Shown in pieces: positions 1 to 64,000 of a stretch of DNA of 64,000 nucleotides. Under the pieces are notes generated by a model. It was not told the DNA's origin and searched no databases. It saw only the letters and a list, made by a program, of their open reading frames with translations. The translations under genes and the position numbers were made by a program. Origin of the DNA: Tolypothrix carrinoi HA7290-LM1 (GTDB taxonomy: Bacteria; Cyanobacteriota; Cyanobacteriia; Cyanobacteriales; Nostocaceae); contig JAHHIK010000008.1 of the NCBI GenBank assembly GCA_019358935.1, positions 1-64,000 of the forward strand, in the 5' to 3' direction. Within the stretch, counting starts at the first letter, position 1, and each line of letters begins with the position of its first letter.

Positions 1-324
1 ATTGAAGACTTGCTTGATACTTTGCCGGAACCACTAAAAGAAAATATCACGGCGCTTGGTTAACCCTGCATCGTAGCTTTCATCCCCTGGCTAAAGCCAA
101 GGGGTTTTCAGCATACCTCTTATAAGAAAACTTTCTGTGTTCACATAGATAAACGTTTAAGAGTATTCCAAATGCCAACAGAACTGCGGTTCGTAGGTTG
201 GGTTGAACGAGTGTCCAACCCAACTTAGTGCTCATCTTTCTCCAAATCTCACGCCAAAACGCAAAGACTCAAAGTTTTCCTTTGCGTCTCTGCGTCTTTG
301 CGTGAGCCTTTTCTCTTAAATTCC

Positions 325-2103
325 CTACGATGCCACTTGAGCAGCAGTGCGAGTACGACGCCTTCTGCCGTCGGTAGCAACTTTCACAGGAGGTTCATCA
401 GGAGTTTGCATTAACAAAGTTACAGATGGTTGACATTGCAATTCCTTTCTGATGGATCGTTGCAATTCCCGCTCTAAAACGCCTTGCAATCCACCCCAGT
501 CCATCTCTGATTGCTCGCTTTCAAAGCCAGGATTGGTAAATTCAGACCAACGCACGCTGAGAATTTCTTCAATCCGCTGTTGCACCCACTTTTGCAGCAG
601 CGATCGCTCTATACTTGTCACCACCCCGCGCAGGTGAATTTCTGGTTTTGCCATCAGCTTGCCATGCCAATCAATAGCCGCAGCGATGGTGACGATACCT
701 TCTGAAGCCATGCGTTGCCGTTCTTGCAATACTTTGGCGCTAACCATGCCAGAACTAGAAGTATCTACCAGTTCTATGCCAGATGGCACTTTCCCTGCAA
801 CTTTAATAGAATTTTCCGTTAATTCTATTACATCGCCATTCTGTATAATCACCATATTCTCTGCCGGAATGCCGACACTTTGAGCCGTCTGGGAGTGCTT
901 CACCAGCATTCGATGTTCACCGTGAATCGGCAAGAAGAACTTGGGTCGAGTCAATGCCATCATCAGCTTTTGGTCTTCTTGACAGCCGTGACCGGAAACG
1001 TGTATTCCTTTTTCTCTACCGTAAATTACATTTGCGCCCTGCATCATCAACTTATCGATAGTGTTGACGACGGCGATCGTATTTCCGGGAATCGGGTTAG
1101 CAGAGAATACCACTGTATCGCCTTGCCTGATTCTGATATGAGGATGTTCTTTGTTAGCAATCCGTGTCATTGCTGACATCGGTTCACCCTGAGAACCCGT
1201 AGTCAAAATCAGCACTTTATCTTCTGGTAAATTCCGAACCGCGTGTAACGGCTGTAAAAGATTATCTTCGCACTTGATGTAACCCAGATTACGCGCATGG
1301 GCAATCAAATTCAGCATTGAACGCCCGACAACCGCCACAACTCGGTTATACTTCTGCGCTAGCTGTAAAGTCATGTTGATGCGATGCACGCTGGAAGCGA
1401 AGGTAGTCACGAACAGTCGCCCAGGTGTTTGCATGAAGATGCGCTCTAGGTTGGGATAAACTGAACGTTCTGAAGGGGTAAATCCGGGTACTTCTGAGTT
1501 AGTTGAGTCACTCATCAAACAAAGTACGCCTTTTTCGCCGTGTTCGGCTAACCGTTGCAAGTCAAAATGCTCGCCATCGACTGGGGTATGGTCAAATTTA
1601 AAGTCCCCTGTGTGAATAATTACACCAACGGGCGTGTTAATTGCCACAGTGAAACTATCGGCGATGGAATGAGTATTACGGATATACTCGACTACAAATG
1701 ATTTGCCAAATCGCACGACATCACGGGGTCTGACTGTTCTTAATTCCGTGCGATCGCGTACACCAGCTTCTTCTAATTTCCCTTCTAGCATTGCCAGTGC
1801 TAGTCTCGGACCATAAATCACCGGAATGTCAAATTGCTTGAGGTGAAAAGCGATACCCCCGATATGGTCTTCATGACCGTGGGTAACGATCATCCCTTTA
1901 ATTTTGTGGCGATTTTCCCGCAGATAAGTTGTATCCGGCAGAACAATGTTTACTCCGTGCATTGCCTCTGTCGGAAAAGCCAAACCTGCATCTAACAGGA
2001 TAATTTCGTCTTCATACTCGAAAACGCAGGTATTTTTACCAATTTCATGTAAGCCGCCCAATGGAATGATTTTTAGGGCGGAGTTAGCTTCGTTTTTAGC
2101 CAT
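325..2103 (-). CDS. rnj: Ribonuclease J
   Basis: Metallo-beta-lactamase/beta-CASP motifs LGGLHEIGKN, THGHEDHIG, HTGDFK, HVSGH. Confidence 0.96.
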   Translation of the reverse strand: MAKNEANSALKIIPLGGLHEIGKNTCVFEYEDEIILLDAGLAFPTEAMHGVNIVLPDTTYLRENRHKIKGMIVTHGHEDHIGGIAFHLKQFDIPVIYGPRLALAMLEGKLEEAGVRDRTELRTVRPRDVVRFGKSFVVEYIRNTHSIADSFTVAINTPVGVIIHTGDFKFDHTPVDGEHFDLQRLAEHGEKGVLCLMSDSTNSEVPGFTPSERSVYPNLERIFMQTPGRLFVTTFASSVHRINMTLQLAQKYNRVVAVVGRSMLNLIAHARNLGYIKCEDNLLQPLHAVRNLPEDKVLILTTGSQGEPMSAMTRIANKEHPHIRIRQGDTVVFSANPIPGNTIAVVNTIDKLMMQGANVIYGREKGIHVSGHGCQEDQKLMMALTRPKFFLPIHGEHRMLVKHSQTAQSVGIPAENMVIIQNGDVIELTENSIKVAGKVPSGIELVDTSSSGMVSAKVLQERQRMASEGIVTIAAAIDWHGKLMAKPEIHLRGVVTSIERSLLQKWVQQRIEEILSVRWSEFTNPGFESEQSEMDWGGLQGVLERELQRSIRKELQCQPSVTLLMQTPDEPPVKVATDGRRRRTRTAAQVAS

Positions 2104-2364
2104 TTTCTCCTGGATTGTTGTTTGCGGTTAATAAGTTGTAAGTAAGCTGTCTTCTATTACAGGCAACAGTATTTGTCTTTTATGTCACTTTGAAAAAGCG
2201 TGAATTTTAAATTCAGATGGAACTGTTGTTCAATAAAATTGACTTTACACACTGAAATTTCATACTATATCGTTAGTCTTAACACAGGCTTCATCTGTAC
2301 AACCTGGTTAGAATTACGTCTTTTTCTCAGTAACTGCGGAGCGCCAAAATTTGCTTGTTTCTCA

Positions 2365-3261
2365 TCAAGTTTGTGCTTGAATTAAATTAAGTTCCTGAAG
2401 AACCGACTTTAATTTTTGAGTTACTTCTGCGTCGGCTTCACACAGCGGTAGACGAGTTGAACCTACCTCCCAACCTTGAAGTTGCAAAGCTTTCTTAAGT
2501 GGAATGGGATTTGTAGTTTTAAATAAAGCTTTAAACAACGGAAATAGTTGCAAATGAATCTCAGTAGCAACTTGAGTTTTTCCCGCTGAAAAGGCTTGGA
2601 TCATCTGCTGTAGTTGGTTTCCTACCAGATGACTTGCCACACTAACTACTCCCTTTGCCCCGATCGCTAACAAAGGCAAAGTTAGTGAATCATCTCCAGA
2701 GTAAATCTGAAATTCTTTCGGTGTCAAGCGGCGAATTTCACTTGCCTGGTCTATATTACCGCTAGCTTCTTTGATCCCGACAATGTTGTTTACCTCGGCT
2801 AAACCTGCTACTGTTTCTGCACTGAGGTTTTGACCAGTACGACCTGGGACATTGTATAACAACATTGGGAGGTCGGGACAGGCAAGGGCTATCGCCTGAA
2901 AGTGCGCTTTTAAGCCGGCTTGCGGCGGTTTGTTGTAATAAGGTACAACTTGTAAAGATCCATCTATTCCTATTTTAGCGGCTTTTTGAGTAGCTGCGAT
3001 CGCTTCTTTCGTAGAATTAGAACCACATCCTGCCATTATTTTAGCTTTTCCTGCAACCGCTTCGGACACCACAACAAACAACTGATATTCCTCTTCCCAA
3101 GTTAAAGAAGGTGATTCCCCAGTTGTTCCGCATACCACCAGTGTATCTGTACCGTTTTTCGCTAGATGTGCTGCCAATTCTGCGGCTACATCGTAATTAA
3201 CACTGCCGTCTGCTTTAAACGGCGTAATCATCGCGGTTAAAACTCTACCAAAATCTACCAC
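2365..3261 (-). CDS. dapA: 4-hydroxy-tetrahydrodipicolinate synthase
   Basis: [29 protein letters not shown] motifs; next to asd. Confidence 0.96.
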
Positions 3262-3425
3262 CCTTTTTTCACTCCTAATTAAATGGATGCTATTTTTTTG
3301 TATCTTGGTGGCTTTCTCTTGTCATAACCGATCTGCAAATTGCTATAATAGCGTGATTCGCACATTTTCATTTCTTTTTCTGTATCTTGGTTAGCAATTT
3401 TCGCGATATAAATTTACTTTTTTTC

Positions 3426-4460
3426 TTAACTAGAAACGTAACTTGCCATCGGTTTGAGTATATTTTTTTCTACCAACAACTCAGCAATTTGCACTGCATT
3501 TAACGCCGCGCCTTTACGAATTTGGTCGCCACACAGCCACAGTTCTAATCCGCACGGATGAGATATATCCTGACGAATTCTCCCAACTAAAACGTCATCT
3601 TGCCCGCTAGCTTCAATTGGCATCGGAAAATGATTTGTTTCCCAATTTTCTACCAATTTTATACCAGGGGAATTACTTAAAATTTCTCTCGCTGATTCCA
3701 CACTAAAAGGTGTGGCAAATTCTAGATTAATTGCTTCCGAGTGAGCGCGAAGTACGGGAACCCGTACACAAGTTGCGGTAATTCTTATATCTTGATTTCC
3801 AAATATTTTTCGGGTTTCGTTAACCATTTTCATTTCTTCCTCGCAGTATCCCAAATCATTCAATGGGGAGTTATGCGGAAATAAATTAAACGCTAACGGG
3901 TAAGGAAATACTTCCGCAACTGGTTTTTGTCCTTGTAAAATGGCGTTTGTTTGGGTTGTTACTTCTGCCATTGCTTTCGCACCGGCGCCACTAGCAGATT
4001 GATAAGTTGCAGCGACAATGCGCTGTACAGGCTTAACTTGATGCAATGGATAGACTGCTAACGCCATTAAAATTGTCGTACAGTTGGGGTTAGCAATAAT
4101 GCCAGTATGGTTAGCTGCGGCTTGGGGATTTACCTCTGGAACTACTAAAGGGACTTCTGGATTCATCCGAAAAGCGCTGGAATTATCAATTACCACCGCA
4201 CCTGCTGCGACAGCTTTTGGTGCCCAAAGTTTGGATATCGAACCTCCGGCGCTAGCCAGCACAATATCTACATTATCAAAGGCATCATCGCTTACTGCCT
4301 CTACTGGTAAATTTTCCCCTTTAAACGGTAGAGTCTGCCCTGCACTACGAGCGGACGCTAATAACTTTAAATTATCAACTGGAAAATTACGACTTTCTAA
4401 CAATTGCAGTAATTCTTTGCCAACTGCACCAGTCGCTCCTAAAATAGCTATACTATACAA
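3426..4460 (-). CDS. asd: Aspartate-semialdehyde dehydrogenase
   Basis: GATGAVG, NSSAFRM, ANPNCTT, CVRVPV, KGAALNAVQIAE. Confidence 0.96.
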   Translation of the reverse strand: MYSIAILGATGAVGKELLQLLESRNFPVDNLKLLASARSAGQTLPFKGENLPVEAVSDDAFDNVDIVLASAGGSISKLWAPKAVAAGAVVIDNSSAFRMNPEVPLVVPEVNPQAAANHTGIIANPNCTTILMALAVYPLHQVKPVQRIVAATYQSASGAGAKAMAEVTTQTNAILQGQKPVAEVFPYPLAFNLFPHNSPLNDLGYCEEEMKMVNETRKIFGNQDIRITATCVRVPVLRAHSEAINLEFATPFSVESAREILSNSPGIKLVENWETNHFPMPIEASGQDDVLVGRIRQDISHPCGLELWLCGDQIRKGAALNAVQIAELLVEKNILKPMASYVSS

Positions 4461-4952
4461 ATTTGCTGACTCCTTACTTGATAAGTTGTTATTTGCAATT
4501 TTTTGTTGGTCAAATCCCTAATTTATCCATATTTAATTATCAATCTTCTGATATAAAATAAATCTCAATAGTTCCAGATGGTATCTTTTAATCTAATACA
4601 TTATTTATTTTATTGGTCATATTAGTAATGTTGCAATTTACAACAATTACTTGCGAAAAATCCTACCAATTTAAAATAAACATTATACAACAAACTGTTA
4701 TTTAGCGTGAAAACAAGTTTGATATCTGCACTCTTGTTGCCGTATAAGGCGGATGGCGATCGCCTAAATCTTCCATTCTCTGTAAACTAGGTTGCCAGAA
4801 TGATGGATATACTATGATGCAAATGGACGTTTTTGAGCTATACCTCAAGGCAACTGGCGCTTGAGGCTAAAAGCACAAAGACGAACTGCTAGTTGAGAAC
4901 CAGGATATCACGGTGTAAGCCCGACGAAAAACTAATTTCGATTTGGGATCGG

Positions 4953-5128
4953 GGGGAATGGGGAATGGGGAATGGGGAATGGGTAATGGGGTAATGGGTA
5001 ATGGGGGAATGGGTAATGGGGTAATGGTTTTGTCCAATTACCAATTCACAATTACCTTTTTCCCAATTACCAATGCCCAATGCCCAATGCCCTATGCCCA
5101 ATGCCCAATGCCCCATGCCCCATGCCCC
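4953..5128. repeat. STRR-type heptamer tandem repeats (TGGGGAA/TGGGTAA followed by complementary CCCAATG/CCCCATG)
   Basis: Visible tandem heptamers arranged as two mutually inverted blocks. Confidence 0.9.
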
Positions 5129-5282
5129 ACGTAAAGTTATTACGCGATTAGTGTCAAGTGCTTTGACATTAGCAGTAAACTGGATCTCTGCTGAAGGGCA
5201 TCCATTTTTCAATTTAGACGCTCTACATGGTGTGCGTCTCTAGTCCACTCCGAGTAAAAATAGCAGACAACACAGACGAAGC

Positions 5283-6692
5283 ATGAAAGTCACCCAGGAA
5301 AAACTTCCCGCTAGCCAAATAGGGCTGGAAATCGAGATTACGCCAGAAATGACTAAGCAAACTTACGAAAAGGTCATTAAGAACTTCACTAAAGATGCTA
5401 ATATTCCTGGGTTTCGCAAAGGCAAGGTGCCTCGCCCCATATTGCTACAGCGCATCGGTACAGCTAGAGTTAAGGCAGCAGCACTGGAAGAAATAATTCA
5501 AGATGGCATCGAGAAAGCGGTAAAACAAGAAAACATCCAGGCGATCGGACAACCGCAGTTGCGATCGTCGTTTGAGGAATTGATTAATAATTATGAACCG
5601 GGCAAAGCTCTGATATTTTCCGCCGGTGTAGATGTAGAACCGGAAGTAAATCTGGTTAAGTATACTGACTTTGAAGTTAAAGCTGAGGAAGTAAAATCCG
5701 ATCCAGAGAAAGTGGATACAGTCCTAGAGAGCCAACGTCAGGAAATGGGAACATTAATTCCTGTGGAAGGACGTGCAGCGCAAATCGGCGATGTGGCTGT
5801 GGTGGATTTTAAAGGTGTGTACTTCAAAGGAGAAGACGAAACCGCAGAACCCGAGCCAATTCCTGGTGGAGAAGCAGAGGATTTTCAAGTAGAGTTGCAG
5901 GAAGATAAGTTTATTCCCGGTTTTGTGACGGGGATGGTAGGGATGAATCCTGGGGAAACCAAAGAAATTTCCGCTCAGTTTCCCGATCCCTATGCGAATG
6001 AAGAATTAGCCGGAAAAGCCGCAAAATTCACGGTAACGCTCAAAGAAATTAAAGAAAAAGAGCTACCGGAATTAAATGATGATTTGGCTCAAGAAATGAG
6101 CGATTTTGATACTTTAGCCGAATTGCGTGCTTCTTTAGAAGAGCGATATGAAAAAGAGGCTGCTACCAAAACTAAAGCAAATAAACAGGAAGCTTTGTTA
6201 GCAGAATTGCTCAAGCACGTTGAAGTAGACTTACCAGAAACGATGATTTCGCAAGAAGTCGATCAGATGCTGACGCAAACAGCGATGCGACTTTCTCAAC
6301 AGGGGTTGGATGTTAAGAAGCTGTTTACCCAAGATATTATTCCTCAGTTGCGAGAGCGATCGCGCCCGGAAGCAATTGAACGCTTAAAGCGATCGCTTGC
6401 ACTTATAGAAATCGGTAAACGCGAGTCCATCGAAGCCACACCCGAAGAAATCGAAGCAAGAGTCACACAACTGATGCAAGAGTACGCAGATCAAGATGTT
6501 GATCCCGAAAGACTCCGCGCAGTAGTCGAAAATGAACTATCAACCGAAAAAATCGTCGATTGGCTGATAGAACACTCATCAGTTGAACTTGTACCTGAAG
6601 GTTCTCTAACTCCTCAAGAAGAAGCATCACCGGAATTAGAAGCAGCAGCACCTGAGATAGAGGAACAAAACGGCGAATCTACTCCAGAGTAG
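5283..6692 (+). CDS. tig: Trigger factor
   Basis: IPGFRKGKVP ribosome-binding signature, FKBP-like middle domain, upstream of clpP-clpX. Confidence 0.96.
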   Translation: MKVTQEKLPASQIGLEIEITPEMTKQTYEKVIKNFTKDANIPGFRKGKVPRPILLQRIGTARVKAAALEEIIQDGIEKAVKQENIQAIGQPQLRSSFEELINNYEPGKALIFSAGVDVEPEVNLVKYTDFEVKAEEVKSDPEKVDTVLESQRQEMGTLIPVEGRAAQIGDVAVVDFKGVYFKGEDETAEPEPIPGGEAEDFQVELQEDKFIPGFVTGMVGMNPGETKEISAQFPDPYANEELAGKAAKFTVTLKEIKEKELPELNDDLAQEMSDFDTLAELRASLEERYEKEAATKTKANKQEALLAELLKHVEVDLPETMISQEVDQMLTQTAMRLSQQGLDVKKLFTQDIIPQLRERSRPEAIERLKRSLALIEIGKRESIEATPEEIEARVTQLMQEYADQDVDPERLRAVVENELSTEKIVDWLIEHSSVELVPEGSLTPQEEASPELEAAAPEIEEQNGESTPE

Positions 6693-6699
6693 AGAGATA

Positions 6700-6865
6700 G
6701 GGGGGCAGGGGGGCAGGGGGACAAGGAGACAAGGAGACAAGGGGACAAGGAGACAAGGGGGACAAGGGGGACAAGGGGGACAAGGACGAATTTCTCCCTT
6801 GTCTTCCCCCTCTCCCCATCCCCCCTCTCCCCATCTCCCCATCCCCCTCTCCCCATCCCCCCTCT
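6700..6865. repeat. Short tandem repeats (GG(G)GACAAG units, then CCCCATC/CCCCCTCT pyrimidine block)
   Basis: Directly visible; the ORFs over it are low-complexity artefacts. Confidence 0.85.
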
Positions 6866-7027
6866 TTTATACCCAGATTACCGCCCAAGCTTGATAGTGT
6901 GTAACACGAGAGCTATTTATATAAGGCATAATGGTTAACACATAGCTAAAATACAAATCAAATTCGCTGGTGTTAGGCAGCAAAAGCTGCTTTAATCTTT
7001 GTCCTAATTATTCTCAAACGTTCTTTT

Positions 7028-7723
7028 ATGCTTATATCGCAGTCGGGAAATGACCCAATCAACAGTTTGGGTCTAAGACAAATTAACTCTCAAAGCAGCC
7101 CTAGCAACATCGTCCCGATGGTGGTAGAGCAATCTGGTATGGGAGAAAGAGCTTTCGATATCTTCTCCCGCTTGCTGCGAGAGCGGATTATCTTTTTGGG
7201 AACGCCAATCGACGATACTATTGCTAACTCAATTGTTGCCCAGTTGCTGTTTTTGGATTCGGAAGACTCAGAAAAAGACATTCAACTGTACATTAATTCT
7301 CCGGGCGGCTCCGTCTACGCAGGAATGGCGATCTATGATACAATACAACAAATTCGCCCGGATGTTGTAACTATTTGTTTCGGATTAGCTGCGAGCATGG
7401 GGGCGTTTCTGCTGACTGCTGGAACCGCTGGTAAGCGGATGTCTCTACCCGATTCCCGAATTATGATTCACCAACCGCTTGGTGGCGCTCAAGGGCAAGC
7501 AATCGACATAGAAATTCAGGCAAGAGAAATTCTTTACATTAAGTCAAAGTTGAATCAGTTATTGTCTGAGCATACTGGTCAACCCTTAGAAAGAATCGAG
7601 GCTGATACTGAGCGCGACTTCTTCATGTCGGCAGAAGAAGCGAAAAACTACGGTTTGATCGACCAAGTTATTTCCAGACAAAATCTACCCACCGCTGGGG
7701 AAAACGTCACCATTGTGAAATAA
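7028..7723 (+). CDS. clpP: ATP-dependent Clp protease proteolytic subunit
   Basis: YINSPGG, GLAASMG, IMIHQP, TERDFFM. Confidence 0.96.
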
Positions 7724-7732
7724 GAGGCTGGT

Positions 7733-9085
7733 ATGGCTGGTATGACTAAGTACGACTCCCATTTAAAATGTTCATTTTGTGGCAAGTCTCAAGAGCAGGT
7801 GCGTAAATTAATCGCCGGACCAGGAGTCTACATATGCGATGAATGCGTTGACTTGTGTAATGAAATACTAGATGAGGAGTTACTCGACACGAATGGTGCG
7901 GCAACACCACCAGCCGCACCCCGGTCAGAACCACCTCAAAAACGTCGCGCTCGGTCTAACAGTATCTCATTTAATCAAATACCCAAGCCACAAGAGATTA
8001 AGAAATATCTCGACGAACACGTTATTGGTCAAGATGAAGCCAAGAAAGTGCTGTCAGTGGCGGTTTACAATCATTATAAACGATTGGCGATCGTCCAGTC
8101 TAAAGGCAGTGGCAAACCTGGGGCAGATGATGCTGTAGAGTTGCAAAAGTCCAACATTTTGCTGATGGGACCGACCGGTTGCGGTAAAACCCTGTTAGCA
8201 CAAACTTTGGCGAAAATTTTAGATGTACCCTTTGCCGTCGCTGATGCCACAACGCTGACGGAAGCCGGGTATGTAGGAGAAGATGTAGAAAATATCTTGC
8301 TGCGACTGTTGCAAGTAGCCGATTTGGATGTGGAAGAAGCCCAAAGAGGAATAATCTACATCGACGAAATAGACAAGATTGCTCGCAAAAGCGAGAACCC
8401 CTCAATTACGCGGGATGTTTCTGGCGAAGGCGTGCAGCAAGCTTTGCTGAAGATGTTAGAAGGAACGATCGCCAACGTACCACCCCAAGGAGGACGCAAG
8501 CACCCGTATCAAGATTGTATTCAAATTGATACAAGTAATATTTTATTCATCTGCGGCGGGGCTTTTGTAGGTCTGGAGAAAGTTGTAGATCAGAGAGTTG
8601 GCAAAAAGTCAATGGGCTTTGTCCAACCTGGAGAAGGTGTATCCAAAGAAAAGCGAGTGGCAGATACTCTGCGCCATCTAGAACCAGATGATTTAGTGAA
8701 GTTTGGGATGATTCCCGAATTCATTGGACGGATACCAATGGTAGCAGTAGTAGATCCGTTGGATGAAGAAGCACTGATGGCGATTATGACGCAACCCCGC
8801 AGCGCCTTGGTGAAGCAGTACCAAAAACTGCTGAAGATGGATAACGTCCAGCTAGACTTTAAACCAGATGCCTTAAAAGCGATCGCTACTGAAGCCTATC
8901 GCCGCAAAACAGGTGCTAGAGCGCTGCGTGGTATTGTGGAAGAACTGATGTTGGATGTAATGTACGAGTTACCCTCTCGTAAAGATGTGACTCGCTGTAC
9001 AGTAACGCGAGAGATGGTAGAGAAGCGATCAACTGCCGAATTGCTGATGCATCCATCCTCACTACCCAAGCCAGAATCAGCTTAA
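7733..9085 (+). CDS. clpX: Clp protease ATP-binding subunit ClpX (start may be 7742)
   Basis: C4 zinc finger CSFCGK...[29 protein letters not shown]. Confidence 0.97.
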
Positions 9086-9163
9086 AAAAAGATGAAGGAT
9101 CAAGGATGAAGGATAAAATTTTATCTTTCATCCTTTAAGTTTTACAGTTGACACTTAGTTTAG

Positions 9164-10066
9164 ATGCCTTACATAAGCGTTCGGGGTGTTGAGCACTACT
9201 ACGAGTGGATAAAAAAATTATCTGGTTCGCAGGTGAAACCAGTGATGGTTTTTATTCATGGTTGGGCGGGTTCGGCTAGGTATTGGCAAAGCACCGCTCA
9301 TGCTTTATCAGAAAAATTTGATTGTTTACTCTACGATTTGCGCGGCTTTGGGCGTTCCGGTGGACAACCAATTGTAACATGTGCAAGTGAATCTGTGGTT
9401 GAGTCAGTTGAGTCGCAGTCAGTAGAAGAAGAAGATCGAGCGATCGCTGAGTTAACTTATGAATTAGAAGAATACGCTGACGACTTGAAAGTGTTGCTAG
9501 ATAAGTTGCAACTACAGCAGGTTTATATTAATGCTCATTCAATGGGCGCGTCAATAGCCACTTTGTTTCTCAACCGCTACCCCGAACGAGTAGAACGAGC
9601 AATTTTGACTTGTAGCGGCATTTTTGAGTACGATGAAAAAGCGTTTGCAGCCTTTCATAAATTCGGTGGTTACGTAGTTAAATTCCGTCCCAAATGGTTA
9701 GGAAAAATACCATTTGTTGACCGAATGTTTATGGCGCGATTTCTACATCGTCCCATACCAGCGGCGGAACGTCAGGCTTTTTTGCAAGATTTTTTGGTAG
9801 CAGATTATGATGCTGCCTTAGGCACAATTTTTACTTCTGTAAGTAAAGCGGCATCTGAGTTAATGCCCGATGAATTCGCGAAAGTGACAGTTCCTACCTT
9901 GCTGGTGGCGGGGGAATATGACAAGATTATACCCGCTCAGATGGGGCATCAAGCAGCGGCATTAAACGATAAAGTTGAGTATGCCATGATTCCCCATACT
10001 GCTCATTTTCCGATGTTGGAAGACGCACCAACTTATTTACAGTTGGTGCGAGAGTTTTTGAATTAG
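9164..10066 (+). CDS. Alpha/beta fold hydrolase
   Basis: FIHGW, YDLRGFGRS, AHSMG nucleophile elbow, AHFPMLE. Confidence 0.88.
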   Translation: MPYISVRGVEHYYEWIKKLSGSQVKPVMVFIHGWAGSARYWQSTAHALSEKFDCLLYDLRGFGRSGGQPIVTCASESVVESVESQSVEEEDRAIAELTYELEEYADDLKVLLDKLQLQQVYINAHSMGASIATLFLNRYPERVERAILTCSGIFEYDEKAFAAFHKFGGYVVKFRPKWLGKIPFVDRMFMARFLHRPIPAAERQAFLQDFLVADYDAALGTIFTSVSKAASELMPDEFAKVTVPTLLVAGEYDKIIPAQMGHQAAALNDKVEYAMIPHTAHFPMLEDAPTYLQLVREFLN

Positions 10067-10295
10067 TTAGTTGATAGTTGTGAGTTGATGGTTGATAGTT
10101 GATAGTTGATGGTTGATAGTTGATGGTTGATAGTTGATGGTTGATGGTTGATAGTTGATAGTTGATAGTTGGAGCGTTGACGGTTAATAGTCAACAGTCA
10201 ACAGTTAACCACTAACCACTAACCACTAACCACTAACCACTAACCACTAACCACTAACCACTAACCACTAACCACTAACCACTAACCACTAACCA
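10066..10295. repeat. STRR heptamer arrays (TTGATAG/TTGATGG then AACCACT) between convergent genes
   Basis: Directly visible; the AACCACT array is perfect over about 12 units. Confidence 0.92.
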
Positions 10296-10312
10296 CGCTC
10301 CCATTTGTGAGA

Positions 10313-11305
10313 TTACCCCAAACCCAGTTCTCTTTTGAGCAAGTTAATCGATTTAGTACCAATGTAATTTTCGCTGCGAATCAGTTTAGGTGGACGAATA
10401 ATGTCCTCTTGAGCGGCTTGGACTGCGGCTTGGACTGCGGAAAAACTGACTTGATCGCTGCTAAAAATCACTTCGGCACGTTTAACGAGCGCTTGAAGTT
10501 TGTAGGCATCTTTTGGTTGAGAAGTCATCACGAGTAGTTCGTCTCCCCGAAAGCCGTGGATGATCACTTCTGTAGCGCGGAGAATGCCAGAACTGAGGCT
10601 GACTATGCCCACACAGCTATCTTTTGGTAGGGTTCTCACCAAATTGATTTCTTTGGCGTAGTCGTAGATATCTAGGGGAATGACTCGCACAGTTTTCGCT
10701 AGGGCGATCGCTTCCACTTCCGCGATAAAATACCGACTTGTAACCACAGTGGCAGAGGATGTTTGGTCTAACACTGTAATTAATTCTTCCATCGCTACCA
10801 ACTGTACTGGTATCTTCAGGGATTGTTCTAATTCATACATCATTAACTCGCCAGCACCAATATCTTGAGATGGAGCCGCCACTAGTACCCGCGCACTACA
10901 ACGCAAGCGCCAATCAATTTCTGCCAAGAATATCTCACGAGCTTGATTGAGCGAGCAGCCTTGAGAAAGCAGTTCATCCATTGCTAGTTGGACAACTTTG
11001 TATGCTTCGGGATGTTGCTTGAGAATTGGCGATTTCAGCCGACTTCCGCCCTCATGACCTTGAGCGCGGACGTAAATTCCGGAACCAGCGAGACTTTCGA
11101 CAAATCCCTCTTCTTCTAGCTGGCGGTAAACTTTGCTGATCGTATTGCGATGTAACCCCGTCTGCATCGCCAGCGCTCGCGTGCTTGGCAATTTGTACCC
11201 AGGTGGATATTGCCGGGAAGCGATCGCAAACCGGATTTGATTAAACAGCTGGGTTGATGCGGGAATTTCACTGTCTGGCTGAATACGGAATTGAATCATC
11301 ACCAA
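10313..11305 (-). CDS. plmA: GntR-family regulator, PlmA subfamily
   Basis: N-terminal GntR wHTH (LPSTRALAMQTGLHRNTISKVYRQL), ~330 aa, divergent from dienelactone hydrolase. Confidence 0.82.
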   Translation of the reverse strand: MVMIQFRIQPDSEIPASTQLFNQIRFAIASRQYPPGYKLPSTRALAMQTGLHRNTISKVYRQLEEEGFVESLAGSGIYVRAQGHEGGSRLKSPILKQHPEAYKVVQLAMDELLSQGCSLNQAREIFLAEIDWRLRCSARVLVAAPSQDIGAGELMMYELEQSLKIPVQLVAMEELITVLDQTSSATVVTSRYFIAEVEAIALAKTVRVIPLDIYDYAKEINLVRTLPKDSCVGIVSLSSGILRATEVIIHGFRGDELLVMTSQPKDAYKLQALVKRAEVIFSSDQVSFSAVQAAVQAAQEDIIRPPKLIRSENYIGTKSINLLKRELGLG

Positions 11306-11714
11306 ACCTCCTTCATGTGCTAGTAGTAGTATGCGACCAGCTGCATATGCTACTTGTCAAATATTTTATTCATACATGGAATTGATAGGCGTGGAAATTT
11401 CTTATGCAGTCAATAATTCCTAATTGGTAGTTTGATTTGAACTTGGGACTGGTGAGGCAGCGCGCACAATTTCATTGAGCGTTTCCCTCGGAAGGTGTAG
11501 TCGGGGGAGCGAAGGAAAACTGGGTACTGGGTACTGGGGAAAAAAATTATTCTTTATTTCTCATTTTTAATTTTTAATCAAGCGTCCCCAGTCGTCGGCA
11601 AAAGAAACAAGTGCGCTCAGAGTCGGAGAATCCGAAGAAAGCGACTTGTTGAGATGAAGTTGAGATCCTGGCATAGTTATATCTGATAATTACAAAGCAT
11701 GAGTAAAAATAATT

Positions 11715-12461
11715 ATGACTCTTCAAGCAATCGATACCAAAACGGTTAAGCTTTCCCAAGGCAATCTAGAAATACAAGCTTACCTGGCACAACCACAAGA
11801 ACCAGGTTCCTACCCAGGTATTGTGGTATTGCAAGAAATTTTTGGTGTCAACGCCCATATCCGCGAAGTTACAGAACGTATTGCCAAACTTGGATATGTG
11901 GCGATCGCCCCAGCAATTTTTCAACGTATCGCCCCAGGTTTTGAAACTGGCTATACCCCAGAAGATATTGAAACTGGCAGAAACTATGCGATGCAAACTA
12001 AAGCATCAGAGTTACTGAGCGATGTTCAAACGGCGATTGACTACCTCAAAAGCCTCCCCCAAGTGAAAAAAGATGGTTTTGGGTGTATTGGCTTTTGCTT
12101 TGGCGGTCATGTAGCATATCTCACCTCTACTTTACCAGATATTAAAGCTACCGCTTCATTCTACGGCGCAGGCATTACCAGCCGCACACCAGGAGGCGGC
12201 GCTCCTACCCTTACCCTCACTCCAGATATCAAAGGCACATTATATGCTTTTTTTGGCAAGGAAGATGCCAGCATTCCTCAAGAGCAGGTAGATCAAATAG
12301 AGGCAGAGTTAGAAAAATATAAAATCGAGCATCGTGTGTTTCGCTACGATGGAGCTGACCACGGATTTTTCTGTGACCATCGCGCCAGCTATAATCCTAA
12401 AGCTGCGGCTGATGCTTGGGAGCAGGTGAAACAACTGTTTGACAGCCAGCTGGCGGTGTAG
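11715..12461 (+). CDS. Dienelactone hydrolase family protein
   Basis: LQEIFGVN, GFCFGG, YDGADHGF. Confidence 0.92.
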   Translation: MTLQAIDTKTVKLSQGNLEIQAYLAQPQEPGSYPGIVVLQEIFGVNAHIREVTERIAKLGYVAIAPAIFQRIAPGFETGYTPEDIETGRNYAMQTKASELLSDVQTAIDYLKSLPQVKKDGFGCIGFCFGGHVAYLTSTLPDIKATASFYGAGITSRTPGGGAPTLTLTPDIKGTLYAFFGKEDASIPQEQVDQIEAELEKYKIEHRVFRYDGADHGFFCDHRASYNPKAAADAWEQVKQLFDSQLAV

Positions 12462-12630
12462 AAACAAACGCCTTGCAATTCGCACCAACGCGATCACAAG
12501 CGCGATTCGCTCACCAAAGAACCGCCTGACTGCACGCATAACTACTACTGAGTTGTTAAGTGGACGTTGTTTGGCGGTTAATAAAACTCCAGTGGCATCA
12601 GCTCTATATAGCAATTTATCTGAAAAGATC

Positions 12631-13536
12631 ATGAATTCCGAAGCGAAACTTTCTCAAAAAGCCAACTCGTCGTTCACAATGGACGATTTTGCCAAAGCAC
12701 TGGAAAAACACGACTATCAGTTTCAAAAGGGACAGGTGGTACACGGTAAAGTGTTCCAGCTTGACCATGATGGAGCATATGTCGATATTGGCGGCAAATC
12801 TTCCGCTTTTATCCCCCGCGATGAGGCTTCTTTGAGAGCAGTAATCAATTTGTCGGAGGTGTTGCCGCTACAAGAAGAACTGGAATTTATAATTATCCGA
12901 GAACAGGATGCAGAAGGTCAAGTTACCCTGTCTCGGAAACAGTTGGAAATTAAGCACATCTGGGAACGGCTGGTGCAAATGCAGGAAAACAGCCAGACGG
13001 TACAAGTGCGGGTAATGGGCGTGAATAAAGGTGGTGTCACCGTTGATTTGCTAGGTTTGCGGGGATTTATTCCGCGATCGCACTTGGTTGAGCGTGATAA
13101 TTTAGAAGCTCTTAAAGGTCAAACTCTAACTACTGGCTTTTTAGAAATTGATCGCAATAATAATAAGCTCATACTTTCTCAGCGCTTGGCGACTCGTTCT
13201 GCCGGCTTCAGTATGTTGACTAATGGTCAGTTGGTCGAAGGTAAAGTTACTGGTATCAAGCCTTTTGGCGTGTTTGTTGATTTGTCAGGTATTAGTGCCT
13301 TACTCCACATTAAGCAGGTAAGCCAAAAATTTATTGACAATCTAGAAAAAGTGTTTCAAGTCGGTCAGCACGTTAAAGCTGTAATTATTGACTTGGATGA
13401 AGGTAAAGGTCGCGTTGCTCTTTCTACCAGAGTTTTGGAAAACTTCCCAGGCGAAATTCTGGAGAATATGGACGAGGTAATGGCTTCAGCCGAAGCGCGT
13501 GCTATGCGTGCGTCGAACAAAGCTGAAGAAAGCTAG
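12631..13536 (+). CDS. S1 RNA-binding domain protein (ribosomal protein S1 homologue, Rps1b type); start reassigned to ATG 12631
   Basis: Three S1 domains (GAYVDIG, GVTVDL-GFIPRS, FGVFVDL). Confidence 0.88.
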   Translation: MNSEAKLSQKANSSFTMDDFAKALEKHDYQFQKGQVVHGKVFQLDHDGAYVDIGGKSSAFIPRDEASLRAVINLSEVLPLQEELEFIIIREQDAEGQVTLSRKQLEIKHIWERLVQMQENSQTVQVRVMGVNKGGVTVDLLGLRGFIPRSHLVERDNLEALKGQTLTTGFLEIDRNNNKLILSQRLATRSAGFSMLTNGQLVEGKVTGIKPFGVFVDLSGISALLHIKQVSQKFIDNLEKVFQVGQHVKAVIIDLDEGKGRVALSTRVLENFPGEILENMDEVMASAEARAMRASNKAEES

Positions 13537-13920
13537 TTGATAGTTGTTGGTGAGTCAGTGCGTTGGGCGGGTTTCCCGACTTGAAGCATCTGACGAACCC
13601 GAAGGGTTGATAGTTGTTGGTTGTTGGTTGTTGGTTGTTGGTTGATGGTTGATGGTTGTTGGTTGATAGTTGTTGGTTGATAGTTGTTGGTGAGTCAGTG
13701 CGTTGGGCGGGTTTCCCGACTTGAAGCATCTGACGAACCCGAAGGGTTGATAGTTGTTGGTTGATGGTTGTTGGTTGATGGTTGTTGGTTGATGGTTGTT
13801 GGTTGATAGTTGTTTTTCCACTAACGACTAACTACTAACGATTAACCACTAACGACTAACCACTAACTACTAACCACTAACGACTAACCACTAACGACTA
13901 ACCACTAACTACTAACCACT
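13537..13920. repeat. STRR array (TTG(A/T)T(A/G)G then AACCACT/AACGACT) containing two identical ~56-bp inserts (13551-13606, 13691-13746)
   Basis: Directly visible 140-bp-period duplication. Confidence 0.9.
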
Positions 13921-14392
13921 TACTCTGTTGGCGATAGCTGTCTCGCAGTTCCTGCAATCTTTCTTCATGAAACGCAAATTTAATTAACGCGACCAATTTG
14001 CCCCAAGTGTACAATACAGCTTCTGAGGGCGATCGCCAAAATTCGTTTAGAAAAAATTTCACCCACAACTCAGGCGCTTTGCAACTTTTCCCAGGCTCAT
14101 TTTGCTTTTTCCAACGCTTGCGCCATTTGATGAAGTCGGCTGTGGTGGGTGGCTCTACTCCCACTATTGGCGGAAAATCAGCGTAGCTGACAAATTTACT
14201 CACACCCTTAGCGTGGACGTAAACTATATATCGCCAGCATTCCACTACATAAATATCTTCAAAGTTAATGTTAAACATGATTGTCACCGCCTCTTCTGTG
14301 ACAAATCGCGAACTGGAGTGACGAATGGACGATTTGTGTACTATTTTTGATTCACGGATGACTATCGCTTTTGGTTTGAGTGATGATAACAT
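13898..14392 (-). CDS. Hypothetical protein divergent from XRE-HTH gene; last residues encoded by the STRR array
   Basis: 164-aa ORF with paralogous 5' remnants at 14760-15246 and 15755-15812. Confidence 0.7.
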   Translation of the reverse strand: MLSSLKPKAIVIRESKIVHKSSIRHSSSRFVTEEAVTIMFNINFEDIYVVECWRYIVYVHAKGVSKFVSYADFPPIVGVEPPTTADFIKWRKRWKKQNEPGKSCKAPELWVKFFLNEFWRSPSEAVLYTWGKLVALIKFAFHEERLQELRDSYRQQSKWLVVSG

Positions 14393-14508
14393 AAAGTAAA
14401 CCTGTGAGCGGATTTGGACGAAAATTCCATCCCGTTTACGGAATTTGAACTAAGCGATCGCCTTTGTGTTTCCTACGCCTAAGGGCGATCGTTTTATAGA
14501 CTACAATT

Positions 14509-14537
14509 ATTAAAGACTCATATAAATCATTTGTCAA
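14509..14537 (-). promoter_or_regulatory. Putative sigma70-type promoter facing the divergent gene (TTGACA-17-TTTAAT)
   Basis: Minus-strand -35/-10 match; TTGACA is conserved at the equivalent position in all three module copies. Confidence 0.55.
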
Positions 14538-14544
14538 GTAAATT

Positions 14545-14757
14545 ATGGGAATGATTAGGCTGCGCGTTCGAGAGTTTGCTGCACAGAAGGGTTGGACGAT
14601 AAAAGAAGTATCTGACCGTTCCGGCGTGGTCTACAGCACTCTGAGAACATATGCGCGATCGCCTGGATTAGAAACTGTTGACTTTACGGCAATCCAGAAG
14701 TTAGCCCGCACGTTTGATGTGATGATTGAAGACTTAGTGGAGGTAGTACGGGAGTAG
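14545..14757 (+). CDS. XRE/Cro-type helix-turn-helix protein, copy 1
   Basis: 70 aa, GWTIKEVSDRSGVVYSTL...IQKLARTFDV. Confidence 0.88.
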   Translation: MGMIRLRVREFAAQKGWTIKEVSDRSGVVYSTLRTYARSPGLETVDFTAIQKLARTFDVMIEDLVEVVRE

Positions 14758-14759
14758 GC

Positions 14760-15246
14760 AACTAATCGTAATTTATATATCGCTAGCATTCTGTGCAAAT
14801 AAATATCTTTAAAGAAGTTAATGTTAAACATGATTGTCAACGCTGAATTGTGTGACAAATCGCTCTTGTTGAAGTGGCGAATGGACGATTTGTGTACTAT
14901 TTTTGATTCACGGATGACGATGTCTATCGACAAGCCCAACGGGAGAGGGAGTTCGCAATCGACGGTCGATCGGAGCCACTGCGGTGAAGCAGCCCCCGAC
15001 GGGCGCGGTTCCCGTCGATGGGGGACTGCACCAAGCCTTTATGGTGGACGGGTCTCCCGGCATAAAGGAGCCGCTTTCGCCTGGGCGGGTCTCCCGACCC
15101 CTTCGGGGTCAACGAGATTCCCATCGACGCAAAGCGCCAAGACGGGAACTCGTTGACTTGAGGCGACTGGCGTCAAGTGGCGTCCTTTCCCTGCGACTCC
15201 CTCACCGCTGCTTTGTCTACGCTTTTGGTTTGAGTGATGATAACAT
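14760..15246 (-). pseudogene. Truncated, interrupted paralogue of 13898..14392
   Basis: Encodes IRESKIVHKSSIRH...TIMFNINF, frameshifts afterwards, and is split by a 298-bp insertion. Confidence 0.85.
14922..15219 (+). mobile_element. Composite small dispersed repeat/MITE inserted in a HIP1-like site (ACGAT^CGC)
   Basis: Absent from paralogous sites 14361-14368 and 15781-15788; shares ends and core with 50413-50542. Confidence 0.88.
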
Positions 15247-15376
15247 AAAGTAAACCTCACGTTGTAATGAGATACCTTTTGATTTAAGGGATTCTTGTTT
15301 GACGAGATATAGTTTTTGTGTAAAGCGCGATCGCCATAAAAGTTTCCTACGCCAAAGGGCGATCGTTTTATACTAT

Positions 15377-15405
15377 AGTATAATTAAACGACTAAATATA
15401 GTCAA
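15377..15405 (-). promoter_or_regulatory. Putative promoter TTGACT-17-TATACT, overlapping palindrome GACTA-N4-TAGTC
   Basis: Near-consensus minus-strand match just upstream of HTH copy 2. Confidence 0.5.
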
Positions 15406-15418
15406 TTGTCAACAGGGA

Positions 15419-15631
15419 ATGGGAGTAATTAGGCTACGGATTAGGGAACTTGCAGCTGAGAAAGGCTGGACAATCAAGGAAGTGTCAGATCGTTCCGGCG
15501 TGGTGTACAGTACTTTGAGAACCTATGCCCGTTCGCCTGGGATGTCAATGGTTGACTTTACTGCAATCCAGAAGTTAGCCCGCACGTTTGATGTGATGAT
15601 TGAGGATTTAGTTGAAGTCGTTGAGGACTAG
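15419..15631 (+). CDS. XRE/Cro-type HTH protein, copy 2 (start reassigned to ATG 15419)
   Basis: 70 aa, colinear with copy 1. Confidence 0.88.
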   Translation: MGVIRLRIRELAAEKGWTIKEVSDRSGVVYSTLRTYARSPGMSMVDFTAIQKLARTFDVMIEDLVEVVED

Positions 15632-15965
15632 GCTATCTAGGAACAATTTTTCTTTTGATCCATGAGAAATCCATTGGCTAAGATTATGTGGCAGGAGAAA
15701 TAACAACAATATTTCCCCCTGCTTTGAGCGCTTTTTGCAAGCACTGCCTAAAATGGTGAACTACTTTTGATTCACGGATGACGATCGCTTTTGGTTTGAG
15801 TGATGATAACATAAAAGAAACCTGTGAGCGGATTTGGACGAAAATTCCATTTCGTTTACGGGATTTGAACTAAGCGATCGCCTTTGTGTTTTCCAGGACT
15901 TAAGGCGATCGTTTTATAGCTTACAATTATTAAACGACAATAAAGTATCACTTGTCAAGCGCAAA

Positions 15966-16178
15966 ATGGGGCTTGTTAGGTTAAAAATTAGAGAATTTGC
16001 TGATGAAAAGGGCTGGACGTTGAAAGAAGTGTCTGACCGTTCGGGATTAGTGTATAGTACGGTAAGAGCCTATGCACGATCACCTGGGATGGGAAGCGTT
16101 GACTTTACGGCAATCCAGAAATTAGCCCGTTTGTTTGATGTGATGATTGAGGATTTAGTTGAAGTAATCGAGGAGTAA
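15966..16178 (+). CDS. XRE/Cro-type HTH protein, copy 3 (start reassigned to ATG 15966)
   Basis: 70 aa, colinear with copies 1 and 2. Confidence 0.88.
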   Translation: MGLVRLKIREFADEKGWTLKEVSDRSGLVYSTVRAYARSPGMGSVDFTAIQKLARLFDVMIEDLVEVIEE

Positions 16179-16213
16179 GCGATCGCGCTTTTCCCAAGCG
16201 ATCGCGTTGCATG

Positions 16214-16642
16214 TTAATCCCACCAAGCGTACAGAACACTAAAATTTATCTCTGTTTCATCAGCGCTTTCTGCAAATTTCTCAAACTCATCTCTGAGATT
16301 AAAATCAATTCGAGATTCAATTAGTTCCGTCTCTATCCTTACTTCAATTCCCTCAATGCTGGTTCGGTAATCTTCTCGGTCAGGGGAAATAGCATATCCA
16401 ATAAAGACCGGATTATAACCTTTGGCAACACAATTTTTGCCGAATTCGTAGAATTGCTCAATTGTGGGAGAAAAGTTTTGTTTTTCCTGTGGGTTAGCAA
16501 ATCCCTCTTCTAACAACTTCTCTAGCTGATCCAAAGACAAGTTGTGGAAATGCTCCGCACCACCTAAATCTTCATTCCAGTTTATACGCTCACCAAAAAC
16601 AATTTCATCGCGTCGATGATAATCGTGGTTAAGATTGTTCAT
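16214..16642 (-). CDS. Hypothetical acidic protein
   Basis: 142-aa ORF with protein-like composition, downstream of the TA pair. Confidence 0.7.
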   Translation of the reverse strand: MNNLNHDYHRRDEIVFGERINWNEDLGGAEHFHNLSLDQLEKLLEEGFANPQEKQNFSPTIEQFYEFGKNCVAKGYNPVFIGYAISPDREDYRTSIEGIEVRIETELIESRIDFNLRDEFEKFAESADETEINFSVLYAWWD

Positions 16643-16681
16643 TTGATTGTTTTGTGTATTCTAATTGATTGGCGTTTTAAT

Positions 16682-17134
16682 TCAGAACAAGAGCGGAACC
16701 TCAAAATCATTGAACGAGATAACATCGTAAGACGTGGCAGCTAAAGCCTTAACAAGCTTTTGATCAAGAGTCAATAAAGTAACACTAACTTGTTGTGAAA
16801 GCGCAACATAAGAAGCTTCATTTGCCGAAATTCCATGAGTTAAGGCAATATTTACAGCATCAGCCATTAAATCAGCAGTGGAGACGACACGCAACGGAAA
16901 AGCTTTGAGAGTGACTAAATCTGTTTGAACTTCAGCAGCAGTGTACATTCCTGCACGGACATATTTCCAGAAAGTGTTAGCACACTCAATGTAAAATAGG
17001 TCTGGGATGAAAATTTCTGTTTGTGGATTGGCAAAGTGATCAAACAGTTGATTAACTTTTGGCGTTAGCGGATCGGCGATAAATTGCTTGATGCACACAC
17101 TGGTATCCACGACGCATCTAAGAGGAGTAGTCAT
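16682..17134 (-). CDS. VapC/PIN-domain toxin
   Basis: VVDTSV N-terminal motif, IECAN, LLTLDQKL; ATGA overlap with upstream antitoxin. Confidence 0.88.
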   Translation of the reverse strand: MTTPLRCVVDTSVCIKQFIADPLTPKVNQLFDHFANPQTEIFIPDLFYIECANTFWKYVRAGMYTAAEVQTDLVTLKAFPLRVVSTADLMADAVNIALTHGISANEASYVALSQQVSVTLLTLDQKLVKALAATSYDVISFNDFEVPLLF

Positions 17135-17397
17135 CTGTCGCGGTCTTCTCTAATTAATTCGGTACTATCGGGTAATCCGAAATCACCGGGGTTGACTCGA
17201 CGACGGTTGCGACTTTCCTCTAGAAGTTTTACGACATTTTGTCGCTTTTGTTCTTCTGTTTCTTGTGCTTGAGTTGTTAAGACTTGTTCTAACAAAGTGA
17301 TAACTTGGGCATTTATTGAACGGTGCTGAGATGCGGCTAACTCTTGCAGCTTTGCATATAAATCATCAGGTAAATTTCTTACATAAAGGGTAGCCAT
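17131..17397 (-). CDS. Ribbon-helix-helix (Arc/FitA-like) antitoxin
   Basis: MATLYVRNLPDDL...RSINAQV...DSTELIREDRDR. Confidence 0.88.
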   Translation of the reverse strand: MATLYVRNLPDDLYAKLQELAASQHRSINAQVITLLEQVLTTQAQETEEQKRQNVVKLLEESRNRRRVNPGDFGLPDSTELIREDRDR

Positions 17398-17687
17398 TGG
17401 TTGACCTCCTAGCAGGATTTATCCTTTATGCTAGCACAATGCAAGCTGGGAAGGGAGGGGAGCGATCGCGCAAATTATTTGTCTGTGCGATCGCTAAATT
17501 GTTTGTTGGATGTGAATTACATAGACTGTGCGAAATTCCCATTACTACTAGCAAATAGGGATTTTAAGATTTACCAGCCAAGTTATGTTATGTATTATCA
17601 CGTAAATTTAAGTTTCCGTAAGAGTACCCAGGATTAATTATTGCCATTAATTGTATAAAAAATACAAGTTATTCATGGGTTGAAACG

Positions 17688-18089
17688 ATGTTTTTACGCT
17701 TTGCATATATTGGACTATGTTTGTTATCGATTGCTATAACTTTTTATGTGAAAGCTCAACTTGAGAAATTTCTGGAAAAGAATACAGCGATCGCCAATGA
17801 CAAATCCCTAGAAGAATATAAATCTATTGTGCGGCTTAATATGTATGGAGCGCTAGCTCAAATCATTGTAATTATTGGTGCGTTTGGTAGTTGCGTTGCC
17901 TTTATTGTTACTCAAGGTTTTACAGGAGTATTTTCATTATTTATGTTGGGGTTTGCGGTTAGTTTCATGAAACAGATAAGCCAGCTTGAAGAAAAAGCGC
18001 GATCGCTTACTTGTGCAACCACCCAACTAGACCGTCAATATAAAAACATTTCTCATGTTTGGAAGAAAAAAGCTCTCCCAGATTTCTAA
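17688..18089 (+). CDS. Hypothetical membrane protein
   Basis: About three hydrophobic segments. Confidence 0.7.
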   Translation: MFLRFAYIGLCLLSIAITFYVKAQLEKFLEKNTAIANDKSLEEYKSIVRLNMYGALAQIIVIIGAFGSCVAFIVTQGFTGVFSLFMLGFAVSFMKQISQLEEKARSLTCATTQLDRQYKNISHVWKKKALPDF

Positions 18090-18175
18090 GTTTTTCGCAA
18101 GACTTAGATTAGAGCAATCAGACTTCTACACTTCAAAAATAAAAATTTAATTTAGCAATATAAATTTTACAAATC

Positions 18176-18556
18176 ATGACTAGCAAAACAAAACAAATCT
18201 CAGATTCGCGAAAAAAATTATCTTCTGCTTACCGTGCAGTCTATGCAGTTGGAGTTTTGAGTCTTTTTCTGGGGATATTAGCATTTGTTGCTGGCAATAA
18301 ATTAAGCGAAGGAACGACAATAGGAATTATCTTTTTTACTTTTGGTTTACTTTACTTAGTTTTGGGTTTTTTCGTACAGCGCAAATCAAAGCTTGCTTTG
18401 GGAATTGCTGTAGGTTTTATGCTACTAAATTTATTAACTGGTATTTACAATATGATTCAAACTGGTAAACCAGTAGGTTTGATTGTTCCCATCGTGTTCT
18501 TCAGCCAAACATGGGAAGGATTTAAAGCTATACAAGTATTAAAACGAGGAAATTAA
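18176..18556 (+). CDS. Hypothetical membrane protein
   Basis: About four hydrophobic segments. Confidence 0.7.
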   Translation: MTSKTKQISDSRKKLSSAYRAVYAVGVLSLFLGILAFVAGNKLSEGTTIGIIFFTFGLLYLVLGFFVQRKSKLALGIAVGFMLLNLLTGIYNMIQTGKPVGLIVPIVFFSQTWEGFKAIQVLKRGN

Positions 18557-18658
18557 AGTTCTAGGTTGGCTTAAAAGCACTCTTTTTGAGATATGCCCTA
18601 AACAAACCTCACAAAATTAACTTCAAAAGCACTCTTCGCCTAATCAAGAAAATTTCAA

Positions 18659-18743
18659 CGGAGAAGGGGAGATTCGAACTCCCGGATGCTTTCACATCAT
18701 CCGATTTCAAGTCGGACGCAATCGACCACTCTGCCACCTCTCC
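18659..18743 (-). tRNA. trnS: tRNA-Ser(TGA)
   Basis: GGAGAGG/CTTCTCC acceptor stem, TCCGA-CTTGAAA-TCGGA anticodon arm, long variable arm, GGGAG-TTCGAAT-CTCCC T arm; CCA not encoded. Confidence 0.96.
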
Positions 18744-18787
18744 AGGTAGACTGTCAGCTAAGACAGACATATCATACTATATCTCAT

Positions 18788-19774
18788 TTACGCAGTTTGC
18801 ACTACTTGATTGGGTTGTTCATATAAAATTTCTTCTGAAGCAACGGTGAAATCTTTGCCAACCCAAACTAAAGAGACTTGGGAAACAACACCTGCTTTCA
18901 AGGTGACTATCGAGAAATTACGCAAGCGATCGCTATTATTTTCCACAATCCTCGGCACACTCGCTGCATTTAAATAAATCGTGTTTTCTGTGGCTACAAG
19001 CGACTTTCGCAACATTTTCTTTGTGTGTCGCAAACTATGGTGCATGTGACCAAATGTTACCAGAGGAATGCTTTTCCCAGCAGCGCGAACAGAAGCGATC
19101 GCCTCGGTAAAATCTGGATCGCCAAAGTCTCCACCTTTCGGTTCCCAATCTTTACCACAAGGGTCTTCAGGACGATCGCCTAAACCAACGGGTCCATTGT
19201 GACCGATAAAAATAATTGTCTCATAAGCGGCGCTGTTTGCTGCCGCGACAATGCGATCGCAAGATTCTTTAAAACTCGTCACTTTATAACGTTCTTCGTA
19301 GAAATCATTATTTTTCCACTGCGGTCCACCCCAGCTAAAGGGACGACTCCCCACCACAGATAAATTTAAATCGGGAAAATCCAGCTTGCTGTAACCGACA
19401 TGAATTTCACCCAATAAATCGAGTTGTTGCTGTACCCAATCTTCTTTAGTGCGATCGTAGGGACACTTTCTGCGTCCCCAATCTGTAGCAGAGTACCATG
19501 CATCGTGGTTTCCCATCACCGCTGCTTTGGGGATGTCAAGGGAAGCGATCGCTTTCACCACCGAAACTGACTCATTGCCAAAATCCCCTACAAACAGCAC
19601 TAAGTCAATACCCAGATGTTTGAGCGCAATTCCATCTTCTTCTTCCCATTGGTCGTGAACATCTCCGACTACAGCTATTTTCACCATGCTTGTTTTTTTC
19701 TGACTGCTCATGCCATCTTCCTTGCCATCTTCTTCCAGCATAGGAAACTCAAGCTGATTTTGACACAATCCCAA
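18788..19774 (-). CDS. devT: Calcineurin-like metallophosphoesterase, DevT-like (true start probably ~19711)
   Basis: GDVH, GDFG, GNHD, GHMH motifs; divergent from nadA. Confidence 0.7.
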   Translation of the reverse strand: MGLCQNQLEFPMLEEDGKEDGMSSQKKTSMVKIAVVGDVHDQWEEEDGIALKHLGIDLVLFVGDFGNESVSVVKAIASLDIPKAAVMGNHDAWYSATDWGRRKCPYDRTKEDWVQQQLDLLGEIHVGYSKLDFPDLNLSVVGSRPFSWGGPQWKNNDFYEERYKVTSFKESCDRIVAAANSAAYETIIFIGHNGPVGLGDRPEDPCGKDWEPKGGDFGDPDFTEAIASVRAAGKSIPLVTFGHMHHSLRHTKKMLRKSLVATENTIYLNAASVPRIVENNSDRLRNFSIVTLKAGVVSQVSLVWVGKDFTVASEEILYEQPNQVVQTA

Positions 19775-19865
19775 AGAAGGAGGATTACCGACCTTCTATT
19801 TTTGGTAAAAACTACTATAATTGATTCCACAAGACAATTACTGCATCTCTTAGCAACTCCTAACT

Positions 19866-20840
19866 GTGTTTACCACTGCACTTGCTCAACGAGAAAACAC
19901 CCAACTGGGTGCATTACCACGCGATTTATTTGCCGCGATTGAGAGTCTGAAAAAAGAACTCAACGCGGTAATTCTGGCACATTATTATCAAGAGCCAGAT
20001 ATTCAGGATATCGCAGACTTTATTGGCGATTCACTACAATTGGCAAATGCAGCAGCGAAAACCAATGCTGATGTAATTGTCTTTGCTGGTGTTCACTTCA
20101 TGGCAGAAACGGCAAAGATTCTCAATCCTGACAAATTGGTACTTTTACCAGATTTGACTGCTGGTTGTTCTTTAGCTGATAGTTGTCCACCGCAGGATTT
20201 TGCAGAGTTTAAAGCAGCGCATCCCGGACATTTGGTGATTTCTTACATCAACTGTTCCGCCGAAATTAAGGCGATGAGCGATATTATCTGCACCAGTTCC
20301 AACGCTGTGAAGATAGTGCAGCAGATACCGAAAGAGCAGCCGATTATTTTTGCTCCCGATCGCAACTTGGGACGGTATGTAATGGAACAAACAAAGCGAG
20401 ACTTGGTACTGTGGCAAGGAAGCTGTATTGTGCATGAAACCTTTTCTGAGAAGAAGATGGTGCAGTTAAAAATAGCACATCCACTAGCGGAGGCGATCGC
20501 CCACCCAGAATGCGAAACTTCCGTATTGCGCCACGCCAGCTTTATTGGCTCTACAGCGGCTTTACTCAAATATTGTCAAGAAAGTCCAACAAAAGAATTC
20601 ATCGTGGCTACAGAGCCAGGAATCATTCACCAAATGCAAAAATTAGCACCGCACAAACAGTTTATTCCCGCACCGCCGATGAATAATTGTAATTGTAACG
20701 AGTGTCCGTTTATGCGGTTGAATACGCTGGAGAAGTTGTATTTGGCAATGAAGAATCGGGCGCCGGAAATTACGATGTCTGAAGAGATACGATTAGCAGC
20801 GTTGCGTCCGATGCAGCGGATGTTAGAGATGAGCGCGTAA
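19866..20840 (+). CDS. nadA: Quinolinate synthase
   Basis: ILAHYYQ, GVHFMAE, GCSLA, YINCSA, AHPEC, CPFM. Confidence 0.96.
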
Positions 20841-21088
20841 GCAATTTTAGATTTGGGATTTTGGATTGAAAAAATCTCAAATCCTAAATCTGAAAATATT
20901 GGGCTTGGAGAGTTTGTGGAGATGCGATCGCATCTCTACAGAATTGCTTTGTTGGGTTTCACTTCGTTTTACTCTACCTACTGGTCTGTTTCATTAGTTT
21001 TAATGCGTGCGAGAATCCCGACTTCTTCAAGAAGTCGGGATTCTGACCACCGTCACCTCTGAAAATTAATCAAACGCACCACTACAGG

Positions 21089-21967
21089 CTACTCCGAAAA
21101 GCGCTCAACCGAAAGAATTTCTTTGTCAATCTGCAAAATCTGACGTTCGATAGCAGCTTTAATATCTTCATTTGGAAGTAATGCAGCTTCTTTTTGATAG
21201 CGAATTCTACGCCGTTCGGATGTTGCAAGCTTAGAATTATAGATACCCAAAAAGCCTCTACCTGCGTAGGCACTCCTCGTTCTAGCATTTTTTTGGATAT
21301 CTCTCATAGTCGCTGAAATTTCACGCTTTTGTAGTTGCAACTCTTTTTTTTGCTGGCGTAGTTCCTTTAATAGTGCTTTTTGCTCTTTGGATGAATTTGG
21401 TGTAAAGTCTATGGCTTCTTGTAATTTTTCTGCCATGCTTTCTAAAATTGATTTATATTTTACCCGATAATTTTCTGCTTGTAACTTTCCAAGAAGTGGC
21501 TCATATTGATTGATTTCAGTTTCTATTCTTTGAATTGCATTAATAATTTTCTGAATTTACTGTTCAGCATGTATATCCCACTCAACAACTTCTGTAAATG
21601 TAGAAAGTCTTACAAATTCATTCATTAGCATCTGAAAGTTAGTCTCTTTTATGACTGCTTCAGCAATAGAGATAATTTTAAATACTGCTGCTGCTTTTTT
21701 CTGTTGAACTTTATTATATTCACGAGCAAAAGCTTTTCCTCCAGGTGTAAATAATACCCAAAATACTAGCCCCGATGATGCTATCAGGAAAGCCGCAGCA
21801 ATAAAAGGAGTTAAACCAACATTAAAGGTGCTTCCACTAAAGACAAGCCAACATGTAAAGATGGCTGCACAAACAATTCCAACGGTGATGATTTGAAACT
21901 GAGGCATAAAAACTTCTGCAAAATTGATAGTAACAAGAGACTCTATTTGCAGTGTTCCCCAACTCAA
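21089..21967 (-). pseudogene. Membrane-anchored coiled-coil protein gene split by one in-frame TAA at 21557-21559
   Basis: The 40 codons between the two ORFs are open and in the same frame. Confidence 0.75.
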
Positions 21968-22179
21968 GTATCAACTAACGCCCCTTCGCTAAGACTGTAC
22001 AGTAGAATTGTAGACTGTTAGGCTGGGCAGAACGAAGTGAAACCCAACAACCCAACCGACAGAGCGCTGTCTACTTGCGTTTGGATCGGTTGAAAGAGCG
22101 ATCGCACTCGTAATCCCTGCGGCTAAATGCGGTACTCAAAGCCGCTATTATCAGGTGTGTAAGTTAAACTTTTAGGAGT

Positions 22180-22373
22180 ATGGAACCCACAGATAAACAA
22201 GCCCAAGGGCTTTATCGGCTCTGCTATCGATTAACAAATGTTATCTATCCTGGGTGGCAGTATAGAAGCATTGAAATTGTCAGTTCGGGGATGAGCGTAC
22301 TGGGAATCTATACGTGCTAGCTGGAGACAACCTCGACTTTGAGATTAAACCAATAGGAGGTTACGAGCCATGA
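22180..22373 (+). pseudogene. Frameshifted small protein (DUF6888-like) coupled to downstream gene
   Basis: AGGAG RBS, MEPTDKQAQGLYRLC... continuing in another frame as DERTGNLYVLAG...YEP*, ATGA overlap at 22370. Confidence 0.65.
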
Positions 22374-22576
22374 CAACGGCAAATTATGACGCGATGAGTA
22401 TTGACGAGTTACGTCAATATATTTTGACTCACCGAGAAGATTTAGAAGCGTTTCATCTATATATAGATCGTTCCAAAGCATCGGGACGTATGATTACCAT
22501 TGACCCAGATAATAATCAGTGGGAACAAGACCTTGAATCCCAAATTCAGCAATCGACTTTCGATAAAAACGAGTAA
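22370..22576 (+). CDS. DUF6887-like small protein (putative antitoxin)
   Basis: MSIDELRQYILTHRED.EAF motif, AGGAGG RBS. Confidence 0.7.
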   Translation: MTTANYDAMSIDELRQYILTHREDLEAFHLYIDRSKASGRMITIDPDNNQWEQDLESQIQQSTFDKNE

Positions 22577-22786
22577 AATTTATTGCGACTTCGGTTTTGG
22601 TAAGCTGTAGAGTGTTAATTTAGTTTATCGATACACAACAATACGGTTTAAAGTTTACATAAAGTGCAATACGCGCTCTTTGTGTCTGTGAGGAGTGCGA
22701 CGATCGCCTTCAGACAAACAGCAAACAATTGTTATCTAGCTCTGTTAGAATGACGTGAAGGGCTTGATATTAAAGGAAGCAAGTCT

Positions 22787-23005
22787 ATGACGATAGTAAT
22801 TTCTCTCAGTCCAGAAGTCGAAGCGCGACTTCGTGAAAAAGCTGCACAAAGCGGACAGGATGTAAGTATTGTTGCAGCCCAAATGCTGGCTAGCGTTTTG
22901 GAGTGGGAAGCGCAAGACTCCCAAGAAGCTATTGAGGGTATCCAGTGTGGTTTGGATGATTTTGAGGCTGGACGATTCCGTTCTTTTGATGAGTTTGCTT
23001 TATAA
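22787..23005 (+). CDS. Putative RHH antitoxin, possibly shortened by a premature stop
   Basis: ISLSPEVEARLREKAA...GIQCGLDDFEAGR; frame continues QRRKYNL after TAA. Confidence 0.65.
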   Translation: MTIVISLSPEVEARLREKAAQSGQDVSIVAAQMLASVLEWEAQDSQEAIEGIQCGLDDFEAGRFRSFDEFAL

Positions 23006-23053
23006 CAACGTCGCAAGTATAATCTGCGCTTCCGTTCATGAAATCCCGCAATT

Positions 23054-23428
23054 TTACAATGTGTCCGACTCTATTCCTGGCAAAGGACGCATACGAATGC
23101 GGTCTTCCTCGACAACGCTAAAATTTCCAGCCCAATCACTTCGGCTAGCCAATGCAGCGACAACAATTTCACTAACCCGTGCGGAGGAGGTCATTTTGAG
23201 ACGAAATAGAATGATACCAATGGTTGCAGGCAAACCGACGCGAAAGGCTAATTCACCAAAATCTCTATCAAAAGTCAAAAGAATTCGTGACTCTGCCTGT
23301 GCCATCTCCAGAACCGTAACATCACGACTTCCCGGTGCTTCGATGCGTATCCACAGAATATCATGCCCTTGTTGACGGAGAGCTTCAACCGCTACCAAAG
23401 GAAAATTTTCGTTTGCCAAGAAGCGCAC
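23054..23428 (-). CDS. DUF5615 PIN-like protein
   Basis: MRFLANEN, RILLTFDRDFG; paired with DUF433. Confidence 0.85.
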   Translation of the reverse strand: MRFLANENFPLVAVEALRQQGHDILWIRIEAPGSRDVTVLEMAQAESRILLTFDRDFGELAFRVGLPATIGIILFRLKMTSSARVSEIVVAALASRSDWAGNFSVVEEDRIRMRPLPGIESDTL

Positions 23429-23431
23429 AAC

Positions 23432-23662
23432 TTAAACCTGTAATAAGTAAACTTTTTCAGCTTTGAGCATTACACTGGCATAGCTTAAACAAGCCTGGAT
23501 ATCTTCAACCGTTAAGCCTGGATAGTTTCTCAAAATATCTGCATGAGACCATCCTTCTGCAAGCAGGTCAATGATAAATTCTACAGCCAAGCGTGTCCCC
23601 TTGATAGTGGGTTTACCGACCAGAATCTCTGGGTCAACCACGATTCGTTCTTGCCAACTCAT
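23432..23662 (-). CDS. DUF433 protein (putative antitoxin)
   Basis: DPEILVGKPTIKGTRL...YPGLTVEDIQACL. Confidence 0.9.
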   Translation of the reverse strand: MSWQERIVVDPEILVGKPTIKGTRLAVEFIIDLLAEGWSHADILRNYPGLTVEDIQACLSYASVMLKAEKVYLLQV

Positions 23663-23718
23663 AGGATTGCCGGATTGATTGGGTTATATTTTAAGATTAC
23701 TCTGATTTGCTGCTTTAT

Positions 23719-23928
23719 TCATAGATGGCGATCGCTCCTTAGCAAAGATACAAACTCTTCCACAGCCAAACCGTCTTCTTCTAAAGCAGCAATGTATCCT
23801 GTTATAGCCTCCTTAATATTTGACAACGCTTCTTGTTTTGTTTTACCCTGGCTAACACATCCCTTCAAGCTTGGGCATTCCACAACCCAATAGTCATCCT
23901 CATCTTTGTACATAATTACTTGCCTCAT
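23719..23928 (-). CDS. HicB-family antitoxin (no adjacent hicA)
   Basis: VECPSLKGCVSQGKTKQEALSNIKEAI. Confidence 0.82.
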   Translation of the reverse strand: MRQVIMYKDEDDYWVVECPSLKGCVSQGKTKQEALSNIKEAITGYIAALEEDGLAVEEFVSLLRSDRHL

Positions 23929-24117
23929 TTCGTGCTATAAATCCTCAAACTATGGTGTCTATATATAGTAAACTTTATCCTGTAGGTTGGACTTAAACCC
24001 CCTCAACAGACATTTGCTGTAAACTTACGTTTCGGTGAGTTAAAAGAGCCAGTCTCAAGCGAACCCTCAGTCTTGTTAACTACAATATGTTTAGGAATGA
24101 GCGCAAAATGACCAAAA

Positions 24118-24184
24118 AACGAACCGCAGAGGACGCAGAGAACACAGAGGAATAAGAGTTAAAGAGAGTTTTTGCGTAAGTCCT
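24118..24184 (+). repeat. Dispersed CGCAGAG-unit repeat (AACGAACCGCAGAGGACGCAGAG...TTTGCGTAAGTCCT)
   Basis: Close copy at 30977-31044; related reverse copy at ~56830-56863. Confidence 0.8.
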
Positions 24185-24223
24185 GATGTTTATCAAATCG
24201 GCTGTTATTGGCACAAAAGTAAT

Positions 24224-24475
24224 ATGATATCACCACATTTGTTAGAAATAGAGCGTTCAATCCGTACTTTGTCTTTAGAAGAACAAGAATGGCTTCTAGA
24301 ACGTATTAAAAGACAAGTGCAAGAAAAGAAGCTAATAGCATATAAATTTATTGATAAAAAATATATGAATGAACAGTTAGCGGCAATGGCTAACGATTTA
24401 GATATACAAACAGAAATTGCTGAAATCAATGAGGAATTTACTGTCACTGAAATGGATGGTCTAAAAAAAGTGTGA
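24224..24475 (+). CDS. Hypothetical protein, antitoxin-like
   Basis: EIERSIRTLSLEEQEWLLE...LAAMANDLDIQTEI; located in TA cluster. Confidence 0.6.
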   Translation: MISPHLLEIERSIRTLSLEEQEWLLERIKRQVQEKKLIAYKFIDKKYMNEQLAAMANDLDIQTEIAEINEEFTVTEMDGLKKV

Positions 24476-24520
24476 GTAGTGTTAAATTTAGATTATCACC
24501 GTTAATTGCAGGTAATACAA

Positions 24521-25042
24521 ATGACACAAGAATTAATCGAACTAAGAAATAGTATCCTGGAAGGAAGATACGTAGATGCTTTGGTGATTGTTGATGAATT
24601 AGAGGGAATGAGTAAACAAGCTATTCTGCGTCATATTCAATCTTATTTAAACATTCTGTTGATTCATTTGGTAAAAAACCAAATAGAACAGCGATTAACT
24701 GGTTCTGGGGAAAATTCTATTCGCAATTCAATCAGAGAAATTAAAAAGTTAAATATCAAAGATAATAAAACATCTTACTACATCAATCAAGATGAATGGG
24801 AAACGTTTATAGACGAGGAAGTAATTGAAGATGCTATAGCTGATGCAAGTCTGGAAGTTTTTAACGGAAAATATACTCGCTCTCAACTATCAGCAATTCT
24901 GGATAGAAAGCAGATTTTAACTACAACAACTAGGTTTCTGGCTTTAACATATACTTATTCGGCAAAAGAATTACCAGCGATTATGGATGATTATCTAGCT
25001 CAATTAGCTGGTGGGGAAGATTGGATAAATAGGAAAAGTTAA
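24521..25042 (+). CDS. DUF29 family protein (start reassigned to ATG 24521)
   Basis: ELEGMSK...IQSYLNILLIHL...SIRNS. Confidence 0.75.
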   Translation: MTQELIELRNSILEGRYVDALVIVDELEGMSKQAILRHIQSYLNILLIHLVKNQIEQRLTGSGENSIRNSIREIKKLNIKDNKTSYYINQDEWETFIDEEVIEDAIADASLEVFNGKYTRSQLSAILDRKQILTTTTRFLALTYTYSAKELPAIMDDYLAQLAGGEDWINRKS

Positions 25043-25150
25043 AGAGCGATCGCTTCAATCATCACTCAGAAATAAATATCTGCGATCGCCACGCGCAGAC
25101 AAAGCCAAAGTACGCAAAAATCAAAAAAGAGACGCGCTGATAAAACAACA

Positions 25151-25468
25151 ATGACTGAAGCAAAACCAACGCGCACAGCACGACGAGGAAGAATATTCCC
25201 AGAAATTCAGTGGACGGAAGAACAGAAAGCCAAACGACAAGCTGAACGTGAGGCATTTTATCAACGCTGCAAACCGATTTTCGACAAGGTTCAACCAGAG
25301 TTAATTAAAACTCACTACAACTGGTACATAACTGTTGAACCGAATAGTGGAGATTATTTCATTGATAAAGATGAAATTGCGGTTATGAATATGTGTCGTC
25401 AAAAGCACCCTAACGCTCCTTTTTATCTCTTCCAGATTAATGAGACTGGGGTATCTGGAACAATATGA
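25151..25468 (+). CDS. Small protein coupled to aspartyl protease gene (DUF5678-like)
   Basis: HYNWYITVEPNSGDYFIDKD; ATGA overlap with next gene. Confidence 0.7.
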   Translation: MTEAKPTRTARRGRIFPEIQWTEEQKAKRQAEREAFYQRCKPIFDKVQPELIKTHYNWYITVEPNSGDYFIDKDEIAVMNMCRQKHPNAPFYLFQINETGVSGTI

Positions 25469-25830
25469 TTGAGGGCTGGTTTGGTGAAAGAGATGAGTTG
25501 TTTTTTGAGATTGAACTGATTGCTGGTGATGAATTAGAGCTGCCAATTGATGTAATGCTAGATACAGGCTTCTCTGGCTGGCTGGTAATTGATGAACAAG
25601 ACTTACAAGGACTTGATTGGACTCGTGTTGGTGAACGAGATATGCGAATGGCAAGAGGAGAAGTTAAATTTGATATCTATGCCGGAAAAGTCCGAATTGA
25701 TGAAAATGAATTTGATATTCCCGTTCATGTAGGACAAGGAGTGTCAGAAGTTTTACTTGGTCGTCAGTGGTTAAAAACTCGTCGCTTATTAGTGGATATG
25801 GCTTCGGGAGTGTTAACCTTAGGAAATTAA
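25465..25830 (+). CDS. Clan AA (retropepsin-like) aspartyl protease
   Basis: MLDTGF catalytic motif and LLGRQWL. Confidence 0.85.
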   Translation: MIEGWFGERDELFFEIELIAGDELELPIDVMLDTGFSGWLVIDEQDLQGLDWTRVGERDMRMARGEVKFDIYAGKVRIDENEFDIPVHVGQGVSEVLLGRQWLKTRRLLVDMASGVLTLGN

Positions 25831-25921
25831 TTGTACTATGCGTAGCTTTCCTTGAGTCAGATAGCTATTTTTAAGACAAGGCTTGTCAATATCAAACTGA
25901 ACATCCATAATCTAAAGTGAT

Positions 25922-26422
25922 ATGAGGAGTCGGAAAATGAAGCATCTTCCGTATTTAGTGTCAGTAGTTCTGGCTAGTTCATTTTTGAGTTTTGCCCAAC
26001 CAGCACAAGCTCAAGTAGCTTATGGTAGCTATGTCGGTGTCGGTCCGACTGTTGGTCTTTCAGACGGTGGTCAAATTGGCGGAGTTCTTGCTTTCCGCTA
26101 CAAGCTTTTAGAAACTCCTGTTTCTTTTCGCGCACAAGCTTTAGTTGGTCAAAGTACAGCAGTTGTGCCCACTGTTTCCTACGACTTGCCCCTAAACTGG
26201 CAAACTGACGCTTATTTGGGTGCTGGTTTGGTGCTGGCAGGTGGTGATACACCTTCACCAGTAGGCAATAAAATCAGCTTTGCTTTGCAACCGGGAGTTG
26301 ATTATGTCGTCCCGAATAGCAACACGGTGATTTTTGGTAACGCCATTATTGCCTTTGATGCTTACCGCGATGGTGGGGGTACTGCTCTTTCTGTGCAGGG
26401 CGGTGTCGGTTTAAGATTTTAA
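25922..26422 (+). CDS. Exported protein, probable small outer-membrane beta-barrel
   Basis: Signal peptide ending AQA, alternating beta-strands, C-terminal GVGLRF. Confidence 0.7.
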   Translation: MRSRKMKHLPYLVSVVLASSFLSFAQPAQAQVAYGSYVGVGPTVGLSDGGQIGGVLAFRYKLLETPVSFRAQALVGQSTAVVPTVSYDLPLNWQTDAYLGAGLVLAGGDTPSPVGNKISFALQPGVDYVVPNSNTVIFGNAIIAFDAYRDGGGTALSVQGGVGLRF

Positions 26423-26503
26423 ATAGTAATAATACGTACATAATTACATTCCCAAGTTTTTAATAAACGTGGGATTTTTGCTTGACATAAGTTAGTTCTT
26501 GTG

Positions 26504-27502
26504 CTATGGTGTGATGCCAAATTTGCCTTTGGAGTCAAAAAGGCGATCGCTAACTGAATTGACGATTCTTCTGACAAAGAAGATACGACAAGCAATTTTT
26601 TCGGCTCTCCGAAAGCCACAAATATTTTGAGCAAATTTATAAACTGCCTTTGTACTATTTACCTTAAAATCAGGAAAGATAGTTAAAGCTTTTTCTAAAT
26701 ATTGTAAGTATTGTGAATAGTCAAAAAACAAAGATTCTCGACCCAAATCAAAATAAGATTTAGCTAAAGCATAGCGATACTTAATTGAAAGTTTTTTCAA
26801 GTTTAATAGCTTTTTTTCTGCCTTTTCTAATACTAAATAGTGGCTTTTTACCCATAAACTTGTAGACCAACTAGAAACTGTTACATTACCGTATCGTCTA
26901 TAAACTGAATAGCAACCTGGTTGATATACAACTTTGGCATCATTGATTACCACTGAAATGAAAAAATCTCTATCTTGTGCAGCCAGGAAACTTTCATCCC
27001 ATCCACCACTATTTATTACTGCGCTTCTTTTATAAAGTAAAGAAGCAACAGCTGTCCACCAATTTGTTAGTAATGACTCTAAAATGTCTACTTGCGCTTT
27101 AGGAACCTGTATTTTATCCAAAAAACTTGTTCCATTATAATGATGTTGATGTCTCCAATCACCATAAACAACATCTGCGCCGGTTTCCTCTAAAAAACGA
27201 ACTTGCCTTTCTATTTTTTCCGGCAAAATATAGTCATCCGCATCTAGGTACTGAATATAGTCTCCTTTTGATAAAACAAAAGCTCTATTTCTCGCATGAT
27301 TTCCTCCTTGATGAGGCAGACTTTCCCAGATAATTTTATTTCCATAACTTTTGATAATCTCTAAAGACTTGTCAGTTGAGCCATCATCAATTACAATAAT
27401 TTCGATGTTTGGATAAGTTTGTTGCAAGCAGCTATCAATTGCTTCTGCCAACCATCTTTCCGCATTAAAGCAGGGTATTATTACTGAAACAAGTTTTTCC
27501 AT
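26504..27502 (-). CDS. Glycosyltransferase family 2
   Basis: VSVIIPCFN, IDDGSTD, YLDADD, QDRD. Confidence 0.92.
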   Translation of the reverse strand: MEKLVSVIIPCFNAERWLAEAIDSCLQQTYPNIEIIVIDDGSTDKSLEIIKSYGNKIIWESLPHQGGNHARNRAFVLSKGDYIQYLDADDYILPEKIERQVRFLEETGADVVYGDWRHQHHYNGTSFLDKIQVPKAQVDILESLLTNWWTAVASLLYKRSAVINSGGWDESFLAAQDRDFFISVVINDAKVVYQPGCYSVYRRYGNVTVSSWSTSLWVKSHYLVLEKAEKKLLNLKKLSIKYRYALAKSYFDLGRESLFFDYSQYLQYLEKALTIFPDFKVNSTKAVYKFAQNICGFRRAEKIACRIFFVRRIVNSVSDRLFDSKGKFGITP

Positions 27503-27608
27503 TTTTATTTACTTCAATGTAATAAAACAACTAGCTTTCACAACCATTACAGTCATGTCGGTTACTCGTTAAAGTGCTATATGTAGAATTACCCTGGAAA
27601 CTTGAATT

Positions 27609-28883
27609 TTATGCATTATCTACCTTACTGACAACTTGCCATTTACGTGGTTGATAAAATAAACATCGGCTGATAGTTTTGTTTGTTTTTACAGTGAATC
27701 TAAAAGAATCAACAATATCAAAGGAGTAAACACCTTTTCTAATGTAGATTTTGGCACTGTATACACCAGGAATTAAAGAACAGTAAGGCATATACATTTG
27801 GATTTCTGATTTTCCCGGAGGTATAGTTAGTTCTTCATTGTCACTACTGGATGTTAAATATAAAACTAGACCATTTTCTCCTGATAGCGCTGTCACTAAA
27901 AGACCGAGATTTGCATTTTTCACCTCCTTATAAGCTTTGCATTCGACGCATAAATAAGCAGACTCACCAGAAAGCAGCGTGTCTATTGCTTTTTGTTGTT
28001 CATCTTTAAAACTAAGAGAAACAATATCTAAACCTAAACTTTCTTTTTCTGGCTTTTCAGGTAAAATCATTTTACCTAAAGCATTTTCTGTGCCAATTAA
28101 ACACAAGTCTTCTTCATATTTACGAATTACGGCTTCAGTACTTCCAAAAGCGATTAACTGACCTTTGGAAAGATATACTGAAGATTCACATATATTTAAT
28201 ACGCTATGAGAGTTATGAGAAACTAATATAAAAGCTGTACCTTTTTCTCGCATTTTAGATAACTTGCGGTGGCACTTCATTTTAAATTTAATATCACCTA
28301 CAGCTAGCACTTCATCGATTAATAAAATATCTGGTTCTATATGAACTGCACAAGCAAATCCCAGTCTTGCAGCCATACCAGAACTATAAGTTTGTACCGG
28401 CGCATCAATCGCATCGGCAATTTCGGCAAAATCTATCACATCTTTAAATCTCTCTTCGATTTCTTTAGTTGATAAACCGAGAATTGACATATTTGCATAT
28501 ATATTTTCTCGACCGGTGAGAATAGGATTAAACCCGGCTCCTAATGCAATTAATGGTGCTACTTTTCCCCTAACTTTCACGCAGCCACTATCAGGTTTTA
28601 TCAAACCACTAATAATTCTCAGTAGCGTACTTTTACCGGCTCCATTTGAGCCTACTAACCCTAATGCTTCTCCTCGTCGCAGTTGAAAGCTGAGATTATT
28701 CAGTGCCCAAAATTCTTTTGGACGAAGAGTTTCGCTTTTTCGATTTGCTCCTACTAATTCAGTGGCAATATCTTGAACACCATATAATAAAGAGCGTTTT
28801 AAATCTCTACAAAACTTTTTAGAAAGGTTTTCAACCGAAATAACTACATCAGTATCTTTCGTTTGTTCTTTTAAATTAGTCAT
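27609..28883 (-). CDS. wzt: Polysaccharide ABC exporter ATPase with C-terminal Wzt domain
   Basis: GSNGAGKST, YSSGMAARLGF, IDEVLAVGD. Confidence 0.88.
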   Translation of the reverse strand: MTNLKEQTKDTDVVISVENLSKKFCRDLKRSLLYGVQDIATELVGANRKSETLRPKEFWALNNLSFQLRRGEALGLVGSNGAGKSTLLRIISGLIKPDSGCVKVRGKVAPLIALGAGFNPILTGRENIYANMSILGLSTKEIEERFKDVIDFAEIADAIDAPVQTYSSGMAARLGFACAVHIEPDILLIDEVLAVGDIKFKMKCHRKLSKMREKGTAFILVSHNSHSVLNICESSVYLSKGQLIAFGSTEAVIRKYEEDLCLIGTENALGKMILPEKPEKESLGLDIVSLSFKDEQQKAIDTLLSGESAYLCVECKAYKEVKNANLGLLVTALSGENGLVLYLTSSSDNEELTIPPGKSEIQMYMPYCSLIPGVYSAKIYIRKGVYSFDIVDSFRFTVKTNKTISRCLFYQPRKWQVVSKVDNA

Positions 28884-28885
28884 TT

Positions 28886-29758
28886 TTAAGAACTCACTCT
28901 CTCAACCACATAAGGCATAGCTAGACGAAATCCAATCCAAGTTAACAGCAAACCAACTATAGTAATTACACTTACTATCCAAAATCGCCAAGGATCTGAG
29001 ACTACTCCTGTAGTGGCTAACTCTCGCGCTGTTACTAATAAAGGTGTAACGGGATTTAGCTTTACTAAAAACCCAAAAGTTCCAGCGCTGGGAATTGGAT
29101 AAACTACGGGAGTTAAAAACAACCAAAAGCCTGTAAATAAAGTTAATGCCTTAGATACATCTTGATATAAAACACCGAATGGAGCTAATAAAATGCCGAT
29201 AAATGTCCCTAATAAAACTAAATGAATTAATGCCACTGGAGCTAAAATTACTGTCCAGCTAACCGAGACGCGAAACCAAATAAACAACGCTACTATTAAA
29301 ATCAGCTTGATAGCAAAGTTAAAAAATACTTCACCCATCTTTGCCAAAATCAATGCTTCTCTAGGAAAGTTGACTCGCGCTAACATCGGTTTTGCGACTG
29401 TCACCGCTTGTATTGGACCGTTTAAAGCTTCAACAAAAGTTTGCCACAATGCAGTGCTGAACATGACATAAGCTGGATAGGGTAAATCAGTTTTGCCAAC
29501 ATTAATTACATTGGCATTACTAGCAAGAGTAAATCCAGTTGCCATGAAAATTGGCGGTAAAAAAGCCCAAATTATTCCTAAAAATGATTGCCGATATTGA
29601 GCGCTGATATCCCGCATCATTAAGCGTCGAGCAAGTTCGCGAGAAGCTAATAAATCTCGCCACATTTGTTGGAATAATTTTAAAGGATGTTTGAGCAGAC
29701 TTTCGGGTGTATAAATAACCTCAGATAGCTGAGATTTAAGGGTATTATTTTGCTTCAA
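28886..29758 (-). CDS. wzm: Polysaccharide ABC exporter permease
   Basis: RDISAQYRQSFLG, FLTPVVYP, LNPVT; ABC-2 membrane pattern. Confidence 0.88.
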   Translation of the reverse strand: MKQNNTLKSQLSEVIYTPESLLKHPLKLFQQMWRDLLASRELARRLMMRDISAQYRQSFLGIIWAFLPPIFMATGFTLASNANVINVGKTDLPYPAYVMFSTALWQTFVEALNGPIQAVTVAKPMLARVNFPREALILAKMGEVFFNFAIKLILIVALFIWFRVSVSWTVILAPVALIHLVLLGTFIGILLAPFGVLYQDVSKALTLFTGFWLFLTPVVYPIPSAGTFGFLVKLNPVTPLLVTARELATTGVVSDPWRFWIVSVITIVGLLLTWIGFRLAMPYVVERVSS

Positions 29759-29796
29759 AATTTCTCACTCCTTGCGGCAAAGAATGCACATATACG

Positions 29797-30855
29797 TTAT
29801 CTTTGCGAAGCCGCGATCGCGGACTTTACAGGCTGTAATGATTGATTTTGCAGGTTTTGAAGATGTTTTTGGGCGTAGCGATCGCTTAAATAACGATTGA
29901 GTATACGATCTAATTTCATTAGCAAACTCTCTACGCGGTAAACTCTCCGCCCAAAAACACTTTTAATTAAAGGAGCAATAATTGTATCACGCCGTCTTCT
30001 TCCTAAAGTGTCGTACCTTTTTTGAAAGTACTCGTCTTCGGTTAAATTCCACTTATCGCGTAAATGTTTGAGGCTAGACAGTTCCCACGCATCGCTCCAA
30101 CGCAACATGTAAAAATGTAAGTCTGTCCACTTTAAAGGTGGTCCCGGTACGTATGTAGTCAGAGATTCGGGTTCTAAATAAATCGAACCACCTGCTTCGG
30201 TAACAAGCATACACAAATCTACGTGTTCTTTGGTATTCATTAATTTCTCATCTAACACGCCGATTTGCTTGAATATTTCTGTACGTACAATCATGCAGTG
30301 AAACTCTGCAAGCCCGGTTTTTTGCCGTTGCAGTTGAGGAAGAATATCCTCAACTATTCGTCCTTGTTTATAAATTTTTTCTATTATTTTGCGTCTGGTT
30401 TTATCGCCTTTAATTTCCACTTTTACTCCAGATTCTCCACCTGCACAATGCACTTCTGAATGTAGTGGTAGGTTCTGACAAATTAAGGGACTAACTACGG
30501 TGGCTTTGGTTTCTTCTGCACAATTTACTAACGTCTTTAACCAACCTGGAGTAACTATTACGTCGTTATCCATGAATACAACATATTTGCTGTTGACTTG
30601 ACGCAAGCCTAAATTTCTAGCGCGGTTGGGGGAAAGGTAGTAATCGGTACGAATCAGTTGAAATTGTTTTTCTTGCGCTTGTTCTTCGAGATAACGCTGG
30701 ATATCAGATGGTGAATTCCCATCTACATAAATTAATTTGAATGGATATTCTGTATTTTGGTAAAAGCTTTCTAAAGATTCACGAGTGTAGCTAAAACGCT
30801 CTCTTGGAGCAATAATAATTGTAACTTCTGGGTCGGCAATTGCGGGTATATTCAT
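29797..30855 (-). CDS. Glycosyltransferase family 2
   Basis: YVDGNS, NRARNLG, FMDND, EHVD. Confidence 0.85.
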   Translation of the reverse strand: MNIPAIADPEVTIIIAPRERFSYTRESLESFYQNTEYPFKLIYVDGNSPSDIQRYLEEQAQEKQFQLIRTDYYLSPNRARNLGLRQVNSKYVVFMDNDVIVTPGWLKTLVNCAEETKATVVSPLICQNLPLHSEVHCAGGESGVKVEIKGDKTRRKIIEKIYKQGRIVEDILPQLQRQKTGLAEFHCMIVRTEIFKQIGVLDEKLMNTKEHVDLCMLVTEAGGSIYLEPESLTTYVPGPPLKWTDLHFYMLRWSDAWELSSLKHLRDKWNLTEDEYFQKRYDTLGRRRRDTIIAPLIKSVFGRRVYRVESLLMKLDRILNRYLSDRYAQKHLQNLQNQSLQPVKSAIAASQR

Positions 30856-31131
30856 TTTGAAATCCTCGTGAAAGCAATTAAATTAGGTTTGGTTAAAAGG
30901 AGTTATGTAGAATGCACTTATTTGAGTTGTGGCTGTAGTTCGTTTTTATGGCAGGATTTAGGCACGAGTCATGAGTAACGAACCGCAGAGGACGCAGAGG
31001 ACACGGAGGAATGAGAGGAGCGAGAGGTATTTTGCGTAAGTCCTGTATGATAAACTGGCGTATTTAGGATTTGCTAATGTATCTAGACATTTTTGGCTAG
31101 GTTGTAAATTATTAGTTGTAACTTGGCGGTA

Positions 31132-31361
31132 TTACACTAGTTCATGATTAAGCTTGCTGATATCGTAGTGCTTTTCCACATAAGCGCGATTGATGCTACC
31201 CATTTGTTGCCATTGTGGATGTTTGATGAGATAGTTTACCTTTTCTGACATGGGATTAGCATCTTCCTTTGGTACAAGAAAATCAAAAATATTATGTTCT
31301 ATTAATTCGGGAATACCAGCGTGTAGAGTTACTATAACTGGCAACCCTATTGCGATCGCTT
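31132..31361 (-). pseudogene. Diverged tandem duplicate of the 3' end of the adjacent GT4 gene
   Basis: GLPVIVTLHAGIPELI...RAYVEKHYDISKLNHELV versus GLPVIGTLHGGIPELV...RAYVEKHYDINKLNDELV. Confidence 0.85.
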
Positions 31362-32620
31362 GTTTGTTGTGAATTATTTTTCGCTACTAGTTCATAAATT
31401 TCTACTAATTCATCATTAAGCTTGTTGATATCGTAGTGCTTTTCTACATAAGCACGACCAGACGATCCCATTTGTTCCCAAATTTCTGGATGCTGAATGA
31501 AATAGCTTAATTTTTCAGATATAGCATCAACATCTCTTTCTGGGACAAGAAAACCAGAAATTCCATCTTTTACCAATTCGGGAATACCACCGTGTAGAGT
31601 TCCTATCACTGGTAAACCCATTGCCATCGCTTCTTTTAAGGTGTTGACGGGTGCATCTTGGTTTCCATCTTCAGCGGTTACGCTTGGAGCGATAAATAGA
31701 TGGGTTTTATCTAAAATTTCAATAATTTCTTTTTGGTTTTTCCAACCAAGTAAATTGACTTGCTTGGTAACACTCAGTTCTTCGATAAGCTGCTGTAAGT
31801 GTTCTTTCAAATATCCATCGCCGATAATATTATATTCGATGTTTGGATGAATATTTGCTAGTTTGGCGACGGCGCGAATGCTGTATTCTATACCTTTTTT
31901 TTCGACAAGTCTACCTGTTGTGGCTATGCGAATTTTGCCGTCGGGGTGGGGATATCGTGTTTTAAATGTAAATTTATTGCAATCTATTCCCGAACCATGT
32001 ACGACGATTTTTTTTTCATCACAACCAAGTTTAATGGCTCGTTGTCTAAAAAATTCGCAGTTTGCCAGAAAAAAATCTCCTTTGGCAAATAATTCGTTGT
32101 AAACGTCTTTGCCGCGCTCTTTTACATACGAACTGATATCGTAACCACGAAATGAAGTAATTAACTTTCCTTTGATGGCACCAATATCACGGTAAATCAT
32201 TCCATCAATTCCGTACATCCCAAACTGGCAATGAATAATATCGTATGCTTCGGTGTTTAATAAGGGTACGATCGCATACAATAACCTCAGAGAAGCAGCT
32301 CGTTTGCCATATTTGAAAATGTTAAGCGATCGCATGAACAATAAAGGAGCTTTCAAAAAATGCCGAAATACTAATTCTAGACCTTTTATCAAGCGCCACA
32401 AATAATTTTCGGGAACACGCGGGTAATAATGAGTGTGTTTTAGTAAATCATATTTTTCTACATCGGGATGCACTTTCTCAATATCATCTGTTGGATAACT
32501 ATAAATATCAACTTTGTGTCCACGCGAAATCAAACCTGTAATTTGATTAAGAATGAACGTCTCTGATAAAACTGGAAAATACTTGACTATAAAGGCGATT
32601 TTCATAGAAAAAATTTCCAA
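31292..32620 (-). CDS. Glycosyltransferase family 4, WcaL-like (start probably 32605)
   Basis: FPVLSETFI, GRLVEKKG, EAMAMGLPV. Confidence 0.9.
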   Translation of the reverse strand: MEIFSMKIAFIVKYFPVLSETFILNQITGLISRGHKVDIYSYPTDDIEKVHPDVEKYDLLKHTHYYPRVPENYLWRLIKGLELVFRHFLKAPLLFMRSLNIFKYGKRAASLRLLYAIVPLLNTEAYDIIHCQFGMYGIDGMIYRDIGAIKGKLITSFRGYDISSYVKERGKDVYNELFAKGDFFLANCEFFRQRAIKLGCDEKKIVVHGSGIDCNKFTFKTRYPHPDGKIRIATTGRLVEKKGIEYSIRAVAKLANIHPNIEYNIIGDGYLKEHLQQLIEELSVTKQVNLLGWKNQKEIIEILDKTHLFIAPSVTAEDGNQDAPVNTLKEAMAMGLPVIGTLHGGIPELVKDGISGFLVPERDVDAISEKLSYFIQHPEIWEQMGSSGRAYVEKHYDINKLNDELVEIYELVAKNNSQQTSDRNRVASYSNSTRWYSRINRT

Positions 32621-32967
32621 TTTACTACATTGTGAACTTTTTTTAAGATAATATTTTTTGCGGATGAAAAAACACTTTTTAGGACACCTTTATAATTTCT
32701 TTAAATAAACAAACTTAATTAAAAGCTTATCTGAAGATATTAAATTTGTTCCGAGGTAAGAATCACCTTCAAAGGCTTATATAGATGGCTGATGGATGCG
32801 AAAAAATATTATTTTCACAGATGAAATTATATTATTTTCATATTTTCCTACACAAGTCAAGTACCATCGGACGGTTATTTTTTAATTGCCAAGGAAGAAA
32901 AATAATAAAGTAGAATCAGGCAAAGATACGATCAAAATTAGTAACTTTGCAGGATTTTACTTTTATT

Positions 32968-34512
32968 ATGTCTTTAACTGAAGAGATACTTTCACAATTA
33001 CCGGGTGATGTTTTGGTCCGATTGCGTCGCAGCGATCGCACTTTGGCATCCCTGAGGGAAAACAACGCATCCATACCAACAATAGTCAAAGAAAGTCAGC
33101 AGTCTTTGGGTGCTGTGGATTGGGATGTTGTTATCTGCGGTGGCACTTTAGGCATTTTAATTGGTTGCGCTTTAGCTTTGAAAGGCTTGCGGGTAGCGTT
33201 GATTGAGCGCTTTATTTTGCGTGGTAGAGAGCAAGAGTGGAATATTTCTCGCAAAGAGTTAGAAGTATTTTTGGAATTAAATTTGCTGACACACGAGGAA
33301 TTAAATCAGGCGATCGCAACCGTTTATAATCCCGCACGAGTCAGCTTTCAAGGTGGTACAGAAGTCTGGGTAGAAAATGTACTGAATATCGGCGTAGACC
33401 CAGTATATCTACTGAATACCTTAAAAGAGCGATTTCTTGCCGCTGGCGGTAAATTGTTTGAAAACACGCCATTTACAGAAGCTGTAGTTCATCCAGATGG
33501 TGTGATGGTTGCTGGCAGCAAGTTCAAAACCAGATTGTTAATTGATGCGATGGGACATCTTTCTCCCATCACGCAGCAAGCACGACAAGGAAAAAAACCA
33601 GATGCTTTGTGTCTAGTTGTGGGAAGTTGCGCTCAAGGATTTCCGGAAAATGATTCTGGCGACTTGTTGTTATCATTCACATCCTTGCAGAATCAATGTC
33701 AGTACTTCTGGGAAGCTTTCCCGGCAAAAGATGGTAGAACCACCTACATGTTTACCTACATGGATGCACATCCACAACGCTTGGGTTTAGAAGCTCTTTT
33801 TGAGGATTATCTTCGCTTGATGCCAGAATATCAGGGTGTGGCATTAAGTCAGCTGAAGTTGCAAAGAGCGCTGTTTGGCTTTTTTCCCACTTATCGTCAA
33901 AGTCCTCTAAAAACTTGTTGGAATCGCATTCTACCAGTGGGAGATAGCAGCGGTAATCAATCCCCATTAAGTTTTGGTGGTTTTGGGGCAATGGTGCGTC
34001 ACTTAAAGCGTTTAACATTGGGCATTCATGAAGCGCTGGAAACAAATCAATTATCTGCAAAGTCGCTCTCTATACTACAACCATATCAGCCAAGTTTGAC
34101 TGTGACTTGGCTATTTCAAAAGGCGATGAGTGCAGGTGTAAATCAAAAAATTGCTCCAGAACAAATTAACCAATTACTCTCGGCGGTATTTCAAGAAATG
34201 CAACAGTTAGGCGAACCAGTACTTAAGCCATTTTTGCAAGATGTGGTGCAGTTTCCGGCACTAACGCAAACACTTTTAAAAACGGGTTTGGCGCATCCGG
34301 GATTGATTGCCAAAGTGATACCGCAAGTAGGTTTAACAAGTTTGCTAGATTGGACGGTGCATTATGGCAATTTAGGTATTTATTCTGTTTTATTTCGGCT
34401 GAGTCCAATGCTAGAACCGTGGATAAAAAGTTTGCCCAGCGAACAACAATATTATTGGCATCGTTTGGTTGATGCTTGGAAATATGGTTCTGGTGGTGAC
34501 TATTCTGATTGA
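32968..34512 (+). CDS. cruP: FAD-dependent oxidoreductase, CruP-like lycopene cyclase paralogue (start reassigned to ATG 32968)
   Basis: GGTLG FAD motif, REQEWNISR, GDSSGNQSPLSFGGFG, ~515 aa. Confidence 0.7.
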   Translation: MSLTEEILSQLPGDVLVRLRRSDRTLASLRENNASIPTIVKESQQSLGAVDWDVVICGGTLGILIGCALALKGLRVALIERFILRGREQEWNISRKELEVFLELNLLTHEELNQAIATVYNPARVSFQGGTEVWVENVLNIGVDPVYLLNTLKERFLAAGGKLFENTPFTEAVVHPDGVMVAGSKFKTRLLIDAMGHLSPITQQARQGKKPDALCLVVGSCAQGFPENDSGDLLLSFTSLQNQCQYFWEAFPAKDGRTTYMFTYMDAHPQRLGLEALFEDYLRLMPEYQGVALSQLKLQRALFGFFPTYRQSPLKTCWNRILPVGDSSGNQSPLSFGGFGAMVRHLKRLTLGIHEALETNQLSAKSLSILQPYQPSLTVTWLFQKAMSAGVNQKIAPEQINQLLSAVFQEMQQLGEPVLKPFLQDVVQFPALTQTLLKTGLAHPGLIAKVIPQVGLTSLLDWTVHYGNLGIYSVLFRLSPMLEPWIKSLPSEQQYYWHRLVDAWKYGSGGDYSD

Positions 34513-34556
34513 TAATTTGAGAAAAATTCAACTTCAACGAGGTTTGTGAGAATAAT

Positions 34557-35261
34557 ATGATAGAACGGCAATCTCAAGGGATAAAATACTTTGCGGTACT
34601 AATTGGTTTATTACGCGATCGCCAAGCATTTCTAGAAGAAATTCGCGAAGGAACGAGATTACCAAGTAAAATCATTTCTCTACTAGTTTGCAGTTCGATA
34701 TTTATTGCGATTTATGGCGGAATTATCGGTGCATATCATAGTTGGATGCAAGCTTTATCTTCCGCTGTAAAACTGCCATCTCTCTATTTAATCACGTTGC
34801 TGATTTGTCTGCCGACGTTGTATTTTTCTAATGTTATTTTTGGTTCAAGGCGGAATTTTCCTCAACATTTTGCATTGGTGCTAACTGCGGTTTCAATAAC
34901 AAGTGTGTTGTTATTCAGTTTTGCACCAATCACACTGTTTTTCTTGATAACGACTAATAATTACCAGTTTTTAATTCTGTTAAATGTAGTTATCTTTGCT
35001 TTAACTGGATTTATTGGAATTTCTTCTTTATATCAAGCAACCAGCTTGGTTTTAGAGCAAGATAATCAAGGTAGCAATACCCGCAAGAAAATCTTACAAT
35101 TTTGGTTATTACTTTATGCTTTTGTAGGTAGTCAGTTAGGGTGGACTCTCAGACCATTTTTCGGCACACCTGATTCTCCTTTTCAACTGTTTCGAGAAAG
35201 GGAAGGCAACTTTTATTTGAGTATTATTCAGGCTATTGGCTACCTTTTAGGGTTTCGTTAG
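34557..35261 (+). CDS. Yip1-like five-TM membrane protein, paralogue A
   Basis: Hydrophobic segments; QLGWTLRPFFG motif shared with next gene. Confidence 0.75.
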   Translation: MIERQSQGIKYFAVLIGLLRDRQAFLEEIREGTRLPSKIISLLVCSSIFIAIYGGIIGAYHSWMQALSSAVKLPSLYLITLLICLPTLYFSNVIFGSRRNFPQHFALVLTAVSITSVLLFSFAPITLFFLITTNNYQFLILLNVVIFALTGFIGISSLYQATSLVLEQDNQGSNTRKKILQFWLLLYAFVGSQLGWTLRPFFGTPDSPFQLFREREGNFYLSIIQAIGYLLGFR

Positions 35262-35456
35262 TGGATAGTGGGAGCGTTGATAGTAGATAGTAGATAGTGG
35301 ATAGTGGGTAGTGGTTAGTGGGAGCGTAGATAGTGGATAGTGGATAGTGGGAGCGTAGATAGTGGTTAGTGGATAGTAGATAGCAACGCTCGAACTGACA
35401 ACCAACAACTAACAACCAACAACTAACAACTAACAAATAACAAATAACAACCAACA
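35258..35456. repeat. STRR heptamer arrays (TAGTGGA/TAGTAGA then AACAACT/AACAACC)
   Basis: Directly visible. Confidence 0.88.
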
Positions 35457-35464
35457 AAATTAAT

Positions 35465-36172
35465 ATGCTTCATAAACAATCTCGTCAAATCAAGCACTTT
35501 GCTATTCTGATTAGTTTACTACGCGATCGCCAAAATTTTCTCGAAGAAATTCGTCAGGGAACGGGATTACAAAGTAAAACTACTTCTCTGTTTGTTTCTA
35601 GTTCTATTTTCTTTGCCATATATGGGGGAATTATTGGTGCATCTCATAGTTGGGCACAGGCATTATCTGGTGCGATTAAACTACCAGCGTTTTACTTATT
35701 AACGCTTATCATTTGTTTTCCAACTTTGTTCTTTTTTAATGTTTTATTTGGTTCCCGTAGCAGTATTCAACAGCATTTTGTTGTGTTGCTCACAGCTGTG
35801 TCAGTGATTAGTGTTTTGTTATTCAGCTTGGCACCAGTTACGCTGTTTTTTATGATTACTGCTCCAGATTCTTATCAATTTTTTAAGCTGTTGAATGTGT
35901 TAGTTTTTGGCATCACAGGTGCATTTGGGGTTAAGTTCCTTTATGAAGGAATGCAGTTACTTTCTCAACAAGATGAGGTAGGAAAACGAACCCGCACGAC
36001 TATTTTAAGATCCTGGCTATTTCTCTATGCTTTTGTGGGGATGCAGTTAGGATGGTTTCTCAGACCATTTTTTGGGGCACCTGGAACTAAATTTGAGTTG
36101 TTTCGGGCAGTGCAAGGTAACTTTTACCTTGATATTGTAGCAGCGATGTCAGAGATTTTCGGTTTTCGTTAA
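35465..36172 (+). CDS. Yip1-like five-TM membrane protein, paralogue B
   Basis: Colinear with 34557..35261. Confidence 0.75.
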   Translation: MLHKQSRQIKHFAILISLLRDRQNFLEEIRQGTGLQSKTTSLFVSSSIFFAIYGGIIGASHSWAQALSGAIKLPAFYLLTLIICFPTLFFFNVLFGSRSSIQQHFVVLLTAVSVISVLLFSLAPVTLFFMITAPDSYQFFKLLNVLVFGITGAFGVKFLYEGMQLLSQQDEVGKRTRTTILRSWLFLYAFVGMQLGWFLRPFFGAPGTKFELFRAVQGNFYLDIVAAMSEIFGFR

Positions 36173-36194
36173 TAGTGCCTTAAATTTTGCCCGA

Positions 36195-36305
36195 ACGACT
36201 AAAAGTCGCGGCTATACAAACAAAGTCCGCCTACGCGGACTAATAATTTTAAAGCCTGTGAAGACAGGCTTTGTTCGTTTAGCCCCACCCTTCTAGGGTG
36301 AGGGT
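36195..36305. repeat. Multi-hairpin REP/MITE-like element
   Basis: CGACT/AGTCG, AGTCCGC/GCGGACT, AAAGCCTGT/ACAGGCTTT, CACCC/GGGTG stems. Confidence 0.65.
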
Positions 36306-36312
36306 AATTTTA

Positions 36313-36855
36313 TCACCCCAACAATTCATCAACTGATACATTGAAACCTTTTAACATTTGAGTGCTGACAATTTCACTATCAGTAAACACAAGTCGCTGA
36401 TTTTTGGTAATCGTAATTATCCAACGATTTTCGGGAAACACTAACCAAACTTCTTCGCATCCAGACTGCAAATATTCTTGAGATTTAGCAATTACATCTT
36501 CAGCCAAATCTGTAGGAGAAACTATCTCAGCAATTAGTGGGAAACTTTGGGGTAAAACAGCAGGTTCACCAAACTGGGTAATTAGTTCTGGTGTGAGATA
36601 AGCAACATCAGGAACACGTCCTTGTTTGTTGGTGCGACAAGCTACTTCTGTATAAACTTCTCCCCCTTGTCCGCTAGACTCTTTGTAATTTCTCCAGTAA
36701 ACTGCTACATTAGCTTGAATCCGACTATGTTTAAGTGTCACTCCGTTTTTCTCCACTAATTGCCCATCCACCCATTCTGTATTCTCAGGGGGATTTTGCA
36801 TCCAGTCTTCTAATGAAAATGTTGATACATTTGCAAGAATTGTAGAAGTTATCAT
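36313..36855 (-). CDS. Uma2-family putative endonuclease
   Basis: EWVDGQL, RVPDVAY, LIAEIVSP, Y...G..EVWLVFP. Confidence 0.9.
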   Translation of the reverse strand: MITSTILANVSTFSLEDWMQNPPENTEWVDGQLVEKNGVTLKHSRIQANVAVYWRNYKESSGQGGEVYTEVACRTNKQGRVPDVAYLTPELITQFGEPAVLPQSFPLIAEIVSPTDLAEDVIAKSQEYLQSGCEEVWLVFPENRWIITITKNQRLVFTDSEIVSTQMLKGFNVSVDELLG

Positions 36856-36890
36856 TAATATCTATTCTCCTTTGACAGCGGTTACTAAAA

Positions 36891-39242
36891 TTATGGCTGA
36901 TTATTTATGAAAGCATCCATAGCTGTTTGTACTTTCTCAATTTGTTTGGGTGCTTGCATTTCGTGAAAAAGAGCGATCGCACTCTCAAAATTTTCTCTAC
37001 TCTGGTTAACTTCACCTTTTTTTTGATTAGTTAATGCTAATTGATAATAAGCTTCAGCTAAATCACATTTTGCGCCTATTTTGTCAAGGATTTTTATTGA
37101 TTCTAAATGATGCAAAAGCGATTTCTCAAATTCTTGCTGTTCTCGATACAGTTCCCCTAAACAACTTATCGCTTTCGCTTTCACCTGAGCAAAGTGATTT
37201 TCTTCAGCATATAATATAGCTCTTTCACATAACTCGAATGATTTTGGGATATTTCCTAAATTTTTATAAGTGAAACATAAAAATAATAAGTTATATCCAG
37301 TTCCCCAAGCTGTCAATTTAGTTGTAGACATGGCTGTTTCCACCTTTTCAGCTAGGGAAAAAGCCTCTTCTGTTAGCTCTAAACACGAGTTGACGAAAGC
37401 CAGACAGCATTCTGAATAAACGATATACTCATATGAAGTTTCAGTTTGTTCTACAATCGAGCAAACCGAATTGAAAAAGAATTTAGCTTCTTCAAGCTCC
37501 CATAACTCCATTTTGCAGAGTCCTATATTAAACAAGGGAGATATTTTCAGGATGTTAAGTTCAAATTTTTCTACAATTATCCTTGACTCTTGATGGCATT
37601 CTAAAGCTGTGGAAACTCTTCCAATTAATCGATAACTATAACCGAGAATATTATAAAGCCTACTACGTTTATCATGACAGCTAATATTGTCGATTATCTG
37701 CGTTATTACAGAAATGATTTTTTGAATTAAACCTAATTGATAAAATGAACAGCCTAATGGTAAAGTAATTTTTTGTTTATTATCTCTTCTATAAAGAATC
37801 ACACCACCCGCTTGTTCCAAATCATTAATTTCCAGAAAGTGATAATAAGCCTCCAAAGCGCTTAAGGCATCAGTTGTATTTTCGACTTCTGTAATTATCT
37901 GCCTCCAAAAGTCTGCGGCTTTTCGATTGACTAATTCCCATTCTTCACTTACTAATCTAAGTCTGCCAATCGCTTCATCTCTAATTACTGGGTGCAGCCA
38001 ATATTGCCCTTTTTTAGCTTCTATTAACGATAAATCTTGCAAGGCTTTAATCACACGTCTGCGTTGTTGTTCAGGTACATCCCAAAGCAAACAGAAAATT
38101 CCCTCTATGGGTACTGAAGGAATATCTTGATAGCGATAGCATCCCAAACGACACAAAAGACGATAAGCTTCTAAATCTATTTGTTGTAATCGATTAAACT
38201 GGCTTGCAACTAAATCTTTTAACTCTCTTTCGATTAGCAAATCTGTAGAGTTTTCTTGCCAATATGCATCTATATCACCTTGAAAATCTGTGAATATTGC
38301 TCCTCTGAGAATTTGCATTGCTTTGGCATTACCTCCATAAGCTCTGCACATTTCATTCAGGACGTTTGAATTACAATTTATGTTACGACTGCTGAAAAAT
38401 TGTTGCCATACCTGCTCATCTAAACCTTCTAATGAGTAAAGATGAACTTCTAGACTCGACTCACGCAGACGCTCACGACTTGTGACTAAAGTAACTGAAT
38501 GCACATCCGAATCGCTTAATACTCTTAATAGTTCCACATAAGGACGACGAGATTCTAAAAACTTACCATTTTTCTCAAGGGCAGTTTCCAAATTGTCAAT
38601 AAATACGCCAATTTTCCGAGATTGATTTCTCAGCTTTCGTCGCAGTCGCTCTAAGTTTATCCCAAAATCTCTTCCTGGTTCTTCATTAAAATCTCGCCGC
38701 AACCATTCTTCAACTACACTCTCTACAGGGGTGAGGTTTTGGATTTCTGTTGCCATCCACAGTTCTAAAACAAAGTCGAAATTTTGCGCTTTGAAATACT
38801 TACGAGCTAGAGTTGTTTTGCCTACACCACCTTCCGCTTGAATGAGAATCACTTTCGCACCACTGTTGATGATGTTGTGGAGTTCAGCTATTTCGCGATC
38901 GCGTCCCAAAAAGTTAGAATCAATACTTGATCTAACGCCATTTGTCAATTCAATACTTGCGCTGTTGTTGCCATACTGCTGTTTCCATCGTTCCACTGCG
39001 CTTTGAAAGCTTCCCTTTGTGATTTTTTCTCCCAATACCTCTGAGAGTAACTGCCAAAGTGCCGCTCCAACTTCTTTTAAATATACAGACGAGTATGCAC
39101 AACTCTTTGCAATGTCGTCATACGTCTTTCTTTGATCCTGCCATAAATCAGAAAATATAATCCTTTGGGGTTGTTCTAAGTGTCTCCCTGTTTTTACAAA
39201 CACCAATCTGTCGGCAAATTCTAAGGCTTCTTCCGCACCCAT
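36891..39242 (-). CDS. N-terminal HTH (vWA-MoxR-associated type) + STAND/NB-ARC-like NTPase + TPR protein
   Basis: FLGRDREI, AEGGVGKTT, FIDNLE, VTSRE, LHPVI, C-terminal TPR helices. Confidence 0.82.
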   Translation of the reverse strand: MGAEEALEFADRLVFVKTGRHLEQPQRIIFSDLWQDQRKTYDDIAKSCAYSSVYLKEVGAALWQLLSEVLGEKITKGSFQSAVERWKQQYGNNSASIELTNGVRSSIDSNFLGRDREIAELHNIINSGAKVILIQAEGGVGKTTLARKYFKAQNFDFVLELWMATEIQNLTPVESVVEEWLRRDFNEEPGRDFGINLERLRRKLRNQSRKIGVFIDNLETALEKNGKFLESRRPYVELLRVLSDSDVHSVTLVTSRERLRESSLEVHLYSLEGLDEQVWQQFFSSRNINCNSNVLNEMCRAYGGNAKAMQILRGAIFTDFQGDIDAYWQENSTDLLIERELKDLVASQFNRLQQIDLEAYRLLCRLGCYRYQDIPSVPIEGIFCLLWDVPEQQRRRVIKALQDLSLIEAKKGQYWLHPVIRDEAIGRLRLVSEEWELVNRKAADFWRQIITEVENTTDALSALEAYYHFLEINDLEQAGGVILYRRDNKQKITLPLGCSFYQLGLIQKIISVITQIIDNISCHDKRSRLYNILGYSYRLIGRVSTALECHQESRIIVEKFELNILKISPLFNIGLCKMELWELEEAKFFFNSVCSIVEQTETSYEYIVYSECCLAFVNSCLELTEEAFSLAEKVETAMSTTKLTAWGTGYNLLFLCFTYKNLGNIPKSFELCERAILYAEENHFAQVKAKAISCLGELYREQQEFEKSLLHHLESIKILDKIGAKCDLAEAYYQLALTNQKKGEVNQSRENFESAIALFHEMQAPKQIEKVQTAMDAFINNQP

Positions 39243-39660
39243 TGGTTATTGAAGTTGAAGTATCGTTTTTTCTTCAATGTAGCGTGATTTTTCCTACTTT
39301 TTCCAACTTCTTCCCATACAACCTACTTTTTCCCACCAATTTCGTCAGTAAAACTACCCACTTAATCCGGCTGACAAGCTATAAATTATTCAATACACTT
39401 TATAGTATGAAAGATAAAGTTTACTACCCAGCTTTAAAGGGCACAATCTCCAGAAATGCTCAGAGTTAATTTGGTGAGGAGATATTTTTTATAACTCTGA
39501 TACTGCGGTGAAAGAAGGAGTGTTAGTAATTGTGCCAACAGTACATACATAAATGACTAATTAAAGCTGTGTTATCTAAAACTACCTGAGGTATTTACTG
39601 ACTCAATTGAGGAAAACGTCCGAACATTTACTAGCTAACTCTTGATTACGGGGTTAAATT

Positions 39661-39924
39661 ATGTTCCCAAAAGACTGTCCTCACGATTGCGAAAACAATC
39701 ATTGTCCTTTTGCCCAAGACACGCATAATCCTAACAGATATGTCTGCCTGAAGTGCGGTTTTGATAGAGAAATAGATCGAAATCGATTTAGTTTTGGTTC
39801 ATTTTTGCTGCTTATTTTCACCATGCTGGTAATAGTATCGCTGTTAGCTAATGATGGTAAGCAAAATAAAAAATCAGTGCCAGAAAAGCCAAAGCAACCT
39901 TCTTTATCATCCATCATCTTGTAA
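39661..39924 (+). CDS. Small Cys-rich membrane-anchored protein
   Basis: CPHDC-C-CLKC followed by one TM segment. Confidence 0.6.
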   Translation: MFPKDCPHDCENNHCPFAQDTHNPNRYVCLKCGFDREIDRNRFSFGSFLLLIFTMLVIVSLLANDGKQNKKSVPEKPKQPSLSSIIL

Positions 39925-39972
39925 ACGCGATTCAGCTTTTTTTAATCAGCAACATAATGTGAGTGTAAAACT

Positions 39973-40200
39973 ATGACTACGAATCAATATACGCCTTTGA
40001 TGCGATTGGTTTCCAAAATTCTCAAGTATTTCTTGTTGGTAATGTTAGGCTTTGCGATCGCCTACATTTTATCAACGGCTTTTAATGCCTTACCTATTGC
40101 CAAAATACTACTACCTTTAGTAGTAACTTGGTTTCAAAAGTTAGGAATTATTCTCTTGTGTTTGTTAGCAGCAGCAGTAATTCTTGAATCTTGGCGTTAA
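39973..40200 (+). CDS. Small membrane protein
   Basis: 75 aa, two hydrophobic segments. Confidence 0.6.
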   Translation: MTTNQYTPLMRLVSKILKYFLLVMLGFAIAYILSTAFNALPIAKILLPLVVTWFQKLGIILLCLLAAAVILESWR

Positions 40201-40247
40201 AAATTGAGGAAGTAGGGAATGTCATATCTTGCACCAACCTTCTCGTT

Positions 40248-40362
40248 CACCAAGAAATAAATTTCTTGGCTCAAAGCTAAAGTCCGTTAAAACGGACTGA
40301 AATGCATATCTAGTCCGTTTTAACGGACTTTAACTATTAGCCTTGAACTTAAGTTCAAGGCT
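40248..40362. repeat. Multi-hairpin REP/MITE-like element
   Basis: CCAAGAAAT/ATTTCTTGG, AGTCCGTTAAAACGGACT and its inverse, GCCTTGAACT/AGTTCAAGGC. Confidence 0.75.
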
Positions 40363-40625
40363 TGCTTAAGGCGAGGTGTATTTCTCTGAATAATGCTTCT
40401 TGTTTCTCTATTTCCCTATCTTCCTTTAGCATTCAGAAACTTGAGTTGTTGATATCTCATATCCCCGACTTCGTAAAAGTTGTCGGGGATATGAACAGCG
40501 TATCTTAATTTATGTTAAATTACTAATTTATCCACTTCAGCTGTATGCTAAGGTTAATTAAATTATCTAAAAATAGATTAAATATAAATAAATTCTTAAG
40601 ATGTTGACATTATCCCAACAAATTA

Positions 40626-40955
40626 ATGCTCGATTTCAACACCATAAGTGAGTTATCCCGCGCCAACTGCGTGAGTATTTGTGCATTTCTCGTGCCAGCC
40701 AACTTACTGGCAACATCCTCGACAATCATCTTGGCAGCACTACGCCGCCCAACACGTCAAGTATGGCAAGCGTGTACAATTGCCACGTTTTTCGCTGTAG
40801 TGATGATATTACATGTCTATACTTGGTTTGCGATCGGCGTCGTCATGGCTCCTACTTATATCCTCATGTGGCTAGCAATCACCTGTTTGCTGTCTAATTT
40901 CGGAGCGATTCTGCTGCAAAGACACTTCCCTAAGATCCTCAGCTTCGGAAGATAA
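40626..40955 (+). CDS. Hypothetical membrane protein
   Basis: 109 aa, three hydrophobic segments (ICAFLVPANLLAT...GVVMAPTYIL). Confidence 0.75.
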   Translation: MLDFNTISELSRANCVSICAFLVPANLLATSSTIILAALRRPTRQVWQACTIATFFAVVMILHVYTWFAIGVVMAPTYILMWLAITCLLSNFGAILLQRHFPKILSFGR

Positions 40956-40995
40956 AGCGTCTTTGCACCCTAGGACTGTAAATCACTAGCTCACG

Positions 40996-41021
40996 AAAAA
41001 GCCTGCTCCCGGCAGGCTTTT
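40996..41021. terminator. Probable intrinsic (possibly bidirectional) terminator
   Basis: AAAAA-GCCTGC-TCCCG-GCAGGC-TTTT. Confidence 0.65.
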
Positions 41022-41140
41022 AAATACTAAAATTGCAAAAAACCTATACCTATAAGCCGCATTCCCTACTCAATTACTAACTGATTGACAATTGATGGCT
41101 TAGAATAAAAAGGTTGTCAAAAATTGCGATATCTGCTGTC

Positions 41141-41314
41141 ATGGCTGTTCCTAAGAAGAAAACATCGAAGTCCAAAAGAGATAAACGCCGAGCTACCTGG
41201 AGGCACAAAGCTGTAATTGAAGCTCAGAAAGCTCTCTCCTTAGGCAAGTCGATTTTGTCTGGACGTTCTACATTTGTCTATCCAACTGCTGAAGAAGAGG
41301 AAGAAGAAGAATAA
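41141..41314 (+). CDS. rpmF: 50S ribosomal protein L32 (start ATG 41141)
   Basis: [20 protein letters not shown]. Confidence 0.95.
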
Positions 41315-41600
41315 TTTCCTCTTGAATAGGTAGTCCGGAAAAGCTAATCGAGTTAATGAGAAATTGGTAATCGGTAATTGGGAACACCTATTACCGATGA
41401 CCGATGACCAAGGCGTAAATAATCGTATAAAGATTAATTAAGTAAATGAGTGTAAGATAAACGCGCTTTAATGTAGTGAGCGGCTCTATCCTTTGAAAGC
41501 TTTGCTATGAGCGGTAAACCGCTCACTACGTATTAGGAGTACATTTTATATTTAATTACGCTCACTTACTTATCTTCAGAAAACTTATTTTTTTTCAATT

Positions 41601-42194
41601 ATGGTAGGTAAATTTTTTCAGAAACCACAAAAAGAAGAAAGCGTTCGCGTTCCTCAAGGGCAATATTTAACTAAAGGCTTCCCTGTCTTAACTTACGGTG
41701 CAACGCCCAAAATTAACATAGATGAATGGGAATTTAAAGTTTGGGGTTTGGCAAAACCTGCGACTTTTACTTGGTCTGATTTTATGGCATTACCCCAACA
41801 TCAATTTACAGCAGATTTTCACTGTGTAACACGTTGGTCAAAACTTGATGTCAAGTGGACTGGTATTAAAGTTACAGACTTTATGAAGCTGATTGAGGTA
41901 GACCCGAAAGCTGCTCACATTATGGAACACAGCTACGGTGGCTACACTACTAATATTGCAATGGAAGATTTTGTGCGCGAAGAAAACTTCTTTGCTTTTA
42001 AAGTATTTGATGAAGATTTGCCAACAGAACATGGTGGTCCAATGCGGTTAGTTGTTCCCCATCTTTACGCTTGGAAAAGTGCTAAATGGATTAATGGTTT
42101 AGAATTTTTAGAGCGCGAAGAACTCGGTTTTTGGGAACGTAATGGTTATCACCGTCGTGGTGAACCTTGGGCTGAAGAACGTTATAGCAACTAA
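41601..42194 (+). CDS. Sulfite oxidase-like molybdopterin oxidoreductase
   Basis: DFHCVTRWS, EHGGPMRLVVP, WKSAKW, GFWERNGYH. Confidence 0.9.
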   Translation: MVGKFFQKPQKEESVRVPQGQYLTKGFPVLTYGATPKINIDEWEFKVWGLAKPATFTWSDFMALPQHQFTADFHCVTRWSKLDVKWTGIKVTDFMKLIEVDPKAAHIMEHSYGGYTTNIAMEDFVREENFFAFKVFDEDLPTEHGGPMRLVVPHLYAWKSAKWINGLEFLEREELGFWERNGYHRRGEPWAEERYSN

Positions 42195-42196
42195 TA

Positions 42197-42298
42197 ATGG
42201 GGAATGGGGAATGGGGAATGGGTAATGGGTAATGGGTGATGGATTTTACCAATTACCTATTACCAATTCCCAATTACCTATTCCCAATTACCAATTCC
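42197..42298. repeat. STRR inverted heptamer blocks between convergent genes
   Basis: ATGGGGA/ATGGGTA units then TTACCAA/TTCCCAA units. Confidence 0.88.
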
Positions 42299-43690
42299 CT
42301 ATCCTAGAATTCGCTTTAGTAAGGATAATTTACCTTTGTAGGGAGGGTACAGCCATTTAACATCTAGCAGGAAAGGCTTGTATAACACGCTTTTGTAATG
42401 AGAGAATGTGTCAAAACTAGCTTTACCGTGATAGCTACCAATACCGCTTTCACCTACACCACCAAATGGTAAAGATGAGACACCAACTTGGATGACTGTG
42501 TGGTTGATGCAAACTCCTCCGGATGAAGTTTGCTGACATACTTGCTTTTGCAGGTTTTTATTTTGGGAAAATAGATATAAAGCTAGGGGTTTTGGTCGAG
42601 AATTAATTAAGGCGATCGCTTCACCAATATCTGTGTATTCAATCACAGGCAAAATGGGTCCAAAAATTTCCTCCTGCATCACTGCATCTGCTGAGGAAAC
42701 TTTATCAATCACCGTTGGGGCAATATAAGACTCTGAAGAATTACTTTCGCCACCAACTATAATTTTACCATCTTTTAAGAAGTTAACCAACCTGTCAAAG
42801 TGTTTTTGATTAATTATTCTCGCATAATCAGGACTCGTTGCCGGATTATCACCATAAAATTCTTTCAAGCATTTTTGGATACCAGATAACAAATTATCTT
42901 TGATTTTTTTATCAACTAAAAGATAATCAGGTGCAATACAAGTTTGTCCAGCGTTGAGAAATTTGCCCCAAGTAATACGTCTAACAGTTTGTTCAAGATT
43001 GATGTCATCATCGACAATGCAAGGACTTTTACCACCTAATTCTAAAGTAACTGGTGTGAGGTGTTTTGCAGCAGCTTCCATGACTATTTTACCGACTGAT
43101 GTACCCCCAGTGAAAAAGATGTGGTCAAATTTTTCTGCTAATAGTTGTTGACTTGTTTCTACACCTCCTTCTAAGACTGTAATATAAGCTGGATCGAAAG
43201 ATTTGCTAATAATTTCTGCTAAAACACGAGAAGTATGAGGTGCGAGTTCTGAAGGTTTGAGAATTGCACAGTTGCCGGCAGCGATCGCGCCCACCAATGG
43301 GGAGATAATTAATTGCAATGGATAGTTCCAAGGACTAATAATTAAAACCACTCCCAGCGGTTCGGGATAAATTCGTGCCGATGCAGGGAAAAAGTCCAGA
43401 GAAACTGGTGCTTTCTTAGGCTTAGTCCAATTTTTAATATCTTTTATTGCTGAATCAATCTCCTTATATACTAAAACTTCTGTAGCATAAGCCTCAAATT
43501 CTGGTTTCTTTAAATCGGCTTGCAGTGCTTCGAGAATAAGTTGTGTATGCTCAATTACTGCTTGTTTGAGAGTTTTTAATTGGGCAATGCGAAAATCAAT
43601 ATTTTTGGTTTCTCCTGTTTGAAAAAAGTCACGTTGTTTGCGGATAATATCAGGGATGGATAAGTTAGTATGCATGTTTTTTTCTAACAT
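42299..43690 (-). CDS. Aldehyde dehydrogenase (class 3-like)
   Basis: PWNYP, FTGG, LELGGKSP, NAGQTC, EEIFGP. Confidence 0.93.
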   Translation of the reverse strand: MLEKNMHTNLSIPDIIRKQRDFFQTGETKNIDFRIAQLKTLKQAVIEHTQLILEALQADLKKPEFEAYATEVLVYKEIDSAIKDIKNWTKPKKAPVSLDFFPASARIYPEPLGVVLIISPWNYPLQLIISPLVGAIAAGNCAILKPSELAPHTSRVLAEIISKSFDPAYITVLEGGVETSQQLLAEKFDHIFFTGGTSVGKIVMEAAAKHLTPVTLELGGKSPCIVDDDINLEQTVRRITWGKFLNAGQTCIAPDYLLVDKKIKDNLLSGIQKCLKEFYGDNPATSPDYARIINQKHFDRLVNFLKDGKIIVGGESNSSESYIAPTVIDKVSSADAVMQEEIFGPILPVIEYTDIGEAIALINSRPKPLALYLFSQNKNLQKQVCQQTSSGGVCINHTVIQVGVSSLPFGGVGESGIGSYHGKASFDTFSHYKSVLYKPFLLDVKWLYPPYKGKLSLLKRILG

Positions 43691-43712
43691 TCAAAATGTT
43701 TGAGTTGATTTC

Positions 43713-43755
43713 TAAACGCAGAGTGGCGCTGAGGTATACGCAAAGGTGCGCGGAG
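43713..43755 (+). repeat. Solo copy of the ~45-bp repeat that flanks the GxxExxY gene
   Basis: TAAACGCAGAGTGGCGCTGAGGTATACGCAAAGGTGCGCGGAG aligns with 55048-55093 and the reverse complement of 55473-55517. Confidence 0.85.
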
Positions 43756-43813
43756 TATGAGTTAGAGTTATTTGTGTTTGGTAAAAATTGGGATACAATC
43801 TTTGAATCTGCGT

Positions 43814-44890
43814 TTATTTGACGGGTAAATTAACAATAAATACACTACCTTTACCGAATTCAGAATTGACTCGAATTGTTCCTTCATGTGCTTCGACGAT
43901 TCGACGAGAAAGATAAAGTCCTAAACCACTACCAGAACTTTTGTGGCTTCCTTGGCGAAATCGTTCAAATAAGGTGGTTTGTTCTTGGGGGGGAATTCCT
44001 GAACCTGTATCTGCTATTTCAATGGTAACAATTTCAGCTTGAGAAGTTAAGCGGATGGTAATTGAGCCGGTGTCGGTAAATTTGATAGCATTGCCTACAA
44101 GGTTGGTGAATAAGCGATGTAATTCTAAGCGATCGCCTATCATTTTACTGGTTAACTCTTCTGTCAAATCTAGATTTATACAAAGTGATTTGGCTTGCGC
44201 TAAAGGTGTTAGTTCTCCTGCAACCTCTTCTAATAACGAGCAAAGATTAATTGGTTGAAATGCCAAGGTTTTGCGACCGGCTTCAAAGCGGTAAACTTCT
44301 AATAAGGTATTCACCATCGCTAGCAGGTTGGTATTACTGCGAGCCATGATAACAATAACTTCCTCCATTTGTGCTGATAGATTTCCTAAAGCACCTTGCT
44401 GAAACAGCATCAGTATTCGATCTGCTGCTACTAAAGGGGTGCGTAAGTCGTGGGTGAGACGCGAAACAAAATCTTCTCGCTGTTTTGCTATTTCGTCACG
44501 TTCGTCTATGCTGTGTTTGAGTCGCAGAAGCGATCGCACTCGCGCTAATAATTCATCGACTGTTACAGGTTTGCGGATAAAATCATCAGCACCCAAATCT
44601 AATCCTTGAGCGACATTCGGTGCGTCATGAGCGGTAATCAGCAGAATCGGAATATATGGCAATTGCGTATTGCCACGCACACGGTTTGTAACTTCGTAAC
44701 CATCCATTCCCGGCATCATCAAATCTAGCAATACCAAGTCACAACCAGATGTTTCAATTTGGGCGATCGCTAAAGCACCATTTTCTGCCGTGCTAACTAT
44801 GTAGCCTTCTTCCTCCAGAATGGTTTTGATTAAAAATACGTTATCGGGAGAATCGTCTACAACGAGAATTTTGTCAGATTGCGAACTCAT
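43814..44890 (-). CDS. Hybrid receiver-histidine kinase
   Basis: ILVVDD, LLDLMMPG, THDLRTPL, NAIKFT, GLGL. Confidence 0.93.
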   Translation of the reverse strand: MSSQSDKILVVDDSPDNVFLIKTILEEEGYIVSTAENGALAIAQIETSGCDLVLLDLMMPGMDGYEVTNRVRGNTQLPYIPILLITAHDAPNVAQGLDLGADDFIRKPVTVDELLARVRSLLRLKHSIDERDEIAKQREDFVSRLTHDLRTPLVAADRILMLFQQGALGNLSAQMEEVIVIMARSNTNLLAMVNTLLEVYRFEAGRKTLAFQPINLCSLLEEVAGELTPLAQAKSLCINLDLTEELTSKMIGDRLELHRLFTNLVGNAIKFTDTGSITIRLTSQAEIVTIEIADTGSGIPPQEQTTLFERFRQGSHKSSGSGLGLYLSRRIVEAHEGTIRVNSEFGKGSVFIVNLPVK

Positions 44891-45111
44891 ATAAAAGCAA
44901 TATATACGTAAATTTAAATTACAAGGTTAATTAGGTAGGCAGTCCGAGCGATCGCTATTTTACTTTTAATTATGGTTATATAAATGTTGCATCCGGCGAT
45001 TTTAATTGTCGGGACAGATGCCGCTTTATTGATATCATTATTAAATTTAAACCTCCCCCCCCTTGTCCTCCCCCTCCCCCTTGTCCTCCCCCTCCCCCTC
45101 CTCTCCCTCCA

Positions 45112-48100
45112 ATGAAAGCACCCCACCCAAAGTATGAATATCAAGTTGGGGGAAGTCTACCGGCTGATGCTCCCACTTACGTGACGCGGCAGGCAGATGA
45201 TGATTTATACAGAGGTTTAAAGGCAGCGGAGTTTTGCTATGTGCTGAATTCGCGACAAATGGGCAAATCCAGCTTGCGGGTAAGAACTATGGAACGCTTG
45301 CAAGCTGAGGGAATTGCTTGTGCGGCAATTGATATTACCGCGATTGGAACTTGGGATATCACACCTGAGCAATGGTATGCAGGGGTGATTGATAGTATAG
45401 TTGGCAGTTTGTATTTATACAACAATTTTGATTTAGATAGCTGGTGGGAGAGTCACCATTTACTTTCTCCGGTGCAGCGATTCGGCAAGTTTATCGAAGA
45501 TGTTTTGTTGGTAGAGATTTCTGGACAAATTGTCATCTTTGTGGATGAAATCGATAGCATCCTCAGTCTGAGTTTTTCGATAGATGATTTTTTTGCTTTA
45601 ATTAGAAGTTGCTATAACTTGCGTGCTGATAATCCAGAATATAAGCGGATTACTTTTACGCTGTTTGGGGTAGCGACACCTTCAGATTTGATTGCGGATA
45701 AAAAGCGAACACCGTTTAATATTGGCAGAGCGATCGCACTGACTGGTTTTCAATTCGATGAAGCTGCACCATTAGCTGAAGGGTTTGTGGGTCAGGTGAG
45801 TAATCCGCAAGCAGTGCTGCGAGAAATTTTAACTTGGACTGGTGGACAACCGTTTCTCACGCAGAAGGTTTGTAAGTTACTGCTTCAAGCAGACAGACCT
45901 AACCCCCCAACCCCCTTCCCTGCGAGGGAAGGGGGAGTAGTTCTCCCCTCCCCTAGTAGGGGAGGGGTAGGGGGAGAGGTCAGTATCAACGCGGTGGAGT
46001 GGGTGGAAGAGTTAGTGCGATCGCATGTTATCAGAAATTGGGAATCGCAGGATGAACCGGAGCATTTAAGGACGATACGCGATCGCTTGTTGCAAAATCA
46101 GCAGCGTGCTGGCAGGTTGTTGGGATTATATCAGCAAATATTGCAATCTTACCAACCCCCCTTTGAAAAGGGGGGAGAAGGGGGGATCGCAAGTGATGAC
46201 AGTTCCGAGCAAATGGAATTGCGGCTTTCTGGATTGGTTGTCAAGCAGCAGGGATTAAAGGTTTCTAACCGCATTTACGCAGCGGTTTTTAATCAAAGTT
46301 GGGTTGATCAAGCATTTGCGAAACTGCGTCCCTATGCACAAGGGTTAACAGCGTGGTTAGATTCTGGTTGTGAAGATGAATCGCGTTTGTTGCGGGGGCA
46401 AACTTTGCGAGATGCTCAGACATGGACAGTGGGCAAAAGTTTAAGCGATCAAGATTATCAATTTTTAGCTGCAAGTCAGCAGTTAGACCGGCAAGAAGTG
46501 CAAATTGCCTTGGATGCGGAAAGACAAGCCAAGCAAATATTAGCTGATGCACGACAGAAAGCAGAAATCGCTTTAGAAGAAGAAAGACAAGCGAATCAGC
46601 GGTTAGCGCAAGCGCAACAAAAAACACGACGACAAACTTATATTGGTGCTGCGATTTTGGGAGTGACACTGCTGGGAGCGGTAGTAATAGCGACAGTGGC
46701 AGAACAAGCCAGACAAAACGCTTTCACTGCTGGTGAAGTCGAACGTGAGGGTAATTCTGCCTCAGAACGCTTTAAGTTGAATAAAGCTGAAAGTGTTCAA
46801 AGTTTAGTTATGGCAATGCAAGCTGGGCAAACTCTGAAAAACTTGGTGAAAGAAAAGCCCTCGATTGTCGATTACCCTGCTTTGAGTCCGATATTGAGCA
46901 TCCAAGAGATTTTAGCGGAGATTCAAGAAAAAAATACCTTAGAGGGACATTCCTTACCTGTATTGAGCGTCGCATTTAGCAGTGATGGCAAAACTATTGC
47001 TTCTGGAAGTTACGACAACACGATCAAAATCTGGGACAGCAGCACCGGCAAAGTAATTCGCACCCTAACTGGACATTCCGAATTTGTAAGGAGCGTCGCA
47101 TTTAGCAGTGATGGCAAAACTATTGCTTCTGGAAGTTACGACAACACCATCAAAATCTGGGACAGCAGCACCGGCAAAGTAATTCGCACCCTCACTGGAC
47201 ATTCCTCACCTGTATATAGCGTCGCATTTAGCAGTGATGGCAAAACTATTGCTTCTGGAAGTTACGACAACACCATCAAAATCTGGGACAGCAGCACCGG
47301 CAAACTAATTCGCACCCTCACTGGACATTCCTCACCTGTATATAGCGTCGCATTTAGCAGTGATGGCAAAACTATTGCTTCTGGAAGTGAGGACAAGACG
47401 ATCAAAATCTGGGACAGCAGCACCGGCAAAGTAATTCGCACTTTAACTGGACATTCCTCAGATACACTTAGCTTCAGTATAAATAATGGCAAAACAGTTT
47501 CTTTTGGAAGTAGCGTCGCATTTAGCAGTGATGGCAAAACTATTGCTTCTGGAAGTGACGACAACACGATCAAAATCTGGGACAGCAGCACCGGCAAACT
47601 AATTCGCACCCTAACTGGACATTCCTCATCTGTATTGAGCGTCGCATTTAGCAGTGATGGCAAAACTGTTGCTTCTGGAAGTTGGGACAACACGATCAAA
47701 ATCTGGGACAGCAGCACCGGCAAACTAATTCGCACTTTAACCGGACATTCCCAAGGTGTATTGAGCGTCGCATTTAGCAGTGATGGCAAAATTGCTTCTG
47801 GAAGTGAAGACAACACGATCAAAATCTGGGACAGCAGCACCGGCAAAGTAATTCCCACCCTGAAGGGACATTCCGAATCTGTAAGTAGCGTCGCATTTAG
47901 CAGTGATGGCAAAACAGTTGCTTCTGGAAGTTACGACAGCACGATCAAAATCTGGGACAGCAGCACCGGCAAACTAATTCGCACTTTAACCGGACATTCC
48001 CAAGGTGTATTGAGCGTCGCTTTTAGCAGTGATGGCAAAACAGTTGCTTCTGGAAGTTGGGACAACACCATCAAAATCTGGGACAGCAGCACCGGCAAAC

Positions 48101-50040
48101 TAATTCGCACCCTAACCGGATATTCCCAAGGTGTATTGAGCGTCGCATTTAGCAGTGATGGCAAAATTGCTTCTGGAAGTGAAGACAACACGATCAAAAT
48201 CTGGGACAGCAGCACCGGCAAAGTAATTCCCACCCTGAAGGGACATTCCTCAATTGTCAGTAGCGTCGCTTTTAGCAGTGATGGCAAAACAGTTGCTTCT
48301 GGAAGTGCTGACAACACGATCAAAATCTGGGACAGCAGCACCGGCAAACTAATTCGCACCCTCACGGGACATTCCTCATCTGTAAATAGCGTCGCATTTA
48401 GCAGTGATGGCAAAACCGTTGCTTCTGGAAGTGACGACAACAGCATCAAAATCTGGGACAGCAGCACCGGCAAACTAATTCGCACCCTAACCGGACATTC
48501 CTCATCTGTAAATAGCGTCGCATTTAGCAGTGATGGCAAAACCGTTGCTTCTGGAAGTGCTGACAACACGATCAAAATCTGGGACAGCAGCACCGGCAAA
48601 CTAATTCGCACCCTAACCGGACATTCCGAATCTGTAAGTAGCGTCGCATTTAGCAGTGATGGCAAAACTGTTGCTTCTGGAAGTTACGATAACACCATCA
48701 AAATCTGGTACTTCGATTTAGATAATTTACTTTCGCGAAGTTGTCAGAGACTCAAAGCTTATCTGATTAATCATCCAGAGGATTTAGAACCACTGACATT
48801 TTGTCAAGAACAAAATCCCGATATTTTATTGGCAGCAGTCCCAGTCATGGTGACAGCCGGAGAAACTTCCGCCAGAAATGGTAATTTTGAAGATGCCCTT
48901 GCTAAGTTCAAAACAGCTAAAAAATGGGACTCTAAATTAGACATTAATCCGAAAGTCAAAACTGATTCTCTCCGCTTGGAGTTTGAAGGTAGAAAGTTAG
49001 CCAATGAAGGTGATTTTGATGGTGCAATAACCAAGTTTAAACAAGCAAAGCAACTAAACGTCAAAATTGACTTCGACACAGTTACCGATGGTGTGCAGAA
49101 CGATCCCGAAAAAGTTGCTAAAGAACTTGTCAGTCAAGTTTTAGTTAAACAAGGCAGAGAACAAGCAAACAAAGGTGATGTTGACGGTGCAACAGCCAAG
49201 TTGAAACAAGCACAGCAACTAAACGCGAAAATTGACCTTGATGATAATACTGAAGGTGTGCAAACTAACCCCCAAGCTGTTGCCAAAAAACTTTTCAGTC
49301 AAGCCTTAGTTCAACAAGGTAAAGACTTAGCCACACAAGGTAATTTGGATGGTGCAGTTGCCAAGTTTAAACAAGCACAGAAACTAGATACCAAAATTGA
49401 CCTCGACACAGATACTAAAGGGGTGCAAACTAACATCCAAGCTGTTGCCAAAGACTTTACCATCAAAGGACTTGTTGATCAAGGCACACAACTAGCCAGA
49501 CAAGGTGATATTCCCGATGCAGTTGCCAAGTTCAAAGAAGCACAACGAATCCAACCCAAGGTAGATATCAATCCAGACATTGATGGTCTACAAAATAAAC
49601 TCGAAAAAGCAGCCCAAGACCTTTACATAGCCGGTTTAATTGATGAAGCCGAAGAACAATTAAAGCAGGATGAATATAGCAAAGCAATTGCAGTTTATAA
49701 AAAGATTGAAAACTTAAAGCCAACAAAAGAAAACCTAGCTAAATCTGGGAATAGTTTGTGCCGGCAAGCTAGCTTACAAGGTTATGTCAAGAATGTAGTT
49801 AACGATGCTTGTGAAAAAGCAGTGAAACTTGCACCTAATAATGCTTATATCCGCGATAGTCGCGGTTTAGCGAGAGCGCTAACTGGTAATTTTAAAGGTG
49901 CAATTGAGGACTTTCAGGTATTTATCGAATCAACTGACGATGGTGATGAGAAGAAACAACGGGAAAGCTGGGTGAAAGACTTGCAAGCGGGTAAGAATCC
50001 GTTTACACCAGAGGAGTTGGAGAAGTTGCGGGGGGATTGA
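45112..50040 (+). CDS. STAND-like AAA (AAA_35 type) NTPase + coiled coil + TM + 14 WD40 repeats + TPR-like repeats
   Basis: [23 protein letters not shown]; hydrophobic [19 protein letters not shown]...WD repeats 46945-48708. Confidence 0.9.
46945..48708 (+). repeat. Intragenic 126-bp tandem repeat, 14 WD40 units
   Basis: Near-identical DNA units (…AGCGTCGCATTTAGCAGTGATGGCAAA…ATCAAAATCTGGGACAGCAGCACCGGCAAA…). Confidence 0.95.
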
Positions 50041-50126
50041 CCTCTCTCCAAACCTCTCTCCTAAGAGGAGAGAGGCTTTGAATCTTACTCCCCTTCCCTT
50101 GTAGGGAAGGGGTTGGGGGTTAGGTT
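50039..50126. repeat. Double-hairpin palindromic element, same family as intragenic 45896-45981 and 53815-53850
   Basis: GACCTCTCTCC...CCTCTCTCCT/AGGAGAGAGG...CCCCTTCCCT/AGGGAAGGGG...TTAGGTT. Confidence 0.8.
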
Positions 50127-50160
50127 TTGATCTGCAACGCACTATTTTATTCTAGTGTGG

Positions 50161-50328
50161 TAACGACAGCTTCTATTTTTATAACCACAGCTTCAACGTT
50201 AGTAACGACAGCTTCAACGTTAGTAACGACAGCTTCAACGTTAGTAACGACAGCTTCAACGTTAATAACGACAGCTTCAACTTTCATAAGCAAAACTTAA
50301 GCGTTGGTAACGACAGCTTTCACTTTCA
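50161..50328. repeat. 21-bp tandem repeat, 8 units (consensus TAACGACAGCTTCAACGTTAG)
   Basis: Exact 21-bp periodicity counted by eye. Confidence 0.9.
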
Positions 50329-50412
50329 TAATAAAAAAAAATTATAAAGTTATAACTAATGTTTGACGACAAGACGATGCAACGTCTACGCATGGGAGAG
50401 AAAAAGAGCGAT

Positions 50413-50542
50413 GTCTTGCGACAAGCCCTTCGGGTTCGGGAGTTCGCAATCGACGGGAAGCGGAGCCACTGCGGTGGACGGGTCTCCCGGCATAAAGCAA
50501 GTGGCGTCCAAGACTGCGACTCCCTCACCGCTAAGGTGTCTA
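50413..50542 (+). mobile_element. 130-bp composite small element splitting a HIP1 site (GCGAT^CGC)
   Basis: Ends GTCTTGCGACAAGCC...GTCTA; core shared with 14922-15219. Confidence 0.82.
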
Positions 50543-50552
50543 CGCCGGCTTA

Positions 50553-50903
50553 CTACACAATTTGCACTGTTTGAGTGTTAATTTGTGTTACATTATTCAA
50601 CCTAACATCATTCGTAAATAACATTGCATTCAATCCTTGTGCAGTTGCAGCAATAATTGCGTCCGGAAGCCTAAGTTTGTATTGTTTGCGAAGTGCTATT
50701 GTTAAATTTTTGATATTATTATCAATACCAACAACTGTAATTTTATTTAAAAAGTCAATAATTTGTATTTCTTCATCTGAACTGAGGCTGGGATAAGATA
50801 ACAATTCAATTTCAGTAATTACGGACACAAAATATTGTCCTGATGGTAATGGATTTACTAACCTACCACCCAGAAAGTACAAAACTATATTTGTATCTAA
50901 CAA
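50553..50903 (-). CDS. VapC/PIN-domain toxin
   Basis: LDTNI, ITEIELL, LRLPDAIIAATA, TND. Confidence 0.9.
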   Translation of the reverse strand: MLDTNIVLYFLGGRLVNPLPSGQYFVSVITEIELLSYPSLSSDEEIQIIDFLNKITVVGIDNNIKNLTIALRKQYKLRLPDAIIAATAQGLNAMLFTNDVRLNNVTQINTQTVQIV

Positions 50904-50923
50904 TATTAAAGGCTGCGTTAAGT

Positions 50924-51130
50924 TTATTCATGCCTGCTTTGCTGCTGATATTCTAAAGGGTCTTGAGTGAGTTGAATTACACCTGCATATTTATTTAAAT
51001 CAAAATGTTCTTGTTGTGATTGATAAACATTTAAGATTTGCTCAATTGTCTGCCAGTCTTGATAATCAATCAAAACTGCTACTGGACGCATTGCTTCATC
51101 AGTGACAATTTTCTTATTCACTCTTAGCAT
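50924..51130 (-). CDS. Putative antitoxin
   Basis: 68 aa directly upstream of PIN toxin; DPLEYQ C-terminus. Confidence 0.7.
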   Translation of the reverse strand: MLRVNKKIVTDEAMRPVAVLIDYQDWQTIEQILNVYQSQQEHFDLNKYAGVIQLTQDPLEYQQQSRHE

Positions 51131-51199
51131 AATTGTTTAGTTTGGATGTAAGTTGACTTTTTTATCTTAGCTTTTTAACTTAATTGGATAAATGGCGAT

Positions 51200-51227
51200 G
51201 TCTATCGACAAGCCGAGGAAGCGTCTA
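51200..51227 (+). mobile_element. 28-bp minimal HIP1-splitting element
   Basis: GCGAT[GTCTATCGACAAGCCGAGGAAGCGTCTA]CGC. Confidence 0.75.
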
Positions 51228-51391
51228 CGCATAACTCAAACTGCATGAAAAATTTATGCGATACAATGAAGGGAGTCACTTCGTGAACGCTTAAACAGAA
51301 AAACAAGATTCCCGACAACTTATGCGAAATCGGGAATCTAGGTAGGAATTTGGGTAATAGCGATCGCCTAAATCAAAATGAACTAATTACA

Positions 51392-52267
51392 TCACACCTC
51401 CGGTTCAATTCCCGCAGCTCTGAGTTGTTGTGCTAATCTATCAGCACGTTGACCTTCATCATCAGCACGTTGACGTTCCTCATCCGCACGTTGACGTTCC
51501 TCATCAGCACGTTGACGTTCATCCTCAGCACGTTGACGTTCCTCTTCTGCACGTTGACGTTCCTCTTCTGCACGTTGACGTTCTTCTTCTGCACGTTGAC
51601 GTTCTTCTTCTACACGTTGACGTTCTCTAGTTGTCAACTCCGAACCCCACAGCAGCAGTTCTCCGCTTTCATCCCACCAGCGCAACCAATAGCCATTTCG
51701 ATTTTCGCGGCTACCTTGCCATATACCTAAGAAAAGGTTCATTTCTCCAATCCAGCAACGATTATTTACATCTGGGGTTTGAATTTGATAGCGTCCTGAA
51801 TCATCCAATTGATAAACCTCCAGTACTCCAGTACTCGGTTCAAAAATTGCATAATTGGGAACTTGCAAAATCTGTTCGTAAAAAAACCACTTTCCCGGTG
51901 GATAAGTTGGTTTACTTGAATATTCCCCACCTTCGGTATCGGAAATAAATTCCATCACAATCACTGGAATATCTCCTTGAAGTCGCGGTGTATAACTGCG
52001 CGTCACTTCTTCTCGCGAAACCCGAATTGCTGGTACATATCCCCAATCAGGTGCTTTCACGACAAACTTATTATTTAAAGTGGCACAAATACCGTAGTTA
52101 GTGGTAGTCAAAGCATTCGCGGGTAATTTACCAGCAAATACCAAGCTTTCGGTTAACGCAGCAGCTAAAGGTGGTTGATTAATATTATCCACTGGCTCGT
52201 CATCTAAAATAAAATCGTCTGGTAACTTTTCCCAGGTAACTTCAAATGTGGCTGAATTAGCTAACAT
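51392..52267 (-). CDS. Uma2-family endonuclease with C-terminal ERQRA(E/D)E heptad repeats
   Basis: KAPDW, VMEFISD, FFYEQILQVP; 21-bp repeats ~51445-51625. Confidence 0.88.
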   Translation of the reverse strand: MLANSATFEVTWEKLPDDFILDDEPVDNINQPPLAAALTESLVFAGKLPANALTTTNYGICATLNNKFVVKAPDWGYVPAIRVSREEVTRSYTPRLQGDIPVIVMEFISDTEGGEYSSKPTYPPGKWFFYEQILQVPNYAIFEPSTGVLEVYQLDDSGRYQIQTPDVNNRCWIGEMNLFLGIWQGSRENRNGYWLRWWDESGELLLWGSELTTRERQRVEEERQRAEEERQRAEEERQRAEEERQRAEDERQRADEERQRADEERQRADDEGQRADRLAQQLRAAGIEPEV

Positions 52268-52305
52268 AATGCTACTACCTCATTACGCCGTTTAATTATC
52301 GGTGG

Positions 52306-53283
52306 TTATTCTTGAGATGCAATACTTGACAAAAGTTGTTCAAAATCTGCAACTGAAGGAATAGCGATCGCTCTTTTGAGAAGCATTTTTAACACGGCAG
52401 ATTCCTCAATTTGATTAACAACTTCCACAATCGAACTTGGCACGAGTCCAAACCGTGTCTCTAAAACTTCAATCAAATTTTCTCGACTTGTTTGCAGAAT
52501 ACCTTGTTCAATTCCCTCTTCAATTCCTTCTGCTTTTGCTAGCCTTTCAATACTTGTTACGTACCGCATTCTATTTACCTCTTCGTAACTTCTCAATTCT
52601 GTTTTAAAATTATTTGCCAGTTCTTCTGGAAGTACCATCACCCAGTCAATAAACCGAAATAATCCCAAAATGTATTCTCGGTCATATCCCCTTTCAAACA
52701 AGCTTCTGACTAAGCTTAATTTCCACTGTAGCCTGAAGAGCGGATTTCGGTTTGTCGCCTTAGTTCTCAGATGTGCCATGACGACTATACTAAAGGGATT
52801 AGTACTTTGTTCCAGGCTTTCCCAGTCAGCTTCATAGTCTAAAAGTTTCGCGATAGGGAACTCTAAGCTGACACGACATCCCCCAAGTTGATAGTTATAA
52901 CTTGAAGGTCGCCAACTCGCTGATTCATCCGCTAAAACCGCCAAGCTAATAACTTGCTTTTTATGACGGTCAAACAAGCGATAATTATATGTATACATCC
53001 TTTCGGCAAACTTGCTGTCATATTGCCCTTGGACTTCCACATGAATTAATACCCAAGCTTCTTCACCATCAAGTAGCCAAACTTTCGCAACTTTATCAAC
53101 TAAACGCTTGCCAATTTCTGCATCAGGTTCTAACTGTTGCAGTTCAGTATCGAGAAATTCATAGTCTCTTTCCCAATCAATAACAATGTAGGCATCAAGA
53201 AAGAAGTATTCTAAAAAGCGAGGAAAAAAGCTTTCAATAACTTCTTTCCAGGGACTATCATAATCACTAAATTGCTCAGTCAT
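52306..53283 (-). CDS. Rpn/YhgA-like PD-(D/E)XK nuclease-domain protein
   Basis: YDSPWKE, FLDTEL, IHVEVQ, ERMYTY, EGIEEGIEQG. Confidence 0.8.
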   Translation of the reverse strand: MTEQFSDYDSPWKEVIESFFPRFLEYFFLDAYIVIDWERDYEFLDTELQQLEPDAEIGKRLVDKVAKVWLLDGEEAWVLIHVEVQGQYDSKFAERMYTYNYRLFDRHKKQVISLAVLADESASWRPSSYNYQLGGCRVSLEFPIAKLLDYEADWESLEQSTNPFSIVVMAHLRTKATNRNPLFRLQWKLSLVRSLFERGYDREYILGLFRFIDWVMVLPEELANNFKTELRSYEEVNRMRYVTSIERLAKAEGIEEGIEQGILQTSRENLIEVLETRFGLVPSSIVEVVNQIEESAVLKMLLKRAIAIPSVADFEQLLSSIASQE

Positions 53284-53286
53284 GAA

Positions 53287-55014
53287 TTAAAACAAAAAGT
53301 ATCTTTGTGCCATTGGTAAAATCGTCGCCGGTTCGCAAGTCAGCAACTCTCCATCAGCGCGTACTTCATAAGTTTCCGCATCAACTTCAATGTGAGGTAA
53401 CGCATCATTCAACTTCATATCCCGCTTACTCAATTGACGTGTCCCGGAAACTGCAACAATTTGCTTTTGCAAACTCAACTGACTGGGAATTTCTCTTTCT
53501 AACGCTGCTTGCGAAACAAAAGTTAACGATGTGGCGTTCTTAGCACCTGCAAAACTACCAAACATCGGACGCATATGCACAGGTTGCGGTGTGGGAATAC
53601 TCGCATTAGCATCACCCATTTGCGACCAAGCAATCATTCCCCCTTTAACTACTATCTCTGGCTTCACGCCAAAAAAAGCAGGACGCCACAAACACAAATC
53701 TGCTATTTTACCCTCTTCCACTGAACCGACATACTCAGCAATTCCATGAGTAATTGCCGGATTTATCGTATACTTAGCAACATATCGCTTCGCCCGGAAA
53801 TTATCTGCTCTTTGCCCCTCTCCTTGTAGGAGAGGGGTTGGGGAGAGGTCTCCCCGCTGCACTTTCATTTTATGCCCCGTCTGCCAAGTTCTAATTATCA
53901 CTTCGCCTACCCGTCCCATCGCCTGAGAATCCGAAGAAATCATACTAAACGCGCCCAAGTCGTGTAAAATATCTTCGGCGGCGATCGTTTCCCGACGAAT
54001 GCGCGACTCAGCAAAAGCGACATCCTCGGCGATCGCTGGATCGAGATGATGACATACCATCAACATATCCAGATGCTCATCCAAAGTATTCACCGTGTAA
54101 GGGCGTGTCGGATTGGTAGAAGATGGTAACACGCACGGCGTACCGCAAACTTTGATAATATCTGGTGCGTGTCCTCCGCCTGCGCCTTCAGTATGGTATG
54201 TGTGGATAACGCGATTTTTGAAAGCAGCGATCGTATCTTCTACAAAGCCGGCTTCATTCAAGGTGTCAGTATGAATTGCCACTTGTACATCATACTCATC
54301 CGCAACGCTTAAACAAGTATCAATTGTTGCTGGCGTAGTTCCCCAATCTTCGTGTAACTTTAAGCCGATCGCACCCGCGTTAACTTGTTCTACAAGTCCT
54401 TGAGGTTGGCTAGTGTTGCCTTTGCCCAAAAATCCCAAATTGACGGGGAAAGCATCAGCAGCTTGCAGCATTCGGTAAATATTCCAGGGTCCAGGCGTGC
54501 AAGTTGTGGCATTTGTACCTGTAGCAGGACCCGTACCACCGCCAATCATCGTAGTAATACCAGAAGCGATCGCCACTTCAATTTGTTGCGGACAAATAAA
54601 ATGAATGTGGGTATCAATACCCCCAGCGGTGAGAATCATTCCTTCCCCCGCTAAAGCTTCAGTTCCAGGACCGATAATAATATCTACATTGTCTTGAATA
54701 TAAGGATTTCCAGCTTTCCCGATTTTGAAAATTTTGCCATCTTTAATGCCAATATCTGCTTTGACAATCCCCCACCAATCGAGAATTAAAGCATTTGTAA
54801 TCACTAAATCAACCGCACCATCAGCATTAGAAATCGGAGATTGTCCCATCCCATCTCTAATAACTTTACCACCACCGAATTTGACTTCATCGCCGTAAGT
54901 TGTGAAATCTTGTTCAACTTCAATAAATAATTCTGTATCAGCAAGTCGGACTTTATCTCCGACAGTGGGACCGAAAGTTTCTGCGTAAGCGCGACGAGAC
55001 ATTCTGTAAGGCAT
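53287..55014 (-). CDS. ureC: Urease alpha subunit
   Basis: [41 protein letters not shown]. Confidence 0.98.
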
Positions 55015-55047
55015 AATGCACTTTTAGTAATGGAGGTTAAAATCGAG

Positions 55048-55517
55048 TTTAAACGCAAAGTGACGCAAAGGTAAGCGCAAAGGGTTCGCTGAGGATGGAT
55101 GAGAATGATTTGAGTGGGGTGATAATTGGCTGTGGGATGCGAGTGCATACAGCGTTGGGACCGGGTTTGTTAGAGTCAGCTTATGAGGAGTGTTTGTATT
55201 ACGAGTTGACAAAGAAGGGATTAAATGTTGGTAAGCAAGTTCCATTACCCCTTGTTTACGAAGAGGTGCAATTAGATTGTGTTTATCGATTAGATTTAAT
55301 AGTCGAAAATAAAGTAATTATTGAAGTCAAATCTGTAGAATCTATTAAACCAATTCACTCAGTACAACTTTTAACTTATCTCAAACTCACCGATTGCAAA
55401 CTCGGTCTTATTCTCAACTTTAACGTCCTCCACCTCAAAGAAGGCATTAAACGTGTGGCAAATAAACTCTAACTCCGCGCACCTTTGCGCTTCCCTCAGC
55501 GTCCCTCTGCGTTAAAA
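55048..55517. mobile_element. Candidate element: GxxExxY gene bounded by ~45-bp imperfect inverted repeats (55048-55093, 55473-55517)
   Basis: About 37/46 identity by manual alignment; IRs abut start and stop codons; interrupts ureB-ureC in antisense. Confidence 0.6.
55095..55472 (+). CDS. GxxExxY protein (PD-(D/E)XK nuclease-like)
   Basis: LGPGLLESAYEECL, YRLDLIVE, IIEVK, QLLTYL, GLILNFN. Confidence 0.92.
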   Translation: MDENDLSGVIIGCGMRVHTALGPGLLESAYEECLYYELTKKGLNVGKQVPLPLVYEEVQLDCVYRLDLIVENKVIIEVKSVESIKPIHSVQLLTYLKLTDCKLGLILNFNVLHLKEGIKRVANKL

Positions 55518-55616
55518 AATAAATATACCGTAAATTTAGTGATGTCTGAACAAGAGAGTAAGAGTTATCTTGTACTCAGAATACTGTAATAAAAAGTTAA
55601 AAAAGAGCAGTAAAAC

Positions 55617-55814
55617 TTGGCTAATAAGTACAAAGTCACTATGCGTATAACAGGTTCAGATTACAAAGAAATACGCGGCTTTTTTGGGGGAGTTACAATA
55701 ACAGGCACAACGGCAGAAATCACCGTGGAAGCCGACGATCCAGAAACAGCTAAATCTACTGTAAGTAAACTACTCGGTCATCGTTTCCCTCTTTTAGGGG
55801 CTACAAAACTGTAA
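55617..55814 (+). CDS. Hypothetical small protein (TTG start)
   Basis: 65-aa ORF with protein-like composition in the ureB-ureC gap. Confidence 0.5.
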   Translation: MANKYKVTMRITGSDYKEIRGFFGGVTITGTTAEITVEADDPETAKSTVSKLLGHRFPLLGATKL

Positions 55815-55992
55815 TTCAGTTTGTATATCGACTTAACGAAAACAAACCTGATATAAAAATTTACGCAAAAATGTAAAGGCGCTGAGAATCACTCTGCCTC
55901 TTTAAACTTTTGCGTGAAATTTCATATTTAAAATCAGCCAGTTTCCTAGTGACTGTATTGGAGTTTGAAATTAAACCTATTCAATAACCTTT

Positions 55993-56038
55993 TTTAAACG
56001 CACTCGTGACGCTGAGGGAAGCGCAGAGGTACGCAAAG
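55993..56038 (+). repeat. Solo copy of the ~45-bp GxxExxY-flanking repeat
   Basis: TTTAAACGCACTCGTGACGCTGAGGGAAGCGCAGAGGTACGCAAAG. Confidence 0.8.
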
Positions 56039-56043
56039 GGTTT

Positions 56044-56349
56044 TTAGAGGTTGCCATTAATTCTGGCGTTGAAACCGTAAACTTGTCGGCTACCAGCAAG
56101 AGGAATTAAAGTAACTTCTTTCTCATCTCCTGGTTCAAACCTCACAGCAGTTCCCGCAGGGATATCAAGACGCATTCCCCTTGCTTTTTCCCTATCAAAA
56201 TTTAAAGCCGCGTTAACTTCAAAAAAGTGAAAATGCGAACCAACTTGAATTGGTCTATCTCCTGTATTTGCCACCAGCAATCTTACAGTAGAACACCCCG
56301 CATTTAATTCAATTTCCCCATCAGACGTAATAATTTCTCCAGGTATCAT
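56044..56349 (-). CDS. ureB: Urease beta subunit
   Basis: [30 protein letters not shown]. Confidence 0.97.
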
Positions 56350-56362
56350 AAGTAATTAAAAA

Positions 56363-56510
56363 TGGATAGTTGATAGTTGATAGTTGATAGTTGATAGTGG
56401 TTAGTGGTTAGTCGATAGTCGATAGTCGATAGTAGTTCATAAAGCAACCAACAACTAGCAATTAACAACTAGCGACTAACAACTAACAACCAACAACCAA
56501 CTACTAACAA
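56363..56510. repeat. STRR inverted heptamer blocks between ureA and ureB
   Basis: GATAGTT units then AACAACT units. Confidence 0.88.
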
Positions 56511-56511
56511 A

Positions 56512-56814
56512 TTATCTAATCGGATTATGCACAGTTACCAACTTAGTTCCATCAGGAAAAGTTGCTTCTACTTGCACCTCATGCACCATTTCCGGCACAC
56601 CTTCCATCACCTCATCTCTTGTTAACAGAGTTGTACCATAACTCATTAAATCTGCAACAGTTTGTCCATCTCTCGCACCCTCCAAAATAGCAGCAGAAAT
56701 ATAGGCGATCGCCTCCGGATAATTCAACTTCAAACCTCTATTTTTACGCCTTTCTGCTAACAACGCAGCCGTAAAAATCAACAGCTTATCCTTCTCCTGC
56801 GGCGTAAGTTGCAT
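56512..56814 (-). CDS. ureA: Urease gamma subunit
   Basis: [31 protein letters not shown]. Confidence 0.97.
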
Positions 56815-56862
56815 CTTTCTCTCTTCCCTTTTCTCTGTGTCCTCTGCGCCTCTGCGGTTCGT

Positions 56863-57732
56863 TTAAATCTGCCAAACCCTCGGTACACAATTACCACGAC
56901 TTAAAAAAGACATCCGCAGCAACTGCCAAACATCAATAAACCAGTTTCTCACCTCAGATGTCAAACAACCACGATATCGACACAAAAATCCATTTTCCAA
57001 ACGAGTAACCCCAGCTAAAGAGTGAGGAGTTAGGAGTGAGGAGTTAGGAGTGAACAAAGAACGTGCTTTTTCCACAATTTCCTTTGAAACTGGTTGTCCC
57101 ACCCAAACTAGACTACCTGTAATTGGTTGCCCAGCCAAGCCGTGAGGACTATGAAAAACTTCTTCGCTACCCGGTAGCCATTGTCTATCAATCCACAACG
57201 GTTTGCCTTGCTGCCAAATTTCCGTATGACTGCGCCATTCTCCTTCTACAAACTTCTCACCTCTAGCACTGCGACCAAATCGAGTAATTTCCCAGCCTAA
57301 ATAACTAGCTTTCGTAGCTAATTCTACCCGTAAATCTTGCCGATAAATTGCCCCGTTAAAAACAATAGTTTCTTGGGGAAACCATTCCAAACAAGCGCCA
57401 GCATCAACTTGTATATTAATGCTTTGTTTTGCTTGAGTACCGTTACTGCGATAAATTTTACTAGCAGCGGCTGTAGTAATTAATGCTTGGGTGTTCGGTT
57501 GAAGGTGGAAATTAAGAGAAAGGCGATCGCCTCCCACAACGCCCCCAGCCGTATGTAAAATGACGCTATGACAAACTTGCTGTCCTTCTGGGTAAAACGG
57601 GCGCTGTACCTTCAGTGGGGCTTGATGCGAGTTGGAAATTAGGGCAGTTGTCCCCAGGCGATCGGCATACACTAAATTAAGTTTGCCATGCCAGCCATTT
57701 TCTGATGCTGTTTGATAGTTACATTGATTCAC
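56863..57732 (-). CDS. ureD: Urease accessory protein UreD
   Basis: PLKVQRPFYPE, GGVVGGD, ASKIYRS, PQETI. Confidence 0.94.
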   Translation of the reverse strand: MNQCNYQTASENGWHGKLNLVYADRLGTTALISNSHQAPLKVQRPFYPEGQQVCHSVILHTAGGVVGGDRLSLNFHLQPNTQALITTAAASKIYRSNGTQAKQSINIQVDAGACLEWFPQETIVFNGAIYRQDLRVELATKASYLGWEITRFGRSARGEKFVEGEWRSHTEIWQQGKPLWIDRQWLPGSEEVFHSPHGLAGQPITGSLVWVGQPVSKEIVEKARSLFTPNSSLLTPHSLAGVTRLENGFLCRYRGCLTSEVRNWFIDVWQLLRMSFLSRGNCVPRVWQI

Positions 57733-57751
57733 AAATTTTCATAAATTAATA

Positions 57752-59080
57752 TTAATATTTTTTCGCCAATATTACATAATCATCTAAAGAATAGTGCTGT
57801 TCATACTTATGACCAAGATACTTTTGAATCATCGAACTCATATACAGTTGCTTGGGTAACTTAGCTAGTGCAAATTTTCCAAACTCAACAGCCGAATAAG
57901 GTGTTCTTGAGCCTGTCGATGTAAGATACTTATACCACACAAGTTCTAACCCAAGTTCTGCCAAGAATTTATTTACCACCTTTTTTTCCTGTTCTTGGTC
58001 TTCTACTTGATAAGCATCATAAGCTTTAAATAGCTTCTTGTCTTGGACAACTAGCAGCACATAACCTTGTGGCTTTAATCTAGTAGCAAATATTTGTTTG
58101 TAGATATTATTTGCTTGAAGGCTTTTAACTGGAGTGTTAAAAAAACAATGGGAAACAGTTATAAAGTCAAAAAAATCTTTTGGGATATTACTAGATTGAG
58201 AATTCCAAGTAAAGATGTCGTCAGTTACAAAGCGAAAGTAAGCATTTACAGGCGTTTTTCGCGATTCTATATATCGTCGCCAAAATTGTAACCCTCGAAA
58301 TTGAAAAGCATCTTGTTTTTCTAAAGAATAGTAAGATATATGCATTTGCTGAATATCGAAAAAGCCGCTAGTACTTTGTAAAAATAAAGCTAAACCATAA
58401 GCAACTGTTCCCGGACCTGCGGCAATATCAAGTATGTTAATCTTATTTGGTAGTAAACCAGCTTTGTAAATCAAAAACCAAGCTAAGTAAATGCAGTAGA
58501 CATTTTCTAAAAAATACTTCATAAAGTAGACATGGGGAGTCAGACTAAAACGGTAATCTGGATCTTGTCCACTTTTTAAGCTATTAATATCTTCCAGAGC
58601 ATCTTCTATTTTAATTTTTAACTTGTTATCAGGTATTCTACTAAATTCTTCTTTGATATATTCAACTAATCTCGCTTCAAAGTCATCAAATATACGCTCA
58701 TCCAGACTAGTAGATTGTAGCTTGTTGACATCATGTTCTATTAGCTTAAATGCTTTGGAGACAAAATTGATAAATTCTGCTTCTGGCTTGAATAGAAAAC
58801 TATCTTGCTTTTCAAAAGCTACTTCAGTATTTAAATTTTCTAGTTTTTGTAGTGCTTCAGTTAATTTAAAACTTAAATTGGCTACCTCTCTTTTGTCTTG
58901 CTGCGAATAACTTTCTAACTGAAGCTTATCTCTAAATAGCTTCTCTAACCAGGAAAATTTTGCTCCTGATTTTTTAATTTCTTGCAACAATTTTCTTGCA
59001 ACTTGCGTATTGCCACGCTTCAGCGCAGATTTAAATTGCTGACTTCGCCACCAATTTGCTATAGCATTACTCATAACCAA
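57752..59080 (-). CDS. Uncharacterised protein with C-terminal class I SAM methyltransferase-like domain
   Basis: ILDIAAGPG, FDFITVSH, LKPQGYVLLV; helical N-terminus. Confidence 0.68.
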   Translation of the reverse strand: MVMSNAIANWWRSQQFKSALKRGNTQVARKLLQEIKKSGAKFSWLEKLFRDKLQLESYSQQDKREVANLSFKLTEALQKLENLNTEVAFEKQDSFLFKPEAEFINFVSKAFKLIEHDVNKLQSTSLDERIFDDFEARLVEYIKEEFSRIPDNKLKIKIEDALEDINSLKSGQDPDYRFSLTPHVYFMKYFLENVYCIYLAWFLIYKAGLLPNKINILDIAAGPGTVAYGLALFLQSTSGFFDIQQMHISYYSLEKQDAFQFRGLQFWRRYIESRKTPVNAYFRFVTDDIFTWNSQSSNIPKDFFDFITVSHCFFNTPVKSLQANNIYKQIFATRLKPQGYVLLVVQDKKLFKAYDAYQVEDQEQEKKVVNKFLAELGLELVWYKYLTSTGSRTPYSAVEFGKFALAKLPKQLYMSSMIQKYLGHKYEQHYSLDDYVILAKKY

Positions 59081-59987
59081 AGCCGTCTTTTCCTTCTTTG
59101 ATTTCCACGTCAGGAAGACGAGAAATCAAATTTTCCTTAAACTTTATATAATTTACTTGTTCTAAGTCATACCACCAAGCGTATTTTTGCTTAATACCTT
59201 GTGCTTCTTCGCGGGTTCCTGCCACAAGCGAACGATTATGGCTTGCGTGAAATTCCTGAATGACAATTCTATCTGCGATCGCTAATTTCTCAATAAAAGC
59301 GGCTTCATCTTCTGGTAAGGTGGGAAGTAGAGGCGTAATGGTGATAGAAACTTTCGGAATAAAACCTTTTAAAGGGTCAATAGTTTGTTTAATTTTGGTA
59401 ATAGCATTTAATCTGGCTTTGATACTAGGCGATCGCGCTTCAAAATCTCTTCTCACAGACTCGCTACCAGTGGGGATACTCATATTAATTCGCAACCGCT
59501 GAAATCGTTGTAAAATATCGATATCTCTGGTAATAATTGGACTGCGAGTTTGAATCACCAACGTTGGACGATATTCAAGCATTACCTCTAACAAAGAGCG
59601 CGTTAGCTGATGTTTAGACTCAATTGGTTGATAAGGATCTGTAACGCTACTCATATAAATTTTCGGAAATTTGTGAGGGTTTTTCTTATACCAGTTTTCT
59701 AACTCCTTCTCTAAAACTTGTGCAGCATTTTCCTTGATAATTACCCATTTTCCCCAATCTTGCCGCATTTGAGAATTAGGACTAAAAGCCGCAGCATAAC
59801 AATAACTACATCCGTATTGACAACCCCGATAAGGATTTAAAGTAAAATCATAAGCAGCGATAAAACCAGTTGCCGGATTTAGTATAGATTTAGCATTTTG
59901 AGCATAAACTTTGGCATCACCGAAAGTTTCTTTAACTAACTTTGTCGGAGTGCCTTCAGAATATCCTTCATAACGTGCTTTTGCCAT
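59067..59987 (-). CDS. Radical SAM protein, spore photoproduct lyase-like family (start reassigned to ATG 59987)
   Basis: NPYRGCQYGCSYCYA (CxxxCxxC), SSVTDPYQP, IQTRS. Confidence 0.88.
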   Translation of the reverse strand: MAKARYEGYSEGTPTKLVKETFGDAKVYAQNAKSILNPATGFIAAYDFTLNPYRGCQYGCSYCYAAAFSPNSQMRQDWGKWVIIKENAAQVLEKELENWYKKNPHKFPKIYMSSVTDPYQPIESKHQLTRSLLEVMLEYRPTLVIQTRSPIITRDIDILQRFQRLRINMSIPTGSESVRRDFEARSPSIKARLNAITKIKQTIDPLKGFIPKVSITITPLLPTLPEDEAAFIEKLAIADRIVIQEFHASHNRSLVAGTREEAQGIKQKYAWWYDLEQVNYIKFKENLISRLPDVEIKEGKDGFGYE

Positions 59988-60120
59988 TTTTAAGCTTGAT
60001 ATAAGGTTGAATAAATCATGAATATTTCGCGCAAAGACGCTAAGAAAGAACTTTGCGTCTTTGCTTAAAATATGGTGCGGAGCGCGAAGCGCGTAACGCA
60101 CCCTACTTTATCTTCTATTT

Positions 60121-60906
60121 TTAACTTTCAATTACTGACAAAATATGCACACTAGTGTTATCAACCATGTAAACAAAACCATGCTCATTAACAAAGCGTT
60201 GATATAACTCTTGCAAACTAACAACGAGTTGCTGCTGCATTAGTCCTTTCCGAGGAACGTAAGAATAACTCATAGTACGACCAATTAGCCCAGTTAAATC
60301 TAATTCTTGTCGATGAACAAAAGTATGTTCGGTTATGTTAATAAAATGGAGACTTGCTAATATTGGTTTTATAGATTTAATCCGCTCCTGTACTAGACCA
60401 CTATTCGATGCTGCACGTATTAATTGGTTATATTCACCGGTAAAAGCATCTTCTTGATCGAGGTGATTCCACACTACTGCCAACCGTCCCGATGGTTTCA
60501 AGATGCGGTGGAACTCTGATAAAGTTGGCTCTGGGTTGAACCAATGAAAAGCTTGAAAACTAGTTACTAAATCAACCGATGCATCAGGTAGGTTAGTAAC
60601 TTCTGCTGTTCCATCTCGAAATTCAACTAATGGATGTGGTTCAGCTGCTTCTCTCATTGCTGCATTTGGTTCAACAGCAATGACGCTAACTCCGCGTTTA
60701 CCTAACAACCGCGAGGAAATACCAGTACCCGCACCAATATCTGCGGCTAAAAGTTGCGTCGGTGGTGCTAACCCTTCCAAGATAATATCAATTGCTGCGG
60801 CTGGGTAGCTTGGTCGATAGTTTACATAATCCGCTGCTCTGTCAGAAAATCGGGTTAGTGGATTGAGGGTGTATAGCGGTGTTGTTTCCGGGTTAGTTTG
60901 GCTCAT
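60121..60906 (-). CDS. Class I SAM-dependent methyltransferase
   Basis: YRPSYP, ADIGAGTG, VEPN, QAFHWF, LKPSG. Confidence 0.9.
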   Translation of the reverse strand: MSQTNPETTPLYTLNPLTRFSDRAADYVNYRPSYPAAAIDIILEGLAPPTQLLAADIGAGTGISSRLLGKRGVSVIAVEPNAAMREAAEPHPLVEFRDGTAEVTNLPDASVDLVTSFQAFHWFNPEPTLSEFHRILKPSGRLAVVWNHLDQEDAFTGEYNQLIRAASNSGLVQERIKSIKPILASLHFINITEHTFVHRQELDLTGLIGRTMSYSYVPRKGLMQQQLVVSLQELYQRFVNEHGFVYMVDNTSVHILSVIES

Positions 60907-61139
60907 TGGTGTGGAATCGAAAATAATCTTAGTAATCTTATTAAGGTAAGTTAATTACCCATACTAATAAATATTTTCCAGAGTTTTACGGGAATTATAA
61001 AGTTACTTCTCCCGAAAAATACCTGCCACAGATAAATCCAATGCAAAAATGCATAAAAAAACAGGAGAAGTTGAAATAAAACTGGTTCTGTGGCATTTAC
61101 ACAACTGAATTGGTTGTGAAGTAACTTTATACATTCCTT

Positions 61140-63422
61140 TTGACAATGCAGTTGAACCCCAGAAACACCCATCCTGCTAAGAAAACTAAATCGATACCTC
61201 TGCGCTTGATTCTTGTCGTTCCCTTTGTGCTGCAAATCTTTGCGGCTGTGGGGTTGGTGGGATATCTTTCCTTTAAAAATGGGCAACAAGCAGTTAATGA
61301 CCTGGCGAATCAGCTAATTGATAAAGCTAGTCAGCAAGTTGATGAACATTTAGCTATTTATCTAGCGTTACCACAGCAACTGAGTCAACTGAATGCGGAT
61401 GCAATTTCCGCAGGACAACTCAATTTAAATAATCAAAGGGCAAACGAGCAATATCTCTGGCGACAAGCCAAAGCCTTTAAGGATATCACATACATCGGCT
61501 ATGTGTTAACCGACGGCAGAGAAGCTGGAGCGGGACGCTGGATTAACGGTGTCGATCTGCTAGTCTACGAAAACTTAATTGGAGATGGCAAAGCGTCAGA
61601 ATATATTGCGGATAACCGGGGAAACCGCGCTAAACTTTTGCAAAGCTATGAGTTTGATCCCTGGACGCAACAAGGCACTAAAGATGCAGCCCGATTAGGC
61701 AAACCTATTTGGGGTCCTATCTTTACGTTTGATCCGGGGAATGTAAAAATCACTCAAGAAGGTAAGGCGCTACAAACCAAAAACTCAACTTCCAATAATG
61801 GATTTGAGTATTATGTCGGCTTACCTGCCAGATATCCAATCTACGATCAAAATGGTAAACTGCTCGGTGTCATAGCCATTGATCTGCTACTGACGAATAT
61901 CAGTGAGTTTCTTCATAGCATAAAAGTCAGTTCGTCTGGGCAAGTCTTCATCATCGAGCGCGATGGAATGCTGGTTGGCAGTTCTAGTAAGCATTCCATC
62001 TTGCATAAAGTAAATGGAAAAGCAGAACGATTTAGTGTTCTTAAAAGTCCCGATCCGTTGATTCGCAGTATTGCTAGTGAGTTGAAAAAAAGGTTTAAAA
62101 ATTTTCAATCTATCCAGAAGAATCAAGAGCTTAACATCACCTTCAACGGAGAACGTCAGTTTATACAAGTGACTCCGTGGCGAGATAAATATGGTTTAGA
62201 CTGGCTCGTAGTTGTGACGATGCCAGAATCAGACTTCATGGCACAAATTAACGCTAATACTCGCACAACCATCTTATTATGTTTGGCGGCATTGGCAGTT
62301 GCAATTCTATTAGGAATATATACAGCAAGCTGGATTACCAGTCCAATTCTACGCTTGAGTCAAGCATCGTCAGCGATCGCCATTGGAAAACTGAATCAAA
62401 TTGTCGAAGAAACTCAGGTTAACGAACTGAATATTCTTGCTCGTTCTTTTAACAGAATGGCGCAGCAATTGCGAGATTATTTTGCAGCTTTAGAGACAAC
62501 AAATCAACAACTAGAACAGACAAACGAAGTCTTAGAAGTTCGTGTTACTCAAAGGACAGAAGAACTTTCTCAAACACTCCACGAACTACAACAAATGCAA
62601 ACTCAGTTAGTGCACAATGAAAAAATGTCAGCACTAGGGCAAATGGTTGCCGGAATAGCACATGAAATTAATAACCCAGTAAATTTTATCCACGGCAACC
62701 TTACCCACGTCAATCAGTATACGCAAGATATACTGCAAGTGCTTGAAGCATATAAACAACATTATGCAAATCCGCCGAAATCACTTCAAGAATTACTTGA
62801 TGAAATTGATATTCACTTTATTACCGAAGACTTAACTAAAATTCTTCAGTCGATGAAAGTTGGTACAACTCGCATCCGGGAAATTGTCTTATCACTGCGA
62901 AGCTTTTCGCGTTTAGATGAAGCCGAATTCAAAAAAGCAGATATTCACGAAGGTATTGACAATACATTAATGATTTTACAGCACCGTTTCCAAGCACAAA
63001 ATCACCAAAAAGAAATTCAAATTATTAAACAATACGGTAACTTGCCTTTAGTTGAATGCTATGCCGGACAATTAAATCAGGTATTGATGAACTTAATTGC
63101 AAATGCCATTGATGCACTAGAAGAAATAGAAGTAACTAATAATTTTCAAGTGCCGACAATTTGGATTCATACCCAACTAACAAATGAAAATAAGGTATTA
63201 ATTTCCATTCGTGATAATGGCGTAGGTATTCCGGAGAACATTCGTACTAAATTATTTAATCCTTTCTTTACTACTAAAGCTGTAGGCAAAGGAACTGGTT
63301 TAGGATTATCTATCAGCTATCAAATAGTAGTTGAAAAGCATCGCGGTAAATTATGGTGTGATTCAATACTAGGTCAAGGTACAAAATTTGTGATTGAGAT
63401 ACCGTTAAAGCCAAATTTATAG
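61140..63422 (+). CDS. Membrane sensor histidine kinase (Cache + HAMP)
   Basis: Two TM segments, [35 protein letters not shown]. Confidence 0.93.
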
Positions 63423-63441
63423 GGAAAATTGTAAGAGTGCG

Positions 63442-63468
63442 TAGACGCAGAGACGCTTGTCGCAAAAT
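63442..63468 (-). mobile_element. 27-bp minimal HIP1-splitting element
   Basis: Minus strand GCGAT[ATTTTGCGACAAGCGTCTCTGCGTCTA]CGC. Confidence 0.7.
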
Positions 63469-63538
63469 ATCGCTTGAGTTCAAAAAAGCGATATCATAGT
63501 ATTAACGTAACTATTAAAAATAACAACTGCATCCAAAA

Positions 63539-63709
63539 ATGGAAAAATTACTTAACATCCATATTGAAAAATTACCAGAAGGTGTTTATTTAGCAACATC
63601 AGATGAGCTTCAAGGTTTAGTCGCTCAAGGACGGACGGTTGCTGAAACTTTAGAAATTGCCCGTGATGTAGCGCGTAAGTTATTGGAAGCACAATCTCAG
63701 GATGAATAA
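63539..63709 (+). CDS. HicB-like/DUF1902 small protein, 56 aa (below ORF-track cutoff)
   Basis: MEKLLNIHIEKLPEGVYLATSDELQGLVAQGRTVAETLEIARDVARKLLEAQSQDE. Confidence 0.8.
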   Translation: MEKLLNIHIEKLPEGVYLATSDELQGLVAQGRTVAETLEIARDVARKLLEAQSQDE

Positions 63710-64000
63710 TCTGTTATTCAGTAGATTCATTGTATGTAGTGGGATTGTGTGAGCCTTATTTTCGCTCATGATTTTTTGGGAATAAATATAATTATAAAAA
63801 AGCTCAGAATACGAAAAATAGGAATAATAAGTAACGTAAAAATTAAAAGAGTGCGATCGCATGCTTTATCAGGATATATAATCTCTTGTTTTAAGACACC
63901 ATTGTGATTTGGGTCATTGATTGTGATGTACTTTTTGTATGTGGTCATTTAAATCTTGCTGCATTTCTTATTTATATATTAATCGTGTAATCATATCTTG

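Follow-up and report, generated by a model that had tools for sequence, protein, structure and literature searches.

GxxExxY genes lie between inverted repeats that follow the protein clade and also occur as dispersed single arms

The window analyzed here comprises the first 64,000 nucleotides of contig JAHHIK010000008.1 of Tolypothrix carrinoi HA7290-LM1 (GCA_019358935.1). It carries a GxxExxY gene encoding 125 aa (55095–55472, plus strand) between the urease genes ureC (alpha subunit, 53287–55014, minus strand) and ureB (beta subunit, 56044–56349, minus strand), both recognized by their Pfam matches. The left repeat, or arm (55048–55093, plus strand), consists of a TTTAAA head and four CGC[AGT][AG]AG units, an architecture that we named type A. 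A single G separates it from the ATG. The gene ends with a TAA at 55470–55472, and the right arm, of the same type and inverted (55473–55517, minus strand), begins on the following base. Unit starts are spaced by 10, 12, and 11 bp in the left arm and by 10, 12, and 10 bp in the right one, and the two arms are identical at 37 of 46 positions with one gap (30 of 46 ungapped). On re-reading the window, the coordinates of the repeats, ATG, and stop codon given in the original prediction proved correct, as did the 37/46 arm match, which includes the gap, the antisense position between ureB and ureC, and the four units at 10–12 bp spacing. The unit consensus it proposed, CGC(A/T)(A/G)AG, had to be widened at the fourth position because CGCGGAG occurs too.

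Two gene-less copies had also been listed, and both are present as solo type-A arms on the plus strand. The first (55993–56038; 37/46 to the right arm) lies 5 bp behind the ureB stop codon and has a degenerate first unit; an arm in a similar position is found in G025, G018, G097, and G055. The second (43713–43755; 37/45 to the right arm) occupies an intergenic slot prone to swaps, opposite a degenerate unit of another arm type, type E, near 43803. The window contains further solo arms of two other types: a type-B arm at 280–306 (minus strand), and type-C arms at 24121–24149 (plus strand; followed by a TGCGTAAGTCCT-type MITE end), at 30980–31008 (plus strand), and at 56833–56860 (minus strand), just upstream of ureA. 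The ureA-ureB spacer holds inverted tandem arrays of the 7-mer GATAGTT (56365–56510), which resemble those flanking the four-helix-bundle gene of contig C61 (L437). An arm or an array is found at every junction from ureD through ureC. The 526 bp between the right arm and ureB contain, besides the 55993 solo arm, a broken ORF and a hairpin. The ORF remnant (55526–55830) is unique in the genome and 85% identical to its counterpart in G060, which is broken too and occupies the corresponding position. The imperfect hairpin (55846–55935; about −15 kcal/mol as DNA) is a single copy also common to G060, and its ends, ACGCAAAA and TTTTGCGT, resemble a degenerate arm pair. Two 21-bp tandem arrays lie at 50161–50319 and 51440–51625, one intergenic and one coding; the latter encodes ERQRAEE repeats in a 291-aa ORF.

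The GxxExxY protein matches only two profiles of Pfam and NCBIfam, both over its full length: TIGR04256 (149.7 bits for a cut-off of 35, E 4e-44) and PF13366 (146.7 bits for a cut-off of 22, E 5e-43). Its structure model (pLDDT 93.9) predicts a PD-(D/E)XK nuclease fold of the RecB/Cas4 type. The best fold matches are 3ijm (Z 8.3), BpuSI (Z 8.0), and the Cas4 protein SSO0001 (Z 8.0; rmsd 3.3, 100 aligned), followed by Pcal_0546 (Z 6.8) and Hjc (Z 6.4); Z values of about 8 are modest and indicate the fold, not the function. Foldseek also returned a Cas4 as best match (E 3e-3, probability 1.0). These matches are mainly DNases (Cas4 proteins, restriction-enzyme domains, and Hjc resolvases), DDE, HUH, and recombinase folds are absent among them, and the protein has no additional DNA-binding domain. 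In an alignment of 92 sequences, D67, K79, and Q91 are invariant and E27, E77, and Y95 are conserved in at least 90%. The residues E27, D67, E77-x-K79, and Q91-xxx-Y95 thereby reproduce the patterns E..D..E-x-K and QxxxY, which we take to be the catalytic motifs of RecB/Cas4-type PD-(D/E)XK nucleases. Profiles, predicted fold, and motif residues all agree with the PD-(D/E)XK-like family assignment made at the outset. The median dN/dS is 0.10 over 210 pairs, indicating purifying selection. A PDB sequence search gave one weak match only (E 0.17), and the matches in the ESM Atlas were GxxExxY clusters only. The family is very large, with 17,357 clusters at 50% identity reaching E 1e-10 or better. 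Many of its top matches are proteins of 240–295 aa that contain a GxxExxY-like stretch twice and may be fused dimers (P0121–P0136), a hint that the protein may work as a dimer. The unit spacing of about one helical turn would suit cooperative binding on one face of the DNA.

The bracketing by arms is not peculiar to the urease locus. By eye, inverted arms were identified on both sides in 29 of the 30 best GxxExxY loci, our own included, the remaining one being broken by a contig end; two further arm types, D and E, came to light. We then scored 80 loci from Bacteroidota, Chloroflexota, Proteobacteria, Verrucomicrobiota, archaea, and others, two of which were dropped for short flanks. Of the remaining 78, 48 reached an inverted-flank score of at least 24; none of the 72 shifted windows and 2.4% of the 591 small ORFs did so. 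In an additional, mostly cyanobacterial set, the flanks were inverted at 31 of 36 loci versus 0 of 34. Inverted arrays are thus enriched around GxxExxY genes across taxa, as anticipated. On a 66-row protein tree, whose deep forks are weak and whose near-copies inflate clustering, the arm type changes 6 times, versus a mean of 23.9 after shuffling, and the two sides carry the same type in 57 rows. These comparisons support a gene-repeat link that is both specific and general. GxxExxY genes were found in 123 of 151 genomes of the host's taxonomic family and in 45 of 201 genomes of the phylum. At some non-cyanobacterial loci (L160, L187, L191, and L139), the gene-adjacent arms point outward, and at L160 the TAA of the arm head is the stop codon of the GxxExxY gene itself.

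Three GxxExxY genes are present in the T. carrinoi genome, each between inverted arms of its own type: four-unit type-A arms at the ureB-ureC locus, three-unit type-B arms with an 8-bp period around a paralogue on contig C3, and type-C arms around a paralogue on contig C47. Lenient patterns gave 56 arms of type A, 72 of type B, and 122 of type C, versus 0, 1, and 8 in the reversed genome. Arrays of at least three units number 152, versus 0–1 in three shuffles. Most arms are single and extragenic: there are 17 in-facing pairs within 600 bp among about 250 arms, and predicted ORFs, which make up 78% of the genome, extend into only 7 of the 56 type-A arms. Same-type pairs more than 200 bp apart consist of the three around the GxxExxY genes and one, on contig C30, without a recognizable gene. 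In addition, facing B and C arms surround an ORF of about 75 codons, which is not a GxxExxY gene, at G000 C160:6470–6760. Gene-end pieces are carried by 4 of 54 type-A solos (random 0.7%). We therefore rejected the idea that solos generally carry such pieces; the corresponding type-C result is confounded by purine-rich tails.

The number of solo arms follows the presence of the gene. The clade-A gene, called at E 1e-48 or better, was identified in 34 of 151 genomes of the host's taxonomic family, always as a single copy. All 34 have at least eight type-A arms (median 26.5, range 8 to 119), versus a median of zero in the other 117, of which 66 have none and 23 have at least eight. In 17 of 19 genera that include genomes with and without the gene, those with it have more arms even after its own are subtracted; as these genomes are kin and not independent, this genus-level pairing is the sole control for kinship. 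The correlation between solo counts and gene presence put forward in the original prediction is therefore observed. Among 11 arm-rich genomes without an intact gene that we examined, five have a broken or cut-off copy and none was found in six; G111, G141, G055, and G127 are arm-rich genomes without a detectable gene. Type E tracks its own clade in the same manner and independently: all nine clade-E genomes have 12–127 type-E matches, four of them without type A, and type E is absent from 17 of the 34 clade-A genomes.

Arm integrity shows the same trend. We measured it as the proportion of exact copies among four-unit-pattern matches with no more than three mismatches. In the 34 genomes with the gene, this intact share is 0.73 (701/961), versus 0.44 (249/567) in 49 genomes where the gene was not found; 63 genomes without matches lie outside the count. 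Gene-bearing genomes have the larger share in 18 of 18 genera, and once the gene's own two arms are removed, this holds for 16 of 18. In the five genomes with a broken copy only, the share is 0.71, which fits a recent loss and equally an effect independent of the protein. G061 (72% complete) has 121 three-unit type-A matches, no four-unit match, and no GxxExxY gene that we could find; its repeats are probably a distinct arm variant. Among solo arms compared at 21 orthologous sites between this genome and congeners (13 gapped comparisons excluded, some sites used twice), 0 of 462 core bases differ, versus 6.7% in the flanks and 12% at the variable positions. The divergence of whole arms (5.6%) does not exceed that of the flanks (6.7%, p 0.29), and the arms are therefore not hypervariable overall. 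That cognate solos are more numerous and better kept alongside the gene is expected if the protein acts on the arms, and their scarcity and decay where it is missing make it likely that the protein maintains and spreads its own repeats. The association between gene presence and arm integrity is correlative and does not reveal the route.

To see how solo arms arise, we examined 178 arm loci of four congeners (23 + 76 + 79) for their counterparts in this genome. Many congener arm sites are common to this genome. Insertion of a bare arm with target duplication was not seen at the 178 loci, of which 33 of the 76 and 30 of the 79 have no alignable orthologue. The clean polymorphic solo insertions are arms that travel as passengers of unrelated MITEs. 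At L225, the missing unit is a whole 190-bp MITE with its arm, bordered by a TTA duplication; at L344 and L347, the missing units are TA-flanked whole MITEs carrying an arm. In this genome, a MITE end is found close to 19 of 56 A arms, 49 of 122 C arms, and only 2 of 72 B arms; the random rate is 4.3%. A strict MITE pattern search gave no match, and the loose pattern is noisy (130 versus 45 in the control). One MITE family, marked by GTACAG ends and by a TWA duplication within CTWAG, has a variable cargo, either a type-A arm or 21-bp tandem arrays (in G000, C150:3929–4090, C36:7909–8321, and C17:84670–84878). Two further MITE families carry type-C arms, one with AGGACTTACGCA ends (202 end copies) and one with CTCCCTTCCCGC ends.

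Other differences between congeners are replacements. The arm type changes at one and the same site from A to C at L097, from B to C at L373, and from B to A at L385. In other slots, REP-like hairpins or tandem arrays of 7-mers take the place of the arm. The congeners G025 and G152, for instance, have a type-B arm in the ureA-ureB spacer, where this genome has a 7-mer hairpin. The slot at 43713 contains an arm here and in six of eight congeners examined (two of them degenerate) and other hairpins in two; in G018, it is short and empty. From these pairs, a direct swap and the independent filling of a favored junction are indistinguishable. The 7-mer arrays in arm slots are of the kind that flanks four-helix-bundle (TIGR02436) genes in this genome. 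Seven such genes were identified (L433–L439; contigs C54, C16, C26, C61, C25, and C74). All have a short tandem array upstream, each a different one; inverted arrays lie on both sides of four, and two look direct.

The gene itself appears to be a long-term resident. Clade-A genes occupy two main loci, ureB-ureC and a site behind a phosphorylase-kinase-like gene (PF19292/PF00723), and the 25 copies at the ure locus all fall in one supported clade (97/94). Clade A has therefore moved at least once and was then inherited. The gene is flipped in 1 of 25 copies at the ure locus, 1 of 14 at the second clade-A locus, and 3 of 16 at a clade-B locus. Among 30 ureB loci compared, the gene and its arms are present at 11, a lone arm at 3, and no arm at 11, while 4 have no ureC in reach. 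The remaining one, in G073, lacks the gene but has a two-arm hairpin that includes fragments of both gene ends, and the ureB locus of G072 has a single arm with a piece of a gene end. Both are deletion relics of the cassette. Retention of both arms by gene-less relatives, named at the outset as evidence against the idea, is seen nowhere except in the G073 relic. The TAA of the arm head serves as the neighbor's stop codon at 12 of 29 clade-A loci. In agreement with the earlier reading of this locus, no clear target-site duplication is visible. The filled/empty pair G033/G091 comes within one base of it, with TTAA at both ends when filled and once when empty, one A short of a perfect duplication; a microhomology deletion would account for it equally well, because arm heads end in the palindromic TTTAAA. 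Homologues were found on 8 of 72,556 plasmid records and on none of 50,697 phage records, and no relative was detected on viral contigs. In four public runs searched as assembled contigs, a weak test, no excision or inversion joint was seen at the cassette. The suggestion of an autonomous unit thus holds for the gene-repeat link and for a life style like that of RAYT/REP pairs, but an actively jumping element is not supported, given the single copy, the one clade at the ure locus, the two main loci, the near absence from plasmids and phages, and the third of type-A solos that lie near an end of an unrelated MITE. In the congener G150, some 350 bp of other sequence split the clade-A gene (L116/L069; C14:1268933–1269304).

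We give about even chances to a model in which the nuclease recognizes its own arm type and nicks or cuts it, and templated repair maintains and spreads the repeats. In this model, a single-copy, long-resident enzyme of predicted Cas4/RecB type would recognize the arm type specific to its clade and would nick or cut at the cognate arm. Repair would then copy from other arms, so that cores are kept, variable positions are shuffled, and arms are refreshed and rewritten, and the repeat family would slowly spread by this copying. An occasional flip or move of the gene would be a by-product of arm cutting and repair. The route through binding, cutting, and repair-driven copying is inferred, and part of arm dispersal is visibly due to unrelated MITEs. 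Several observations weigh against the model. Clean insertions of a bare arm were not seen, many A and C arms lie near MITE ends, 23 genomes without an intact clade-A gene still have at least eight arms, and genomes with only a broken copy keep a high intact share. Flips of a gene between inverted repeats need no special nuclease, and four-helix-bundle genes are also flanked by arrays, so that a host process could build such cassettes. To our knowledge, four-helix-bundle proteins have no nuclease fold.

More tentatively, and with chances that we put below even, GxxExxY proteins may be a widespread and undescribed group of repeat replicators that use a PD-(D/E)XK nuclease. Each clade would cut its own phased CGC/CAC-xxAG arm, and repair would write arms into gene junctions by replacement rather than by cut-and-paste. 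The arms would compete for intergenic slots with REPs and with the 7-mer arrays of four-helix-bundle genes. If true, this would provide a function and a target code for a family of over 17,000 clusters.

Alternatively, the protein might serve the host by binding the arms, for example in mRNA processing or stability at gene junctions or in nucleoid organization, with selection keeping the arms and MITEs and recombination spreading them. The gene indeed looks domesticated, being single copy, under purifying selection, and confined to one clade at the ure locus; the core bases of solo arms are fully conserved, and the new solo insertions observed arrived with MITEs. A stop codon also lies within 40 bp of the head side in 14 of 56 type-A arms and of the tail side in 10, versus 8% for random intergenic positions. 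Such a role leaves unexplained the inverted arms around the gene in many phyla, the arm-type swaps at L097, L373, and L385, and the twofold faster turnover of the variable positions within a fixed alphabet. Copy numbers spanning 8 to 119 among gene-bearing genomes also speak against it, and we regard it as rather unlikely, if the most serious competitor.

An RNA cassette, whose arms would pair in the transcript and let the gene be looped out by RNase III or by the protein, making insertion into operons tolerable, seems improbable to us. The arms are predicted to pair along their length in folded RNA, with z −5.0 on the urease strand and −3.7 on the gene strand. They match slightly better in cis than in trans (0.62 versus 0.58, p 0.017). 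Among related and hence not independent rows, left-A/right-G mismatches outnumber left-G/right-A ones (40 versus 16), a bias that would produce G-U wobble pairs on the gene's antisense strand. Promoter and terminator scans of the cassette stayed at shuffle level, the former in keeping with this alternative, and public RNA runs searched as contigs cover the cassette in pieces only. Pairing within a transcript is nevertheless hard to reconcile with a repeat family made mostly of single arms and with loci at which the gene occurs in both orientations. Most fold matches are DNases, Rfam gave no match above noise at the cassette, and neither the origin of the copies nor the decay of solos after gene loss would be explained.

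We give still less credence to a passive association, in which the arms came with the cassette and were amplified and homogenized by host gene conversion and MITEs, the protein being unrelated. The passenger arms on MITEs, the arm-rich genomes without a detectable gene, and the relics in G073 and G072 fit it, but the arm type tracks the protein clade, and since host conversion can use any template, integrity should hold after gene loss, whereas it drops in 16–18 of 18 genera. Finally, a classical autonomous IS inserting at TTAA/TAA, with the solos as its MITEs, would account for inverted ends that hug the gene, the TAA supplied to neighbors, the near-duplication at G033/G091, and the one or more moves of the clade, but is very improbable for a gene kept as one copy in 34 of 34 genomes at two main loci, nearly absent from plasmids and absent from the phage and viral sets, with no DDE, HUH, or recombinase fold and with most solos reduced to one arm.

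The pairing that we prefer to see as a nuclease acting on its own repeats shares several features with REPIN-RAYT systems, or REPtrons, as far as they are covered by the portions of the reports available to us (10.1101/119735; 10.1101/2021.07.10.451892; PMC3116915; PMC3733652). Both comprise a single-copy chromosomal gene for a small nuclease, vertically kept and bordered by inverted repeats whose family is scattered through extragenic DNA, and several paralogues per genome each have their own repeat group. In both, the repeats decay after gene loss (here a correlation) and plasmid occurrences are rare. One of these reports states that REPIN conservation depends on the RAYT, which is single copy and absent from plasmids (10.1101/2021.07.10.451892). 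According to the same sources, however, the RAYT is an HUH tyrosine transposase and REPs are GTAG/CGTC-tagged palindromes found mostly as inverted doublets, whereas the enzyme here is predicted to be of the PD-(D/E)XK (Cas4/RecB-like) type, the arms are phased non-palindromic 7-mers, and most copies are single arms. Lacking an HUH/tyrosine transposase fold, the GxxExxY system cannot use RAYT chemistry, and because both enzyme and repeat architecture differ, it is not a member of the REPIN-RAYT group. The RAYT/REP precedent invoked for this locus is thus apt for the life style but not for the enzyme chemistry or the repeats. TIRtrons similarly place a small gene within terminal inverted repeats that also form moderately abundant families, but TIRYTs are tyrosine transposases and their TIR consensus GGGGWSAS is unrelated to the arms (PMC3733652).

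The GxxExxY family (TIGR04256/PF13366 PDDEXK_3) is listed with function "Unknown" and multiple transfers in PMC3424549, whose available text makes no link to flanking or dispersed repeats. The literature that we searched, outside most subscription papers, contains no description of a GxxExxY-repeat pairing, and the system is real, general, and apparently undescribed. Each GxxExxY clade of this very large family gains a specific candidate substrate, and the three cognate gene-arm pairs in one genome offer a ready comparison of cross-specificity. If the protein maintains the repeats, the REPIN-RAYT life style would have arisen a second time, by unrelated chemistry, a large class of so far unexplained intergenic repeats in cyanobacteria, Bacteroidota, and others would be accounted for, and repeat persistence would become testable in a laboratory cyanobacterium.

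Four-helix-bundle genes, as in the intervening sequences of 23S rRNA, consist of a small ORF inside a stem. The TIGR02436 cassettes resemble the GxxExxY ones in placing a small ORF between arrays, and their array types fill slots here that in congeners are taken by GxxExxY arms. Unlike the 23S rRNA intervening sequences, the GxxExxY cassette lies outside rRNA, encodes a different protein, and has an RNA stem that is predicted only.

The small dispersed repeats (SDR) of Nostoc, from the same cyanobacterial group, were reportedly described by Elhai and colleagues in 2008 as very small mobile repeats. The GxxExxY gene is not named in the available passages of PMC3116915 and PMC4390886 that cite SDR. 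The CGCAGAG arms may already be catalogued as repeats among the Nostoc SDR families. Palindromic inserts of 46 bp (C43:58480–58526) and 54 bp (C51:48022–48076), polymorphic between congeners, lie inside arms and resemble SDR. They are present in 102 and 9 copies in G000, with 12 and 2 near arm units (random 0.9%).
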